DNA of 64,000 bases, taken from the sequence record NZ_CP072215.1; one strand, given 5' to 3'. The translations under genes and the position numbers were made by a program. This document shows, piece by piece, positions 1 to 64,000 of the stretch (position 1 is the stretch's first letter; each line of letters begins with the position of its first letter). Source of the stretch: a plasmid. The notes beneath the pieces are model-generated. The model worked only from the letters and a program-made list of their open reading frames with translations, ran no database searches and had not been told where the DNA came from.

Positions 1-490
1 TCTCATCAGCACAGCTGGATTGCTCATTTCATTCCACATGGTTGTTCCTTTTTTGCAAATATACAAATAATCCATGTAAATATATAGATTAACTTGAATA
101 TATGATGTTAATCTATATGAATACAATGATTATAGTTGCTTTATCGGCTGTTTTTTTCTTTGAACTAGGATGAAAACTGACTAAAATCACAATGTGTTGT
201 GAATATGAAAGAGCTAGGAAAGATGATTAAAGAGTGCAGGAAGAGTTTGAAGGTCAATCAGCTGGAACTTCTCCGAACTGGCGGGCGTGGGCATCAATAC
301 GCTGGTGGCCATCGAGCGTGGAGAAGGCAATCCTAAATTGGCTACTGCTTTCCATTGGAGTTGATTAAAGTGCGGAAAAATGTATAAGATTGCTTCTATT
401 ATCTGTTTATTTTAGTATATTTGTGCTTTAAATAAGTGCGGATAAATGTATTATACGCTGTTTTTACATGTATAAAAATGCTGTTTGTAG

Positions 491-1771
491 ATGAAAAGAT
501 TTGTTTTGCAACAACTTATAGAATGGAAAAACCGTGAGGATAGAAAACCTCTGATTTTAAATGGTGCCCGACAAGTTGGGAAAACATGGCTGCTCCATGA
601 GTTTGCCAAACTTGAATACAAAAAAGAGGCTTATGTGGTATGCCGTAAGAATAACCTTGCACGCCAGCTTTTTTCTCAGGATTTCAATGTTGACAGAATT
701 TTACGGGGGCTGCGTGCGATGACTTCCGTTGACATTACTCCGGGTGATACGCTTATTATCCTTGATGAGATACAAGATATCCCGGAAGCACTGGAATCTT
801 TGAAGTATTTTAAAGAGGAGGTTCCGGAGTATCATATAGCTGTGGCAGGTTCACTTTTGGGGATATCCCTTCATCAGGATGTGTCTTATCCCGTAGGGAA
901 GGTAAATGTCATCAATATATTTCCTATGAACTTTGAAGAGTTTCTTGTCGCCAAGGGAGAAGAAGAAGCTTGTAAATTGCTTATGAGTGGGGATTTTGAA
1001 ACGATAAGCCTCCTGCATGACAAATATACGGATCTCCTTCGGCAATATTATTATGTAGGTGGTATGCCGGAAGTTGTACTCAAATATGTAGAAACGGATT
1101 CCTTGCTGGAAGTCAGAAGAATACAGTCGGAGATTTTGCAAGGCTATGATCTTGACTTCTCAAAACATGCGCCCAAAGAACAGGTTCCGCGTGTCCGAAT
1201 GGTATGGAACAGCATTCCTTCCCAATTATTTAAAGAAAACAAGAAATTCATTTACGGAGCTTTGCGAAAAGGTGCCAGAGCCAATGATTTTGAGATGGCC
1301 ATTCAATGGCTTGTAAATGCCGGGTTGTTGTATAAAGTGCCTCGATGTACCAAACCGGAGCTTCCGCTTGATATTTATGAAGACCTGTCGGCTTTCAAAC
1401 TCTATATGGTTGATTTGGGGCTTATGGGTGCTATGGTCAAGACAGATCCGGCCCAAGTCTTGATTAAAAACGACATATTTAAGGAATACAAGGGAGGAAT
1501 GACTGAACAGTATGTATTGCAGCAGATGAAAAGTAAGGGCGTGTCACCGATTTATTACCATAACACAGACAATTCGCGTCTTGAGTTGGATTTTGTTATT
1601 CAACGTAATGCCCAAATGGTGCCGATAGAAGTGAAGGCCGAAGGGAATGTCCGGGCCAATTCGTTGACAGCATTACTGGGAAAAAGACCGGAATTGCATG
1701 CGGAGAGATTTTCTATGTTGCCTTATAAAGTACAGGGTAATCTTACAAATTTTCCGCTATATGCAATATAG
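491..1771 (+). CDS. AAA-family ATPase (DUF4143-type)
   Basis: 426-aa ORF with a Walker A P-loop (GARQVGKTW). The domain layout is that of the widespread DUF4143 AAA ATPases, and coding continuity is clean. Confidence 0.75.
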   Translation: MKRFVLQQLIEWKNREDRKPLILNGARQVGKTWLLHEFAKLEYKKEAYVVCRKNNLARQLFSQDFNVDRILRGLRAMTSVDITPGDTLIILDEIQDIPEALESLKYFKEEVPEYHIAVAGSLLGISLHQDVSYPVGKVNVINIFPMNFEEFLVAKGEEEACKLLMSGDFETISLLHDKYTDLLRQYYYVGGMPEVVLKYVETDSLLEVRRIQSEILQGYDLDFSKHAPKEQVPRVRMVWNSIPSQLFKENKKFIYGALRKGARANDFEMAIQWLVNAGLLYKVPRCTKPELPLDIYEDLSAFKLYMVDLGLMGAMVKTDPAQVLIKNDIFKEYKGGMTEQYVLQQMKSKGVSPIYYHNTDNSRLELDFVIQRNAQMVPIEVKAEGNVRANSLTALLGKRPELHAERFSMLPYKVQGNLTNFPLYAI

Positions 1772-2076
1772 GTGTATCCTTTTCCCATGCCGGTCATACC
1801 GTTAGAACTGATTGATAAGTATGATGCGTATGTTGGCCGGTATGTCTATCTTTGTGGCAATGAAAACAGAGAGAGGATTGATTTACGCCTTGTTTTCCGG
1901 GACGGAAAGGAGATTGGCACGGATGATCTGAATCTGTATTATAATTGATGTGACGGCTTGGATGTCCCCCGGATGAATGTTCGGGGGATTCTTTTTCTTT
2001 TGGGCGTTCCTGTGGGACGGTCGGGCTTTACGTTTCAAGTCCTCGCCTAAAGGCTGTGGGCTTTACTCTGCAATCC

Positions 2077-3183
2077 CTAACGCATGGCTGAAAACTCTTC
2101 TTGCCGGTGTTCTTCTTCTTCATACAGCCTCATGCGTTCTTGTAATGCTTCTTTTAAATTGTCGCTTTTTTTCAGTCCGAGTTTGGCACGTATGTTCGCT
2201 CGTTGGCTGGTTATGTTTCCGCTACTCCGATGTAATAATTCGCATATTTGGCTGACGGTCTTGTCTTGCAGTATTAAACGGCAGATGTTTAATTCGGACG
2301 GGGATAAATTGGGATATATTCTCCTGATTGTATCAAGTTTACTTTTTTCCTTTTTCTGGTATGCGGCAAGGGCTGTAAAAAGATTTTCTTTGGATTGTTC
2401 CCCTATTATGTTTAACAGGGAGCTTGTCTTTTCTTCCGGGTTATTCTCGCTTAACAACTCGGCGAACGCGAATAGTTCTTCCTTTTTCATTTGGAGACGT
2501 TTCAAAAGCATTTCCTCTTCCTCTTTTAGCAAGTTGCTACTTTTTAGCAAGCTGCTGATATTACTGTGTAAGGATCTTCCTAATAAGGGGATCATGGTGT
2601 ATATGATGATGATCAAAGGCAGATAACTGTATAGGAACGGTTCGTCGGTGATAAGTGTGCAGATTGTATAGGAAGCTATGGTAAGGGAGGACAATAGGAT
2701 GGAGATATTACTCATATAGGCACAGATGGAAAGCATGGTAAATAAGAGAGAGATAGTAATGTTACTCATTATCAATGCTCTTTGATAACTATATTCATAT
2801 CCGCTACATATTGAGCAATAAATTATTTCGATAAAAATCTCGATATGTATGGCTATCAGTATAATGGAAAAGGTCGTGGTCAGATTTACTCTCTTTTTAA
2901 AATAAGCGAGAGTGCACATAATGATAAACAGGAATAATACGCTGTTAATATAATAAAACTGTTCATTGGGAAATGGAACTGAATATATGTATATGGGTGC
3001 GCATAAGACCAGCATGAGCAGGGATAGATGAAAGACTCGTTTTTGTTGATACGTTATTATCATTTCTCTTTCTTTTTTGTCGTAAGTTTGAGTTTTTATT
3101 GAACTTAGAAAAGAGGCGGCTTTTGTGCTGATTTTCATGTGTTTTATTGTTTTAAGTGTTATTAAGTATAATGTTTCCTGCAA
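2077..3183 (-). CDS. Membrane-anchored LuxR-family HTH transcriptional regulator
   Basis: The N-terminal two-thirds is strongly hydrophobic with multiple predicted TM helices. The C-terminus carries a LuxR/GerE-type HTH (LSPSELNICRLILQDKTVSQICELL...ANIRAKLG). It is divergently oriented to the fimbrial operon. Confidence 0.65.
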   Translation of the reverse strand: MQETLYLITLKTIKHMKISTKAASFLSSIKTQTYDKKEREMIITYQQKRVFHLSLLMLVLCAPIYIYSVPFPNEQFYYINSVLFLFIIMCTLAYFKKRVNLTTTFSIILIAIHIEIFIEIIYCSICSGYEYSYQRALIMSNITISLLFTMLSICAYMSNISILLSSLTIASYTICTLITDEPFLYSYLPLIIIIYTMIPLLGRSLHSNISSLLKSSNLLKEEEEMLLKRLQMKKEELFAFAELLSENNPEEKTSSLLNIIGEQSKENLFTALAAYQKKEKSKLDTIRRIYPNLSPSELNICRLILQDKTVSQICELLHRSSGNITSQRANIRAKLGLKKSDNLKEALQERMRLYEEEEHRQEEFSAMR

Positions 3184-3442
3184 AAATAACTGTTTTTTTT
3201 TTTTTTTTTGTATGTTTAAGTACTTTTCTTTATGATGTTAAGTGTTTTTAATTGTTGTGTAAGCGTGATTGGCTGCTGTGGTAAGTGTTGTAGCTGTTGT
3301 GTGGTTGTCTTTTTAAGTATTTATAAGTTTAAAATACTTGTTTTTTGCTTTGGAGGTTGGTTTATAAGTGCATATCTTTAGCGGTTGAAATTCAGGGGGT
3401 GTAAAAGCCTGGGTTTGGATTGTCATATTAACAAATGATTAA

Positions 3443-4675
3443 ATGACGAAAAGATGTTTTTTTTATATTAAATGTGTATTGTTCGTGCTCGTGTTGAGTA
3501 TAAGCGGAGAAATATCCGCTCAGGAGAAGCGTGATTCGGTAAGGATCTATTTTCATCAAGGAAAGGTAAATATAGATACATGTTTACTTGACAATGGGAA
3601 CGAGATGGAGCGGTTTGCTAAAATCTGTTCCGCATTGAACGACTCCGTCCGTCTTATCAGGAAAATTCAAATAATAGGAGGAGCTTCCCCGGAAGGAGGG
3701 GGGCTGTTGAATGGAAGGCTGTCTGAAAAACGAGCAGAGGTTTTGTGGCGGTATATATCACCTTATATAAAGATTCCGGTATTGGAGAAGGATTTTCATT
3801 TTTCGGGAAGCGACTGGAACGGACTTATAACGATGGTGAGAGCGGATGTGAATGTTCCGGAGAGGGAGGATGTCCTTCGTTTGTTGGAGAAGATCGTCCG
3901 TTTGGAAAACCAGGACAGCCCTTATTTGGGGGGAGAACTGAAAAGACTGAAAGGGGGGAGGCCATACTCATATTTGTATAAATTCCATTTTCCGAAACTT
4001 CGTTCGTCGATGGTGAAAATATGCTATGATAGTGATCCGATAAATCCCGTCAGAGATACGGTATATATACATACACGTGATACGTTGTGCATCCGTGATA
4101 CCGTTACCGTCATAGCTCCGGTAAAGAAACGGCCGTTTTGCATGGCGGTGAAAACAAACTTGCTTTATGACGCTGTTTTGATACCTGACATCGGGGTTGA
4201 GTTCTGTTTGGGGAAGAACTGGTCTGTGGCCGGGAATTGGATGTATGCCTGGTGGAAAAGTGATCGGAAGCATAATTATTGGCGTATCTATGGGGGAGAT
4301 GTGGAGTTGCGCCGCTGGTTCGGTCGGAGAGCGGTGGAAAAACCGTTTTCCGGGCATCATGTCGGATTGTACGGGCAGATCGTCACCTATGATTTCGAAT
4401 TGGGTGGGAAAGGTTACTTGGGGGATAAATGGAGTTACGGGGGAGGCGTGGCTTACGGCTACTCGTTACCTGTGGGACATCGGTTCAATGTGGATTTCAC
4501 GTTGGGAATCGGCTACCTTGGAGGATCGTACAAGGAGTACATCCCTTTGGACGGTCACTATGTATGGCAGACCACTAAAAACCGCCGCTGGTTCGGCCCG
4601 ACCAAGGCGGGTATCTCTTTGGTGTGGTTGATCGGGCGGGGGAATTATAGCCGGAAGAAAGGAGGCAGGCAGTGA
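3443..4675 (+). CDS. Fimbrial-operon outer-membrane protein (DUF3868/DUF3575-like beta-barrel)
   Basis: Signal peptide, then a C-terminal half rich in aromatic/Gly residues typical of DUF3575 beta-barrels. First gene of a three-gene Mfa-like fimbrial cluster. Confidence 0.55.
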   Translation: MTKRCFFYIKCVLFVLVLSISGEISAQEKRDSVRIYFHQGKVNIDTCLLDNGNEMERFAKICSALNDSVRLIRKIQIIGGASPEGGGLLNGRLSEKRAEVLWRYISPYIKIPVLEKDFHFSGSDWNGLITMVRADVNVPEREDVLRLLEKIVRLENQDSPYLGGELKRLKGGRPYSYLYKFHFPKLRSSMVKICYDSDPINPVRDTVYIHTRDTLCIRDTVTVIAPVKKRPFCMAVKTNLLYDAVLIPDIGVEFCLGKNWSVAGNWMYAWWKSDRKHNYWRIYGGDVELRRWFGRRAVEKPFSGHHVGLYGQIVTYDFELGGKGYLGDKWSYGGGVAYGYSLPVGHRFNVDFTLGIGYLGGSYKEYIPLDGHYVWQTTKNRRWFGPTKAGISLVWLIGRGNYSRKKGGRQ

Positions 4676-5592
4676 TACGGATACGCTTTAGTCTGGTGTT
4701 CATATTTTTATGGATAGGACTGACGGCTTGTGAGCATAAGGATTTATGTTACGATCATCCGCACTTTGCCACGGTGCGGGTAATATTCGACTGGACCAAG
4801 ATTTCCAATCATGACAAGCCTGAAGGCATGAGGGTCGTATTTTATCCGACCGACGATGAAAGCAACACGTGGATATTTGATTTCCCCGGAGGAGAGGATG
4901 GGGAAGTGGAGCTTCCCGAGAATGATTACCGGGTAATTTGCTTCAACTACGATACCGACGGGATGGTTTGGAAAGAAAACGGCAGTTACACGCTTTTTAC
5001 TGCCGATACGCGTGATGTGCAGTCGCCGGATAACCGGACAATGGCTGTCACCCCACCTTGGCTGTGTGGCGACCATATAGACGAAGTTATCCTCAAGGAC
5101 ATTCCGGGAGGAAGCGCGGAGATAGTACGGCTGACTCCCGTAAACATGGTATGTCACTACACGTATGAGGTGAACGGTCTTCGGGGACTGGATAGGGTGG
5201 CGGATTTGCGGGCCGCTCTTTCCGGCATGTCCGGCTCGCTTAACATGTCCGCCGACAGTTTGCCCGCCGGTCTTTCGGAGAGCCTGCTCTTTGATGGAAT
5301 GGTTTCACGGAATCAGATTATAGGCGGATTCTATACGTTTGGACATTCCGCACTTGAAGGAGAGCCCAATGTTTTCCGGTTGTATCTCAAGAACCGTTCA
5401 GGCAGCATGTCTGTATTGGAACAGGACGTGAGCGGCCAAGTGCATGATGTCCCGGTAGTGGGGCATGTCGGTGATGTGCATCTGGTGTTGAATTTTGATT
5501 ATGAGGTTCCATCCGAGCCGGGAAGTGACGGTGCGGGATTTGATGTGGACGTTGATGATTGGGATGATGTGAATATGGATATAGTGTTGTAA
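4672..5592 (+). CDS. FimB/Mfa2-family fimbrial anchor lipoprotein
   Basis: Lipoprotein signal (LTAC lipobox). Start overlaps the upstream stop codon (ATGA), and it sits immediately upstream of a fimbrillin-like gene. Confidence 0.5.
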   Translation: MIRIRFSLVFIFLWIGLTACEHKDLCYDHPHFATVRVIFDWTKISNHDKPEGMRVVFYPTDDESNTWIFDFPGGEDGEVELPENDYRVICFNYDTDGMVWKENGSYTLFTADTRDVQSPDNRTMAVTPPWLCGDHIDEVILKDIPGGSAEIVRLTPVNMVCHYTYEVNGLRGLDRVADLRAALSGMSGSLNMSADSLPAGLSESLLFDGMVSRNQIIGGFYTFGHSALEGEPNVFRLYLKNRSGSMSVLEQDVSGQVHDVPVVGHVGDVHLVLNFDYEVPSEPGSDGAGFDVDVDDWDDVNMDIVL

Positions 5593-5637
5593 TATGAGTT
5601 TATTAATTATATGTATCAATTTGATTTATTTTTATTT

Positions 5638-6774
5638 ATGAAAAAAAGTACAGTAATGCTTTGGGCAATCTTTGGAGCTCTACTCATGGGTTGCTCAGAC
5701 GAGGAGATTGCGAATGTGGAAACCTCCTCACGGAATGCGATTGGTTTTAACGTGTTAAGTAATGCGGCGGAAACGAGGGCTACCCCTACTACCAACACCA
5801 ACTTGAAGAACACCGATTTCGACGTGTTCGCTTTTACGGCGGATGGTACTGCCTTCATGGGAAAGGTAGACACGGATTTTGGACATGACGGAGTGAATAT
5901 CGTGTACAATAATGGTAAGTGGGATTATAAAAATGCGAGCGACCTTCGTTATTGGCCTACCGAGGCTTTGGACTTTTACGCATTCAATCCCGGAACGGTT
6001 GATGAAGCCATGCAGTGGAGTTATATGTGGGAAGCCACCAAGGATACTCAAAAGATAACTTATTCCTGCTCCGATGAGTATGGATCTGGTATCAATGCTC
6101 ATGAAAACTACGACGTGATGTATGCCATAGCCAAAGGCCAGACAAAAGACAAGAACAACGGAGTAGTGAAATTTAACTTCAAGCATATTCTGTCACAGGT
6201 CGTATTCAAAGCAAAGACCGAATACGATAACATGCAGGTGAATATAAAGGACATCAAGATTTTTAATGTAAAAATGGGCGGCGTCTACACATTGCCTGCG
6301 ACAGCCGATGGAACGGGAAGTTGGGCTGTGGGTGATTGGCCTGAAAGCTCTACAGGAGGAGGTTTTATTACCGTAGTGCAAGGCAAATTCATCGAGGTCA
6401 ATAGTAATACCACAGCTACCGATATTTCCGAAAAAACTCCTATGCTGAATATACCACAGAAGCTGACAGCATGGAAAGTTTCCGAAGAAGCCACCAATAC
6501 CAAGATAAAAGCCGACGGTGCGCATCAATGTTACCTGTCGATCACCTGCAAAATCCAGCAGTCCGGAGGTTATCTGTTGGGTTCAGCAGATAGTTACGGA
6601 ACAATTTATGTTCCGTTCGGAGATACATGGGTAGCGGGCAAGCGTCATATCTACACGTTGATTTTCGGTGGTGGTTATACTGATCAGGGAGAGGCTGTGT
6701 TGAATCCGATCCAGTTTGATGCAGAGACAACAGGCTGGGTTGATGCAAATAGCAACGTAAACGTTAAACCTTAA
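5638..6774 (+). CDS. Fimbrillin-family lipoprotein (Mfa1/FimA-like structural subunit)
   Basis: Lipoprotein signal (MKKSTVMLWAIFGALLMGCSD), size about 380 aa, and operon position. The start is chosen at the internal Met that gives a canonical signal peptide. Confidence 0.5.
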   Translation: MKKSTVMLWAIFGALLMGCSDEEIANVETSSRNAIGFNVLSNAAETRATPTTNTNLKNTDFDVFAFTADGTAFMGKVDTDFGHDGVNIVYNNGKWDYKNASDLRYWPTEALDFYAFNPGTVDEAMQWSYMWEATKDTQKITYSCSDEYGSGINAHENYDVMYAIAKGQTKDKNNGVVKFNFKHILSQVVFKAKTEYDNMQVNIKDIKIFNVKMGGVYTLPATADGTGSWAVGDWPESSTGGGFITVVQGKFIEVNSNTTATDISEKTPMLNIPQKLTAWKVSEEATNTKIKADGAHQCYLSITCKIQQSGGYLLGSADSYGTIYVPFGDTWVAGKRHIYTLIFGGGYTDQGEAVLNPIQFDAETTGWVDANSNVNVKP

Positions 6775-6962
6775 ACAAAAAGTTTATCAATATCGTACCC
6801 GTTGGCAGGTTAAACATACGCAAGATTAATCCCGCCAACGGGTTCTTTATAGGGAATCGCATTTTCAATATACTTTTTGATGTGTAGGGGTGCTTTTTGC
6901 GTACCTTTTTCCTGGAGAATTTCTTTTGTGGAGTGTTTGCCCTGTATATTCCCGATACGCTG

Positions 6963-7220
6963 TTATAGCAGGGAACTGTTTTTATCCAAGTAGTCAGATA
7001 TAGCCTCTTGCAATACCGATTTTAGCGAATCGCCTTTGCGGATCGCGATCAGCTTTAAGTTCTGGTGATAGGTTTCGTCCATGACAAAATTACAATGCAC
7101 GGTTTTCGCTTTCTTCGGCTTTTGAGCCTCTTTTTGCCCGGCCGTGGATTGGATCAGGCTGTCTAATCCCCCGGTCAGCCCGGCCGACATACTGTTTTTT
7201 AAATCGTTCTTCTTTGCCAT
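6963..7220 (-). CDS. Small partition-associated DNA-binding protein (RHH/ParG-like, putative)
   Basis: 85-aa ORF immediately downstream of parA, 4 bp from its stop. Basic N-terminus with a possible ribbon-helix-helix C-terminus. Confidence 0.4.
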   Translation of the reverse strand: MAKKNDLKNSMSAGLTGGLDSLIQSTAGQKEAQKPKKAKTVHCNFVMDETYHQNLKLIAIRKGDSLKSVLQEAISDYLDKNSSLL

Positions 7221-7224
7221 ATGG

Positions 7225-7983
7225 TTACTTTATTTCTGTTAGCAGTTCGTTACATACCTTTTCGTAGTCCTCTGCCCCGGCAGATTTGGGGGCATAGTGA
7301 AAAATATCCTGCCCTTGTGTCGGGGCTTCGGCCAGCGTAATGGCGTTGCGTATATGGGTGCTGAACACTTTGCCCTGGAATGTTTCCTGTACCAGTTCCG
7401 AAACGCTCTTGTTCAGGTTCTTTCTTCCGTCGTACTGGGTTATCAGAACCCCGGCTATCGAAAGATCCGAGTTCAAACGTTGCTGCACCTTGTGGACGAC
7501 CTGCATAAGTTTGGCCATTCCACGCATTGCCAGGAATTGAGCCTGAACCGGGATAATCAACCGATCCGAGGCCGTCAGTGCGTTAAGCGTGAGCAGCGAC
7601 AGCGAGGGGGGACAGTCGATCAGGATATAATCGAATTTCTCCTTTTGGCCCTTGATAAGGTGGGCTAAGATAAGCTCCCGTCCGGCCTCGTTGATTAACT
7701 CCGTTTCAACGGCCGAGAGATCCAGGCAGGAGGGAACGACGCTAAGGCCGTCCTTATGCTCGTAGATCGGCAGGTCGTATTCGCCTTTCATCGCACCGTA
7801 GATCGTTTGGGGAAGCTCCGCAGAGAAGCCCAGCGATTCGGTCAGGTTGGCCTGCCCGTCAAGGTCGATCAAAAGAACCTTGTACCCTTTTTGACGTAAC
7901 GCACCGCCCAGGTTGATCGTGGTTGTGGTCTTTCCTACTCCCCCCTTGTGATTCAATACGGAGATTACTTTTGCTTTGCTCAT
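7225..7983 (-). CDS. parA: ParA/Soj-family partition ATPase
   Basis: Deviant Walker A (KGGVGKTTT) and the conserved ParA motifs (LLIDLDGQANLT, DCPPSLS). Confidence 0.9.
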   Translation of the reverse strand: MSKAKVISVLNHKGGVGKTTTTINLGGALRQKGYKVLLIDLDGQANLTESLGFSAELPQTIYGAMKGEYDLPIYEHKDGLSVVPSCLDLSAVETELINEAGRELILAHLIKGQKEKFDYILIDCPPSLSLLTLNALTASDRLIIPVQAQFLAMRGMAKLMQVVHKVQQRLNSDLSIAGVLITQYDGRKNLNKSVSELVQETFQGKVFSTHIRNAITLAEAPTQGQDIFHYAPKSAGAEDYEKVCNELLTEIK

Positions 7984-8269
7984 AAATTCAGTTTTTTAAA
8001 TGGTTGTCATGTCCGCAACATATAGTCAAAATACTAATATACTAAAAGACTAAAAGTAGTATTTTCGTTTTTTGCGTGTTTTTTGTACCGATCGGGGAAG
8101 CGTACCGAAATAAATCCTGTTTCCGTCTTTCGGTACGTTTTGTTTCTGTACCGGAATTAATCAAAGATTAGAATAACCATAAATGTTTTTATACGTTAAT
8201 CATACGTATGTATATATGTATATATTTGTTTTGAGTATCTTTGTGTGCTATGAATAAAAAATAAAAGAC

Positions 8270-8599
8270 ATGAGCACTTATTCGTATAAAAATCCGAAGT
8301 TTATAAATTCCCCTAAAGGGGTGGTTGAAGTTGTAGAAGTGATTTATGACGGCAAAGATGATCCGGCCTATTCACTGGCTATTATTAAATGGGAAAATAC
8401 CTATAAATTAGGTATTCGTTGGAACATCGCTTATAGTGAATGGGACGATTACCGCAAACAGAACGGGCAAGATGAATGTATAGGTAATCCACAGTCGAGA
8501 GGTATTCCCACCTGGTTTGTTTTGCCCGATGATATGATGTTTAGTGAGAAGTTCAGCGGTGCGATGCAGAGGCTTGATGAATTAAGAAAAGGTAAATAA
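8270..8599 (+). CDS. Hypothetical protein
   Basis: 109-aa ORF ending directly before the RhuM-family gene. No recognisable motif. Confidence 0.35.
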   Translation: MSTYSYKNPKFINSPKGVVEVVEVIYDGKDDPAYSLAIIKWENTYKLGIRWNIAYSEWDDYRKQNGQDECIGNPQSRGIPTWFVLPDDMMFSEKFSGAMQRLDELRKGK

Positions 8600-8602
8600 G
8601 TA

Positions 8603-9439
8603 ATGGAACAGGGAGAAATCATATTATACCAGCCGGATGAAGCGGTCAGGTTGGAAGTGAGGCTGGAAGATGAAACCGTTTGGCTGACACAGGCGCAAAT
8701 TGTGGATCTTTTTCAATCCAGCAAAGCAAATATAAGCGAGCATATAAAAAACATATATGATCAGAAAGAATTAGAGGAAAGTTCAACTGTTCGGGATTTC
8801 CGAACAGTTCGACAGGAAGGCAAACGGCAAGTGATGCGCAATCTGACTTATTACAATTTGGATGCGATCATATCCATTGGGTTTCGTGTCAATAGTAAAA
8901 GAGGTATTTTATTTAGGCAATGGGCGAATAAGGTTTTAAAGGACTATCTTTTAAAAGGGTATTCCATTAATAAACGTTTGTCAGAACTTGAAAGGACTGT
9001 CGCTCAACATACCGAGAAGATAGATTTTTTTGTGCGTACTGCCTTGCCCCCGGTCGAAGGCATTTTTTATAACGGCCAGATTTTCGATGCGTACAAGTTC
9101 GCTACCGATCTGGTAAAGTCGGCCAGGCGTTCGATCGTGCTTATCGACAACTATGTGGACGAAACGGTCTTGCTCATGTTGAGTAAACGCAGCGTCGGTG
9201 TCTCGGCCACCATTTACACCCAGCGTATCACGCAGCAACTCCAACTTGATCTTGACAGGCATAACAGCCAGTACCCACCTATCGACATCAGGACGTACCG
9301 GGACAGTCACGACCGTTTCCTGATCGTTGATGAAACGGACGTGTACCATATCGGAGCCTCGTTAAAGGATCTGGGGAAAAAGATGTTCGCTTTCTCAAAG
9401 CTGGATATTCCGGCGGCTGTGATTACTGACCTGTTATAA
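8603..9439 (+). CDS. RhuM-family virulence/DNA-binding protein (full length)
   Basis: N-terminus EIILYQPDEAVRLEVRLEDETVWLTQAQI and the central GFRVNSKRGILFRQWA motif are characteristic of the RhuM family. A diverged inverted paralog lies at 23586-24438. Confidence 0.65.
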   Translation: MEQGEIILYQPDEAVRLEVRLEDETVWLTQAQIVDLFQSSKANISEHIKNIYDQKELEESSTVRDFRTVRQEGKRQVMRNLTYYNLDAIISIGFRVNSKRGILFRQWANKVLKDYLLKGYSINKRLSELERTVAQHTEKIDFFVRTALPPVEGIFYNGQIFDAYKFATDLVKSARRSIVLIDNYVDETVLLMLSKRSVGVSATIYTQRITQQLQLDLDRHNSQYPPIDIRTYRDSHDRFLIVDETDVYHIGASLKDLGKKMFAFSKLDIPAAVITDLL

Positions 9440-9680
9440 TATCCTTTGTCTTATGAATGGGCTGTCGCAAAAGAAAAACCCGTTCTTGATGAACGGGTAT
9501 ATCCTTGACTTGGTTACGTGTTTTGATAACAGAGGCTTTACCAAGCATTACAATGCAAAGATAGTAATTATAGGTTAATTAGCGAATTTCTTTTTTGGAT
9601 AGATCCGGAAATAATGCCTCCTTGAAAGAGGTGGATAAGGTGATTAAAACAATAGATAAGGAAGAACAAAAGCAAAAGGG

Positions 9681-10319
9681 ATGAATGTGGTTATTTATTC
9701 ACGTGTAAGCTCGCAGTCGGCCAGGCAATCGACCGAACGGCAGGTTGTCGATCTGGAGAGGTTCGCAGCCGGACGGGGGTACGAGGTGACGGCGGTCTTT
9801 GAGGAAAAGATAAGCGGACGAAAGGCCAATATCGAACGCCCGGTTTTAAGCCGTTGCCTGGAATACTGCACAGATCCGCAGAACCGGGTGGATATGTTGT
9901 TGCTGACCGAGATCTCACGCCTGGGGCGTTCAACCCTGGAGATCCTAAAGTCACTCGATACGCTGCACACGCATAAAATATGCGTGTATATTCAAAACCT
10001 GAACCTGGAAACGTTACGGCCGGACAAGACGGTAAACCCCTTGTCCTCTCTGATCACTACCCTGTTGGGGGAACTGGCCGCGATCGAACGCCAGGGGATC
10101 ATCGACCGCCTTAATAGCGGACGGGAGTTGTACATCCAGAAAGGGGGCAGGCTGGGACGGAAGCCGGGAAGCCGGAAAACGGCCGAACAGAGGAAAGAGG
10201 AATACCGGGAGGCGATCGCCTTGTTAAAGAAAGGCTACTCGATCCGGAACGTGGCGAAGCTCACGGGAAAGGCCGTTTCGACGATACAACAAGTAAAAAA
10301 AGACTTCATTAGTAGCTGA
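9681..10319 (+). CDS. Serine recombinase (resolvase/invertase family)
   Basis: N-terminal catalytic motif (YSRVSSQSARQSTERQ) and a C-terminal HTH. Short direct repeats of AAAAACGAGTATTTRCACG lie just downstream at 10330-10400. Confidence 0.8.
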   Translation: MNVVIYSRVSSQSARQSTERQVVDLERFAAGRGYEVTAVFEEKISGRKANIERPVLSRCLEYCTDPQNRVDMLLLTEISRLGRSTLEILKSLDTLHTHKICVYIQNLNLETLRPDKTVNPLSSLITTLLGELAAIERQGIIDRLNSGRELYIQKGGRLGRKPGSRKTAEQRKEEYREAIALLKKGYSIRNVAKLTGKAVSTIQQVKKDFISS

Positions 10320-10557
10320 TTATCGGAACAAATATTGTATTTTTGCAACAAATACGAGTAAATGCACATAATTAAAAACGAGTATTTACACGTGTCTAAA
10401 AACGAGTATTTGCACGAAAATAATCAGAATCTAAATAAAAACGGTTATGGCAACAATGGCGGAGAAAATGGCGGCTTCACTGGAGGAATTAAGAAAGCTC
10501 CAGGAGAAAGACCGCTGTGTCGTCCTGCAAGGGACGGCCGAGATAGGGAGGACGCAT

Positions 10558-11070
10558 TTAACCCGGCTGTTGGATAACGGCTGGTTGCAGGAAGCCTAAT
10601 CCGAAGCCGTCTTTTGCGGCGGCATTTGAAAGACGTTCAAATGCACCGAATACTCGTTGTTGCTCATCTTCGGTCATGCCCGTACCGGTATCTTCAACGA
10701 TAAGTTTCAGCAAACCGTTATCATAATCCGCTGCCAATGATACACTACCGTTATCCGTGAACTTGATGGCGTTTGACAACAAGTTGTTGCCGATTTGCAG
10801 GATACGTTCCTTGTCGGTCAAAACCACCGCATCGGTGTGGCTCTCCACTATCAAAGTCAGCCCCTTGTTCATGGCAATGGGCATGAACTCCGTTTCAAGA
10901 ATATGCGTGATTGCGGAAATCCTGCAAGGGGAAAGGTTGGGTTGCTCCTTGCCGTTGTCCAGACGGAAGAAATCCAGCAGCGTGTTGAGCATCTCCCGCA
11001 TACGCTCGGAAGATTGCCGGATATTATCCACATACATGGTGCTTTTATCCGCGCTACAACTTTTCTGCAT
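10558..11070 (-). pseudogene. Sensor histidine kinase C-terminal fragment (HisKA tail + HATPase_c only)
   Basis: Has the N-box (NLLSNAIKFT) and G-boxes (DTGTGM, GFGLG) of HATPase_c. It lacks a sensor/TM region and a phosphoacceptor domain of normal length, so it is a truncated remnant. Confidence 0.55.
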
Positions 11071-11085
11071 CAGTCCGGCATAGCC

Positions 11086-11961
11086 TCATTTTGTCAATCG
11101 TATTTTTTCGTGGTAGAAGTAGTTTACGATGACAGGTTTGCCTTTTTCCGAGCGTCCGTATGGCAGATCGTTTATACGATACGGGAAGCCCTGCTCCTTG
11201 GCGTAATTTGAAATGTCCTGCTCCAATGCCTGCCAGTATTCAAGCCTTTTTTTATTGTAAATTTCCTCGTAAAGCGGTATGAGGTCAGGATACTTCTCAC
11301 GGATATACGTCATTATCCCGCCTTTGAACTGCCCGCGTAAATTCAGGTTTTCAAGCCAGATTAAATCAGCATAATCTTTTACCTCCTCTATTATTGCCTT
11401 TACGTCTGTTATTCTGGGGAATATGGGCGAGACGAAGCATACGGTGCGGATACCTGCCTCGTATGTCTGACGCATCGCTTTCAGACGGCGTTCAATGCTT
11501 ACGGCGTTGTCCATATCTGCGCAGAACTGCTCGTCGAGCGTATTGACAGACCATGACACAGTCACTTTGGGAAAACTCTTCAACAGGTCGAGATCGCGAA
11601 GGACAAGATCGGACTTTGTGCATATCATAATCTCGGCATCGCTTCCTCGCAGCTCTTCGAGCAGCCTTCGGGTACGGTGGAATTCTTCTTCATACGGATT
11701 GTAACCGTCCGTCACAGACCCTATTACAACACGTTCACCGTCGTATTTATGAGGATTCGTTATCGGCTTCCAGTTTTTTACATCTAAAAACGTACCCCAC
11801 GGCTCGGTGTGCCCGGTGAACCGTTTCATGAACGATGCGTAGCAATACCTGCAGGCGTGGGGACACCCTACATAAGGGTTGACCGAATATCCTCCCACCG
11901 GCAGAGAGGATTTGGTCATTACACTCTTTACATCTATTTCCTTTATTGTATCCATATTCAT
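11086..11961 (-). CDS. Radical SAM protein, spore-photoproduct-lyase-like (SPL family)
   Basis: CxxxCxxC cluster (CPHACRYC) near the N-terminus. Length and downstream motifs match SPL-family rSAM 'DNA repair photolyase' proteins. Confidence 0.75.
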   Translation of the reverse strand: MNMDTIKEIDVKSVMTKSSLPVGGYSVNPYVGCPHACRYCYASFMKRFTGHTEPWGTFLDVKNWKPITNPHKYDGERVVIGSVTDGYNPYEEEFHRTRRLLEELRGSDAEIMICTKSDLVLRDLDLLKSFPKVTVSWSVNTLDEQFCADMDNAVSIERRLKAMRQTYEAGIRTVCFVSPIFPRITDVKAIIEEVKDYADLIWLENLNLRGQFKGGIMTYIREKYPDLIPLYEEIYNKKRLEYWQALEQDISNYAKEQGFPYRINDLPYGRSEKGKPVIVNYFYHEKIRLTK

Positions 11962-12626
11962 TGTATTCGTCTGGTAAATTGTTCCGGCAATTCCTGAATC
12001 ATTCTTTCGTCGCCCATAATCGGCAGCAAATCCTCTTTCATGAACACCGGTATGCCATGAGCCTTTGCCTGTTCTGCAATGCTAAGCACCCATTCGGGGC
12101 GCGAATATGACTTTCCTTTTCGGTTTCCGGTCTCTGTGCCTATGACAATCCAGTCAATTCCCTCGAAATCAATCTCGCCGATATCATCGAAGAGAGGTTC
12201 AAACGTGACATGGTAGTGTCGTGCTTTGATATTCTTTTTCAAATCATCAATCCTCCTTTTCTCGGAACTGCGCGTAACGGTCACGCCCATCCATACGTTC
12301 TCGTCGTCAGAGGAGAAACTGATTTTGTCAGGGCGCTTCGTCAGAAAGATATAGGCGTGCTGGGGATTGCTGCTGATCCGCTCGAAAATTTCTGCGTTCC
12401 ATTCAGGCTTCCAATCGGAGAAATCGCTCATTCCTGTCATGAGCCACACATGAGGACGGGACGTATCGATGATGCGCAGTTTTCGTTCCATGTATTCAGG
12501 CACGGAAAAGTCGTCGGTAATGTGGAAACGGCGGCAGTTGTTACGGGCATAGCAGTAAGGGCATCCTATAGTGCACCCTACCACTATGTTCATGTTTTTT
12601 ATCAGGGATTTAATGCAGACACTCAT
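11958..12626 (-). CDS. DUF5131 / phage Gp37-Gp68-family protein with its own CxxxCxxC motif
   Basis: CTIGCPYC motif at residues about 18-25. Start overlaps the upstream gene's stop, and its own stop overlaps the start of the rSAM gene downstream, giving a three-gene translationally coupled operon. Confidence 0.65.
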   Translation of the reverse strand: MSVCIKSLIKNMNIVVGCTIGCPYCYARNNCRRFHITDDFSVPEYMERKLRIIDTSRPHVWLMTGMSDFSDWKPEWNAEIFERISSNPQHAYIFLTKRPDKISFSSDDENVWMGVTVTRSSEKRRIDDLKKNIKARHYHVTFEPLFDDIGEIDFEGIDWIVIGTETGNRKGKSYSRPEWVLSIAEQAKAHGIPVFMKEDLLPIMGDERMIQELPEQFTRRIQ

Positions 12627-13399
12627 AACACAACTGTTTCTCCGTCCTCCGGGATAATCAGCCGGCTCATGTCGGCTTCGTGATGCGTTGCCTCATTGCG
12701 CAGAATTGCACGGGTGGTCTGGCAATGGTCGATGGCATCCATGTGTACGGCTATCAGCTTGATATGCGAAGGCAATTCGTCAAGTATCTGCATCACTTCG
12801 TTCTCGTCGGGGATGATAGGACCGTCCGTTTTGGAAAATTCGGGAAAGATTGCACCTCCGGAGTTTACCACGATATAGTCAGGATTGAACCGTTCCACGG
12901 TGTCTCGGATACATGCTTCCCATCGGCAGTCACCCATTATATAAACGGTCGGGAAGCCCTCGGCTTTTAGCACATAACCTGATACAGGTCCCATCATCTG
13001 CCCGATCTGCCCGAAACCATGATGTCCGGTCGTGCGGTAAATGGATATGCCGTCTATTGTTTTTATTTCTTCGATGGGTATCACATTTGTAAATCCGTCG
13101 TTTCTGATGGCGTCCGCGTCCTGGGGCTGAACGTAGAAAGGAATTTCTTTGGGCAAATGTGTGGGGACACTCGGCTCGTAATGGTCGATGTGATTGTGGG
13201 TCAGGAGCACCATGTCCACGCCTCCGATAATATCCTGAATAGGAATGGTGAGGTGTACCCTCGGTGTTTTATTCACACCGAGGGCCGATATCAAAGTGCC
13301 TTTGTCGGCTAAAACGGGGTCAATTAGCATGGTGTGTCCCGCATACCTGATTTTCAAGGTGGCATTGCGCACCAATTGTACTGTAGATGTCTTTTTCAT
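12623..13399 (-). CDS. MBL-fold metallo-hydrolase
   Basis: HxHxDH motif (THNHIDH) and the downstream His/Asp ligands. First gene of the operon. Confidence 0.8.
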   Translation of the reverse strand: MKKTSTVQLVRNATLKIRYAGHTMLIDPVLADKGTLISALGVNKTPRVHLTIPIQDIIGGVDMVLLTHNHIDHYEPSVPTHLPKEIPFYVQPQDADAIRNDGFTNVIPIEEIKTIDGISIYRTTGHHGFGQIGQMMGPVSGYVLKAEGFPTVYIMGDCRWEACIRDTVERFNPDYIVVNSGGAIFPEFSKTDGPIIPDENEVMQILDELPSHIKLIAVHMDAIDHCQTTRAILRNEATHHEADMSRLIIPEDGETVVL

Positions 13400-13529
13400 G
13401 ACTATATGTCTTGTTATTGATTACGGGTGCAAAGTTCGGAAGAATCCGGCGAAACATCTATGCCTGAAAAAACGGTAATTATGCCATTTTGATAAATGAA
13501 ATTATTATCTTTGCAAAAACGACAAGGAT

Positions 13530-14429
13530 ATGGACGAGATAATCAACCCTGATCGACTGGTCAGCGTACCGTTCAACAAGACACGCTGCGGCGTGGATTT
13601 TTACATCAATACTGCCATAAACAAGGACATCGGACTTGTGCTGACAGAAAACAAGCGGTTTAAGACAGACTTCTTCAGCTTCTACTTTTTCCGTAAGGCA
13701 AACGGATATTTGCTACTGAACTTCCGCAAGATTGAACTGCGCGACGGCATGGTTCTCCTGCTTTCACCCCATCAGCAACAAGAGTGGCATGTAGATGAGA
13801 CGGCGTTGGATTACACGTTCCTTATATTCCGCGAAGATTTCATGCGTACTTTTATCGCCGACAAGTTCTTCGTTTTTCGCCTTTTGTATTGTTACCAGAC
13901 AGATACGCCGCCTTACATCAATGCCACACATGACGAAATGAAGGAATATATGCGGCTGCTCGGAAAGATTAAGTATGAGCTGATGAATCCAGTGTCCGAT
14001 ACGTACAATATCATTGTTTCCTTACTATATTATCTTTTGCTGATTATCAATCGTACATACGCTGCCGCCTATTGCTTGCCCGCTGAAATTGCTAAAAACA
14101 ATTTCGCTTTTCGGTTCAAGGACTTGTTGGAACAGAATATCCGCACCCACCAGCGGGTGCAGGAATATGCAGACATGCTTCATGTCAGTCGCATCACACT
14201 CAATAACTCAGTAAAAGCCCAATTCGGAGTATCAGCTACCCATTTGATAAAACAACGTCTGCTTGAGGAACTGAAGAACGAATTGCTATTCTCCAACCGC
14301 ACTGTCAGTGAAATGGCGGATGATTTCAATTTCTCTGATCCGAGCCATCTCATGCGCTTCTTCAAACAGCAAACAGGCAAAACATTTACTCAGTACATGA
14401 CGGATTACAATAAAGGCATATACGAATAA
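13530..14429 (+). CDS. AraC-family transcriptional regulator
   Basis: C-terminal dual HTH AraC signature. Divergent from the MBL/rSAM operon. Confidence 0.8.
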   Translation: MDEIINPDRLVSVPFNKTRCGVDFYINTAINKDIGLVLTENKRFKTDFFSFYFFRKANGYLLLNFRKIELRDGMVLLLSPHQQQEWHVDETALDYTFLIFREDFMRTFIADKFFVFRLLYCYQTDTPPYINATHDEMKEYMRLLGKIKYELMNPVSDTYNIIVSLLYYLLLIINRTYAAAYCLPAEIAKNNFAFRFKDLLEQNIRTHQRVQEYADMLHVSRITLNNSVKAQFGVSATHLIKQRLLEELKNELLFSNRTVSEMADDFNFSDPSHLMRFFKQQTGKTFTQYMTDYNKGIYE

Positions 14430-14476
14430 CTTCTTAATATAGTCGATAGCGGCTATCGAAATATGGTTGTTGATGT

Positions 14477-14665
14477 TCAGGCGTTTTTGTACTGCATGAA
14501 CCATTTTACGATTTCTGGATCTTCGTGCGAGCCGAGTAAGAAAGGCTTGTCGGTATCCAGCGTCTTTATCCGTGCCATGTCGTCGGCCGACAGGGTGAAG
14601 TCTAATATGTCGAGATTCTGCTTCATGCGTTCCGGTTTCACAGACTTAGGAATAATTATGCACAC
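14477..14665 (-). pseudogene. Aldo/keto reductase C-terminal fragment
   Basis: 62-aa ORF matching only the extreme C-terminus of AKR enzymes (IIPKSVKPERMKQNLDILDFTLSADDM). No upstream coding continuation. Confidence 0.5.
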
Positions 14666-14688
14666 TGATATTTATCGCGCCCGGACAG

Positions 14689-15348
14689 GTGTTCGGTGCG
14701 GAAGATGACGGCATGCAGTTCCAACCAGATGGCTACCTGCTTATGTTCCATCCCGACCTGCTGCGGAATACACCTCTCGGGCGGATAATGCGTGAATATT
14801 CGTTCTTTTCCTACGAGACAAACGAGGCATTGCACCTTAGTGTGGAAGAACGGCAAATCATCATGGATTGCTTCCACAAGATTCAATATGAATTGAACCA
14901 TCCGATACACCGTCACAGCAAGAACCTCATCACAGACAGCATCAAGACGTTCCTTGATTACTGCACACGTTTCTATGACCGTCAGTTCATCACACGCGAC
15001 AACCAAAACCGAGACATCCTCGCAAGATTTGAGCGGTTGCTTGACGAATACTTCCATGATGGGGCTGCTAAACGGATAGGCTTGCCCACTGTACAGTATT
15101 GTGCAGACAAGCTCTGCCTCTCGCCCAACTATTTCAGTGATTTATTGAAAAAAGAAACAGGTTCAACCGCCCTGCATTTCATTCATGACAAGTCTATTGA
15201 AATAGCCAAGACGGAACTTGCATCTACAGACGACACCGTTAATGAAATCGCCTATAATCTCGGTTTTCAGTACCCGCAACATTTTACCCGACTGTTCAAG
15301 AAAGAGGTAGGTTACACTCCGAATGAATATAGAGCGCAAGTGTCGTGA
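14689..15348 (+). CDS. AraC-family regulator, probably N-terminally truncated
   Basis: Complete C-terminal AraC HTH. The N-terminus begins mid-domain at the first Met, so a 5' truncation is likely. Confidence 0.55.
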   Translation: MFGAEDDGMQFQPDGYLLMFHPDLLRNTPLGRIMREYSFFSYETNEALHLSVEERQIIMDCFHKIQYELNHPIHRHSKNLITDSIKTFLDYCTRFYDRQFITRDNQNRDILARFERLLDEYFHDGAAKRIGLPTVQYCADKLCLSPNYFSDLLKKETGSTALHFIHDKSIEIAKTELASTDDTVNEIAYNLGFQYPQHFTRLFKKEVGYTPNEYRAQVS

Positions 15349-15369
15349 GAATTGGATTAGTACAGAATA

Positions 15370-16317
15370 TTAGAACCCAACACCTCTCTTGCGCTTAACT
15401 TTCTTCCTTCTGCGAAGTATATCCACCATTTCCTGATTGGCTTCCGCATCAGCAGTGTTATAAGATGAGCCACTGCTTTTTAGCAATCCCCAAGAGCCGT
15501 TGAACAACTCGCTTTGTGCCGTGCCGGACGGTGCGCTTGGTGTAGCCGTTTCATATATTCCGGCTGTTATTCCCATACGTTCCCTGCATCTGTTGTGCTG
15601 CAAAGCCGCGTCAATCTTGGAATAACTGAAACGCCTGTCCACTTTGGAGCCGTTGAAATGGTAGCCATTCATGGAGAATACAACACCCTGCACCTCGCTG
15701 GTCTGCCCCTTATGCTTGAAATGTACTTCCACTCCCTGCCGTTTCAGGTTGGCGATAAGCACGTTCCAGTTGCCGCATCTGCCGACTTCCATTTTGATGA
15801 TGTCGTAAAGCGCATATTTCGTCCTGTCTGGCTCTTTCAGGCGGTTGCGTTTGACATTGTCCTTTCCGCCAGCCATATGCAAGCCGTATTTCAAGGTCAA
15901 TTCCTTGCAGATGCGGGTACTGCGCAGACGCTCGTGCCTGTCCGATATGGTATTGCCGTTGTTGTCTATGCGGTTGAAAGCAATATGCACGTGCGGATGC
16001 TCCTTGTCGAAATGCTGGGCGATGAAGAACTGCGTATTCTTGATTCCCATCCGTTCCATATATTCAAGCGCGATGCCTGCCATGATACGGTTCGTCAGCC
16101 GTAACTCATCCTCTTTGGAAAAACTCAACGCGATATGTCCGACAGGTTTTGTCACCTTATCGTTCATCCGTGACTGGGCATTGAAACTCATGGCGATAGT
16201 TTCCAGATTTTCCATAAACAAGCCTTCGCTTGCTACTATCTGCGTATCCTTCTTCTTGTCGATGATGTAATCCACCGCACCCTTGAAGTCGCTTCCTTTT
16301 ACGATTTTCGCCATCAT
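15370..16317 (-). CDS. mobB: Mobilization relaxase (MobA/VirD2 superfamily; Bacteroides MobB-like)
   Basis: Relaxase motifs: the conserved Tyr region at the N-terminus and the HxH 3-His motif (HPHVHIAFNRI). Confidence 0.8.
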   Translation of the reverse strand: MMAKIVKGSDFKGAVDYIIDKKKDTQIVASEGLFMENLETIAMSFNAQSRMNDKVTKPVGHIALSFSKEDELRLTNRIMAGIALEYMERMGIKNTQFFIAQHFDKEHPHVHIAFNRIDNNGNTISDRHERLRSTRICKELTLKYGLHMAGGKDNVKRNRLKEPDRTKYALYDIIKMEVGRCGNWNVLIANLKRQGVEVHFKHKGQTSEVQGVVFSMNGYHFNGSKVDRRFSYSKIDAALQHNRCRERMGITAGIYETATPSAPSGTAQSELFNGSWGLLKSSGSSYNTADAEANQEMVDILRRRKKVKRKRGVGF

Positions 16318-16706
16318 ATCCCTATCTTGGTTATAAGTTCATGAATCCTTGCCACTGCCACCTTGCAGTCCCACCGTTCATCGTGGAAGCCTCCGGCGTT
16401 TGCCTTACGCGCAAGCTGGTTGAGATTGTTAGCCATGCCGCAGAGTTGGCGGATGTATCCGGCATGTTCCTCCGACAGCCGTTCTTTCACATGACCGTTA
16501 CGGAAACATTCCCTCATGTACTCGCTTGGTGATACGCCCGCCTCATGCGATCGTGTCAGCAGGCGGAAGTAGTCGGCTGCCGTCATTTTCACTGCGATAC
16601 GGTATTTCAGTTTCTCGGTTGCTGTTAATTCTTTGTATTTTCTTACCTGCCTCAAATCCGCAACTAAGCCCTTCAACGTCCTTCTTGCGTGTACACGTCC
16701 TCTCAT
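16314..16706 (-). CDS. mobA: Mobilization accessory protein (Bacteroides MobA / MobC-family relaxosome component)
   Basis: 130-aa basic protein whose stop overlaps the relaxase start. Typical partner of NBU/Tn4555-type relaxases. Confidence 0.65.
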   Translation of the reverse strand: MRGRVHARRTLKGLVADLRQVRKYKELTATEKLKYRIAVKMTAADYFRLLTRSHEAGVSPSEYMRECFRNGHVKERLSEEHAGYIRQLCGMANNLNQLARKANAGGFHDERWDCKVAVARIHELITKIGI

Positions 16707-16740
16707 TACTGAATTATCAGATAAATTGAGGCAGAAACAC

Positions 16741-16822
16741 CCACTTCTGCCTACAACATCCCCTTACCCCACAATGCGACTTGAGACAATACGCAGTATC
16801 ATACCCATAAGTTGTAGGCGTT
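16741..16822. promoter_or_regulatory. Candidate oriT of the mobA/mobB module (inverted repeat GCCTACAAC...GTTGTAGGC)
   Basis: Inverted repeat immediately upstream of mobA, the usual position of oriT in NBU-like elements. Sequence-only inference. Confidence 0.3.
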
Positions 16823-18062
16823 ATCCAAAATCAGTCTGAAAAATATCTGCGTAAGCATTGTTACAGGTATAGATATTCAGCACATACCGCCTTGATGTCC
16901 TGATCCACTTGGCTGGTACAGAGATAAACCTGAAGACAAACGCTTTTATGCGACTTGTTGCATTGAGTCCGAACCTCTTTACGTCAAGTCTTTGGATAAT
17001 GGCCTTGTAGAAGTTACGGATAAGTGCTGTAAGAAGAAGGAACACAGTGTTCTCGGCCATGAAGGATTTGGGCAATCTGTCCCACCCGAAACCATTGTTC
17101 ATATCATCAAAGATACGTTCCTTTCCTCCACGAAGGTTATAGAACTCGACAATTTCTCTTACGGAAGATTCATAGTCGTTAGTCAGGATACAACGGTATG
17201 TGTATTCTCCTTCCCAAAGATCCTGCACACCATCCATCCGTTTCTGTCTTTGAATCACAAGTCGGTATGCTTTACCCTTCCACTTCTCAACAAGGATAGA
17301 GTTCAATTCAAACTCAATGCCATTGATTTCCTCAGTCTTCCAGCCTCTGAGAGCAAATATGTCATTGTAGAGCGAACTGCAGCGGTTAGTGCGGATATAG
17401 AAGGACTTGCAGTGTTTCTCTATTTCCTCCACGATTTCCTCGGAACATGATCCGCAATCAGCTCTGAAACGATTGATAGTGAGCCTGTTCTGTTCAAATC
17501 TCTCAAAGAACCTCTTCAGCGTGTCCTTCTGATGAAAACGAAGGTTTTCGTTAAGCCAGATGAGCAGAGCTAAGTTTACTTAAGCTCTGCCATGGCGAGA
17601 AAACGTGCCATGAAATGGAACTTTTGTGTTACCATCGCTATTCTCAATGCCAACAATCAAGTCACCAATAACCGCCACGCCAGGGCGATAACCAGAGAAC
17701 TTCTTGTATGTAGGCTTTGCATCATACTTCTCACCCTCTTTCAGTTGGTCAGATGCAAACATACAATTGAGCAGTAAAGTATTGAGAGTGTCAGCCGTGT
17801 TGAAATCGTAGTTCTTACCCGTATCTGATGTGTATGAGATGTTTTCTTGCGTCAGTTCCTTTATCGCTCTGAGGATAGTATCAGAACTACAAGTATGAAG
17901 TGTCGGATGAAGCGAGAGATGGTTCATCAAATGAGTAGTGACATCCTCAATACATGAGCCACCACAGAAGTAGATACTCATGAGAGAACGGATGATTTCG
18001 CTGTACTGATAACCTAACGATCTACACCTTAGACCGAGGGTTGAGTCGATTACAGATGACAA
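16821..18062 (-). pseudogene. IS1380-family transposase, disrupted (two ORF fragments)
   Basis: A 160-aa N-terminal-like fragment (17580-18062) and a 203-aa C-terminal-like fragment (16821-17432) are separated by a non-coding gap and frame change. Confidence 0.6.
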
Positions 18063-18438
18063 TGTGGAGTCAAATTGCTCATCAGGTAGGGCGGAAGGAT
18101 TTCGAGGAATTTGGACGACGCATAGGGTTGGGCAATAAATTGATAAAGCGTGAGCTTGATGAGTTTGTCAAAGAGAAACCATTGGTGCAAGTATTGATAG
18201 ACCGTTCCTTTTTATCGGAAGAACTGAAAAAGTAATATAGGATGTCTATGGGGTACAGGTGTAAGATGCTTTCTTTCTGATGAAGGGCGGATAAAGCATT
18301 CTTCAGGAAAGTACTTCTCCTTTTCCCATACCGGTCATACCGTTAAAACTGATTGATAATTATGACGCGTATGTTGGCCGGTATGCCTATCTTTGTGGCA
18401 ATGAAAACAGAGAAAGGATTGATTTTGTAAGTATTATC

Positions 18439-19647
18439 ATGGCAAAAGAACTGATTCGTGTCCCTAGGGTGCTTGGGGAAAGCTATAATTCCGTGCTGAT
18501 TGAACGGTTGTATGAGGCAGGTGGAAATGTCATGCTCGATCTGATCATATACCTGGGCAGCTATCACCTCAAAGACTTGTTCGGGACTTCCTGGTTCTCC
18601 GTAGAAGACTTCTGCCGTAAGATGGGGTATGACCGTACCAACTTGCAGCGCAAGCTGGATAGCCGGCAGCTCGCGGCCATGTTCGGAAAGAATATGCAGC
18701 CGGAATATGTATGTACCGACACGGCAGGACAGAGAATCAGCCATCCTATCGAGACGGTTTTTGAGGCGGCTCTCTATAAACTGGGATTGGAGAACCTCTG
18801 CTATCCGACCATTGGCGAGGATGGCCGTACATCCTATAATTTCGTGCAGATCTTGAAACGTTTCGACATAATGACCGATTTCAAGACGAAGAAGTCAACG
18901 AAAAGGCTGTACTCGGCAGTGGTAAGCCCGGAGATAAAGAATTTCATGTTCTCGCTCTATAACCTCTTGGAACTTCAGGATTACCGTAGCCTGCCCAGCC
19001 GTTACCGCTATTTCTATCTGGAACTTTCCAAGATGGTTTACCTGATCAAGTATAAGACCACCAAGAATGAGGCTCCTTTTTATGTGCTGACAGTCGATCA
19101 GCTGGCTAAAAAGCTCGGCATAGAGATTGCCGAACCCAAAGACCGGAAAAAGAAGGTCGCCTCGATACTGAAAAAGATGAATACTTACCTGAAATATACC
19201 AATTTCAATTTCTCTTTTGTGAAAGGCGATCATGAGAGATGGGCATATACCGTGTTGTTCTCGTTTCCTAGGCATACGCTGCACTATTTTGATGAAGGAC
19301 AATATGCTGTCGTGGTGAAGAAATTCTATAAGAACCTGCTTGGGCTGTATGTCGAGATTGCCTACCCGGACACGGATATGGCTGTCAGGAGGAAGAAGAT
19401 CAAAGAGGTGGAGGAAGATGCCGGACTGTATAAAGAGTTCCTTTTATGGGCAAACTCCCCGGAAAGCGTAGAAAAGAAGAAACAGATATATATCAGTGAT
19501 TTCGTGGCTGTATTCGGCAGGTTTCCGGAAGGATGGGCACAGGAAGAGTTGGAGAGTGCCAATGGAACGGAAGTTGCTCCTGCTCCTGAAGAGTTCATAT
19601 CTCCGGAGACGGACGGGGCGGTGAACATGGACGATCCAGCTGTGTAG
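18439..19647 (+). CDS. Iteron-associated protein (putative replication-initiator/DNA-binding protein), paralog of 60637-61767
   Basis: 402-aa ORF whose stop codon lies inside the first repeat of a roughly 32-bp-periodic iteron array. It shares clear similarity in its N-terminal half with the 376-aa ORF next to a second iteron array. Confidence 0.4.
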   Translation: MAKELIRVPRVLGESYNSVLIERLYEAGGNVMLDLIIYLGSYHLKDLFGTSWFSVEDFCRKMGYDRTNLQRKLDSRQLAAMFGKNMQPEYVCTDTAGQRISHPIETVFEAALYKLGLENLCYPTIGEDGRTSYNFVQILKRFDIMTDFKTKKSTKRLYSAVVSPEIKNFMFSLYNLLELQDYRSLPSRYRYFYLELSKMVYLIKYKTTKNEAPFYVLTVDQLAKKLGIEIAEPKDRKKKVASILKKMNTYLKYTNFNFSFVKGDHERWAYTVLFSFPRHTLHYFDEGQYAVVVKKFYKNLLGLYVEIAYPDTDMAVRRKKIKEVEEDAGLYKEFLLWANSPESVEKKKQIYISDFVAVFGRFPEGWAQEELESANGTEVAPAPEEFISPETDGAVNMDDPAV

Positions 19648-19985
19648 AACCGTCCACGTTTCACGGTTTTTTATAGAATTAGTTGTGTAGAAGTGTCCCT
19701 ATTGGGGTGATTAGATGTGTGGAGTCATCCGCTTTGCCTGTTTTAGTTGTGTAGAAGTGTCCCGTTTGTTGCTTCTAGTTGTGTAGAACCGTCCACTCCT
19801 TTTGCTTTAGTTGTGTAAAAGCGTCCGGTTTCACTTGTCAGCTGTGTAAAACCGTCCACCCGTTAATGAAGGGAATAGGTAATCCCTGTTTTTTTTATAT
19901 GTCGGTATATCAGTGAAATAAAAGAGAGAAATTTTTAAATAAAAGGTATCGGCTGTGTAAAACCATCCACCAAAATACATAATAA
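19625..19985. repeat. Iteron array: about 8 copies of AGYTGTGTARAASYGTCC spaced roughly 25-50 bp apart, followed by an AT-rich stretch
   Basis: Repeats begin at approx 19630, 19681, 19707, 19746, 19777, 19811, 19843 and 19952. An AT-rich segment lies at 19870-19950. Confidence 0.8.
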
Positions 19986-20528
19986 AGACCTAAACTCCTA
20001 ACCCCTTTAAATATCCCCAAAGCGATAACATAGAAATGACTGGGAAAATAAATTTTCCCTTCACATGCCCTATACGTACTTTCGGAAAAAGATTTTTCGG
20101 AAGTATGTGTTGATTTTCACGCTTTTTTATATGATTGGAAGGCGGTTCTGTTCATCTTCTGTATCCGAATTAGTTTTTCAGGGCGTTCCCTTCTGACCGG
20201 GCTATTCGTTGCAAGTCCTCGTTACCCTCCAGGCTTTTCCCTGCTATCCCTAACGCTCTACGCTCCGGCTATGCCGGAAGAGAGGTATGATGATTTTTTC
20301 CTGAACTGATAGGAACATTGCGAAGGTAGGCGTGGCCGGAACGCCCGATATTGAAAAGCCAAATCTCCATCCTCCCATTCCGGGAGGTAGTATTTACCAG
20401 TTCAATCCCGTTCTGATCCGTCTTTCCCGCTTTCTCTTCAATGCACTGTTCCCAATCAGTTGAGGAAAAATTTATGGTTGGGGCGACAAGCGATGTTTGC
20501 GAGTATTAATCTTTTAATTTTTGGCAGT

Positions 20529-21155
20529 ATGAAAACGAAGAGAACCGTATTTGAAGTGAATGACGTTTATCGGGTGATGGAAAACAGCGAGTTGATTTAT
20601 ACCTTGACGAACAGTGAGAAACTGAAACGTGAAGAATATAAGTATGAACAGATGGAAATAGAAGGATTGTGCTTGTCTGATGTACTGGAAACACTAACAC
20701 CCAGCCGTAAAAAAGTCGCTTATGCGGCGATTGAGCTATATAAACGGCTGAAAGAAGGGCAAGTTGAAAGTCCTGCGCTTTTATCCAGCAATAATGTTTA
20801 TAAAATGATGCATCCTGTTTTGTGCGATATAGCTACTGAAGAGATGTGGGTGCTGTTGCTGAACAGTTCGTCCAAACTCATCCGTAAAGTCCGTATCTCA
20901 TGCGGCGGGATAAATACCGCCCCTGTGGATATACGGGTTATCATGAAGCAGGCATTGTATTATAACGCCGTATCTTTTATCATGGTACATAACCACCCAT
21001 CAGGAGCACGCAAGCCCAGCAGTGCGGATGACCGCTTGACGGAAGCAGTTAAAAAAGCCGCTGAAACATTAGACATCCGTTTGGTTGACCATGTGATTGT
21101 GGCAGGCAATAACTATTATAGCTATGCGGACGAGGGAAGATTGCAAAATAGGTAA
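20529..21155 (+). CDS. RadC-like JAB/MPN domain protein
   Basis: JAMM motif HNHPSG...D and the HVIV C-terminus. Start placed at an internal Met; the upstream extension of the ORF is unlikely to be coding. Confidence 0.75.
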   Translation: MKTKRTVFEVNDVYRVMENSELIYTLTNSEKLKREEYKYEQMEIEGLCLSDVLETLTPSRKKVAYAAIELYKRLKEGQVESPALLSSNNVYKMMHPVLCDIATEEMWVLLLNSSSKLIRKVRISCGGINTAPVDIRVIMKQALYYNAVSFIMVHNHPSGARKPSSADDRLTEAVKKAAETLDIRLVDHVIVAGNNYYSYADEGRLQNR

Positions 21156-21322
21156 GGTGGACGGGAGAAATCCCGTCTGCCCGGGATTTCGGCTTCGGGG
21201 TTCTTTTTTGGCAGTCACCCCAAAAAAGAACCAAAAAAATGCTTCCCGGACTATCGGATGCGACATCGTAAAATACGCAAAGACGTGGCTTTTCAGAATA
21301 AATACATATCTTCGCGCCAAAG

Positions 21323-21742
21323 GTGATCGGAATGAATGTATTTTCTACTTTTGATACAGGCGTTATGGTGGCTCTCTTACTGGGCATTGAGTTTCTTAGA
21401 AGTGATATCCGAACGATTCTCTATTGTAAAAGGAATGATCCCAGGATTCTTAAGAGTTGCTTATATACGCTGCTTATATTATTGACCAGCCTTTATTCTA
21501 TTGTGGCCGGAGCCATGCTTCATCCGGAACCCGTACCTGTTTATGAGTTGATACCCGGTTTTCAATATGGGGTTTATGGCTTTTCTTTTTCGTTTATATT
21601 GCTCGCTGTTGCATGTCTTTATCGTAAAACATTACCTTTTGTCCTTTTGGGCTACGCTATGATATATGTGATCGGTGTATTGATACCACTACTTAGGTAT
21701 GTAGTGTCTATGATGGATTATTTCACTCGCACAAGGGTATAG
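21323..21742 (+). CDS. Hypothetical membrane protein
   Basis: 139 aa with 4 predicted TM segments. Confidence 0.4.
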   Translation: MIGMNVFSTFDTGVMVALLLGIEFLRSDIRTILYCKRNDPRILKSCLYTLLILLTSLYSIVAGAMLHPEPVPVYELIPGFQYGVYGFSFSFILLAVACLYRKTLPFVLLGYAMIYVIGVLIPLLRYVVSMMDYFTRTRV

Positions 21743-22090
21743 CAGGTTAATTTCTTGATTGTATCGGATTGCCCTTTCTGTGGGCTGCCTCCCCCGGCTT
21801 CTTTCCTCCGATCCGAGTCCGGCTTTTTGCTCGGCAAAGGTTTCGGGATTCCGCAAATGGCAAGTTACGGCCATGCGCCTTTACTGTATGGAAAATAACG
21901 ATGAAGAAGTGTCTTCCCGACATTTTCCATAAGTGAAACTTGGCTTATTGCTTGCAATCCAGACCTTGATATGCCGAAAAAAGGCTCAGAACTCAGATGG
22001 GGAATGACATCAAAAAAAAGGTCGGCTGACCAAAGACCTTCCCGATACAAAAAATGAAAAGGTCTTGAATCTAGCTGAAGAATAAATCAG

Positions 22091-22489
22091 ATGTTCAACT
22101 TAAATAATGCTAATATGGAAAATTTGATTACACAAATCAACAAAGAGAGATTGGTTAATAGCGACACAGCTCTTATGATGAAGGAATTATACTATTACGT
22201 GCCTTGTGAGTATTGGTATGACAAACAGGATAGGCTACGCACCGATATTGAGGGAAGGAATACCCCGATGTATATGTGCGAGTGCCCGACACTGGCAGCA
22301 TGTATCCAATGGATGATACAGACTCGTGAATATACGTTTCAAACAGAACAAAACGTGGCGGTCTGGCATGTGGTTGTGAGGGCTGGAGATTATGTGTTGT
22401 ATGACTCCGAAAGTAATGCGGACGCTTTTTGTTGTTTGGAAGAAGCATTGGAAAAAGCGGTACAGGAGTGCATGGAGTTATTGTATTAA
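22091..22489 (+). CDS. Hypothetical protein (Cys-rich)
   Basis: 132-aa ORF preceded by a partial copy of the conserved leader-element 3' module. Confidence 0.4.
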   Translation: MFNLNNANMENLITQINKERLVNSDTALMMKELYYYVPCEYWYDKQDRLRTDIEGRNTPMYMCECPTLAACIQWMIQTREYTFQTEQNVAVWHVVVRAGDYVLYDSESNADAFCCLEEALEKAVQECMELLY

Positions 22490-22601
22490 AATTAAAAAAA
22501 ATCAGTCCCCGTGAAGGGGACTTTCCTATAATCTTGCTGAGAGGTGGAATTGCAGACGATCTTTGAGAATCATCTTTGAAGGATGGGCAGAGGTTTATTC
22601 G

Positions 22602-23198
22602 TTATTTGTTATTTTTGTTCTCGGATTTCAGCGCAATTCCATTCCTTCTTAATAGGCGATATACTGTTCCGCTACTGCCTATGTTTAATATTTTCTGTAT
22701 CTCCCTTACCGGCGTTCCGGATTCATAGAGTTGGATGCAGCTTTTCTGCTTGGCGATGTTGTTTTTGTTGATAAGTGTCTTTCTGCCGAATTTGACACCT
22801 TTTTCCTTGGCGATTCTTCTGCCTTCTTGGGTTCTCTCATAGATAAGGTCTCTTTCAAACTGAGCGAAAGCACCGAGAATGTTGTTCATCAGTTGGCCGA
22901 TTGCGCCTTCCGTACTGATGTTGTCTTGCAGTGAGGTGAATTGGATGCCCCTATTCTTGAAATCTTCCAATAGCGTAAGGATATTCTTCAGCGAACGGCC
23001 AAGCCGGTCCAGCTTATATACGACAAGTGTGTCGCCTTCCCGGAGAAAGCTCAGGCAGGCATCCAGTTCCGGGCGGTTTTGTTGACGTCCGGTCATTTTC
23101 TCAGAGAAGATTTTCTCGCATCCGGCAGCCTTCAACGCTTCCAGTTGCATATCCAGATGTTGTTCCTTGGTGGAAACACGGGCATATCCTATTTTCAT
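22602..23198 (-). CDS. Serine recombinase (Hin/Gin/resolvase-like DNA invertase)
   Basis: MKIGYARVSTKEQ...LDRLGRS catalytic domain and a C-terminal HTH. Confidence 0.9.
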   Translation of the reverse strand: MKIGYARVSTKEQHLDMQLEALKAAGCEKIFSEKMTGRQQNRPELDACLSFLREGDTLVVYKLDRLGRSLKNILTLLEDFKNRGIQFTSLQDNISTEGAIGQLMNNILGAFAQFERDLIYERTQEGRRIAKEKGVKFGRKTLINKNNIAKQKSCIQLYESGTPVREIQKILNIGSSGTVYRLLRRNGIALKSENKNNK

Positions 23199-23239
23199 CC
23201 TGTTTTCGTATTTAAATGTGTAATGAAGGTTTTAATTCT

Positions 23240-23569
23240 TCACTTTTTCAAATATGAAGACATTAATTCTTCATATTCCTCACGGCTGTATTGGTTGAAC
23301 CCCTTTTGCTTCATTGCCAAAAGAAGCCTTTCCAGTTCTCCGATAGTCACTACCTGTTTGCCGATAACGGTAAATTGTTCCCATTCTCCCTTTTCGTTGA
23401 GCAGGTATTCCCGGTGTGCAAAACAGTAAAGAGAACCATCGATGTCATTCCGTTTCTGCCATTGACGCAGGTGCTTCAAACTGGTGAAATCACGGGTGAC
23501 AGTACGTGGAATGGGAACCAATACGTCAATTTCCATCTTGAATTTTATATTCTCTTCCGCTTCTCGCAT
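23240..23569 (-). CDS. Hypothetical protein
   Basis: 109-aa ORF between the recombinase and the RhuM remnant. Confidence 0.35.
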   Translation of the reverse strand: MREAEENIKFKMEIDVLVPIPRTVTRDFTSLKHLRQWQKRNDIDGSLYCFAHREYLLNEKGEWEQFTVIGKQVVTIGELERLLLAMKQKGFNQYSREEYEELMSSYLKK

Positions 23570-23585
23570 GGGTGATTAGCTTATT

Positions 23586-24438
23586 TCATAATACATCAAT
23601 TATCGTATGGGCAGGAAGTTCCAGTTTGGAGAAAGCAAACATTTTCTTGCCCAAATCCTTTAGCGATGCCCCAATATGATATACTTCCGTATTATCAATG
23701 ATTAAGAAGCGGTCATGACTACTTTTGTAGGTTCTAGCTTCAATGGGAGGATATTGGTCATTGTGTTTGTTTAAATCAAGTTGGAGCTGTGCGTTTATTT
23801 TGTGTATAAATAGTAGCTGATACTCCACTGTTTCGTTTGCTCAACATGAGTAACACGGATTCATCTACATAGTTGTCGATAAGCACAAGTGAGCATTTGG
23901 CAGACTTTATTAAATCTGTAGCAAACTTATACGCATCGAATATCTGACCGTCAAAGAATATACCTTCCACCGGAGGCAATGAGGTGCGTACAAAGAAGTC
24001 TATCTTTGCATCATGTTCAGCAATGGTTTTCTCTATTTGGAAGAATCTATTGTTCATTCTATATTCCATGTCATTGAGCCGTTGGTTTATAGAATAACCT
24101 TTCAATAAATATTCTTTTAAAATTTTATTTGCCCATTGCCTGAATTGCGTACCTCTTACGCTTTTAACTCTGTATCCAACTGAAATTATTACGTCTAGAC
24201 TAAAGAACTTGACAGGCTTATCGGAATTAGCAATGTGCAAAAAATGCACATTGCTTTTCTCTTCCAATTCCTTTTCCTTAAAAACATTATTTATATGTTT
24301 GGTAATAACGGTTCTGTCACGTTGAAAAAGTTCTGCTATCTGCGCTTGTGTGAGCCAAACGGTTTCATCTTCTAAACGTACTTCCAACCTTACAGCTTCA
24401 TCCGGTTGGTATAGTATGATTTCTCCTTGCTTCTCCAT
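23586..24438 (-). pseudogene. RhuM-family protein, frameshifted (220-aa + 80-aa overlapping ORFs)
   Basis: The N-terminal 33 aa are identical to the 8603 copy but nucleotide identity is only about 80%. A frame break around 23780-23830 separates the C-terminal 80 aa, which align to the C-terminus of the intact paralog. Confidence 0.6.
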
Positions 24439-24871
24439 TATATGTTTCGCTTTTATTATATTGTTGCAAATGTACGAAAAAGAAACGTTATAAAGTCTGT
24501 TTTTTCCGTAAGTATTACCTTAAAAATTTGTTCCCTTTTTATTTTAATAAAACAGAAACATTCTGCTGTTTTAAAAATCAGTTATCTGTTTGCTATTCAT
24601 AGTTAGGGTATCAAATAACTAAAATTCAAATGGAAACGCAAATCTATATTTTATGCAGATTTGTTTGTTAGAAGCGGAGAAAAGGACACAAGACATGATA
24701 AGAATCATAGGTCGGGGAGCGCCGCACGGCAAGGGGGGCACTAGCCTCCCGACGAGTGCAGCCGTTGGCCGGGTTATCGGTGAAAATGGAAAAAAGTTGG
24801 CTTTTCTTTTGGTATTGTTATAACTTTGTCTATATTTGTGTTGTGATAATCAATTTTAAAGTTATAACATT

Positions 24872-25120
24872 ATGGTAACAAACATTATTCAGATTGGAAA
24901 CAGCAAGGGGATAATACTTCCTTCCGAGATATTGAAACAGTTGCGTTTGTCCTTGAAATCGGCTGTGAGCATTTCTTTGGACGGGAACAATATTGTGATA
25001 AAGGCACAACCACGGCAGGGATGGGCGGAAGCTGCCAAACGTGCCCATGAGAATGGGGATGATGAGTTGCTTATCCCTGATGTGTTTGAGGATGAAAAGT
25101 TTGAGGATTGGACATGGTAG
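24872..25120 (+). CDS. mazE: MazE/AbrB-type antitoxin
   Basis: SpoVT/AbrB-like N-terminus (IQIGNSKGIILPSEIL). Overlaps the downstream toxin start. Confidence 0.7.
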   Translation: MVTNIIQIGNSKGIILPSEILKQLRLSLKSAVSISLDGNNIVIKAQPRQGWAEAAKRAHENGDDELLIPDVFEDEKFEDWTW

Positions 25121-25434
25121 AACAGTATGGAGTGTATTGGGTAGAGTTAGACCCTACCCGTGGGGGTGAAATGGCAAAGACACGGCCATGTGTTGTTGTA
25201 ACTCCTTCAGATTTGAATATGTACCTTACAATAGTAGTCATTGCTCCGATAACCTCCACCATAAGGAACTATCCTTACCGGGTTCTGTGTTCTGTAGCCG
25301 GGCGTGATGGGGAGATAGCCACGGATCAGATTCGCACGGTGGACAAAAGCCGGCTGAAAAGAAAGATTGGAGATTTGAATTTCAGTGAGATAAAAAGACT
25401 GAAGGAAGTGTTTCATCAAATGTTCTGTGAATAA
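25108..25434 (+). CDS. mazF: MazF/PemK-family endoribonuclease toxin
   Basis: GVYWVELDPTRGGEMAKTRPCVVV motif typical of PemK/MazF. Confidence 0.8.
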   Translation: MDMVEQYGVYWVELDPTRGGEMAKTRPCVVVTPSDLNMYLTIVVIAPITSTIRNYPYRVLCSVAGRDGEIATDQIRTVDKSRLKRKIGDLNFSEIKRLKEVFHQMFCE

Positions 25435-25486
25435 TGGAAAGTGTGCAAATAACAGGTTATGTAGCGTATTCAAAAAAGATATTATG

Positions 25487-25882
25487 AAGCCAACTACTTA
25501 TATTAATTGGGACGGTCTGAAAGACATTCCATTCTTCTACTGCGATACAAAGGAAGATGAAGAAAACAAGGATTTCGACATCTATTACCAGGGCAAGCTG
25601 GTGTTGCATGACTACAACCATTGCGGACACTACCTTTACACTGCTGCGCTGCTGTTCAGTAAAATCAGAAACATTACAGCCGACTGGGTGAACCTGCATA
25701 ACCTTTGGATTCTGCGTGATTGCGTGCGCGAGAATTACAATCACGGCATAGGAGTGGACGACCTTATTTTCGGAGAGAATTTCGATGGCAAGAACCTCGA
25801 TACACTCACACCGCTTACCAAGAAACGCTTTGATTATTTGTGTAAGCGGATTAAGGAACTTGACCCATACGCAACAATTTAA
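25487..25882 (+). CDS. Hypothetical protein
   Basis: ORF after the TA module. Start set at an internal Met (MKPTTY). Confidence 0.35.
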   Translation, partial: KPTTYINWDGLKDIPFFYCDTKEDEENKDFDIYYQGKLVLHDYNHCGHYLYTAALLFSKIRNITADWVNLHNLWILRDCVRENYNHGIGVDDLIFGENFDGKNLDTLTPLTKKRFDYLCKRIKELDPYATI

Positions 25883-25981
25883 CACTTCATTGGGCGAAGG
25901 CAGGGCTTGCTGCGGATGCCAGACTTTAAATAATCCATTGGATTAATTATCTTTGCACGCTAATTTTCAAATTATAAAGAA

Positions 25982-26266
25982 ATGACTAAATCGGAAATCG
26001 TAAAGGAAATATCTGCCAGAACCGGCATCGACGGCAAAGCGGTGCTTGCTGTTTTGGAAGGATTCATGAACGAGGTAAAGACTTCGTTGGGTAAGGAGGA
26101 AAATGTCTATCTTCGTGGATTCGGTAGTTTCATAGTGAAGAAGAGAGCGCAAAAGACAGCTCGGAATATCTCTAAGAATACTACTATGATTATTCCGGCT
26201 CATAACATACCGGCATTTAAACCGTCTGACGAATTTTTGAAAATGGTAAAACAACAGAACGCATAA
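25982..26266 (+). CDS. HU/IHF-family DNA-binding protein
   Basis: 94 aa, with the MTKSEIV...GFGSF...R.ARNP-like arm signature. Confidence 0.85.
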   Translation: MTKSEIVKEISARTGIDGKAVLAVLEGFMNEVKTSLGKEENVYLRGFGSFIVKKRAQKTARNISKNTTMIIPAHNIPAFKPSDEFLKMVKQQNA

Positions 26267-26278
26267 TAGGTAAACACA

Positions 26279-26551
26279 ATGAAAGATCAGTTACGATTAT
26301 TGAGAGACTGTATCAATAATGATCGTCCGGCAGTTGTCTTTCAGGGAGACGATTTTTGCGCTCCTGAGATTTTGGAAGCAGCAAAAGAAATTTATCGTAA
26401 ACATGGTTGTTCCGAAGAATTTCTTTTTGACTGGCAGCTGCTTATCAATGAGGTGAAGGCTTACCAGTTAGAAAGTCCGGCAACTGTCAAATTGCCGAAA
26501 CTCTCCCCGACAGAAACGGAACTGGTGCGGGAAGAGATGACTAAACGCTAA
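26279..26551 (+). CDS. Hypothetical protein
   Basis: 90-aa ORF in operon position after HU. Confidence 0.35.
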   Translation: MKDQLRLLRDCINNDRPAVVFQGDDFCAPEILEAAKEIYRKHGCSEEFLFDWQLLINEVKAYQLESPATVKLPKLSPTETELVREEMTKR

Positions 26552-26612
26552 AAAATATTCTCGTTTAATACGCACCTTTTATTCTTCAGGCAGCGTATTG
26601 AACGGGATGGGA

Positions 26613-26990
26613 TTAAAATGTTGGCGAACCTGCTTTTTTCGAAAGTTCCTGCCAATAGTTGAAGTCACTCGGTGAAAGATGCTCTTGCATCCAGTCACGC
26701 ATACCAATATCGTTTCTTTCGTTCACATATCTCGTAAACGGAATCATTGTCTTACATGCTTCAAATCCAAGCATTCTCATATGGCGTGAAATGTTGGGAG
26801 GAAGACCTTCCAACCACTCTTTATAATACATTATCAATCTGTTTTCTTGGATTGGAACCGCTTGTTGGTGGTAAATATAGCTGGCGTTTCCGATTCTAAT
26901 ATCTCTGGCCTTATTTTCCCGTTCTTCTTCAGGTAGCCGACTTAAATATTCAGCTTGTGCTATTCTGCATTTGGAGTTTGGATGTTCCAT
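26613..26990 (-). CDS. Hypothetical protein
   Basis: 125-aa ORF, last of three convergent minus-strand genes. Confidence 0.4.
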   Translation of the reverse strand: MEHPNSKCRIAQAEYLSRLPEEERENKARDIRIGNASYIYHQQAVPIQENRLIMYYKEWLEGLPPNISRHMRMLGFEACKTMIPFTRYVNERNDIGMRDWMQEHLSPSDFNYWQELSKKAGSPTF

Positions 26991-27004
26991 GGTATTTTAT
27001 ATAA

Positions 27005-27331
27005 TTAAGACTCTTCAATGATACGGTTCATCAAATCACATATTTTTTGGCAGCTATGACGGTCTGCGCAAGCAGGATAGGGGCATTTCTCAAAGGATGC
27101 CTGATTATCCGTAACTATGAAACCTCCGGAACGACGTACATAACTTACCGGATGAAAATAAATATCTTCCTTTTTCGGCCTATAAGTACATAGTCTTATA
27201 AGGCTGTTCAGCTCTTTGCAAATTTGCTCACATTTTTCTTTGGGATAATGTGGCAAATCACTGAATGCTTCGTAGGGGACAAAGGCAAATGCTTTGTCAT
27301 CCCACATGACAGGTGTGTAATTCTGTACCAT
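27005..27331 (-). CDS. Hypothetical protein (Cys/His-rich)
   Basis: 108-aa ORF. Confidence 0.4.
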   Translation of the reverse strand: MVQNYTPVMWDDKAFAFVPYEAFSDLPHYPKEKCEQICKELNSLIRLCTYRPKKEDIYFHPVSYVRRSGGFIVTDNQASFEKCPYPACADRHSCQKICDLMNRIIEES

Positions 27332-27376
27332 TTGTTATTTGGAATAAGGATGGCTGGCAGATTCCGTATTTCTGTA

Positions 27377-27631
27377 TCAGTTAGGTAATCCGTCACTATT
27401 TAAGTGCGCCTGGGCAAACTCCCGGAGGTTCGTTTCGGCAATGCACTTTTCATAAATCTCATCCAATACTTCTTGCATATTTTCTACTTTATTGAATTTT
27501 AAGGGGCTGCCGTTTGTTGCGGCTTGCCTTTCCAGTTGTTCGATGATACTGGGAAATATCCCACGCAATAAACCGACGGTAGCTACGGCTGTAGCTGGTT
27601 CTACCTCTATTGTAATCTTTTTCTTTTCCAT
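27377..27631 (-). CDS. Hypothetical protein
   Basis: 84-aa ORF. Confidence 0.35.
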   Translation of the reverse strand: MEKKKITIEVEPATAVATVGLLRGIFPSIIEQLERQAATNGSPLKFNKVENMQEVLDEIYEKCIAETNLREFAQAHLNSDGLPN

Positions 27632-27724
27632 ATCGTTGTATTATGTTATCAAAAGTAATAATTATTAGGATATTGGTAAGCATTTCTTCTGAAAAACTTT
27701 TTAAAGATATTGTTTTAAGATGAC

Positions 27725-28430
27725 ATACTGTGTTTTTGCGTTCACGCAGTATTCTTTCCCACCCTCCCCTTCATCGGAATGACTGTTCTCATTTCCGGTT
27801 TACCCGTAGTCATCCGCTATGCGGCTGATTATGGGCAAACCAGAAAAGAGAAGTTCCAAACGTGGGCGGGATTGCAATGGTCATCATCCGGAGCTTCGGC
27901 ATTGCCGAAACAACCTCCTTCTTCCGTATTGCAGCCCCGTCCTTTTACCGTTTGTCCCGGCAGTCCGTTGCTAACCCGTTCCCCCCTGCCACTTGTGGCA
28001 GGGAGATAGGAATACGGTTTTGCAGGCAAAACCGTATGGCTTGTTTTACTTTCCGTACTGCCCTTTTCCTAGTTTTCTGCCTCCCTTAATGTGCGTTTTT
28101 CATAGCCCCATCTGAGACCCTTTGTTTTTGAACGGCAAATTTATTTCGGTGGATGGATACGAAAGAGTTCCGGTCTTCGCCCTTTGTCCCGAAAAAAATA
28201 ACGCCGGACGGCTTCGCTGTCCCCAACATTTTTTGTCGTCCAAAACTTTTCTTAATCCCTCCTTCCTTATTGTTGTGTGCCGTAAAAAAAAGGCTCATAA
28301 ACTCAGATGGGGCATGAAAGCTCAAAAAAAAAGTCGGCAGAAAGAAAAGGCCATCCCGGAAAGGGGTTTTAAAAAAAGGTCTTTAAATCTAGCTGAAGCA
28401 TAAAATTAGAAGTTTAACAATCCCAAAAAA
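27725..28430 (+). repeat. Conserved structured non-coding leader element, copy C1 (about 700 bp)
   Basis: More than 95% identical to 30790-31485 and 39895-40590. Internal ORFs are not frame-conserved between copies because of indels. Several hairpins show compensatory substitutions between copies. Confidence 0.85.
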
Positions 28431-28439
28431 CAACGAGTT

Positions 28440-28919
28440 ATGTCACGAGTACACTATTTAGAAGGAGATTATGAACAGTTAGTTATTAATGAAACGATAG
28501 ACGGTCTTTTTTCCAGTTATCGTATAGACCGCAATTCATTGCCAAAAGGATTTTTCCTTTATGAGATTAGATGGGATGACAGCTTATCTTCATTGGCAGA
28601 GATTAGCCCCTCTGTGGTGGTGAATCATGCAGGTTCATTCATTACAAAGTCACCCCTTGAATTTGATGCAAACAATAGCATACGGATAACCTATACCAAT
28701 TTTATCGAGTTCTGCCAGTTTGGTGAGTGGGCTTATGAGAAACTGGCTGTATTGGATTGTAATTCCGGTAATGTTGCGGTGATAAGCCCAGACAGGAGAT
28801 TGCAGACCACTGAAGAGATTGAGATTTTTTTGAGTGGGCATTGTGGCTATCATCTGAGTGAGATTAATTGGATGGTGATGAAAGGCGATGTGCTGTTTTT
28901 GAACGAGAACGATTTTTAA
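28440..28919 (+). CDS. Hypothetical protein
   Basis: 159-aa ORF immediately downstream of leader copy C1. Confidence 0.45.
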   Translation: MSRVHYLEGDYEQLVINETIDGLFSSYRIDRNSLPKGFFLYEIRWDDSLSSLAEISPSVVVNHAGSFITKSPLEFDANNSIRITYTNFIEFCQFGEWAYEKLAVLDCNSGNVAVISPDRRLQTTEEIEIFLSGHCGYHLSEINWMVMKGDVLFLNENDF

Positions 28920-28975
28920 TGAGTATAACCGTAACTGCCTCTTGGAATGGGGCAATTACATAAAATATTATAAGT

Positions 28976-29239
28976 ATGAAGTGGATAGATAAGATGGTAG
29001 AACGCATTACCCGAAAAGAAACTGCTTTAAATGACCACTTTTGTGTAAATCGGCATACGGTTGTATGTCAGAGTGGTATGACTGATTATGTTTCTGTAAC
29101 GATTGATAATACCGATGGTTTTGATTTCGATTTTTGGACAAAACAACTTTGTTTTGAGAAGGACTGTAAATATCGCTCGGAGATAAAAGCGGCTTTTGAT
29201 AAAATCTATGGCACAAGGAATATAGAATGTTGTGAATAA
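28976..29239 (+). CDS. Hypothetical Cys-rich protein
   Basis: 87-aa ORF. Confidence 0.4.
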   Translation: MKWIDKMVERITRKETALNDHFCVNRHTVVCQSGMTDYVSVTIDNTDGFDFDFWTKQLCFEKDCKYRSEIKAAFDKIYGTRNIECCE

Positions 29240-29254
29240 TGAAGTCAGAAAAGT

Positions 29255-29980
29255 ATGATACCAAAGGAGATAATGAAACTTTATGAAAAGCTTGCTTTCA
29301 GTCGGGGATATGAAGAAGCCTTTCGGGATTTTTTGGATGTTTGTCTTTACTATTTGTCTGTCGGGATGTTGGCGGAGGATTATCGTAGAGTGGAAAAAAG
29401 ATATAAGCCATATGAAATGGAACTTTTTGTTCAAATGTTTTATAGGGTGTCTGAATATTCGGAAGGATTTTGCGATGTCTTGGGAGATATGTTCATGGAG
29501 TGTGTCAGTCATGGGAATAACGGACAGTTCTTTACCCCGATACACGTTGCTGATTTGATGGCATGTATGGGGGGAAATAGGCTGAAACCTAAACAGTCGG
29601 TCTGTGATTCGTGCTGTGGTTCCGGCAGGATGCTACTTTCCGCTGTAAAAAAATGTGCGGAAGAGAATGATGGAGGAAGGCTTTTTTGTTATGGCTCGGA
29701 TATAGATTTGATTTGTGTAAAGATGACCGTTGTCAATCTGATGATGAATAGCGTACCCGGTGAAGTCGCATGGATGAATACATTGACAATGCAGCATTGG
29801 AGAAGTTATCATATAGATTTACAGCTGATAGCCGGAGTATGGTTGCCTATTTTAAAGATAACGGAAGCAGGTGACACTTCTTTTATTAGGAAACTTGAAA
29901 ATGCAATGGAGGATAATTCTGAATTGAAGAGGTCGATTCAGAGCAACGCAAGGGCTACGCAGCTGACTTTTGATTTTTGA
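29255..29980 (+). CDS. N6-adenine DNA-methyltransferase-like protein lacking the catalytic NPPY/F region (truncated or decoy)
   Basis: HsdM/N6_Mtase-type motifs NGQFFTP and the AdoMet motif I (DSCCGSGRMLL) are present. The protein ends about 90 aa after motif I and no (N/D)PP(F/Y/W) motif is found. Confidence 0.55.
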   Translation: MIPKEIMKLYEKLAFSRGYEEAFRDFLDVCLYYLSVGMLAEDYRRVEKRYKPYEMELFVQMFYRVSEYSEGFCDVLGDMFMECVSHGNNGQFFTPIHVADLMACMGGNRLKPKQSVCDSCCGSGRMLLSAVKKCAEENDGGRLFCYGSDIDLICVKMTVVNLMMNSVPGEVAWMNTLTMQHWRSYHIDLQLIAGVWLPILKITEAGDTSFIRKLENAMEDNSELKRSIQSNARATQLTFDF

Positions 29981-30009
29981 CAAGATAAATATGTAAAAAG
30001 GATTTTGGT

Positions 30010-30333
30010 ATGAAAGCAATAAGAACAAAAGAGGTGAATGAGAACGTCAAAGCGGCGAACAGTTGTTTGCGTAAAGCGAAATGGCAGGCTAAGGAATTGG
30101 CTGTTTTTACAGGTGAAGTAGTGCGTCTGATGGATAAGGAAGGGCATTCTCTACAAGGGTTCTTTAATCGGGTGGAGTTTGTTCTGGTGGACGGCACTAT
30201 TAAATTCCGTGTAGTTATAAATCCTATTCTTGAATGTGAGAACTGTATAATGGCTTCTTGCCATGAAGACTATCTTTATGAGGTGGTCTCGGTGGAAAAG
30301 TTTACCTATAAAAATTATAGGTATCATTTGTAA
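30010..30333 (+). CDS. Hypothetical protein
   Basis: 107-aa ORF. Confidence 0.4.
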   Translation: MKAIRTKEVNENVKAANSCLRKAKWQAKELAVFTGEVVRLMDKEGHSLQGFFNRVEFVLVDGTIKFRVVINPILECENCIMASCHEDYLYEVVSVEKFTYKNYRYHL

Positions 30334-30686
30334 TGATATTGTATTTTAATGATTATAAACTGATTTATATTATAACAATGATGGGCAAAATTAATAATAT
30401 TCCCGTTTTGAATGAAGATGTTATTCGTTTGGTTGTACTCAATGAGGAAATTATTGGGTATATCTATCCACGAAGGACTTCTTATGTGGTGGCATTGGAG
30501 ATAAAGCCGGGACGTACTACCTCTTTGGCTACATCTGTCAATAAACAATGCATGGTTTTGTTGAGTGATAAGGTTCGTTTGGCCACGGAACAGGATTTCG
30601 ATGATTTTCATATATGCTTTGATGGTTTCAGAAATAACACTATGTATTGTTATAATCAGGGAACGGAACCTATATACCTTCAATGA
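30333..30686 (+). CDS. Hypothetical protein
   Basis: 117-aa ORF, start overlapping the upstream stop. Confidence 0.4.
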   Translation: MILYFNDYKLIYIITMMGKINNIPVLNEDVIRLVVLNEEIIGYIYPRRTSYVVALEIKPGRTTSLATSVNKQCMVLLSDKVRLATEQDFDDFHICFDGFRNNTMYCYNQGTEPIYLQ

Positions 30687-30789
30687 AGCACATTCTCCCT
30701 TCTTTTGGATTAGGGAAGGGAGGGTATTTTGCTGTCCGCTACTTTTTGGCAAGCACCCCAAAAAAGTAGCAAAAAACGCTTGGAGTTAC

Positions 30790-31485
30790 TGGTAATCCCA
30801 TTAATTTGCGTTCACGCAGTATTCTTTCCCACCCTCCCCTTCATCGGAATGACTGTTCTCATTCCCGGTTTACCCGTAATCATCCGCTATGCGGCTGATT
30901 ATGGGTAAACCGGAAAAGAGAAGTTCCAAACGTGGGCGGGATTGCAATGGTCATCATCCGGAGCTTCGGCATTGCCGAAACAACCTCCTTCTTCCGTATT
31001 GCAGTCCCTTCCTTTTACCGTTTGTCCCGGCAGTCCGTTGCTAACCCGTTCCCCCCTGTCACTTGTGGCAGGGAGATAGGAGTATGGTTTTGCTTGCAAA
31101 ACCGTATGGCTTGTTTTACTTTCCGTACTGCCCTTTTCCTTGTTTTCTGCCTCCCCTAATGTGCTTTTTTCATAGCTCCATCTGAGAGCCTTTGTTTTTG
31201 AACGGCAAATTTATTTCGGTGGATGGATACGAAAGAGTTCCGGTCTTCGCCCTTTGTACCGAAAAAAATAACGCCGGACGGCTTCGCTGTCCCCAACATT
31301 TTTTGTCGTCCAAAACTTTTCTTAATCCCTCCTTCCTTATTGATGCGTGCCGTAAAAAAAAGGCTCATAAACTCAGATGGGGCATGAAAGCTCAAAAAAA
31401 AAGTCGGCAGAAAGAAAAGGCCATCCCGGAAAGGGGTTTAAAAAAAGGTCTTTAAATCTAGCTGAAGCATAAGTTTAATTTTAAT
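30790..31485 (+). repeat. Conserved structured non-coding leader element, copy C2
   Basis: See copy C1. A perfect stem CCGGTTTACCC...GGGTAAACCGG is present in this copy. Confidence 0.85.
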
Positions 31486-31497
31486 AGATAAAAGACT

Positions 31498-32064
31498 ATG
31501 GCACATCAGAGTAAATATCCTAGTTTAGACAGACAATGGCATAAGATGATGTTTTCTTTCTTTGAGTATCTTCCTATGCAATATCGGCAGGCAACGGAAA
31601 GAGAATGGCAAATTCGTAAGATGATATGGAGTTTTAAGGATGGAAAAGCTTATTTGAATATAGCTTGGATGATAGCGAATAAGTTACATCAAGTTTTTGG
31701 TGATGATGTTAAGAATATTGTTTTTGCTTGTGTTCCGGCTTCTTCCGCTGATAAGAATGAACTTCGTTATAAGGGGTTTGCTTCGGCTGTGTGTAAGTTT
31801 TCAGGTGCTATCAATGCGTATGAACATATACGTGTCAGTGGAGATCGTTTGGCTATTCACGAGAAATTTGACAGCAAGTCGCTTCAAAAAGTACAAGTGA
31901 TAGAATTTGACAAGGACTTTTTTCGGGGTAAGAAAATCTTGGTATTTGACGATATTTTAACAAAAGGGTTTTCGTATGCTCGTTTCGCATGTCAGTTGGA
32001 AAAAATAGGAGGTGAGGTTTTGGGAGGTTTCTTTTTAGGTAAAACAGTTGTCCGTATGTTATAA
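31498..32064 (+). CDS. Phosphoribosyltransferase (type I PRTase) domain protein
   Basis: PRPP-binding loop (KILVFDDILTKG) near the C-terminus. 188 aa. Confidence 0.6.
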   Translation: MAHQSKYPSLDRQWHKMMFSFFEYLPMQYRQATEREWQIRKMIWSFKDGKAYLNIAWMIANKLHQVFGDDVKNIVFACVPASSADKNELRYKGFASAVCKFSGAINAYEHIRVSGDRLAIHEKFDSKSLQKVQVIEFDKDFFRGKKILVFDDILTKGFSYARFACQLEKIGGEVLGGFFLGKTVVRML

Positions 32065-32680
32065 GATGAAAGAAAAAGAGAGTTATATAGAGAAGCAGAA
32101 GGATATCTTTGGAGATACTACTTGGTTCACTTATCGTTATGAGGTGAATGGAATGGTGTATGAAACTTCGGCAGGTTCGTTGGATATATGTAGAAAGGCA
32201 CGTGATAAATGGATGAAAATGATGTCCGTTGCTTTTACCGGTCATAGAACGATACGAACAAATAAATATGCTTTGTCCGTATCGTTGAATGAAGAGGTAC
32301 GTTTCTGCTATGAGAATGGAATCCGTTTTTTCTATATTGGTTGTGCGGTTGGATTTGACATGATGGCTGCTCATACCGTACTTGAACAAAGGAAACAATA
32401 TCCCGATATGGTTTTGGTGGCGGTTGTTCCTTATGTCGGGCAAGATGTGTATTTCAACAAAGAGGACAAACAGAGGTATGCTGATATTTTGCGCCAAGCC
32501 GACAAGGTGGTAGTTCTATCCGAATATTATTATGCCCAATGCTATGCCCACCGTAATGATTACATGATTTCACACGCCTGTAGGCTGATTGCCTATTGGG
32601 ATGGAAAATCTGCCGGAGGAACTTCTTATACGTTTAACAAGGCACAAAAAAAGAAATTGGTGATATACAATCTGTTTTGA
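32048..32680 (+). CDS. SLOG-superfamily (DUF1273/YpsA-like) protein
   Basis: FTGHR motif, a Rossmann-like GxxxG region and a WDGKSAGGT motif typical of DUF1273/SLOG. Overlaps the PRTase gene's 3' end. Confidence 0.55.
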   Translation: MSVCYKMKEKESYIEKQKDIFGDTTWFTYRYEVNGMVYETSAGSLDICRKARDKWMKMMSVAFTGHRTIRTNKYALSVSLNEEVRFCYENGIRFFYIGCAVGFDMMAAHTVLEQRKQYPDMVLVAVVPYVGQDVYFNKEDKQRYADILRQADKVVVLSEYYYAQCYAHRNDYMISHACRLIAYWDGKSAGGTSYTFNKAQKKKLVIYNLF

Positions 32681-32845
32681 TTCAGATTGTATATCGTTGT
32701 TTTCCAGCGGTATGATCAAACGTGGCGATGTCATACTGTCTGGTTGCTGTAAGTGCTAATACTTCCGATGCAAAAGAGAAAGACACAATAAATATGAAAA
32801 GCAATGATAGATGAATTTTACTTAATTGTTTTACCTTTGTAAAAC

Positions 32846-34165
32846 ATTAGTGTCCCATTAAAATTGGGACGAATTAAAAATTAAATAAACTTGGCCCATT
32901 TGGTCCGAATCGTTCTTTGTCATTTTGAAATTTAGTTTTATCAAAGAGGTCTCTCAGATGAGTCTTATCAGTCAATGAGATGCTCAGTATTTGTAACACT
33001 TCATATGTACTTCTGTTCAGTTGCATATCGTGTTGAATGATTGCCACCAAACAGTAAGCGCATATAGCAGCATATATCTGTATTCGAACAGCATTCTCTG
33101 TAGTTCCCCAAAATCTTTTGATTTTAAGGTGCTGCTTGAGCCATTTGAAAAACAGCTCTACCTGCCAGCGATTTTTATAAAGTTCAGCAACTTGAAGCGC
33201 AGATATATGCATCGCATTGGTTATGAATGTAAATTCTCGTTCTTGTTCTTCATCCCAATATTTAACCAATCTAAGTGGCTCTGGATAATATTGTTTAGGA
33301 TAGAATCCTGTCAGAAATACACTTGCGTCTGAAAGCACATTCTTAGGCAGCCTACGTTTCCATTGGATGGATTTGTACCCGAGATTCTTTTTTGCTCTGA
33401 CAACAAAGTAGGCTTCAATTTGATGAATTTTATACAGTATTTTGAAGTTGTTATAACCGCGGTCAAAGATGTAATAAGAGCTTGGTTCATAAGGAATTTC
33501 AATCATAACTTTAGAATCGTGTACGGATGCTTCCGTGATATGAAAGAATGCAGGAATCTGTGTTTCCACATCATATAATGTATGCACTTTGATACCACCT
33601 TTCTTTTTGCGGAATTTTGCCCACCAAAAGACTGAAAGGCACAGGTCAATAGTAGTCGAATCGAAAGCATAAACGTTACCGCCAAGTTTGAAAATATGAT
33701 TAGCACACTTTTGTCGTGCTTCGCTAACCAGGTAGTAAGCATATTCTTCAAAGATGTGATAGTCTCTATCTTGATTTGCTCTTGCCAGCGATGACTTTGA
33801 TACATTTTTACCCATTCCTAAATGATAACATTTGGAATGATGAGCTTCAAGAGCAACTATCAAATCTCGCAGACTTTCACGATTAGAAAGTTGACCAAAC
33901 ATCAAAGCAAGTAGTTGATTCCAGCAGGTGAAGTGCTTCACATATTTATCACCATCATACTTGGTGACTATGCGGTTAAACTTACTTCGATTCAGAAATG
34001 AAGCCAATTGAGCGAAAACGTATTTGTCTTGGAACATATGCCATCGGATTAATCTGATGCAAAGCTACAAATTCAAGTCCGTTCGCTCGGAAAATCGCTG
34101 TAACTAACTAAATTTCAAATATTTCAAAGAACTCTTTTAGATTTTAATGGGACAACAATGTTTGT
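32846..34165 (-). mobile_element. IS4-family insertion sequence, complete with 20-bp imperfect terminal inverted repeats and a 9-bp TTTGTAAAA target duplication
   Basis: IRL CATTAGTGTCCCATTAAAAT at about 32846. IRR is ATTTTAATGGGACAACAATG at about 34146, matching 18 of 20 positions. TTTGTAAAA flanks both ends. Confidence 0.75.
32874..34037 (-). CDS. IS4-family DDE transposase
   Basis: 387-aa ORF filling the IS. DDE-type transposase with the IS4 family YREK-like C-terminus. Confidence 0.85.
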   Translation of the reverse strand: MFQDKYVFAQLASFLNRSKFNRIVTKYDGDKYVKHFTCWNQLLALMFGQLSNRESLRDLIVALEAHHSKCYHLGMGKNVSKSSLARANQDRDYHIFEEYAYYLVSEARQKCANHIFKLGGNVYAFDSTTIDLCLSVFWWAKFRKKKGGIKVHTLYDVETQIPAFFHITEASVHDSKVMIEIPYEPSSYYIFDRGYNNFKILYKIHQIEAYFVVRAKKNLGYKSIQWKRRLPKNVLSDASVFLTGFYPKQYYPEPLRLVKYWDEEQEREFTFITNAMHISALQVAELYKNRWQVELFFKWLKQHLKIKRFWGTTENAVRIQIYAAICAYCLVAIIQHDMQLNRSTYEVLQILSISLTDKTHLRDLFDKTKFQNDKERFGPNGPSLFNF

Positions 34166-34473
34166 AAAAGGTAAAACAATATGCGTTTTTCAGATACAGA
34201 GAACAATATGACCTTTTGCATAGGTGTGTGTTGGTTAGGAACTCCAAATATGGAGTCGTTGCAGAAAATAATGATGAACTTGAATATTATTGATAAGGAT
34301 GGAAACAATGGAAGCTAATGAACTGATGCGATATGCCTATGAATTACTGCAAGGGCATTCGAATGAAGAATGTGCCCGAATATTAAGAGAAGTGGTGGCC
34401 GAGTGTCAGGTGTGTATAAAGAACTGTGAAGAAGGTGTTTTCGAAAATATGCTAAAGTAATAACAACAAGAAT

Positions 34474-34923
34474 ATGGAAATTACTCATAAAAATCAAGGA
34501 GAACTTGACTCAACCATGCTCCCATTCGTGATGAGAGAGCTGGTAGAACTGGTCATGAAGAAAAAGGCATTGCCTTTAGGCGATGCACTGTATTATATAT
34601 ATTCTTCCAAGTTGTATAAATCTTTGCTGGATAAGAGTACCAAGTTATGGTATTCAAGTACATTGTCGCTTTATGAAACATTGGAGAAGGAAAAAACAGA
34701 AGAAAAACGACGGTATAACGGTGACACGAAGATCCTGCTTTTCAAGATGTTCTGCATTGAGAATTATAGGGAGGAAAAGAAACAAAGTGCGGAAGAAACC
34801 TTGTTGTTGTTTTCGGACTATGGGGTTTTTGATTTTTTGGATGAGACTTTTGAAATGCTTCATACCCAAGACCCCGAATATATATTAGATACTATAACGA
34901 CTTATATCAATAAAAGAAAATGA
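34474..34923 (+). CDS. DUF3791-like protein
   Basis: 149 aa, translationally coupled (ATGA) to a DUF3990-like gene. This pair commonly occurs together. Confidence 0.5.
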   Translation: MEITHKNQGELDSTMLPFVMRELVELVMKKKALPLGDALYYIYSSKLYKSLLDKSTKLWYSSTLSLYETLEKEKTEEKRRYNGDTKILLFKMFCIENYREEKKQSAEETLLLFSDYGVFDFLDETFEMLHTQDPEYILDTITTYINKRK

Positions 34924-35402
34924 GACTATTTCATGGATCTACAGTTACCGTGAAACGCCCTAATATACAGAAAGGACGGAAGGCTACGGACTTTGGGAAG
35001 GGATTTTATACGACAACCAACTTTGAACAAGCAAAAAAATGGGCTTTGTTGAAGAAGAACAGGGAACAGAGCGAAAAAGCAATCGTCTCTGTTTATGAAG
35101 TTCCCGATGATATTCTTGATAGGGAATATCCGGTTCTTCGGTTTATGGGTGCAACAAAAGAATGGCTGGAGTTTGTTGTCAACAACCGCAGAGGAAGAGA
35201 AAACGGTGACTATGACCTAATAATGGGGCCTGTCGCAAATGACCAGTTATATGCGACAATTCGGCTTTATGAACAGAGAGTTGTTACGGCTGAAGCCGCT
35301 ATTGAGATGCTGAAAGCGCATAAGTTGTTCAATCAGCTTTCATTTCATACGGTAACAGTCGCTTTGTTGTTGAAGTTTGTTGAATCAATTGAAGTGGGGT
35401 AA
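34920..35402 (+). CDS. DUF3990-like protein
   Basis: 160 aa with the MRLFHGST N-terminus typical of DUF3990. Confidence 0.5.
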   Translation: MRLFHGSTVTVKRPNIQKGRKATDFGKGFYTTTNFEQAKKWALLKKNREQSEKAIVSVYEVPDDILDREYPVLRFMGATKEWLEFVVNNRRGRENGDYDLIMGPVANDQLYATIRLYEQRVVTAEAAIEMLKAHKLFNQLSFHTVTVALLLKFVESIEVG

Positions 35403-35460
35403 AGAATATGTGAAGTGAAAATAGGGGGAAGTTTATCCCCCAATGGTAAGGTTGTTTTTT

Positions 35461-36270
35461 GCGTCCACTTAGTTTTTTCCCACCCACCCTTTCAGCGGAG
35501 TGACTGCCCGGCAGTCTGTTGCTTACCCATATGTCCTAGCCTTTTAGGGCTGTAGATAGGTAGTTGGATATTTCGCTGCCAAATCGGCAGTCCGCTTCAA
35601 TCGTTTGCTTGCTTTTCTCCGAGTGGAGCCTTTCTGCTTTTCCGGTGGTGTAATCTTCTTTTATTGGAAACAGGTGTAGTGGCTGTATGCCTGTGTGGTT
35701 ATGTTCTCCCGCAGAATCCGCAAGTCAGTTCTTCCGTTGCAGCTTTTCATTTTATCGTGCAGTCACTTTTTTCGATACGTGGAATATGATATGCTTCATT
35801 CTTCGGCTTCATTTTTTTAAAAGGAATTGCAGATGTTTCTTCCGGTGTGTCGATAGGCGGCTGACCATCTTTTCGGGATGTGCCATGCTTGCTGTCTAAC
35901 CGGTTGTTTTTTGCATCCTTTCCAAACCTGTTACTGATTTTCAAGTTTTGTCTTTTTCATATCATTTTTTAGGGAAGTCAAATCATTTTCCGTTGCAAAT
36001 ATAGATTGTTGCTAACCCCTTTTACGGGGATAAGGGGACGATTCACAAACACCACGTTGTTATTCGTCTGAAATCTTCCTTTTTTTGCCTTGCACAAAAA
36101 GCGTATTTAACCCGAATTATTCGTTGCCATCTTCACCAATAAAAAAGTTACAAATCTTCCTTTTTCCGGCCAGCATAAAAAGAGTATTTATATCTTTTTT
36201 CATGGTGTCCCCCAAAGCCAACAATCAGTTATTGCACTGTAAAATTGATTAATTAACTTCTAAAAAATCA
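35461..36270 (+). repeat. Leader-element family, variant A (direct repeat of 38495-39460 with an internal deletion)
   Basis: More than 95% identical to the B copy over about 800 bp. The 5' end (TTTCCCACCCACCCTTTCAGCGGAGTGACTG) is homologous to the start of the C copies. Confidence 0.85.
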
Positions 36271-36610
36271 GAGATATGAAAAAGATTGAAAATTCATTCG
36301 CAGTAACAGGCAGGATTTGTAGGGATGCAGAAATCCATTTATTCGAAATAGTAAAGGTTGCACACTTCTCTATTGTGGTCAGTCGCATAGGCAAGATAAA
36401 TGAAGAAAAAACATTTGTTTCCTCTGTTATGAAAGTTGAAGCCTAGAGTAAGATGGAAGACCGCTATGCTTTTTGGATACTGCAAAAAGATGTACTGATT
36501 ACCGTTGAAGGCTACTTTAAGCCGGAAGAATGGACGGATTCTAAAAGTGGGGAGAAACGTAACCGCATTGTGATGGTAGCTACTAAGTTCTACCCGACTC
36601 CGGAAAAATA
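36270..36610 (+). pseudogene. ssb pseudogene (in-frame stop)
   Basis: Aligns with the 39460-39858 SSB gene. Reads MKKIENSFAVTGRICRDAEIHLFEIVKVAHFSIVVSRIGKINEEKTFVSSVMKVEA and then TAG. Confidence 0.65.
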
Positions 36611-36780
36611 AGAACCCCCGGACTAAAAAGAAAAAGCAATCAAACGATTGAAGCGGCACAAGGTCGCTTCAATCGTTTGCTAATGCGGCAGAAGATTATA
36701 AAAAAAGTGTTTCTTAATTTGGTGATTTTCAGATTTATCGGTATTTTTGTATCAAAAATGATACCTAAATATGTTTTTCT

Positions 36781-37119
36781 ATGAAAAGATTATATGATAC
36801 ATATACAATATACGAATTTTCAGATGAATGTATTGTAAAGGAAATCTGCAAGAGAGTTAAGTCTATAAGACTTAGCTGCTGTTTTTCCCAGCAAGAATTT
36901 GCGGATAAGGCAGGAGTATCTATCGTTACTATTAAGAGAATAGAATCTTGTAAAGTAAGTGATATTGCCCTAAGTACATTGCTTAAGATTTTGCGTATAA
37001 GTGGAACTCTTGAAGGCGTTGTCGGTTTGGTTCCGGAACTTCCAGACTCCCCTTTCCTAATCAATGAAAAAACAGGTAAAAGAATACAAAGAATTAACGG
37101 TAAACGTAAGATGGTATGA
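36781..37119 (+). CDS. hipB: XRE/HipB-type HTH antitoxin
   Basis: HTH motif (QQEFADKAGVSIVTIKRIE). Stop overlaps the hipA start. Confidence 0.6.
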   Translation: MKRLYDTYTIYEFSDECIVKEICKRVKSIRLSCCFSQQEFADKAGVSIVTIKRIESCKVSDIALSTLLKILRISGTLEGVVGLVPELPDSPFLINEKTGKRIQRINGKRKMV

Positions 37120-38393
37120 AGAAAGAGCCGATTATAGTGAATGTATATCTGTGGGGGACTTGCATTGGCAAATTGAATTGGGACTTTGAAAAGCATTGTT
37201 CTGTATTCCAATTTACGGATGAATATAGGAAACAAGATTATGATATATGCCCTTCCACACACCCTAAGAGAACCCCTTTGTTTGCGTCTTTCTATGGGAA
37301 TAAAGATAAATTATATCAAGGGCTTCCGGAATTTCTTGCAGATGCGCTTCCTGACAAATGGGGGGCTTCCCTATTTGACCAATGGCTCACGGATAATAAT
37401 ATAAAGGTTACGGAATCATTGCCTCTATTGAAGCTCTCTTATATTGGCAAGAGGGCTATGGGAGCATTGGAATTTGAACCGGAATTTAATGATGATGCCA
37501 TCCATGAGTCAGTAAATATGTCATCATTGGCAACTTTGGCTTCTAAAATATATAATGATCGAGATGCTGCTGTCATATCACCGGAGGATAGCCTCACGAT
37601 GAAAAAGTTGATATATCTTGGAACTTCTGCCGGTGGCATGCGCCCGAAGGCAGTGATTGCCTATAATCTCGAAACGGAAGAGTTTCGTTCCGGCCAGGTG
37701 GATTTGCCTGAAAATTTTAAGCAGTATATCATCAAATTTAAAGAAGCAGATGACTCTCCTACCACAGAGATAGAAATGGTATATAGCGAAATGGCAAAGG
37801 CGGCGGGAATCAACATGATGCCATGCTTCCTGAAAGAAATTGATGGAAGAAATCATTTCGTAACGGAAAGATTTGATCGTAAGAATGGAGAAAAGCTCTT
37901 TAGTCAGACCCTTGCGGCCATTATGCCGGGTGCAGATGATTATATGAAGCTGTGTTGGATAGCAGAGACTCTGAAACTTCCCCAGGAAGACAAAGATCAG
38001 ATATTTATCAGAATGGTATTTAATTATGTCGCAGGTATATCCGATGATCATAATAAGAACATATCGTTTATCATGGATAAGGCAGGGGTATGGCGTTTAT
38101 CACCTGCATATGATGTAATGTTCACGGCAAATACATGGGAAAATTCTTCAGCACACATTCATTCGATGGGCGTGATGGGCAAAAGGTCTGCCTTGACTAC
38201 AAGTGATTTCGTCAACTTTGCCGAGGATTTTGTAGAGGAGCCCGAAAAGAAGATATTACAGGTGTTCGATGCTGTAAGCAAATTTCAATCGTTATGCGCC
38301 ACGTATGGCATAGATAAGGCTATATTTGATAAAATCCAACATGTATTGGATGGATTGGTCACTGATGATTTGGATTTGCTGCAATTAACTTAA
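37116..38393 (+). CDS. hipA: HipA-family serine/threonine kinase toxin
   Basis: HipA N- and C-domains, with the catalytic loop DDHNKN. Confidence 0.8.
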   Translation: MKKEPIIVNVYLWGTCIGKLNWDFEKHCSVFQFTDEYRKQDYDICPSTHPKRTPLFASFYGNKDKLYQGLPEFLADALPDKWGASLFDQWLTDNNIKVTESLPLLKLSYIGKRAMGALEFEPEFNDDAIHESVNMSSLATLASKIYNDRDAAVISPEDSLTMKKLIYLGTSAGGMRPKAVIAYNLETEEFRSGQVDLPENFKQYIIKFKEADDSPTTEIEMVYSEMAKAAGINMMPCFLKEIDGRNHFVTERFDRKNGEKLFSQTLAAIMPGADDYMKLCWIAETLKLPQEDKDQIFIRMVFNYVAGISDDHNKNISFIMDKAGVWRLSPAYDVMFTANTWENSSAHIHSMGVMGKRSALTTSDFVNFAEDFVEEPEKKILQVFDAVSKFQSLCATYGIDKAIFDKIQHVLDGLVTDDLDLLQLT

Positions 38394-38494
38394 AGAACAG
38401 TAGATGGTGATAGTTGCTCCAGTCTTTTCTGGAACGGCTTTCTTTTCTTTTGAGATCTTTATACCCCTATTTGTTATTTTGGAGAAAGTCACAT

Positions 38495-39459
38495 GTTTCC
38501 CACCCACCCTTTCAGCGGAGTGACTGTCCCCGTTTCAGGATTTCTCATAGTCACTCGCAGGCTCCGTGATTGTGTGAAATCCAGGAATGGGGAAGGCAAA
38601 GGAGAGAGGCATATCCGGTCTGCTTTCGGAGCTTCGGCCACATCGAGACAACCTCTTTCCGGCGGCTATGCCACTCTCCTTTTATTTGCCCGGCAGTCTG
38701 TTGCTTACCCATATGCCCCAGCCTTTTAGGGCTGTATATAGGTAGTCGGATATTTCGCCGCTAAATCGGCAGTCCGCTTCAATCGTTTGCTTGCTTTTCT
38801 CCGAGTGGATGCCTTTCTGTTTTTCCGGTTGTATAATCTTCTTTTTCCGGAAACAGTTGTAGTGGCTGTATGCCTGTATGGTTATGTTCTCCCCGCAGAA
38901 TCCGCAAGTCTGTTCTTCCGTTGCAGCCTTTCATTTTATCGTGCAGTCACTTTTTTCGATACGTGGAATATTGTATGCTTCATTCTTCGGCTTCATTTTT
39001 TTAAAAGGAATTGCAGAGGTTTCTTCCGGTGTGTCGATAGGCGGCTGACCATATTTTCGGAATGTGCCATGCTTGCTGTCTGACCGGTTGTTTTTTGCAT
39101 CCTTTCCAAACCTGTTGCTGATTTTCAAGTTTTGTCTTTTTCATATCATTTTTTAGGGAAGTCAAATCATTTTCCGTTGCAAATATAGATTGTTGCTAAC
39201 CCCTTTTACGGGGATAAGGGGACGATTCACAAACACCACGTTGTTATTCGTCTGAAATCTTCCTTTTTTTGCCTTGCATAAAAAGCGTATTTAACCCGAA
39301 TTATTTGCTGCCATCTTCACCAATAAAAAAGTTACAAATCTTCCTTTTTCCGGCCAGCATAAAAAGAGTATTTATATCTTTTTTCATGGTGTCCCCCAAA
39401 GCCAACAATCAGTTATTGCACTGTAAAATTGATTAATTAACTTCTAAAAAATCAGAGAT
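38495..39459 (+). repeat. Leader-element family, variant B (full-length relative of variant A)
   Basis: Contains an extra roughly 170-bp internal segment homologous to the C-copy core (GGAGCTTCGGCC..CGAGACAACCTC). Confidence 0.85.
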
Positions 39460-39858
39460 ATGAAAAAGATTGAAAATTCATTCGCAGTAACAGGTTTTAT
39501 CGGTAAGGATGCAGAAATCCGTAGTTTTGAAACAGCAAGCGTAGCACGCTTTTCTATCGCGGTCAGCCGTGCAGACAAGACAGGTGAAGAAACCTCTTAT
39601 GTTTCCGCTTTCATGGGGATTGAAGCCTGGAGAAAGAATGAAGCACTGGATTCCTTCGATGTATTGAAAAAAGGTGAGCTGATAACCGTTGAAGGCTACT
39701 TTAAGCCGGAAGAATGGACGGATTCTAAAAGTGGGGAGAAGCGTAACCGCATTGTGATGGTAGCCACCAAGTTTTATCCGGCTCCGGAAAAAGAAGAAGA
39801 AAAACCGGATCAGCCTAAACAGAAGGCTGTCTCTAAAAAGAAAAAAGCAAGCAAATGA
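39460..39858 (+). CDS. ssb: Single-stranded DNA-binding protein (OB-fold, short form with Lys-rich tail)
   Basis: OB-fold SSB-like core (ITVEGYFKPEEWTDSKSGEKRNRIVMVATKF). Confidence 0.7.
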   Translation: MKKIENSFAVTGFIGKDAEIRSFETASVARFSIAVSRADKTGEETSYVSAFMGIEAWRKNEALDSFDVLKKGELITVEGYFKPEEWTDSKSGEKRNRIVMVATKFYPAPEKEEEKPDQPKQKAVSKKKKASK

Positions 39859-39892
39859 TTGAAGCGGCCTAGTGCCGCTTTTTTTTGCTACA
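39858..39892 (+). terminator. Rho-independent terminator after ssb
   Basis: GC stem (AAGCGGCC-TAG-TGCCGCTT) followed by a run of 8 T. Confidence 0.6.
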
Positions 39893-39894
39893 TA

Positions 39895-40590
39895 TCCGAG
39901 AGTGTTTTTGCGTTCACGCAGTATTCTTCCCCACCCTCCCCTTCATCGGAATGACTGTTCTCATTCCCGGTTTGCCCGTAGTCATCCGCTATGCGGCTGA
40001 TTATGGGCAAACCAGAAAAGAGAAGTTCCAAACGTGGGCGGGATTGCAATGGTCATCATCCGGAGCTTCGGCATTGCCGAAACAACCTCCTTCTTCCGTA
40101 TTGCAGTTCCTTCCTTTTACCGTTTGTCCCGGCAGTCCGTTGCTAACCCGTTCCCCCCCTGTCACTTGTGGCAGGGAGATAGGAATACGGTTTTGCAAGC
40201 AAAACCGTATGGTTTGTTTTACTTTCCGTACTGCCCTTTTCCTTGTTTTCTGCCTCCCCTAATGTGCTTTTTTCATAGCTCCATCTGAGATCCTTTGTTT
40301 TTGAACGGCAAATTTATTTCGGTGGATGGATACGAAAGAGTTCCGGTCTTCGCCCCTTTGTCCCGAAAAAAATAACGCCGGACGGCTTCGCTGTCCCCAA
40401 CATTTTTTGTCGTCCAAAACTTTTCTTAATCCCTCCTTCCTTATTGTTGTGTGCCGTAAAAAAAAGGCTCATAAACTCAGATGGGGCATGAAAGCTCAAA
40501 AAAAAAGTCGGCAGAAAGAAAAGGCCATCCCGGAAAGGGGTTTTAAAAAAAGGTCTTTAAATCTAGCTGAAGCATAAAATTAGAAGTTTA
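39895..40590 (+). repeat. Conserved structured non-coding leader element, copy C3
   Basis: See copy C1. Confidence 0.85.
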
Positions 40591-40612
40591 ACAAACTAAG
40601 TAGCAGAAGTAT

Positions 40613-40804
40613 ATGCAAATCATTCAATTTGTTTTTTCGGTCATCATCGCTCTTTGTGCAGTGGCTATGTTTGTCGGAGCGGTAATAACGCCAAGTCCGA
40701 TAAAGGTTGTGTCGGTTACGTTGTTGGCTCTTATTTGCCTATTCTCCTTGTTTCTCGTGAAATTGGCTTATTGTGAAATGAAATCTAAAAATGATATACT
40801 ATGA
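40613..40804 (+). CDS. Small membrane protein
   Basis: 63 aa with two TM helices. Confidence 0.35.
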   Translation: MQIIQFVFSVIIALCAVAMFVGAVITPSPIKVVSVTLLALICLFSLFLVKLAYCEMKSKNDIL

Positions 40805-41211
40805 AAGTGTCAGAACAATTTAAAAGTACCATCAAGGCATACCTTGATAATATGGCAGCGGTGGATAGTCTGTTTGCTCCAGTCTATCAAAAACCTACAA
40901 AGAATATAGATAATTGCATTACCTATATTTTAAACCAAGTGAAGAAAAGCGGTTGCTGTGGTTTTAGTGATGATGAAATTTTTGGTATGGCGTTGCACTA
41001 TTATCAGGAAGATAATATTGAGGTGGGTAGCCCATTGAAATGTAATGTAGTCGTAAATCATCATGTTGAATTGTCAGAGGAAGAAAAGAAAGCGGCTCGT
41101 GAGGCTGCTATCAAAAAATTGCAGGAGGAAGAATTGGCAAAGTTGAAGAAGCGTCAACAAGCTAAACGTGAGAACAACACCGAAGTACAAACCCAGTTAA
41201 CTCTTTTTTGA
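40801..41211 (+). CDS. PcfK-like protein
   Basis: 136-aa protein immediately upstream of a PcfJ-like gene. The pcfK-pcfJ pairing is typical. Confidence 0.55.
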   Translation: MKVSEQFKSTIKAYLDNMAAVDSLFAPVYQKPTKNIDNCITYILNQVKKSGCCGFSDDEIFGMALHYYQEDNIEVGSPLKCNVVVNHHVELSEEEKKAAREAAIKKLQEEELAKLKKRQQAKRENNTEVQTQLTLF

Positions 41212-41212
41212 T

Positions 41213-42460
41213 ATGAAACCCAAGACAAAATTACAAATGGAAATCGTGAATGGGAGCAGGAAGTTAGCTCCCGTTTCAGAGGCTCAAAAGCGTTATGCCT
41301 ATAAACATTGCTTTGTGCATTATTTCAAGCGTGATGCAAAGGGGAATTGCTTTTGTTTGGATTGTGGGCATACATGGCGGGATAAGGAAGATAAGAAAAA
41401 CTGTAAATGTCCTCATTGCGGTATGAACCTGAAATTGGAGAATAGCAGGAAAAGGACGGCTGTATATAAAGAATATTTTTGTGTGATTACTACATACAAG
41501 CAATATCAAGTTATCCGTTTTTTTATGGTGGACTGCCGGCTGAAAAAAGGGTCTCCGGCTAATTACTTTATAATTGAGGCGGTACAGTGTTGGATGAATA
41601 AAGAGGGCAAGACAGAAACGCTGTCTTTGCTGCGGGGCATGTCTATATTTTATTACGATGCATGGATATATGGAAGTTCTTTGGAATTGCGTAAGCGGAA
41701 TGTGCATCATGACCGTATTTATGATATTTGCCCGGCAGTTATCTATCCGAGAATGAAAGTGATACCCGAACTTACGAGGAATGGATTTAAGGGTGCCTTT
41801 TATGATATTTGTCCGAGTTCCTTCTTTATGACATTATTAACTGATAATCGGATGGAGATATTATATAAGGCAGGGCAAATGAATTTGTTCTTGAGATTTT
41901 TAGAGAGAAAATACGGTATAGATAAGTATTGGACGTATGTAAAAATCTGTTTAAGACATGACTATGTGATACATGATGCGGACTTGTGGCTGGACTATGT
42001 GGATATGCTGATAGAAAATAAATTGGATGCGAGAAATCCTCATTATTTGTGTCCGTTGAATGTAGAAGAAGCGCATGATTGGGTGATGGGGAAATGTAAG
42101 AAAAAATATTCTGAAAAGGATGAAAAAGACTATATTGCTGCCAAATCACGTTTCTTTAATCTTTCGTTTGCGGATGGAAATATTATGGTTCGGGTATTGG
42201 AAAGCCTTTCGGACTTTTACAAAGAGGGAAAGTTGCTGCATCATTGTGTATTCAGCAACGCCTATTATAAGAGAGAAGATTCGTTGATAATGTCGGCAAC
42301 GGTGGATGGAAGGCGCATGGAAACGGTGGAGTTTTCACTTAGCAGGATGGAGGTGTGCCAGTGTCGTGGAAAGTCTAACCAATTATCAGCCTATCATGAC
42401 CGGATTCTGAATTTGGTACGGGATAATATACCGTTGATAAGGGAAAGGATGGTAGTGTAA
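41213..42460 (+). CDS. PcfJ-like protein
   Basis: 415 aa with an N-terminal Cys4 zinc-ribbon-like motif (CLDCGHTW...CPHCG) and conserved PcfJ-family C-terminal residues. Confidence 0.65.
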   Translation: MKPKTKLQMEIVNGSRKLAPVSEAQKRYAYKHCFVHYFKRDAKGNCFCLDCGHTWRDKEDKKNCKCPHCGMNLKLENSRKRTAVYKEYFCVITTYKQYQVIRFFMVDCRLKKGSPANYFIIEAVQCWMNKEGKTETLSLLRGMSIFYYDAWIYGSSLELRKRNVHHDRIYDICPAVIYPRMKVIPELTRNGFKGAFYDICPSSFFMTLLTDNRMEILYKAGQMNLFLRFLERKYGIDKYWTYVKICLRHDYVIHDADLWLDYVDMLIENKLDARNPHYLCPLNVEEAHDWVMGKCKKKYSEKDEKDYIAAKSRFFNLSFADGNIMVRVLESLSDFYKEGKLLHHCVFSNAYYKREDSLIMSATVDGRRMETVEFSLSRMEVCQCRGKSNQLSAYHDRILNLVRDNIPLIRERMVV

Positions 42461-42559
42461 TGAATAGCCCACACATCTAAATGTGTGGGAGTTCTTTTTT
42501 GGAAGACGCCCAAAAAAGAACCCCAAAAAACGTTGTCGCTACACATCGTTACGCTCGGA

Positions 42560-43045
42560 TTATTTGCTTGTCGGCTTTAGTTTGCCGATACATTTTTCCA
42601 TGTCGGGGGACAATAGGAAAGAAGCCGTCTTTTTCTGCTGCACCCCTGAGTGTGGCTGGACGATGGCATACCTGCATTTTAATATCTTGCCGATAACTTC
42701 CGTACTGTCACGGTGCAGGTACATGGCTTTCATGGCATCCGTTGCTTTCAGGCTTTTTTCGGCTTCCATATAGGCGGAAAAGGACGGTTTGAATAAGGCA
42801 CGGGGACTTTCCGCTTTCTGTATGACAGCGGATAATTGTGCGCTTTTGTTGTTCAGGTAGCACAGGCTGTCCGATACGGTGACGTCTTCTGTTTCCAACA
42901 CTTCCAGTAGTTCGAACTTTAAATCCGTCCAGGTGCCGTGAGAATCTGTCTGAACCCATTCCGCAATGGCCTTCTCATAGCCGGGTTTGCTGCATGAGGA
43001 AAAGGCAATGAGCAGCATACAAAAAAATAAATGCTTGATATTCAT
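42560..43045 (-). CDS. Hypothetical lipoprotein
   Basis: Signal peptide plus lipobox (FSSCSK). Confidence 0.45.
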   Translation of the reverse strand: MNIKHLFFCMLLIAFSSCSKPGYEKAIAEWVQTDSHGTWTDLKFELLEVLETEDVTVSDSLCYLNNKSAQLSAVIQKAESPRALFKPSFSAYMEAEKSLKATDAMKAMYLHRDSTEVIGKILKCRYAIVQPHSGVQQKKTASFLLSPDMEKCIGKLKPTSK

Positions 43046-43098
43046 ATTGATCTGATTTTATAGGTTGTCGTATTATGTGATGGAGCAAATCTATGAGG

Positions 43099-44124
43099 TT
43101 ACTGGCCGTCCTCCGTGGAGGAACAGATGCCACACGAGATTTTCAGATCATCGTTCCAATCCTTGTTTTCCGAAAGTTCGACGTTCTTCAGTTTCCGTAC
43201 CTTGTTGCGGAGTTCATCGTTACTCAGGCTCTCGACATCAGTCGTATCGCCATGAAAGTAACGATGCAGCCATAGAGTGTACTTGTGCCCTTGTTTGTCG
43301 TTGTCAAAGATGCTCCGGAGCTCCTTTACCTGGTTCTTGTCAAGAATCAGGCGTAATAGCCTCATTTGTCCTTCCGTGAATGTCCCTTCCGTAGATACAT
43401 ATACAAGATTGAGGTCGTTTCCGGAATGGCGTAATTGATAGTGGGAGATACAGTCTATAAATGACTCCCCAATGTAGAGAATGTCTATCGGGCGGCTTTT
43501 GTCATGGTTGCTGGTCGCCAGACAGTCGAACTTGCCACCGATAATCCCTTTGAATGTTTCATTTCGTTGAGAAATGGCTTGCACACCGTTTTCATTGTAC
43601 ATCTTGATGCACACGTTGCGGTAAACACTCCCTTTGTTCTTTACCTCACGGATAAAGAAAGTGTCTTTGAAGAACCGGCTTTCAATGCTTTCTTTCAGGA
43701 TACCTCTTTTCTGGAGATAATTGCCCTTGTAGGGTTGTAGCTGGCTCAAGTAGAATTGAAGTTCGTCCGCTCTCATGCTTGTGTTACCTACTTCATACCG
43801 GCTTTTTTCGGGTGTCGTGATGCGGTTGGTGTTGATGTAGTTCTGAAGGATCTCCCCCACCTCGCGCAAGGACGGCATTTTTCCGGTTGTTTCAAATAGA
43901 TGTTCCTGCATCAGATCCATGATACTGCGGCCACGCACGCTGTCACTATGCACGTCCCAATAGGTGTATTGGTTCTGCGAGTTCCGCTTGATGACGATGG
44001 TATGCGTTCCGTTGCTCATTTTGGGACAGGAGTTGGAAGAGCCTTCCACGATTTTCCATCCTAGTTCCAGCAGGAAATCGGGCAGAGAAATGGTTGTTTT
44101 TATCTGATTGAAATCGACTTTCAT
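43099..44124 (-). CDS. Toprim-domain primase-like protein (TraP-like)
   Basis: Acidic toprim motifs (YIGESFIDCIS, DND) in the C-terminal half. Size and context match ICE primases. Confidence 0.55.
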   Translation of the reverse strand: MKVDFNQIKTTISLPDFLLELGWKIVEGSSNSCPKMSNGTHTIVIKRNSQNQYTYWDVHSDSVRGRSIMDLMQEHLFETTGKMPSLREVGEILQNYINTNRITTPEKSRYEVGNTSMRADELQFYLSQLQPYKGNYLQKRGILKESIESRFFKDTFFIREVKNKGSVYRNVCIKMYNENGVQAISQRNETFKGIIGGKFDCLATSNHDKSRPIDILYIGESFIDCISHYQLRHSGNDLNLVYVSTEGTFTEGQMRLLRLILDKNQVKELRSIFDNDKQGHKYTLWLHRYFHGDTTDVESLSNDELRNKVRKLKNVELSENKDWNDDLKISCGICSSTEDGQ

Positions 44125-44259
44125 AACGTTGACTGGATTAGTTGAATCTCATTTTATCTGAGCTTAGATTATAAATGAGAAAGATTATCTTTCATAAAGA
44201 TAAGAAATATCATCTAAATATGGAAGAGAAAGTATATGTTTTTTGATTCGTCTGCATTT

Positions 44260-44679
44260 TTATTTCAAGGTACTGTAAACCAAATCAACAGTAGTGTCTA
44301 TACCGGGAACGGCCTCCAACTGTTTGCTCTGGTTGAATACGCTTTCCCCGTCTTTTTTTATCTGCATGGTGATGATAGCACTCTCTTTTGAATAGAGAAT
44401 GCCTTGCACGGTAATTTGGCTGACAGGCTTTTCCGTGCTGTATTCCGCTTTATCGGTGAAACTCTCATCTACGGAAGCTGCGGAGGTACCGGTGCGTTCG
44501 TTCCTGAATCTCACGCCGTCAAGATTATATATATGCACACTGCCTTTGGGTGAGGAACCGGTTACGGCTACGGTGATGTGATACATGCCGGCTTTGTCTG
44601 TTTCCGATTGGATTTCCTCTTTGTTGCATGAAGCGGCCAATAAGCAGGCTGCCGCTAATAATGAATGAATTTTTCTCAT
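44260..44679 (-). CDS. Hypothetical lipoprotein
   Basis: Signal peptide plus lipobox (LLAASCNK). Confidence 0.45.
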   Translation of the reverse strand: MRKIHSLLAAACLLAASCNKEEIQSETDKAGMYHITVAVTGSSPKGSVHIYNLDGVRFRNERTGTSAASVDESFTDKAEYSTEKPVSQITVQGILYSKESAIITMQIKKDGESVFNQSKQLEAVPGIDTTVDLVYSTLK

Positions 44680-44701
44680 GGTAGGATTCTTTTGTTGAAT
44701 G

Positions 44702-46648
44702 TTATCGGATGATTTTTTGTTCTGTCTTGTGTGTCCCGGTTGGCGGAACTGCTGACTTTTCTTTTAATTTGTCCTCTATCTTTTTGAGGATGGCGTTGAC
44801 ATCTTCAATGATTTTGATGTAGTTCTGCTGGATAATCTCTTCCAGGATTTCCAGTTCCATCTCTTCTTTGCCGTTGCCCAGTTTGACCGGTAAGGAGAAA
44901 CGGGGTATCTCCTTCTCTTCAAAACGGCACATATCCATCTGCACGCTGAAGAATGGCGGCTTGCCTCCGGCAATCTTGCCAATGAAGTGTCCGGCTGCTT
45001 GTCCGGCAATGTCCCTTGCCTTTAAGACTTTTTCTTTTTGCAGGCTCTCCGTGACACTGTTATTGCCACCGGCTTGGTGTGAATAAGATTCTTGCGCTTC
45101 TTTCTTCTCCCCAAGCAAGTTCTCGATGTCTTTGGCGGTCTTCTCATTTCCGGTCATACCGTAAGCCTGCGTTCCGCAGGAGGCTTTCAGGATGTTGGCA
45201 CTTTTCTCTCCATAGTCCCTGACCGCTTGGTTGAAGTCCTGAACGGCGAGAATGGTAGCGACATTGTGCTTCCGGGCGGTTCCGATGAAAGTGTCAATGC
45301 CTTGCAACAGGATGGTCGGAAATTCATCTACCATGAATATGCTGGTCGCTTTGCCGGGATTGTTCATCTGTGACATCAAGACGCTGCCGATGCAGGAAAT
45401 AGCAGGGGAAACGGCTTCCTTGATGGTGGGCGCATTGCCTACGCATAACAGCGTTGGGTGTTCCTTGTTGGTTATATCCAAAGAGAACTCTTCTTCGGGA
45501 AGTGGCGACAACACCCAGAAGATGTATTTGTTGTTCAGGAGTACCAACGGAGTCTGTGCGGATGATACGGCTCCGGCTGTCTGCTGTTGTGCACCCAGTT
45601 TCCAGGCGGTCAGCATGGAGGACATGTTCAATGCGATTTCAGGATCTTCCGACAGCCAGTGGAATACTAGGTTGCTGTCAGAAAGGGCAAGGGCTATCAC
45701 ATGGGGCAGCGTACAGATACCAAGCTTCCTTTCCTTGAAACATTTATAGGCGATTGAATAGACGTAGTTGATGGCATTGTTGGCCCAAAAGTCGGTCTTT
45801 TCCTTCCAGCTTGCTTCCAGATTCTTCATCAGTGTCATGATGATATTGCGGATGAATAGCGATTCGTTTCCCTTTGACATGTATTGCGGAGAAAGTACGT
45901 TCACCCTGACCGTGCGTGACATATCCACAAAGTTGATATAGGCGAAACGGGGTGTTTCCATCCCCTTGTTCCGGAAATGTTCGATGCTTCCGTATGCGAT
46001 ACGTGAGAGGATGGGTGACTTGTCCTTGGTGGGATCACCCTCCCAATCGTACACGAATCCGGCATAGTTGCGCTCGGCGCACTGGTAGATGATTCCCTTG
46101 ATCCAGCTCTCTGATTTACCGCTTCCCGGACCGCCGTCGATATAGACATTCTGCTGCGGCTTATGGATGACCAGCGGCCCGGAGGCGGTTTCAAAGCGGA
46201 AGTAGAAAGCCGATTCTTCCCGGCTTAACCCGAAAATGCTATCATCGGATTGGGCATGACGCCGGATGAAATAAGGCAGAGTCTTGATGACAAGCAGCGT
46301 GTACGCTACGAATAGAATGGGAAATACAAATAGGTTATACCACGCTGATAACCGGCTGAATCCGACAACCAGCATGGATGCCGTAACCAGTGTCATACTG
46401 GTGTAAACCCATTTCTTGTTTTCGTCTTTCACTTTGCCAACCGGAAAGAGAAAAGCGAGGCCTCCGATCAGGATAACGTAGAGAAACCGGAATAGGATAT
46501 CCTTCTCCATCAGCCTTTCCCACATGGCCGGATTACGTAGTGGAGCGTATAATCCCGTAACGATAGCCCACTGAAACAGTACGGCTGTCCCGATGAGCGT
46601 GGATAGCAGGATCAGGATGAATGACAGGTCTTTCTTCTCTCTTTCCAT
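44702..46648 (-). CDS. Type IV coupling protein (VirD4/TraD-like; Bacteroides MobC-type)
   Basis: N-terminal TM helices, Walker A (GGPGSGKSES), a Walker B-like region, and a length of 648 aa. Confidence 0.85.
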   Translation of the reverse strand: MEREKKDLSFILILLSTLIGTAVLFQWAIVTGLYAPLRNPAMWERLMEKDILFRFLYVILIGGLAFLFPVGKVKDENKKWVYTSMTLVTASMLVVGFSRLSAWYNLFVFPILFVAYTLLVIKTLPYFIRRHAQSDDSIFGLSREESAFYFRFETASGPLVIHKPQQNVYIDGGPGSGKSESWIKGIIYQCAERNYAGFVYDWEGDPTKDKSPILSRIAYGSIEHFRNKGMETPRFAYINFVDMSRTVRVNVLSPQYMSKGNESLFIRNIIMTLMKNLEASWKEKTDFWANNAINYVYSIAYKCFKERKLGICTLPHVIALALSDSNLVFHWLSEDPEIALNMSSMLTAWKLGAQQQTAGAVSSAQTPLVLLNNKYIFWVLSPLPEEEFSLDITNKEHPTLLCVGNAPTIKEAVSPAISCIGSVLMSQMNNPGKATSIFMVDEFPTILLQGIDTFIGTARKHNVATILAVQDFNQAVRDYGEKSANILKASCGTQAYGMTGNEKTAKDIENLLGEKKEAQESYSHQAGGNNSVTESLQKEKVLKARDIAGQAAGHFIGKIAGGKPPFFSVQMDMCRFEEKEIPRFSLPVKLGNGKEEMELEILEEIIQQNYIKIIEDVNAILKKIEDKLKEKSAVPPTGTHKTEQKIIR

Positions 46649-46659
46649 GGCCGTTGCTG

Positions 46660-47043
46660 TTATTGGGGTTGTCCGGATGCCGTTCCGTCACCGCTCTCTT
46701 TTTTCTCTGCCTTTCCCAGTAACTCAATGCGTGAGACGGTCAGGCTGACGGATGGGATGTGGCTACCGTCATCCTTCTGGAATACATCGGCATACACATC
46801 GCCGCAGACATATACCTGTGTCCCTTTTTTCAGATACTCAAAGACTTTACTCTCGTAATTCACGAAACAGCATACCCATAGGGTCTGTTCCTCGTTGTTC
46901 ACGTTCTTGTACTTGGTGGATACATGGAAGTTGAATCCTTTTCCGTTCTTGTTCTGCCGGGCATCCGCACCGACATAACCGATAATTTGTCCTGTAAACA
47001 TAATGATGGTTTTTAAAAGTTTATAATCCGAGCTGTGGCTCAT
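46660..47043 (-). CDS. ssb: Single-stranded DNA-binding protein
   Basis: OB-fold SSB core (FTGQIIGYVGADARQNKNGKGFNFHVSTKYKN...LWVCCF). Confidence 0.8.
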   Translation of the reverse strand: MSHSSDYKLLKTIIMFTGQIIGYVGADARQNKNGKGFNFHVSTKYKNVNNEEQTLWVCCFVNYESKVFEYLKKGTQVYVCGDVYADVFQKDDGSHIPSVSLTVSRIELLGKAEKKESGDGTASGQPQ

Positions 47044-48214
47044 TCATATTTTTCATGGCTGGCTCCGCTTCCATGGAAGGCAGCGAAATGCCGAAAGTGC
47101 TGTGTAGCGTTTCAAGGTTGTCGGCTGTAGGATGGTTTGCCGCAACACTTTCCAATAACCGTGATGAAGGGGTAAAACCTTCGTTTTTCATCTGCTCCAA
47201 TACCGGACGGTTGTCTTGCAGGACGGCCTGCGTGAACCGTTCCTCCGGTGTGAGGTACTGTTCCATCCGTGCGGTATGTTCCTGAATCATATTGCTGGCT
47301 TTTCCTACATCGGCAAGGATGTTGTAGATGAATTTGGGATCTTCTTTCAAGGCTCCCAGCCAGTTTTTTAGATACATGGCATTTTCTTCCCGGATATGGG
47401 TGGATATTCCCAGGCTTTGCCCGACGGTAGCGGAGGTGAGTTCGGCAACCAGTTCCTCTTTGGCATATTGCTTGTCTCCGAAAATCACGCCTTTTTCCCG
47501 GTTCAGATGCTCAGGTTCTCCAGTCGAGTGCGCCATCTCATGCAGTAGTGTGGAGTAGAAATTCTCTCCGTCCTTAAACTGCCCCTTCAGGGGTACGACG
47601 ATATGGTTATCTTCTCCCCTTGCATGGTAAGCACTATTTCCTTCCTTGGAATAAATGGGGCAGATCCATTGCTGTTCCCGTACCATCGCATCAATCAGAG
47701 GCACGGTGAGCATCCCTTGCTCGTCCTTGATGGCCGGTATCTTGAATTGCTCCTTCAATGCTTCCCATTTCTCCGGTTTCGTTTCCTGAAGATTGGTCTG
47801 CTGTACGTTGAACACATTGTATGTCTTCAGAAACGGCGTGACCTTATATTCCTGCTGCTCGTTTTTATCCAGGTTCTTATATACGTCGAAAGGTATTTTC
47901 TTTCCGTTCTTGTCTCTTACTGAGAAATTCCAGTAAATGACTGGGAATGACTTTTCTCCTTTCAGTATGTTAAGGCCGTTGTCTTTGGCTTGCATGAAGG
48001 TCATATAGACCGGCAGGCTGTACTGCTCTTTTTCCGAAAGTAGAAACAACATGAAGGAATTTACTCCGTTGTAGGTTCTTCCCTCGATATTTTGCGGAAG
48101 TCCCCCACCCTTTATCCCGAACCAAGGCTTTTGCCAGTTGTCTTCCACCTGCTTTATCTTTTCGATCATCAGTTCGGCGAAACGCTGTAATGCTTTATCA
48201 CTTGCTGTATCCAT
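47021..48214 (-). CDS. ardC: ArdC-like antirestriction protein (N-terminal ssDNA-binding domain + zincin-like metallopeptidase, DUF1738)
   Basis: HExxH motif (HEMAHSTGE) in the C-terminal half and an ArdC-N-like N-terminus. Confidence 0.75.
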   Translation of the reverse strand: MDTASDKALQRFAELMIEKIKQVEDNWQKPWFGIKGGGLPQNIEGRTYNGVNSFMLFLLSEKEQYSLPVYMTFMQAKDNGLNILKGEKSFPVIYWNFSVRDKNGKKIPFDVYKNLDKNEQQEYKVTPFLKTYNVFNVQQTNLQETKPEKWEALKEQFKIPAIKDEQGMLTVPLIDAMVREQQWICPIYSKEGNSAYHARGEDNHIVVPLKGQFKDGENFYSTLLHEMAHSTGEPEHLNREKGVIFGDKQYAKEELVAELTSATVGQSLGISTHIREENAMYLKNWLGALKEDPKFIYNILADVGKASNMIQEHTARMEQYLTPEERFTQAVLQDNRPVLEQMKNEGFTPSSRLLESVAANHPTADNLETLHSTFGISLPSMEAEPAMKNMNEPQLGL

Positions 48215-48217
48215 GAT

Positions 48218-48403
48218 TTATTGGTATAGATTTCTGTTCTCGTAATCAAGCAGCCATTCTCTGGCCGTTTGGTTGTTTGTCTCTTGCTGCTTGGCAGCCA
48301 TCTCTTCTTGATAGGCTTGTGCAAGCTCTTCCTGTGCAAGTAGAAACTCTAAGTCACTGATTTCTCCTGCAATGTTTTTCTGTACTAATTCATCGTAATC
48401 CAT
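48218..48403 (-). CDS. Hypothetical small acidic protein
   Basis: 61-aa ORF in operon position. Confidence 0.3.
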   Translation of the reverse strand: MDYDELVQKNIAGEISDLEFLLAQEELAQAYQEEMAAKQQETNNQTAREWLLDYENRNLYQ

Positions 48404-48421
48404 AATTCCTGATTTTTTAGG

Positions 48422-49894
48422 TTATAAGTCATTGAAAGCCCGGTTGATGGTGCTGGCTATCGGACGGGCCATTTCCTTGCTGTTGTCGGGTTTGGGTGTG
48501 CTGGCCAGTTTGACATCTCCCAGTGTCTTTGTGCTGCCTTCCATCCCGAAAATCTTTTGTACGGCTATCAGTGTGTTGGCTTGCACACCCGTTTCACGCA
48601 TCCGGGTAAGGTCTTCTTGAGTGAGCCGGTACCCTTCTTTCTGTATCTCTTGGATGACATGAAAGTTGTCGGTCTGTGCGGCATCCAACAGACGTGCGGC
48701 CTGCCTTTCATGTTCGCCCTGTTCTTCCGGCTTGGTGCCGAACAGCTGGATGACTTCATGGGTTTGCCTTTCATCCAGACCGTGTTCCTTACCGATTCCT
48801 TTGATAAACTCTTCACTGGGTTTATATCCTTCCTCTTTGAGCTTCCCGATTTTTTCAAAGTCATGTTTGCCCACCGCTTCCTTAAACTCGGCTTCCATAT
48901 TGCGCCCCTCTTCGTGTTTTTGCTCTTTTGCAGCTTCTATGTTGGCCGCATGGGCTTCCAGTTTGGGGGTCATGGCCTTGATCAGCTCTTGTGCCTTGCC
49001 GGGAGTGATACTCTGTATGTTCTGTATCATGACTCCTTTCCTGTCATCCGTCAGTTGGATGTCGGCAATGAAGTAGCCTTCCGGACTGTGCAGCAGCTTG
49101 TTCTCCAGTGCATGGCCGTTGGCGAGCAGGTATTTGTCGGCTTTGGTTAACTTGTAGCCGCCATATTCGCTGGTCTGCCCGATGATGTCGGGAATCTTGA
49201 TTTCCTGGTTGGTGCGCAGGATGACGGAGTTCAGATCCCGGTCAACTTGCAGCAGGATGTCCTTCTTATTTACGGTGATGGGTACGATGTCACCGGCAAG
49301 CAGCTGTTCTTTCTCTTTCTTGCCCAACTTCTTTCCCAGCACCTTGTCCGGGATAACCAACGCCTCTTTGCGGTAGAATACGGAGATTCCGTCATCGTTG
49401 AAACGGAGCTTCCCCGGTTTGCCGTGTATCTCCATCAAATCAGACATGACACCCTTTTCCAGCTTGGTGCCTTTCCCGTCGAGGATGTTCCCTTGCTTGT
49501 AGGCGTATTCATAGAGCGACTGTCCGGTGTAGCATACCTTCAGGCGATGGTCGATGACGGTAAAGCCGTCCTTGTCATGTCCCTTCAGGTTCTCCCACCG
49601 CTTGATGCTGATGCCATCCTTCTCCAGCTCGGCGACATATTTAGGATCATTGGCACGTTCCTTGTCAAAAAGGGCGGATACACGTTCTTTTGATTGGTCA
49701 CGAAGGCTTTCATCGTACTTTGCTCCGGCTTTTTCCCTGATTTCGCTTACGCTCATGCTCAGCTCTTCCCCGTCTTTGCGGAACCGGAAATATCCGTCCC
49801 GGTATTCGGTCTGATAGCCCAGTGATTCGGCGATGCCGCCGAACTGTCCCACGTTGTCGAACATATAGGTGTCTAATGCTTCTCTCAGTTTCAT
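48422..49894 (-). CDS. ICE-associated DUF3945/DUF4099-like protein
   Basis: 490 aa with internal repeated KEEGYxxxE segments. It occupies the position between TraN and ArdC that these families typically take. Confidence 0.4.
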   Translation of the reverse strand: MKLREALDTYMFDNVGQFGGIAESLGYQTEYRDGYFRFRKDGEELSMSVSEIREKAGAKYDESLRDQSKERVSALFDKERANDPKYVAELEKDGISIKRWENLKGHDKDGFTVIDHRLKVCYTGQSLYEYAYKQGNILDGKGTKLEKGVMSDLMEIHGKPGKLRFNDDGISVFYRKEALVIPDKVLGKKLGKKEKEQLLAGDIVPITVNKKDILLQVDRDLNSVILRTNQEIKIPDIIGQTSEYGGYKLTKADKYLLANGHALENKLLHSPEGYFIADIQLTDDRKGVMIQNIQSITPGKAQELIKAMTPKLEAHAANIEAAKEQKHEEGRNMEAEFKEAVGKHDFEKIGKLKEEGYKPSEEFIKGIGKEHGLDERQTHEVIQLFGTKPEEQGEHERQAARLLDAAQTDNFHVIQEIQKEGYRLTQEDLTRMRETGVQANTLIAVQKIFGMEGSTKTLGDVKLASTPKPDNSKEMARPIASTINRAFNDL

Positions 49895-51003
49895 GGCTGT
49901 GGCTTGTATAAGGGTTCTGCGGAAAGGATGTATTCGTTCAACACGGCCAGCTTGATGTGCCGCCCGCCGTTTCGCTCGTAAATCTCGATCTCGAATACCT
50001 TATCATCGGGTATCGTGAATTTGTCGAAACCAAGTATCAGCCGGTTCCGGCTCTTGCCCTTGATTTTCGTATCAAAATCTTTCTGATAGATAGGTTCGAT
50101 GGTCGTTTCTTGCTGGATGGCGTTCTTGCTCTTCTTTTGGTCACGCTGGAAACATTTGACAAACTCGATGTCGTAGTCGATGTATGATTTGTTTTTCAGG
50201 TCAAAGATGAAAAACATGAAGTCCTCATGCACATACAGATTGGCCATTGACAACTCAAACTTGTTCTCGATGACCCCCAGGCTGTAGATGTTGCGCTTCT
50301 TGGTGCGCAGCTCTTGGATGCATCTTTCCATTTCCTCGCTGTTCACATCCACATGGGCGGTATATTTGCGCTGGTCATCAAAATTGTAGGTGAATACGGA
50401 GGTATTGCCCCGTTTGATGGTGATGTGGTAAGTGTTCATGGCCTTATCCACCACAAACAGGTTGGAATATGCCACGGCATCTTTGGCGGTTGATACTTTC
50501 AACTGGTTGTTGTAGGCGGCCAGAGTGAAGGACACCTCGTTGCCGGGCGTTCCGTAAGCGATGTCCTCCGGAAAGAAGAACTCGGCCAGATGGAGGTCGC
50601 TGACTTCTGCCTGATAGTCATGGTGCTGCCATTTCCCGTTGTCCTCGTAAATGTTCGGGTACGAATCCGTGCCGCCTTCGGGAAGGTAGCGGATGTGATA
50701 GGTGTAAACGCTTCCGTCGATGCAGACTACGGTCAGGTTGGTCTCTTCGGTGAATCCTTCCGCTTGCGCCGAGAGCCTGACGATATGGGGCGCCTCTTCT
50801 ACCCGGCTGGCCATGACAAGCTCCTGTTCGCCGATGGCGATATCAGATACTTGCACAGGAAATACCAGGTGTTTCACACAGTCGAAAGAGATAAAGATGT
50901 CTTTTTGGCTGATGGCTTGTTTCCGGGGAGTGCCGTTTTCCTGAGCGAAGAGCGGCAGACTGCACACAAAGCAGTAAAACAGTAGATAAATATATTTCTT
51001 CAT
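49891..51003 (-). CDS. traN: Conjugative transposon protein TraN
   Basis: Signal peptide. Size of about 370 aa and position after TraM. Confidence 0.7.
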   Translation of the reverse strand: MKKYIYLLFYCFVCSLPLFAQENGTPRKQAISQKDIFISFDCVKHLVFPVQVSDIAIGEQELVMASRVEEAPHIVRLSAQAEGFTEETNLTVVCIDGSVYTYHIRYLPEGGTDSYPNIYEDNGKWQHHDYQAEVSDLHLAEFFFPEDIAYGTPGNEVSFTLAAYNNQLKVSTAKDAVAYSNLFVVDKAMNTYHITIKRGNTSVFTYNFDDQRKYTAHVDVNSEEMERCIQELRTKKRNIYSLGVIENKFELSMANLYVHEDFMFFIFDLKNKSYIDYDIEFVKCFQRDQKKSKNAIQQETTIEPIYQKDFDTKIKGKSRNRLILGFDKFTIPDDKVFEIEIYERNGGRHIKLAVLNEYILSAEPLYKPQP

Positions 51004-51015
51004 GTTGTCGATATG

Positions 51016-51201
51016 TTAAACGGTTCTTGAAAAAAAGGCGGTGAATACGGTAATGCCCCATAGAAGAAGCAGGGTAATGCCGAAAGAAACGGTCAGCGGA
51101 CGGATTTCTTTAAAGGCTCGTCCGTTCCGGCGTGATACGTAGATCCGATAGCCGAAAAAGACCGCTGACAGCGCAAGCAGGTAATTGAGAATGTCTATCA
51201 T
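51016..51201 (-). CDS. Small membrane protein between traM and traN
   Basis: 61 aa with two TM helices. Confidence 0.3.
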   Translation of the reverse strand: MIDILNYLLALSAVFFGYRIYVSRRNGRAFKEIRPLTVSFGITLLLLWGITVFTAFFSRTV

Positions 51202-52517
51202 AATTTGTCTATCAATGTTTGAAGGGGATGATTTTTCTTGTTCGTTTTCTCTTGTTCCATTTGCTCATAGAGCTTCTGTAACTCCGCTTGCACGGCTTGC
51301 CTACGCAACTTCGATTCCTGACTCTCTTCTTGGATATACATTTCGTAGTTGGACTTGAGATGTACCTTCACTTGTGAGAGGCTCATGTTCAAGATTTGCT
51401 TGGCTACCTGGGTGGTGGCGTTGACTACGCTGGTCACTTCGCTGGCCATCGTGCCGATGGAAGAGAGCGGCATGTCAATGTTCTGTACAAGACCTTGTTC
51501 CATACGCTTGGCTGCACTGGCTTTCAGGTTATTGGGCAGGTTCAAACCTTCCATGGCATCATTGTCGAAGACAACCACCGATACGGGATTGAGGTTGTCT
51601 CCTACCTTCAGGTTGCTGACTACCACATCGAGGCGGTTGGCTCCCAAAGTGGCGATACCGTAAAACAGCGTGTTGGCCGGTATCTTCATGCCGGATAGGG
51701 TTACGTCCTGAAGCAACCGCATCCGTACCGTACTGCCCGTGACTACGGTCTGGTCGCCGTGGATGCAAGCCCTGAAGAGGTTGCTGTTTCCCGGTGCGGA
51801 GGTCGGTTGGCGGCGTACCCGCTTGCCGTTTTCGGCATGGTAGATCGGGCCTTTTTGCATCAGGCTGTCGGCGGATGGATGGCCGGAAGGGTTGGCAGCG
51901 GCTTTCTCCGTTTTTCCCTCTTGGTCATAATTGACAATCCGTTCATACATGCGCTTGCGGTATTTGTCGGATTCTTCCAGTTCCTTGCGGATGCGTGAGT
52001 TCTTCTTGGCTTCCCGGATAATCTCGTTGAGCGCCTGCTCGTCCTCCAGTCCGTCCAGTTGGCTTTCCAGCTGATGAGAGAAGCGTCCGTTCCGGCCACC
52101 TCCGTATTCTGCCATGACTTCGCTGTACGGATCGTTCTGCATACGGCGGATGCGCTCCAGTGTGGCACGGTCATACCGCTCCTGCTGGTTTTGCAGCTCG
52201 AAGTAAAAATCAGATCCTTTGACCTGAGACTCTTTCAGGATGCGTGCCTTCTCCTGCTCTTCCAGTTTGTCCTGCTTATAGGCTTCCATCTTGTCGTTCA
52301 CCTTGTCGGCCATTTCCGACTGTGGTTCCAAAAAGGCTTGCGAGGCGGCCTGTCTGTCACTCCCTGACGGCACGTTCCCGTCCTCACGGATGAAGAATAC
52401 ATAAAGGAAGAGGATGCCCAGGATTACCGGGATGGCCATCAACAGCTTGTTCTTGTCTTTGATAAGTTTATTCGGTTCCATGGTCGGTTGGTTTAGAGGT
52501 TTCTGACTGGTTTTCAT
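51198..52517 (-). CDS. traM: Conjugative transposon protein TraM
   Basis: Single N-terminal TM segment followed by a Glu/Gln-rich coiled region and a C-terminal beta domain. Start set at the internal Met MKTSQK. Confidence 0.65.
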   Translation of the reverse strand: MKTSQKPLNQPTMEPNKLIKDKNKLLMAIPVILGILFLYVFFIREDGNVPSGSDRQAASQAFLEPQSEMADKVNDKMEAYKQDKLEEQEKARILKESQVKGSDFYFELQNQQERYDRATLERIRRMQNDPYSEVMAEYGGGRNGRFSHQLESQLDGLEDEQALNEIIREAKKNSRIRKELEESDKYRKRMYERIVNYDQEGKTEKAAANPSGHPSADSLMQKGPIYHAENGKRVRRQPTSAPGNSNLFRACIHGDQTVVTGSTVRMRLLQDVTLSGMKIPANTLFYGIATLGANRLDVVVSNLKVGDNLNPVSVVVFDNDAMEGLNLPNNLKASAAKRMEQGLVQNIDMPLSSIGTMASEVTSVVNATTQVAKQILNMSLSQVKVHLKSNYEMYIQEESQESKLRRQAVQAELQKLYEQMEQEKTNKKNHPLQTLIDKL

Positions 52518-53166
52518 TCTTGCCCGGAGAAGCTGCCTGCGATGTGTTGGTGCCGTTGCTTTCCACGGGTTCGGAATAGCGGACAATCCAATCTTCTATC
52601 TTGGCTCCGTGCGCATTTTCCTCGCTGCGGGACAGCATATCATAGATGGTGAACTCCGCTTCGATATTACGTGAGATGCTTCCCCGTGCCCGGTACCCGG
52701 TCTGCGTGAAGATTATCTTTCCGGAAACGGGTATCGTTTGTGTGTTAATCTCTACATCCTTGATGCGTACCCCGTAACGGATATTCTTTTGTATGAGTGA
52801 GTTCAGCATATTCACATCGTTGTACTCGTTCAACAGCTCCTTCCCCTTGTTGCCTATGAGGTTGAGCGCAAGCGAAATGTTCTTCTCGTAGCTGCTCTCG
52901 TCAAAGGCATACCAGTGGGTTACGAAGGTCTTTACATGGTTCATGTATTCGTATTGCCGCATATCGCTGGCAGACAGGCTGCTTGCCTCATAGACTTCTC
53001 CCTGCCTGTCGATGACGAGAGCCTGGCCGTATGCTTTTTCTATTTTGTTGATAAGGAAGATGATACTGCTGGCAAAAGCGATAGTCAGAATGATGCAGTA
53101 CCCGGCTGAAAGCCGGATAGTCAGCTTGACCGCATCATCTGCTCCTTTGAATTTCATCAGATTCAT
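52468..53166 (-). CDS. traK: Conjugative transposon protein TraK
   Basis: N-terminal TM segment, about 230 aa. Confidence 0.65.
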   Translation of the reverse strand: MNLMKFKGADDAVKLTIRLSAGYCIILTIAFASSIIFLINKIEKAYGQALVIDRQGEVYEASSLSASDMRQYEYMNHVKTFVTHWYAFDESSYEKNISLALNLIGNKGKELLNEYNDVNMLNSLIQKNIRYGVRIKDVEINTQTIPVSGKIIFTQTGYRARGSISRNIEAEFTIYDMLSRSEENAHGAKIEDWIVRYSEPVESNGTNTSQAASPGKNENQSETSKPTDHGTE

Positions 53167-53170
53167 AGTT

Positions 53171-54226
53171 CTATTTTTTATTGTTGTCGTTTATGAAACT
53201 TGCCCCGATAGAGGCGGCACCGCCTACGTTGGTCAGCTTGCCGCCTGCCGCTGCGCCTCCCATCAGGGCGATGGTGGCCGCCGTGGTGACGATTGACACG
53301 GTTTTCGAAATGATTTTCCCGGCATCGCTGTGTCCTACGATTTTGGAGGATAGCCAGAAACAGCTGCAATAAGCACCAATCAGGGCGAGATCCATTCCTA
53401 AATATTGTATCTGCTGCGTAGCTGCGTCCACCATGTCGGCACTTTCCGTATAGATGGCCTTGAAGGTCTGCCATATGATTTGGTTCAGAATATTGATGAC
53501 GGTGAATACCATACAGGCGGAGCAGAGCGTACCGAACCAGATACTCAACTGTTTCTGAAAGACCGGCAACATGCTTACGGCAAAGACAAACGGGCCGAGA
53601 ATGACCAGTAGCTTGACAATGACCACGCCGATACCCAAGATGACTACTTGTATGATTCCTACCAATAGGGCGGAAATGCCATGAAGCACAAGGGTGGCGA
53701 GGTTGGCGGGGTTGAGCAGCTGCACAATCTTCTCCACGCTGGAGCGTACACCGGTCATTTCGTCCTCTTCCATCTTTTTATCCAGTTCGTGCTGCATGGC
53801 GCCGGTGCTGTCTTCTCCGGCTGCTACCTCCGACTGGAGGCTGTGTTTGTCGTATTCGGCAATCATCTCTCCTTGTTCGATGGCTGATTGTGCCATGAAC
53901 TGGGCAAATTCCTGCGCACGCTCGGAGGTCAGCGAGGTGGCTTCGTTGATTACTTCCATCGTGCCTACGATGGTTTGGGCGATGGGGGTGTATATGCTTA
54001 GGCAGAAGAACAGTACCAGGCAACGGGCGATTTCCATCATGTCGGGAAATTTGTCCTCATTCGGGCTTAACAGCTGGCTGGCTCCGTGATAGAGATAGTT
54101 GTATGCTAGGTTGCAGATAAAGCAGATGACACCAACACCGAAGGCGATGACTGTCATTTGCGAAACGAGTTCCATCGTCAGACCGTCCGTGATCTGAAGT
54201 CCCCAGAGAAAATTATCTTGATTCAT
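53171..54226 (-). CDS. traJ: Conjugative transposon protein TraJ (polytopic membrane, VirB6-like)
   Basis: 351 aa with multiple TM helices. Confidence 0.7.
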   Translation of the reverse strand: MNQDNFLWGLQITDGLTMELVSQMTVIAFGVGVICFICNLAYNYLYHGASQLLSPNEDKFPDMMEIARCLVLFFCLSIYTPIAQTIVGTMEVINEATSLTSERAQEFAQFMAQSAIEQGEMIAEYDKHSLQSEVAAGEDSTGAMQHELDKKMEEDEMTGVRSSVEKIVQLLNPANLATLVLHGISALLVGIIQVVILGIGVVIVKLLVILGPFVFAVSMLPVFQKQLSIWFGTLCSACMVFTVINILNQIIWQTFKAIYTESADMVDAATQQIQYLGMDLALIGAYCSCFWLSSKIVGHSDAGKIISKTVSIVTTAATIALMGGAAAGGKLTNVGGAASIGASFINDNNKK

Positions 54227-54232
54227 AACGCT

Positions 54233-54829
54233 TTAATTGGTGTGTCGTGTGAAAGCGGCCAACCGTCCCTGGTAATAGGTCTTCCGGTTATGCCCCTTCA
54301 TGGATTTGTAAATGACCGTGGAACGCACGGATTCGTTAAACTCACGCATCTCTTCGGCGGCTTTTTCCACCGATTCCTTCACCTGCTCGATAAAGGACAT
54401 GCGCCCTTCCGAGTTCATCGAGAAGTAACTGGTCACGGTGGCCACCTTGAACAGCAGGTCGGTACTCAGGCTCAGATTGACGGTCACACGCTGAAAGTTG
54501 AGAAATTTCAGGCAGTGGTAATTCGATCCTACGTTCAGGTAAAAGCTGTAGTCGCTGCTCAGGCAGGCTACGTCGTCCAGCAGGTCGGCAAGCTCTTTCA
54601 ATGATTTGAGTTCCTTCAACTGGTCGATCTTTTGCAGGCCGAGCCGCAGTTCCTGGGCATCGATCATTTCATTGATTTGTGTAACCCATTTCTTGACATT
54701 GGCGATCCATTCCGTTGAGTTCAGCAGGGTGTGGCCGGGATCATGCACGACGAACTGGGCATGAACACTGCCGGTTCCCATCAGCCCTATCGAGGCGGCA
54801 AGTCCGAGTATGAGAATGATTCTTTTCAT
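54233..54829 (-). CDS. traI: Conjugative transposon protein TraI
   Basis: Signal peptide (MKRIILILGLAASIGLMGTGSVHAQ). Start set at an internal Met. Confidence 0.6.
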   Translation of the reverse strand: MKRIILILGLAASIGLMGTGSVHAQFVVHDPGHTLLNSTEWIANVKKWVTQINEMIDAQELRLGLQKIDQLKELKSLKELADLLDDVACLSSDYSFYLNVGSNYHCLKFLNFQRVTVNLSLSTDLLFKVATVTSYFSMNSEGRMSFIEQVKESVEKAAEEMREFNESVRSTVIYKSMKGHNRKTYYQGRLAAFTRHTN

Positions 54830-54834
54830 GACGG

Positions 54835-55056
54835 TTATTTGTTGGTGATGAATAATAGGGTGAATATGACACATACCAGCCAGGCTGTCAGATAGCTCTT
54901 GGCATTTTCCTTTTTCGTGGCGAGTGCCCATACCACGAAAATGAGCGCAACGCCCAAAAGTGCGGCGGCAATGCTTCCGGCAAGATTGTATGCGCTGCCG
55001 TTGAAGTCGGTTGACCAGCCTAGAAGGGCGGTCAGCCCTTGGGTGGCGTCATCCAT
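54835..55056 (-). CDS. Small membrane protein (TraH-like)
   Basis: 73 aa with two TM helices, between traG and traI. Confidence 0.4.
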   Translation of the reverse strand: MDDATQGLTALLGWSTDFNGSAYNLAGSIAAALLGVALIFVVWALATKKENAKSYLTAWLVCVIFTLLFITNK

Positions 55057-57655
55057 ACTTTTTCCTCCTTTCCTCCAGATAGCGGTTGATGGCCGTATAG
55101 GTCGAGCCGCTTTCGTTGAACAACTGCTTCAGTCGTACTACTGTCGCCTGGCGCGAATCGAAGGCTACGGCGGCGAAGTCGGACACCTCGTTGCGGAAGA
55201 TGAAGGCATCGTTCGACATCTTGATGAAAAACTCTCTCCAGCGTTCCGTGCGCTGCAACGACTCGATCATATAGGCCTCTTCGTCCGTGATGGAAAGCAC
55301 GGCTTTCACTTCCGGCAGGTTCTGCCGGTGTTCTGAATGGTCGAGGATAATCTTGGTCGCGCAGTTGATGATGATGGAGTCCTTGATACTGGACGGCATG
55401 TTTTTCAAAAACAGGATGTTCTGTGCGGCCAGCGTGATGCTTCCCTCCTTTTTACGGAAGGTTCGGTACAGGTAGGCGATGAAGTCTCCGAATTTCTCGT
55501 CTTGCAGGAAGTCGAGTGCTTCGTCGATGATTAGCTCTTTGGCAAACCCCTGGCGTTTCTTGATTTTATCCACGATCATTTGCAGGGTGATGATGGCAAC
55601 GAGTGGAAAGTACTCTTTCTTAGAGGCATCTTCCATATCGAAGGCTATCAGCCGGTCATGCACGATATCCACGTTCTCGGTAGCGTTCAGCAGGAATGAC
55701 AGCTCTCCGTCCGTATAGGGTTCCAGTAAAAGCAACAGCTCCTCTATCTCGAATTTCTGTTTCTCAAACTCGGTCATCCGTTTGCTGAACACTTCCTTCA
55801 GATAAGCCCGGTAAGTTATCAGCGTCGGGAAGATACGCTCATGCTTCTCTCCTATTGAAGAATTGTTCACATAGTCGTAAAATCCGATGACGGATTTCCT
55901 GAGAATGGCGTTTTCGGCAGGCAGCATGGGTTCACGTACCTTCCAAATGTAGCTGATAATGGCGACGATGGTCTTTATCTGGTCATCGGCAGACTCGGCA
56001 TCCGTGGTGTCGATGTACAGGTATTTGCCGTTCTTGTCACGGTCACACAAGAAGGGGTTGAACGCAAATTTCTTCTGCTCGGTAGAGTCGAAGTATTTGC
56101 CCCGGTTCAAGGCTATCATCGAGCGGTAAGAGCCGCCGATGTCAATGATCATCACATCCCGGCCCAGCTCATAGCTTTGCAGGATGTAATTGTTCAGCCA
56201 GAAAGATTTACCGGAACCGGACGGGCCGATAACGATGCGGTTCTTGTTGTTCAGCGCCGGATAATCCCAGAGGTTTATCTTGGCGGGAGTACCGAAACGG
56301 TCATGGTAGATATGCCCTTTCTCGTCCGAAAGGTACATCCCCTCTTTTTGCAGATAGCAGATGGCCTGCTTGGTCGTGTTGACGAAGCCCCGGTAATTGG
56401 CCCTGGCATTGCCGGGTATGTTGCAGAAGAACAGGTTGCACAGCTCGGCGTTCTCCACATAGCACGAACTTTGGTTCATAAAGCTGAAGCCTTGCTGTAC
56501 CAGTGCGGTTTTCCGCATGAGCGAGGTGCGGTCTGTATCGTTCAGCACGACATTGAAGGCGGTATAGGCGGTCTGGTAGTCGAACTGGGTAATCTCATCG
56601 CAGAAGGCTGCCTGCTCGCGTTGCTTCTCTGCCGCCGGAGGGTAGAAGTTGGTGATGTAGTTCAGCGCGTCTTTCTCCGCACCGATGGCCGTTACGGTGG
56701 CATCTGGATCGGTTATCTCTATCACGATGTTTACGATGTGGTTGAACGGCAGGCCAAGTCCTACGGGGTACAGCATCGAGCATTTGCTCCGTATGCTGTC
56801 CGGTATCTCTATGTTTCCCCCGTATGCCTTCGACTTGCCGGTGTGCGGCACGGCCAGTTCCTGAAGATGCTCGCCTTCGTTGGTCAGCGAAAGGATGGAA
56901 ACGTGCTGCTGCCCTATTTTCATGCTTCCGCTTTCACTGACAGCCATAGGGTTGACGCTCTTCTGCGTGGCATCGTTTTCCGGTGTCTCGTAAGAGAGGT
57001 TGACGTAGTCGTAGATGGCGTTGTTCAGTTCCGTATCATCCATCTTGCGTATCTCAAACTGCTGGATGGACGACAAACCGTTCTCAAAGTTCATCAGAAA
57101 GGCTTCCATTTCTGTCAGCCGTTGCTGATATTCCTTATAAGGTTGCTTGAACGGGTAGTGCAGCTTTCGCATCAGCGAGGTGCCCGATGCGCTTTTGCGT
57201 ATCTTACCGTTTCGGCTGCCGTTCGTGAACGTCACATACAGGTTGGTGTAACTGTTCAGTATCTCCTTGCCGTTGAAATGACGGTTGTTCTCCGCTATCA
57301 GGGCATTGGAAGAGTATTCTGCATGATGGTATCGCCCCGTATAGTAGAAATTCTGCTGATGGATGACCGTGCCTGCCGGAAGCAGCTTCAAAAGAGCCTC
57401 CAACCGCTCATGGATGTATTGCGCCTCGCTTTCCGACAAGGTGAACACTTCGGGCAGAAGCAGCCGGTAGCCGACGGTGATGTCACCGTTCCCGTTGATG
57501 ACGGCGTTCTCCGTGATGGTCTGGATAGGCAAGACACTTTCCAGATCCACGGATTTGTCCTTCACCTCTATCTCTGTCTGCCGGATATACAGCAGAGCAA
57601 TCAGCAGGCACAGCGCACAGATTAGCAGGGATATGAGTATGATGATTCCTATCAT
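55049..57655 (-). CDS. traG: TraG-family conjugative ATPase (VirB4-like)
   Basis: 868 aa with Walker A (GPSGSGKS) and VirB4-like C-terminal motifs. Confidence 0.9.
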   Translation of the reverse strand: MIGIIILISLLICALCLLIALLYIRQTEIEVKDKSVDLESVLPIQTITENAVINGNGDITVGYRLLLPEVFTLSESEAQYIHERLEALLKLLPAGTVIHQQNFYYTGRYHHAEYSSNALIAENNRHFNGKEILNSYTNLYVTFTNGSRNGKIRKSASGTSLMRKLHYPFKQPYKEYQQRLTEMEAFLMNFENGLSSIQQFEIRKMDDTELNNAIYDYVNLSYETPENDATQKSVNPMAVSESGSMKIGQQHVSILSLTNEGEHLQELAVPHTGKSKAYGGNIEIPDSIRSKCSMLYPVGLGLPFNHIVNIVIEITDPDATVTAIGAEKDALNYITNFYPPAAEKQREQAAFCDEITQFDYQTAYTAFNVVLNDTDRTSLMRKTALVQQGFSFMNQSSCYVENAELCNLFFCNIPGNARANYRGFVNTTKQAICYLQKEGMYLSDEKGHIYHDRFGTPAKINLWDYPALNNKNRIVIGPSGSGKSFWLNNYILQSYELGRDVMIIDIGGSYRSMIALNRGKYFDSTEQKKFAFNPFLCDRDKNGKYLYIDTTDAESADDQIKTIVAIISYIWKVREPMLPAENAILRKSVIGFYDYVNNSSIGEKHERIFPTLITYRAYLKEVFSKRMTEFEKQKFEIEELLLLLEPYTDGELSFLLNATENVDIVHDRLIAFDMEDASKKEYFPLVAIITLQMIVDKIKKRQGFAKELIIDEALDFLQDEKFGDFIAYLYRTFRKKEGSITLAAQNILFLKNMPSSIKDSIIINCATKIILDHSEHRQNLPEVKAVLSITDEEAYMIESLQRTERWREFFIKMSNDAFIFRNEVSDFAAVAFDSRQATVVRLKQLFNESGSTYTAINRYLEERRKKYG

Positions 57656-57963
57656 GGTTGCTGTTTTAGGATGAATTTGAAAATCTGCCGTTTGTCCGTT
57701 ATCTGCCGGGGGGTGGCGTTCTTGATCCGGAGGCCGGTCAGGTAGTCCGGGTTACCGGCCTTGTGTTCCTTTTTCAAGGTTTGGAACAGCAGACCGGATA
57801 GAAACAGAATGGCGGAAATGATTCCGATGATGAGTATCGGGTGCAGCTGCTTGAATATGCTCACGATGATGATGATGGCCGTCAGCAGCATGAAGATGGC
57901 GAACTGTCCCGATGACAGACCGAAGAACTTGATCGGCTTGTTGATTTTACGCATGGTTCTCAT
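57652..57963 (-). CDS. traF: Conjugative transposon protein TraF (VirB3-like)
   Basis: 103 aa with two TM helices, overlapping the traG start. Confidence 0.65.
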   Translation of the reverse strand: MRTMRKINKPIKFFGLSSGQFAIFMLLTAIIIIVSIFKQLHPILIIGIISAILFLSGLLFQTLKKEHKAGNPDYLTGLRIKNATPRQITDKRQIFKFILKQQP

Positions 57964-57975
57964 GGCTCTTCGTTT

Positions 57976-58320
57976 TTAGATAATCAGGAAGGCTACCATG
58001 ATGACTACCACGGCGATGATCCAGCCGAGCAGGTATTCCTTGGCATGGGGATTGTTCGTGGCAAGCGAATAGATGACAAAGACCAGAGCGATGCCGAGTA
58101 CCGCCGCCAAAATGTATTTGGCTACGTCCAGAATGGTGTCCGCACCCTCTTTGGCTTTGTCTGTCACTTCGGATAGGCTGTTAATCTTCAGGCCGCTTTG
58201 TGCCTCCGCCACTTGTGCCGTTCCCAACAGCGTGAAGAATATGAGAAAGGTGAAGATAACCTTTCCATAGCGGTTAATGACTTGGTTCGCTTTTTCTCTT
58301 ACATTTTCGATTGCTTTCAT
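57976..58320 (-). CDS. traE: Conjugative transposon protein TraE (VirB2/pilin-like)
   Basis: 114 aa with a signal/TM segment and a second C-terminal TM helix. Confidence 0.65.
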   Translation of the reverse strand: MKAIENVREKANQVINRYGKVIFTFLIFFTLLGTAQVAEAQSGLKINSLSEVTDKAKEGADTILDVAKYILAAVLGIALVFVIYSLATNNPHAKEYLLGWIIAVVVIMVAFLII

Positions 58321-58338
58321 TTTGTTCCTATTTTTTAA

Positions 58339-58707
58339 TTAAACATGAATCGTTTTCAGTCTCTCCCATTGCACATCCTTATACTTGATGGATATGGGCT
58401 CTTCTTTCGGCTGTTCCGGCAGTGGTTTGCCTGAGTAGTAGTAGGCTCTTCCATGCAGGTACATATCGGCTATCTCGGCAGCCAATTCCTCTTCTTCCAG
58501 CTCAGGCTGAAATACCACGCAGATGACCGGACAGGCTCTCTCCTGCCCTTCCTTGCGCACCGCCTCCCTTATCGGCTTCTCTTTCTCCTTTCCGGAAGAA
58601 AGTGCTTTCTTCTTTTTCCGAAAGTAAAAGTGAAGCGTGACACAGGCGAGTATGGCAACCAGTATCAAATCCACTACGTTCATAAGAGTTGCCAGATAAT
58701 GAGCCAA
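58339..58707 (-). CDS. Hypothetical protein (TraD-like position)
   Basis: 122 aa with one N-terminal TM helix. Confidence 0.35.
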   Translation of the reverse strand: MAHYLATLMNVVDLILVAILACVTLHFYFRKKKKALSSGKEKEKPIREAVRKEGQERACPVICVVFQPELEEEELAAEIADMYLHGRAYYYSGKPLPEQPKEEPISIKYKDVQWERLKTIHV

Positions 58708-58892
58708 GTGACCAATGCCGTGATATAGGTGATGATGGCCTCTTTGGTGCGCTCGTGGTTGCTTATCAGCTTTTTAAGTACCGCTAGTCCGGCACATAGA
58801 AAGCCTACCCCTATCAGCATGGCGCCTATTTCACGGTATAAGGAGATCAGGCCGGATACATTTGTATCGGCTAACAATATGATAATAAGCAT
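58680..58892 (-). CDS. Small membrane protein (TraC-like position)
   Basis: 70 aa with two TM helices. Confidence 0.3.
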   Translation of the reverse strand: MLIIILLADTNVSGLISLYREIGAMLIGVGFLCAGLAVLKKLISNHERTKEAIITYITALVTWLIIWQLL

Positions 58893-58910
58893 GGTGATAT
58901 GATTTGTCGG

Positions 58911-59489
58911 TTAGTAGAGCAGTATCTTTATTCCTACGTTCCAGACAGTGTTCCACTTGTCAATGGATAGGGGATTCCAATGTTGTTGTATGCGGGCAAG
59001 CAATGCCGTTCGGGGCAGGATGAATACTTCCAGTTCCGTTTCCAGTTTCGGGCCGATGATGAAGTTGTATTCCTTATCGGGGTGGCGGACGTATTCTGTA
59101 CCGATGAATCCTCCCAGGCCGATGCCCCAGTAAACGGATTTCAGGTTGCAGGCCAGGGTTCTGTAATAACCGCCGTCCACAAAAAAGTCCTTACCCTTGT
59201 CATGTATCGTTTCGGGAATCGTTTCTTCCGGGTTCAAGGTAGAGACTTGCGGTAGGTTGGCTGTATATTCGTAAGGTTTCTCAAAATAGCTAAACCCGGC
59301 TTTCCAATAGCTTGTCCGGTTGATGTATCTGGAAAAGGACAGGTTGTAATAGTTGCCTGCATTGCCGAACAGGTTAGTGCCGTAGTTCAATTCAAGTGCC
59401 GGGATGTTCTCATAATGGCGTTGCGCAAAAGCGCTTACGGTGCATAACAGCAGGCTAAGGCTGATAGCAGTCAGTCTGATGTGTTCCAT
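58911..59489 (-). CDS. Secreted/outer-membrane beta-rich protein
   Basis: Signal peptide, aromatic-rich sequence and a C-terminal ...LLY. Confidence 0.4.
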   Translation of the reverse strand: MEHIRLTAISLSLLLCTVSAFAQRHYENIPALELNYGTNLFGNAGNYYNLSFSRYINRTSYWKAGFSYFEKPYEYTANLPQVSTLNPEETIPETIHDKGKDFFVDGGYYRTLACNLKSVYWGIGLGGFIGTEYVRHPDKEYNFIIGPKLETELEVFILPRTALLARIQQHWNPLSIDKWNTVWNVGIKILLY

Positions 59490-59798
59490 GGGAATTACTC
59501 TTTAGGTTATTAATGTTATATATTTTTCTATTTGTCTCATACGGTGTTTCCAATTTACGCGGATTCCTGTCGGCAGAACCGAATCAAGGTGCTTATCGCG
59601 TTGTTTTCGCTCCAAACATATAGATTATATACGGGAGGACAAATTTTATGAAGGGCTTTTAAAGGGCCTTTCGTGTTTATTTAATGTGCATTAAAAAATA
59701 CATGTGCCGTAAACCGGCAGGTGTGGAATAATTCTACAGAAAAAAGCCGGATAGGATTAGTTGTGTAAAACTGTCCTGCCCGGCTTATAGGGTTTGGT

Positions 59799-60488
59799 TT
59801 ATATGCGCTTTCGGATGTTGCTCAATGCTTGTGGCGTGATGCCGATATAACTTGCTATGTCTTTTAAGGGTATTGAACGTAACAGCCATTTTTCATTGGC
59901 CAAAAGCGCTTTGTAACGCGCTTCGGCATCCAGTGTGTAAAACTCCTCTTCCCTTATTATTTTGCGGTTGATGGATCTTACCAAATGTATTCTGGCCAGC
60001 TTGTTGAAATTGATGGATAACTCATATAGCTGATGAAGATCTTTTTTGGGCAATCTCCAGATCTTGCATGGCTCCAATGCCTTGATATTGTAGTGGGCAT
60101 GGTGTTCTTCATGTGAAAGGAAAAAATTGATGAACTCTTTGGCTTGGATAAACCGTGCTGAAATCTCTCTATTCTCTTTGTCCGGAAACCATAACCGGAC
60201 GATGCCGGATTCCAGATAATAGAGGTAGCATACTTCCTCGCCCCTGGTGACGAGGTGTTCTCCCTTTTTGATATGGATAAGCTCGAAATGAGCATCAAGA
60301 TACGCCTTTTCTTCGTCTGTCATCCGCACGTGAAGATGGGCGCCCATTACCATGAGCGTCTCATCTATCAGGGTGGCAATTGTTTGAACCATTGAATTTG
60401 TTTTATGTTTATATAAGGGTACGGAAACGTACCCTCTAACATGGACGTGGCGTTCCAACAACAAAGGCACGCCCCGTACCAGTTTCAT
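59799..60488 (-). CDS. Crp/Fnr-family transcriptional regulator
   Basis: cNMP-binding-like domain plus a C-terminal HTH (IASYIGITPQALSNIRKRI). Confidence 0.7.
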   Translation of the reverse strand: MKLVRGVPLLLERHVHVRGYVSVPLYKHKTNSMVQTIATLIDETLMVMGAHLHVRMTDEEKAYLDAHFELIHIKKGEHLVTRGEEVCYLYYLESGIVRLWFPDKENREISARFIQAKEFINFFLSHEEHHAHYNIKALEPCKIWRLPKKDLHQLYELSINFNKLARIHLVRSINRKIIREEEFYTLDAEARYKALLANEKWLLRSIPLKDIASYIGITPQALSNIRKRI

Positions 60489-60636
60489 ACTGGTACAGGC
60501 ATGCGCCTGTTGTTGTTAATTCCTTAACGATAGATGCCACTCTTTTGTTAGACAGACGGACGTATGTAAAAAGCGGGCTGCCAATTTTCTGACAATCCGC
60601 TGCAAAGATACTATTTTATGGTTTTTGTTCCAACTT

Positions 60637-61767
60637 TTAGGGATTTAAGTTGACGGCAAGGTCTTCTGGACGAATGCCTACTACCTTTATATAGATATCC
60701 CGGTAGATGTTCTCCTTAATCTCCTTGTCCTCTTCAGAATAAAGCCATGCGGTAAATTCATGATAATATTCGCCGGTTCCCAATTTAAAGAAATCCTTAT
60801 ATTGATAATGTCTGCTCACGGGAATGCCTTTCTTGTTTAACAAGAAGCATGATTTAAGCGCATCGTGATATTGCGAGGTCAGTATCGCCTTTATCTTTTC
60901 GTCGAAATATTCCAATGTTTCCTGGTCAAAGAAAAACTGTACGGTGTAGGGCCACTTCTCCCCTTTTCCTTTGATGTACTGGTATTGGAATTTGGTTCTC
61001 TCCAGCTTTTTGTTGATACCGTTTAAGATGCTGGTCACCTTCTTCTTCCGGTCATGGTTGTCCTTTACCGTTACATCAAATTCCTTGGCAAGTTGGTCAA
61101 CCGTAACGGTGAAATAAGGTGCTTGTCCTTGGTCAATCTTATACTTGATCAGGTAAATCATTTTCGCCAGGTTCAGATAAAACTTGCGGTAGCCTTTGCG
61201 GTTGGGCAGGTTACGGTAGTCTTTCAGTTCCAGCAGATTGTATTCGGTAAGCAAAGTATTCATCAGATCTTTGCTCAGATGCACGTTGTAATTCCGCTTG
61301 GTGCGCTTTTTCGTGCCGAAGTTATCCTTTATCTCAAAGCGGTCCAGTATTTGAATGAACTTATATTGCGTCTTGCCGTTCATGGCGTATGCTACACTGA
61401 GGTTGGATGTCCCTAAACGGTATAACGCCGCTTCAAAGGTGTTCTCTATCGGATGCTCTATCTTTTGGCCGTTCTGTTCGGTGATATATACCGGACGTTG
61501 GTTGCTGAACAGGAAATCAAGCTGCTTCTCGGTCAGTTTTCGTTGCAACTTGGTTCGTTCATACCCCATGACCTCACAAAAATCGTTGATGGAGAACCAG
61601 CAGTCGCCGAACAGATCTTTCATTTGTGAAGATGCCACGTAAATGATAATGTCAGACATGACAGTGCCGCCTGCATCAAATAGAACTTCCAATACTTTCG
61701 TGTTGGAAGACTCGCTGAGAGTCCTGGGGACTCTGCTCAACTCTTTTTGTGTATTACTTTCCTTCAT
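60637..61767 (-). CDS. Iteron-associated protein (putative replication-initiator/DNA-binding protein), paralog of 18439-19647
   Basis: 376 aa with an N-terminal half similar to the 402-aa protein. The iteron array lies immediately upstream of its start. Confidence 0.4.
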   Translation of the reverse strand: MKESNTQKELSRVPRTLSESSNTKVLEVLFDAGGTVMSDIIIYVASSQMKDLFGDCWFSINDFCEVMGYERTKLQRKLTEKQLDFLFSNQRPVYITEQNGQKIEHPIENTFEAALYRLGTSNLSVAYAMNGKTQYKFIQILDRFEIKDNFGTKKRTKRNYNVHLSKDLMNTLLTEYNLLELKDYRNLPNRKGYRKFYLNLAKMIYLIKYKIDQGQAPYFTVTVDQLAKEFDVTVKDNHDRKKKVTSILNGINKKLERTKFQYQYIKGKGEKWPYTVQFFFDQETLEYFDEKIKAILTSQYHDALKSCFLLNKKGIPVSRHYQYKDFFKLGTGEYYHEFTAWLYSEEDKEIKENIYRDIYIKVVGIRPEDLAVNLNP

Positions 61768-61869
61768 AGGCGGACACTTGTTGTTTACTGATGCAAAGAT
61801 ACGTTTTTTTACGGAGATAGTGAATCTAACTCCCTATAAATGAAGATTCCAAAGCATTTTTTTCGTGCT

Positions 61870-62365
61870 GTTTCTTGATTTAGTTGTGTAAAAGTGTCCC
61901 GACTACGGCTGTTTCCGATCCCCCAGTTGTGTAAAAGTGTCCCGAATGGCCGGTTTAGTTGTGCAGAAGTGTCCCGGATTCCTGATTTAGTTGTGTAAAA
62001 GTGTCCCGAATGCAGATTCTAGTTGTGTAAAAGTATCCCGACTTTCCTGTTCAGTTGTGCAGAAGTGTCCCGAATAGTCGGTTAGTTGTGCAGAAGTGTC
62101 CCGGTTACGAGAAGATGCCAGTAAGTGCTAACTTGCAATAATATAGTTGATTATACGGAAAACCTCCCTTATTAGTTGTGTAAAAGTGTCCCACAAATAC
62201 TTAAATCCCTAAAAACCTAAATAAAACGAAGAAATGATTTTGTTACCGTATTCTTACTTTCGGAAAAAATTTTGAGGTGGAAACAAGTAGAGGTTTGAAT
62301 TCTTTAACATATTGTCCAGGATAATAGGCAAAGGGATTTTTCCGCAGTTGTGTAAAAGTGTCCCG
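61870..62365. repeat. Iteron array: 9 copies of AGTTGTGYARAAGTGTCCCG, the first seven at roughly 30-35 bp spacing
   Basis: Copies at approx 61880, 61925, 61960, 61992, 62024, 62056, 62086, 62174 and 62345. An AT-rich segment lies at 62110-62160. Confidence 0.85.
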
Positions 62366-62459
62366 GTTCAATGCCGGCCTTCACTAAAACGGTGTGCAAA
62401 AATAACGCCTGCCCGACGGATGCAGTCGAACAGGCGTATATATTTTTCCGAAAGTAGAA

Positions 62460-62942
62460 TCAGATGCTCATATACTTCTTCAGTATCGCTTGAATCTCCT
62501 TGTTATGGCTGGTCAATATGTCTTCAAGAATGTTGTTTGCGATGTTGTGCATTCCTAATCCAGTGGCCATAGCAATCTGCTTCAGCTTTCTGTGGGTTTC
62601 GCTGGATATCCGGATTACTTCGGTGTTCTTTAATTTTCGCTCTTCCAGATATTCCGAGAATTTTTTTCCGCAGACTTTGCTTTCTTCTGTTTTTGGAGAA
62701 GACTGCACGGAAGGTTTGGATTCCGGCTTTTCCATTTGTTCCGGCTGAGGTTCTTGGACGGTTTCTTTGACTGGAGCCGATTCTTTCACCTCTTCATGGA
62801 TGGGGTGCTCAATCGCAGGTTGGGGGATAGTGCTTTCCGCAACACTTCCGATCTGCTGGATTTCCTGCTCTTTCTTACTGGCGCTTTGCAGCAAGAGTTT
62901 TCTCATGGCGGCTGATGATGTCCTTTCTTTGTTGGTTGCCAT
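62460..62942 (-). CDS. traB: TraB-like protein (DUF3408-type, Pro/Glu-rich N-terminus)
   Basis: 160 aa, immediately downstream of the ParA-like traA. Confidence 0.5.
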   Translation of the reverse strand: MATNKERTSSAAMRKLLLQSASKKEQEIQQIGSVAESTIPQPAIEHPIHEEVKESAPVKETVQEPQPEQMEKPESKPSVQSSPKTEESKVCGKKFSEYLEERKLKNTEVIRISSETHRKLKQIAMATGLGMHNIANNILEDILTSHNKEIQAILKKYMSI

Positions 62943-62946
62943 AGCT

Positions 62947-63645
62947 TTATTCTCCTATATGGTTACAGATTAATTCCAATACCTCTTCACAGAAAGCATC
63001 ACAGGGATGATGGTACGCTTTACTCAGCGTACTTAAATTGCGTTGATAGTCAACCCTTGAATCCTTGATGTAGTTTTGCATCAACTCGAAAGGCAAGGTT
63101 TTTTTATTTTTCAAAATTTCTTTGAACTCCAGCACATTCGGAAGAACACGGTTCATAACACCACGCACGGTAGTCTTTTTACCAATCTTTCGACGGCTTT
63201 CGATAATCCCTTCATAGATGTTATAGTAAAAGGTCAATGTAGGTCTTAAATCGGTCTGGTTCGGTTCGAAGGGAATGATGATCACGTCAACGAAGTGCAG
63301 CGTTTCAACTACACCGTTTTGTTTCAGGTTACCCGGAAAATCGACAAGTATAATGTCGTAATTGTCCTGAAGGAAATCCAGTTGGTTGATGAACTCTGAG
63401 GAAGAGATATTGATAACCTCATATTCTTCTTCCTTTTTCATGATTCCGTCCTCGGCTTCGTCCTCACGTAATTTTCCGATAGTGTTCTGCATGTCGTCGA
63501 TATCCACCACGGCAATGGATAAGCCCCCCTCTTCGTTTGACTGCGAATGAATATAACCTGCAAACAAAGCTGTCAGCGTAGACTTCCCTACCCCGCCCTT
63601 GGGATTCTCAAAAGCTACGACTACTCCTGGTAATATTTGTCCCAT
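62947..63645 (-). CDS. traA: TraA, ParA-like ATPase of the conjugative element
   Basis: Deviant Walker A (NPKGGVGKSTL). Start set at the internal Met MGQILPG. Confidence 0.75.
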   Translation of the reverse strand: MGQILPGVVVAFENPKGGVGKSTLTALFAGYIHSQSNEEGGLSIAVVDIDDMQNTIGKLREDEAEDGIMKKEEEYEVINISSSEFINQLDFLQDNYDIILVDFPGNLKQNGVVETLHFVDVIIIPFEPNQTDLRPTLTFYYNIYEGIIESRRKIGKKTTVRGVMNRVLPNVLEFKEILKNKKTLPFELMQNYIKDSRVDYQRNLSTLSKAYHHPCDAFCEEVLELICNHIGE

Positions 63646-63699
63646 AATGTACGTTTTTAAGTATGTGCGCAAATATATAAATAATAAATTAAATAATTG

Positions 63700-64000
63700 C
63701 ATACTTTTATAATTAATTTATTATACACTTTTTTACTTAATTGTATAAGTAATTACATATATAAATATAAATATAAATATGTACATACTTAATCTTATAA
63801 TTAAGTATGTATGTTCATACTTTGTAATAATATAATTAGTAATTATGTATTTTGTAACTAATGGCTTTCCGTTCGCCTGTTACAATGTGCGTAGTTACTT
63901 TGTAACAAAGTGAGCGGTTAATCTGGATTAAGAAATCAAGACTTTTGTCTGGTTTTGTTTCACAGCTGAGTATTATTGTATATCTTTGCTAATGCAAGGT
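63700..64000. promoter_or_regulatory. AT-rich region with short inverted and direct repeats upstream of traA; candidate oriT and promoter region
   Basis: More than 80% AT with repeated TTGTAAC/GTTACAA motifs (GTAACTAATGG, GTTACAATGTGCGTAGTTACTTTGTAACAAAGTG). In CTnDOT-type elements oriT lies upstream of traA. Confidence 0.35.

What the first reader, a model, noticed from the sequence alone, without database searches (positions are those of the whole stretch)
31498..32680. PRTase + SLOG (DUF1273/YpsA-like) two-gene module
A type I phosphoribosyltransferase-fold protein (PRPP loop VFDDILTKG) overlaps a SLOG-superfamily protein (FTGHR, GGT motifs). The pair has its own copy of the leader element. 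PRTase and SLOG domains both act on nucleotides, and such pairings have been proposed as components of nucleotide-centred conflict systems. I am not aware of this exact pairing on a Bacteroidales ICE being characterised. Its position among anti-defence-type genes makes a role as a defence or counter-defence nucleotide-modifying module plausible. An IS4 element has inserted 165 bp downstream.
Basis: partly seen in the sequence, partly recalled or inferred. Interest (0 to 1): 0.7.

Follow-up and report, generated by a model that had tools for sequence, protein, structure and literature searches.

The report
Shosta-like PRTase–SLOG plasmid cassette
A tightly linked gene pair on a widely shared gut Bacteroidales conjugative plasmid encodes a phosphoribosyltransferase related to the toxin of the Shosta anti-phage system plus a YpsA-type nucleotide-binding partner; it is most likely an untested toxin–antitoxin-like conflict module and a variant of a known kind.

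Summary
ORF1 (31498-32064) is a 188-aa stand-alone type I PRTase. ORF2 (ATG 32066-32680) is a YpsA-family SLOG protein. A ~690-nt structured leader (30805-31490) precedes them, and an IS4-family element starts ~146 nt downstream.

The PRTase belongs to a large family (1,666 representatives). That family includes the PRTase domains of proteins encoded next to bona fide ShosA (DprA-like) and HAD hydrolase genes, i.e. Shosta systems (31-37% identity). Its closest solved structure is ComFC. The partner is YpsA-type, not ShosA, and no pyrophosphatase domain is present, so the pair is not a canonical Shosta.

Linkage is very strong. 140/141 intact PRTases have an intact partner immediately downstream: a YpsA-SLOG, a RadC-JAB protein, or both. 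Partner type follows PRTase clade. Intact SLOGs sometimes occur without the PRTase.

The module is always cargo of mobile elements: conjugative plasmids/ICEs (SLOG form) and prophage-like elements (RadC form). The window's accessory region (20000-44900) is 100% identical to circular 72-111 kb plasmids of four Bacteroidales species, so "ICE" is inexact.

Best reading (confidence 0.45): a Shosta-related toxin–antitoxin-like module. The YpsA–PRTase pairing was already described computationally in 2019, and nothing is known experimentally.

The parts
30805..31490 (+). About 690-nt non-coding 'leader' directly upstream of the PRTase. It is one of three near-identical copies in the window (also 27735-28420 and 39907-40594).
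   Evidence: Direct-repeat families D1-D3. Folds very strongly as a single strand on either strand (z=-9.7 and -9.4). No Rfam family matches. Its 3' half is conserved at 75-78% upstream of the PRTase in L006, L009, L011 and L033. A structured upstream 500 nt is general across 23 loci (mean z -4.2, against 0.04 for CDS controls).
31498..32064 (+). Stand-alone type I phosphoribosyltransferase, 188 aa. It is ShosT/ComFC-like and has no zinc finger and no pyrophosphatase domain.
32066..32680 (+). YpsA-family SLOG protein, 204 aa. Residues 1-52 form an extra beta-sheet plus helix that is found only in the window's clade.
   Evidence: Pfam PF06908 E=2.7e-20. AF2 pLDDT 93. Foldseek: YpsA 2nx2 E=1.4e-12, ShosA 8zva E=4.8e-7. 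Invariant F57, G59-H60-R61, G96-F97-D98 and G184-G185-T186 (T58 is conserved in 90% or more in A2). PGAP names it 'SLOG family protein' WP_005868759.1.
32827..34178 (-). IS4-family insertion sequence flanking the module. It is not part of the module.
   Evidence: Transposase 32874-34037 has DDE_Tnp_1 + DUF4372. About 40-bp terminal inverted repeats, and homology to IS-free loci L002/L003 breaks at these points. The same insertion is present in the identical plasmids.
20460..21155 (+). RadC-like JAB gene on the same plasmid. It is a homologue (40-46% identity) of the protein that replaces or accompanies the SLOG next to the PRTase in other elements.
   Evidence: Pfam RadC PF04002 E=5e-39. tblastn matches to the downstream partner in 32 loci.

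Best explanation
The pair is a minimal, Shosta-related two-gene conflict module, carried as a self-contained cassette (leader, PRTase, SLOG) in the accessory array of a conjugative Bacteroidales plasmid.

Shown:
- The first gene encodes a PRPP-loop-bearing PRTase. It is homologous to the PRTase domain of ShosT-type toxins.
- The second gene encodes a YpsA-clade SLOG with an intact nucleotide-binding pocket.
- The two genes are almost never separated.

Inferred:
- As in ShosTA, the PRTase is the harmful effector. It would consume PRPP or phosphoribosylate an unknown acceptor and so disturb nucleotide metabolism or DNA replication.
- The co-translated SLOG keeps it harmless. In other lineages a RadC-JAB protein would do this.
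- Neutralisation could work by processing or sequestering the PRTase product, or by repairing its consequences, as the SLOG protein ShosA does through ssDNA and RecA.
- Loss of the plasmid, or a shut-off of host expression by an invader, would free the PRTase. The module would then act as plasmid addiction and/or abortive defence for the host of the element.
For: 1. Homology to a proven toxin.
- PADLOC ShosT E=1.2e-10.
- The exhaustive profile search finds 1,666 relatives.
- All 10 long relatives tested hit ShosT, and 7 also hit PsyrT.
- 5/5 long relatives examined sit in operons with DprA and a HAD hydrolase. Their DprA proteins are bona fide ShosA (E 1e-59 to 1e-68).
- The window PRTase is 31-37% identical to their PRTase domains (E 1e-27 to 1e-35).

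2. The DD motif needed for ShosT toxicity (D331A/D332A, PMC11961720) is invariant here (D151/D152).

3. The partner is a SLOG, like ShosA and PsyrA. ShosA is its second-best PDB structural match.

4. Obligate, asymmetric linkage.
- 140/141 intact PRTases have an intact partner 0-50 nt downstream.
- 6/72 intact SLOGs lack an intact PRTase (Fisher p=0.0066).
- Partner type is strictly clade-specific.

5. The neighbourhood is TA/defence cargo.
- HipBA, MazEF and DUF3791/DUF3990 lie on this plasmid.
- HicA, AbiH and DUF4160/DUF2442 lie beside the RadC form in prophage-like elements.
- TA modules are enriched in leading regions generally (PMC11541004).
Against: - No experiment exists for any member of this PRTase-YpsA clade.
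- The module fails two of three structural criteria for Shosta. The partner is not DprA/ShosA: there is no PADLOC ShosA hit and hhalign probability is 4%. There is also no PPase/HAD domain.
- The array in which it sits (SSB, ArdC, MTase, primase; all co-oriented and each with a structured leader) looks like an establishment/anti-defence island.
- The polyvalent-protein literature places PRTase and RadC domains among early-acting effectors of invading elements.
- RadC has no known antitoxin activity.
- The intactness asymmetry rests on few, phylogenetically non-independent loci.
Confidence: 0.45

Rival explanations
1. Early-expressed establishment or counter-defence module. The cassette is transcribed soon after plasmid entry. 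The PRTase and the SLOG act on small nucleotides in the recipient: the YpsA-type SLOG binds or cleaves cADPR-type immune signals, and the PRTase makes or consumes a nucleotide. The effect is to blunt host defences such as Thoeris-like systems or NAD/nucleotide depletion.
For: - It sits in a co-oriented array with SSB, an orphan N6-MTase, LPD28 and PcfJ/K, with ArdC nearby on the opposite strand.
- SSB lies upstream of the PRTase in 34/76 loci.
- Each cassette has a highly structured leader, reminiscent of Frpo-type single-strand promoters (PMC11541004).
- YpsA-clade SLOGs of viruses have been proposed to degrade cADPR-like signals (PMC9503650).
- ThsA SLOG domains are structural matches.
- Invasive-element PRTases have been proposed to make or sense a nucleotide at DNA entry (PMC5512222).
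Against: - The closest sequence relatives with known function are defence toxins, not anti-defence proteins.
- The leader's function, and which strand folds, is undetermined.
- oriT and the direction of transfer were not located.
- The RadC form lies in the accessory region of prophage-like elements next to HicA and AbiH rather than among early genes.
- The strict dependence of the PRTase on a partner is not predicted by this model.
Confidence: 0.25
2. ComFC/DprA-like handling of incoming single-stranded DNA. The PRTase-fold protein binds and protects the transferred strand. The SLOG (or RadC) loads or modulates RecA or other factors, as a plasmid-encoded analogue of the late-competence trio ComFC, DprA and RadC.
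For: - ComFC binds and protects ssDNA. The same paper cites reports that C. jejuni and S. pneumoniae ComFC interact with DprA, a SLOG protein (PMC9005727).
- The module is linked to SSB and lies near the primase and ArdC.
- The alternative partner is RadC. That radC is competence-induced in some species is my own knowledge and was not checked here.
Against: - There is no Cys4 zinc finger. The protein has only three scattered Cys and no CxxC motif.
- No ComF family model matches.
- The partner is YpsA-clade, not DprA.
- The RadC form is abundant in prophage-like elements, which inject dsDNA.
- Strict conservation of the catalytic DD and of the phosphate-binding loop suggests catalysis or PRPP binding is under selection.
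Confidence: 0.12
3. Ordinary nucleotide-salvage genes (an APRT/HGPRT-like enzyme plus a LOG-type phosphoribohydrolase) that happen to be carried on a plasmid.
For: Weak matches to OPRT, HGPRT and APRT models over the PRPP loop. LOG-like proteins appear among distant structural matches of the SLOG.
Against: - All salvage-enzyme matches are far below the curated cutoffs (12.7-16.8 bits against 150-224).
- The family is restricted to mobile elements.
- The SLOG is YpsA-type. It lacks the LOG PGGxGTxxE glutamate (sequence GGTSYTFNKA) and has no Lysine_decarbox/LOG Pfam hit.
Confidence: 0.02

Closest known systems
Shosta (ShosTA) anti-phage toxin-antitoxin system (PMC11961720; PMC12961424)
   Same: Both are two-gene modules with a PRPP-binding type I PRTase effector that carries the DD motif, plus a SLOG-superfamily partner. 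The window PRTase matches PADLOC's ShosT model and is 31-37% identical to the PRTase domains of proteins encoded beside bona fide ShosA. Both are found in mobile or defence contexts.
   Different: - ShosT is 424 aa, with an N-terminal HAD-like pyrophosphatase domain. In relatives the HAD is a separate or DprA-fused gene. Here the PRTase is a 188-aa single domain with no HAD nearby.
- ShosA is a DprA-family ssDNA/RecA-binding dimer of about 300 aa. Here the partner is a 155-205-aa YpsA-clade SLOG (hhalign probability 4%) or a RadC-JAB.
- In 4 of the 5 relatives examined, the DprA gene precedes the PRTase. Here the PRTase comes first.
YpsA-PRTase gene-pair branch of the YpsA family (Brzozowski et al. 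2019, PMC6459960; this paper cites Burroughs et al. 2015 for the SLOG/YpsA classification; that paper could not be read here)
   Same: This is the same thing at the level of description: a YpsA-clade SLOG strongly coupled in a gene pair with a PRTase and assigned to nucleotide-centred conflict systems.
   Different: The published description is a one-sentence computational observation.
ComFC (ComF) of natural transformation (H. pylori, PDB 7P0H; PMC9005727)
   Different: There is no 4-Cys zinc finger, no ComF model match and no competence-gene neighbourhood. It is cargo of mobile elements.
PsyrTA (RqlHI) toxin-antitoxin/defence system
   Same: It also combines a PRTase domain in the toxin with a DprA-like SLOG partner. 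Seven of ten long relatives of the window PRTase also match the PRTase part of the PsyrT model, and their DprA neighbours match PsyrA.
   Different: PsyrT carries a RecQ-like helicase fused to the PRTase. The window protein itself did not reach the PsyrT model.
B. subtilis YpsA (PDB 2NX2)
   Same: It has the same Pfam family and fold (TM 0.78 on the target) and the conserved GxD/E pocket motif.
   Different: Firmicute YpsA is a chromosomal gene syntenic with gpsB, and its overexpression blocks cell division. The window protein is plasmid-borne, paired with a PRTase and has an extra 52-residue N-terminal module.

Membership tests
Shosta (ShosTA) | Toxin with a ShosT-type PRTase domain (PADLOC ShosT model; catalytic DD in the PRPP loop) | tested here: met
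   PADLOC PDLC03962 E=1.2e-10 over residues 58-184. D151/D152 invariant. 31-37% identity to PRTase domains encoded next to bona fide ShosA.
Shosta (ShosTA) | Adjacent DprA-family antitoxin (ShosA; PF02481 or the PADLOC ShosA models) | tested here: not met
   No ShosA or DprA hit at E<=1. Profile-profile comparison with genuine ShosA gives probability 4%, with only the GxAxGxD motif aligned. ShosA is only a fold-level match (Foldseek E=4.8e-7).
Shosta (ShosTA) | HAD-like pyrophosphatase domain fused to, or encoded beside, the PRTase | tested here: not met
   The protein is a 188-aa single-domain model. The neighbours are the leader, the SLOG and the IS. Relatives do have HAD genes.
Shosta (ShosTA) | PRTase toxic, toxicity neutralised by the partner, protection from phage | not testable with these tools
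   Only indirect evidence is available: 140/141 intact PRTases keep an intact partner, against 66/72 for the reverse.
ComF/ComFC competence proteins | PRT-fold C-terminal domain with the three PRPP-binding loops | tested here: met
ComF/ComFC competence proteins | N-terminal 4-Cys zinc finger | tested here: not met
   The sequence has Cys only at positions 78, 99 and 165, with no CxxC pair (translation). The N-terminus is modelled as a strand plus a helix.
ComF/ComFC competence proteins | Match to a curated ComF family model and a competence-gene context | tested here: not met
   No ComF model appears among the NCBIfam hits at E<=1. The context is plasmid accessory cargo.
YpsA family of the SLOG superfamily (PF06908) | Pfam PF06908 above the gathering score, YpsA fold and the conserved GxD/E pocket motif | tested here: met
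   73.5 bits against a cutoff of 27.7. 2nx2 E=1.4e-12, TMt 0.78. G96-F97-D98 invariant.
YpsA-PRTase gene-pair branch (Brzozowski 2019) | YpsA-clade SLOG conserved in a gene pair with a PRTase | tested here: met
   47/76 PRTase-anchored genome loci have the SLOG downstream. 72/76 informative SLOG-anchored loci have the PRTase upstream.
LOG (cytokinin riboside 5'-monophosphate phosphoribohydrolase) family | LOG/Lysine_decarbox Pfam match and the PGGxGTxxE catalytic motif | tested here: not met
   There is no such Pfam hit. The motif region reads AGGTSYTFNKA, without the Glu. LOG structures are only weak matches (E>=0.012).

The most novel reading that the evidence does not exclude
The PRTase and its partners form a writer/eraser pair. 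The PRTase would attach ribose-5-phosphate through an N-glycosidic bond to a non-canonical acceptor: a base, a signalling molecule, or a residue on DNA or protein. The YpsA-SLOG would act as a LOG-like phosphoribohydrolase and the RadC-JAB as a metal hydrolase, each removing that adduct. This would explain why PRTases recur with SLOG partners of different clades (ShosA, PsyrA, YpsA). It would explain why RadC can substitute. It would also give the long-enigmatic RadC family its first biochemical function.
Probability: 0.12. Interest if true: 0.8.

Novelty: new variant of a known kind. Interest (0 to 1): 0.5.

Why it matters
The cassette sits on a conjugative plasmid found at 100% identity in at least four human-gut Bacteroidales species, so whatever it does is being spread very actively.

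It links three threads that have been studied separately:
- Shosta/PsyrTA defence toxins
- the uncharacterised YpsA-PRTase gene pair
- the enigmatic RadC-JAB proteins of plasmids and phages

Because the module is a minimal version (PRTase domain only, small SLOG partner), it could be a tractable system for two open questions. What does the ShosT-type PRTase actually make or deplete? And how does a SLOG or RadC protein counteract it?

If it instead proves to be a counter-defence device, it would add a new enzyme pair to the anti-defence repertoire of gut plasmids.

Tried and rejected
- Rfam gathering-threshold scan of the whole window: no family matches the leader or anything else.
- Sequence-profile search of the PRTase alignment against PDB sequences: only PRPP-loop matches, ShosT E=0.14. 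This was uninformative for ranking.
- Profile-profile comparison of the YpsA partner with ShosA: no meaningful alignment. The idea that the partner is a shortened ShosA was rejected.
- Pfam on the long N-terminal regions of ShosT-like relatives: nothing found.
- Strand asymmetry of leader folding, to decide between an RNA leader and transferred-strand DNA: both strands fold equally well.
- Sigma-70-type promoter scan: not above shuffled expectation, and not appropriate for Bacteroides promoters anyway.
- Second copy of the PRTase, the SLOG or the IS in the window: none.
- Burroughs et al. 2015 could not be read because it is not held.
- My first architecture tally mislabelled 27 loci as 'PRT only', an artefact of the longest-ORF rule. 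It was corrected with tblastn and HMM coordinates.
- I did not locate the relaxase or oriT, so the 'leading region' status of the array is an analogy, not a result.

Full report
OBSERVATION

ORF1 (31498-32064, 188 aa):
- It contains KILVFDDILTKGFSYA, a type I PRTase PRPP loop.
- Pfam's generic PRTase model matches only weakly (E=0.014, below the cutoff).
- NCBIfam salvage-enzyme models are far below threshold.
- PADLOC's ShosT model matches residues 58-184 at E=1.2e-10.
- An AlphaFold model built on 32 homologues is confident (pLDDT 88.5, pTM 0.85), and all of its top structural matches are PRTases.

ORF2:
- The mechanical ORF starts at TTG 32048 and overlaps ORF1.
- The conserved N-terminus and the PGAP annotation of an identical plasmid put the start at ATG 32066, one base after the ORF1 stop.
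- It is a clear YpsA-family SLOG: PF06908 E=2.7e-20, model pLDDT 93, best PDB match B. subtilis YpsA 2nx2 at E=1.4e-12.

Flanking features:
- The leader upstream (30805-31490) is one of three ~690-nt copies in the window.
- The IS4-family element downstream has ~40-bp inverted repeats at about 32825-32865 and 34140-34180, so it starts ~146 nt after the SLOG stop.

WHAT THE PRTase IS

Close family:
- Close homologues (46-100% identity, ~185 aa) number 143 clusters by single-sequence search and 603 by profile search.
- Invariant positions include FKDG 46-49, P80, R90, H121, F150-D151-D152, G157 and G176-G177.

Wider family:
- An exhaustive HMM search of 1.84 billion representatives finds 1,666 relatives, 1,124 of them at E<=1e-10.
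- Many are 400-1,060-aa proteins that carry this domain at the C-terminus.
- Their N-terminal parts match no Pfam family.
- All ten tested hit PADLOC ShosT, and seven also hit the PRTase end of PsyrT.

Genomic context of the long relatives:
- Five of five examined lie in operons with a DprA-family gene and a HAD-type hydrolase. The HAD is either a separate gene or fused to DprA. Two operons (L080, L081) are next to methyltransferase/restriction genes.
- Those DprA proteins are bona fide ShosA (E 1e-59 to 1e-68).
- Pairwise, the window PRTase is 31-37% identical to their PRTase domains (E 1e-27 to 1e-35).
- The window protein is therefore a genuine homologue of Shosta-type toxins.

Structure:
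- This fits the 2017 description of a distinct, ComFC-like group of PRTases from invasive elements, including solo versions on conjugative elements (PMC5512222).
- It lacks ComFC's Cys4 zinc finger and ShosT's pyrophosphatase domain (PMC9005727; PMC11961720).

WHAT THE PARTNER IS

- The SLOG keeps F57, G59-H60-R61, G96-F97-D98 (the YpsA GxD/E pocket motif) and G184-G185-T186 invariant.
- Its second-best PDB match is ShosA itself (8zva, E=4.8e-7).
- At profile level it shares only the GxAxGxD signature with genuine ShosA (hhalign probability 4%), and it does not reach PADLOC's ShosA models.
- It is therefore a different SLOG clade sitting in the same position next to the PRTase as ShosA does.
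- Residues 1-52 form an extra three-stranded sheet plus helix. This module is absent from most homologues, which are ~155-160 aa.

LINKAGE

PRTase-anchored genome loci (76 loci, nearly all Bacteroidales):
- about 47 have the YpsA-SLOG immediately downstream
- about 23 have a RadC-like JAB protein instead (HNHPSG motif; the window's RadC homologue scores PF04002 at 5e-39)
- 2 have PRTase-RadC-SLOG
- 2 end at a contig edge
- 2 are decayed

Other tests:
- Partner type is perfectly clade-specific on a PRTase similarity tree. The window groups with both SLOG-type and three-gene variants.
- Reciprocally, 72 of 76 informative SLOG-anchored metagenome loci have the PRTase upstream.
- Across independently anchored sets, 140/141 intact PRTases keep an intact partner, whereas 6/72 intact SLOGs lack an intact PRTase (Fisher p=0.0066).
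- That asymmetry is what a toxin/antidote relationship predicts. The loci are not phylogenetically independent, however.

CONTEXT

Plasmid identity:
- The window's 20.0-44.9 kb region is 100% identical over its full length to the circular plasmids of B. zhangwenhongii (76 kb) and B. cellulosilyticus (72.5 kb). It is 100% identical over 83% and 69% of its length to those of P. distasonis (111 kb) and P. vulgatus (90 kb). All four include the IS insertion.
- PGAP already names the genes 'phosphoribosyltransferase' and 'SLOG family protein'.

Layout of the window:
- The plus-strand array holds, in order, RadC, a recombinase on the opposite strand, MazEF, HU, LPD28 with an orphan N6-MTase, PRTase-SLOG, the IS4 element, DUF3791/DUF3990, SSB, HipBA, a second SSB and PcfK/PcfJ.
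- The minus-strand genes from 43 to 58 kb are Toprim, T4CP, ArdC, TraN, TraM and TraG.

Related cassettes elsewhere:
- They lie next to the same transfer backbone (L084).
- They occur on a Rep3/ParA plasmid-like element as the three-gene form (L085).
- They lie beside an LPD29 protein (L086).
- The RadC-linked clade is abundant in IMG/VR: 311 hits, and 79 of the 80 kept are PRT-RadC.
- In annotated contigs it follows a phage structural module (S49/ClpP prohead protease) and lies beside HicA, AbiH and DUF4160/DUF2442.
- The family is therefore cargo of plasmids, ICEs and prophage-like elements.

THE LEADER

- It folds far better than shuffles on either strand (z=-9.7 and -9.4).
- A structured upstream 500 nt is general across 23 diverse loci (mean z -4.2, against 0.04 for coding controls).
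- It matches no Rfam family.
- By analogy with Frpo-type single-strand promoters in leading regions (PMC11541004), it may drive early expression or priming. I did not locate oriT and could not resolve which strand folds.

MECHANISM

I favour (0.45) a Shosta-related toxin-antitoxin-like module.
- Shown: homology to the toxin, conservation of its catalytic motif, a SLOG partner, obligate asymmetric linkage and TA/defence neighbours.
- Inferred: toxicity, how it is neutralised and what triggers it.
- In ShosTA the PRTase DD motif is required for killing. ShosA neutralises without binding the toxin, through ssDNA and RecA.

Rivals:
- An early establishment/counter-defence enzyme pair (0.25).
- ComFC/DprA-like handling of incoming ssDNA (0.12).
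- Ordinary salvage enzymes (0.02).
- A writer/eraser reading is the most novel possibility not excluded (0.12). In it the SLOG or RadC hydrolyses the PRTase's N-glycosidic product.

NOVELTY

- The YpsA-PRTase pair was reported computationally in 2019 (PMC6459960).
- Invasive-element PRTases were described in 2017.
- No member of the pair has been tested experimentally.
- It fails two structural criteria for Shosta membership, so I file it as a new variant of a known kind. Interest is 0.5.

Noticed in passing
window 27735-28420, 30805-31490, 39907-40594 (type A); 35476-36190 and 38496-39374 (type B): Long (~690-720 nt) repeated non-coding leaders precede almost every accessory cassette: LPD28-MTase, PRTase-SLOG, PcfK/J, HipBA and SSB. 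They are extremely structured as single strands (z about -9.5 on both strands) and match no Rfam family. A structured upstream region is general in related loci (mean z -4.2). They are candidate single-strand promoters or priming sites, or long structured 5' leaders. PGAP calls small minus-strand 'hypothetical' ORFs inside them, which are probably spurious.
   Followed up: partly
window 20000-44900 (probably the whole window): The region is 100% identical to circular plasmids of four species: Bacteroides zhangwenhongii, B. cellulosilyticus, Parabacteroides distasonis and Phocaeicola vulgatus (72-111 kb). The match is full-length in the first two and covers 83% and 69% in the other two. The element is therefore a very recently and widely transferred conjugative plasmid rather than an ICE. 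MOB-suite labels these plasmids 'non-mobilizable' although TraG, TraM, TraN and T4CP genes are present.
   Followed up: partly
L008-L035 (genome loci), L168-L246 (IMG/VR), L248-L250: A whole clade of this PRTase family is paired with a RadC-like JAB protein instead of the SLOG. It lies in ~36-45 kb prophage-like elements just after the structural genes, next to HicA, AbiH and DUF4160/DUF2442. Three-gene PRTase-RadC-SLOG cassettes also exist (L004, L005, L085). This may be a functional lead for the uncharacterised RadC family.
   Followed up: partly
L077, L080-L083: Shosta variants in which the HAD-type pyrophosphatase is a separate gene or is fused to ShosA (DprA::HAD, ~500 aa). Their PRTase proteins carry large N-terminal regions (up to ~890 aa) with no Pfam match. 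L080 has three tandem PRTase paralogues (467, 790 and 878 aa) plus an ExoVII large-subunit gene.
   Followed up: no
window 34474-35402: The DUF3791 and DUF3990 genes overlap by 4 nt (ATGA), a TA-like arrangement. They lie between the IS and a type B leader. Their function was not examined.
   Followed up: no
window 21197-21239, 30735-30777, 42488-42530: A conserved GC-rich hairpin followed by an A/T run recurs at the 3' ends of cassettes (repeat family D11). These are probably terminators that delimit the cassettes. A second terminator-like hairpin lies at 30692-30725.
   Followed up: no
window 32066-32221 (SLOG residues 1-52): An N-terminal three-stranded sheet plus helix is appended to the SLOG core only in the window's clade and its nearest relatives (204-214 aa, against ~155-162 aa elsewhere). 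It has no family match.
   Followed up: no
window 24872-25434 and 36781-38393: Two further TA modules lie in the same array. MazE/MazF-type genes are annotated on the identical plasmid. HTH-HipA was identified by Pfam. The accessory array therefore holds at least three or four TA-like pairs.
   Followed up: no
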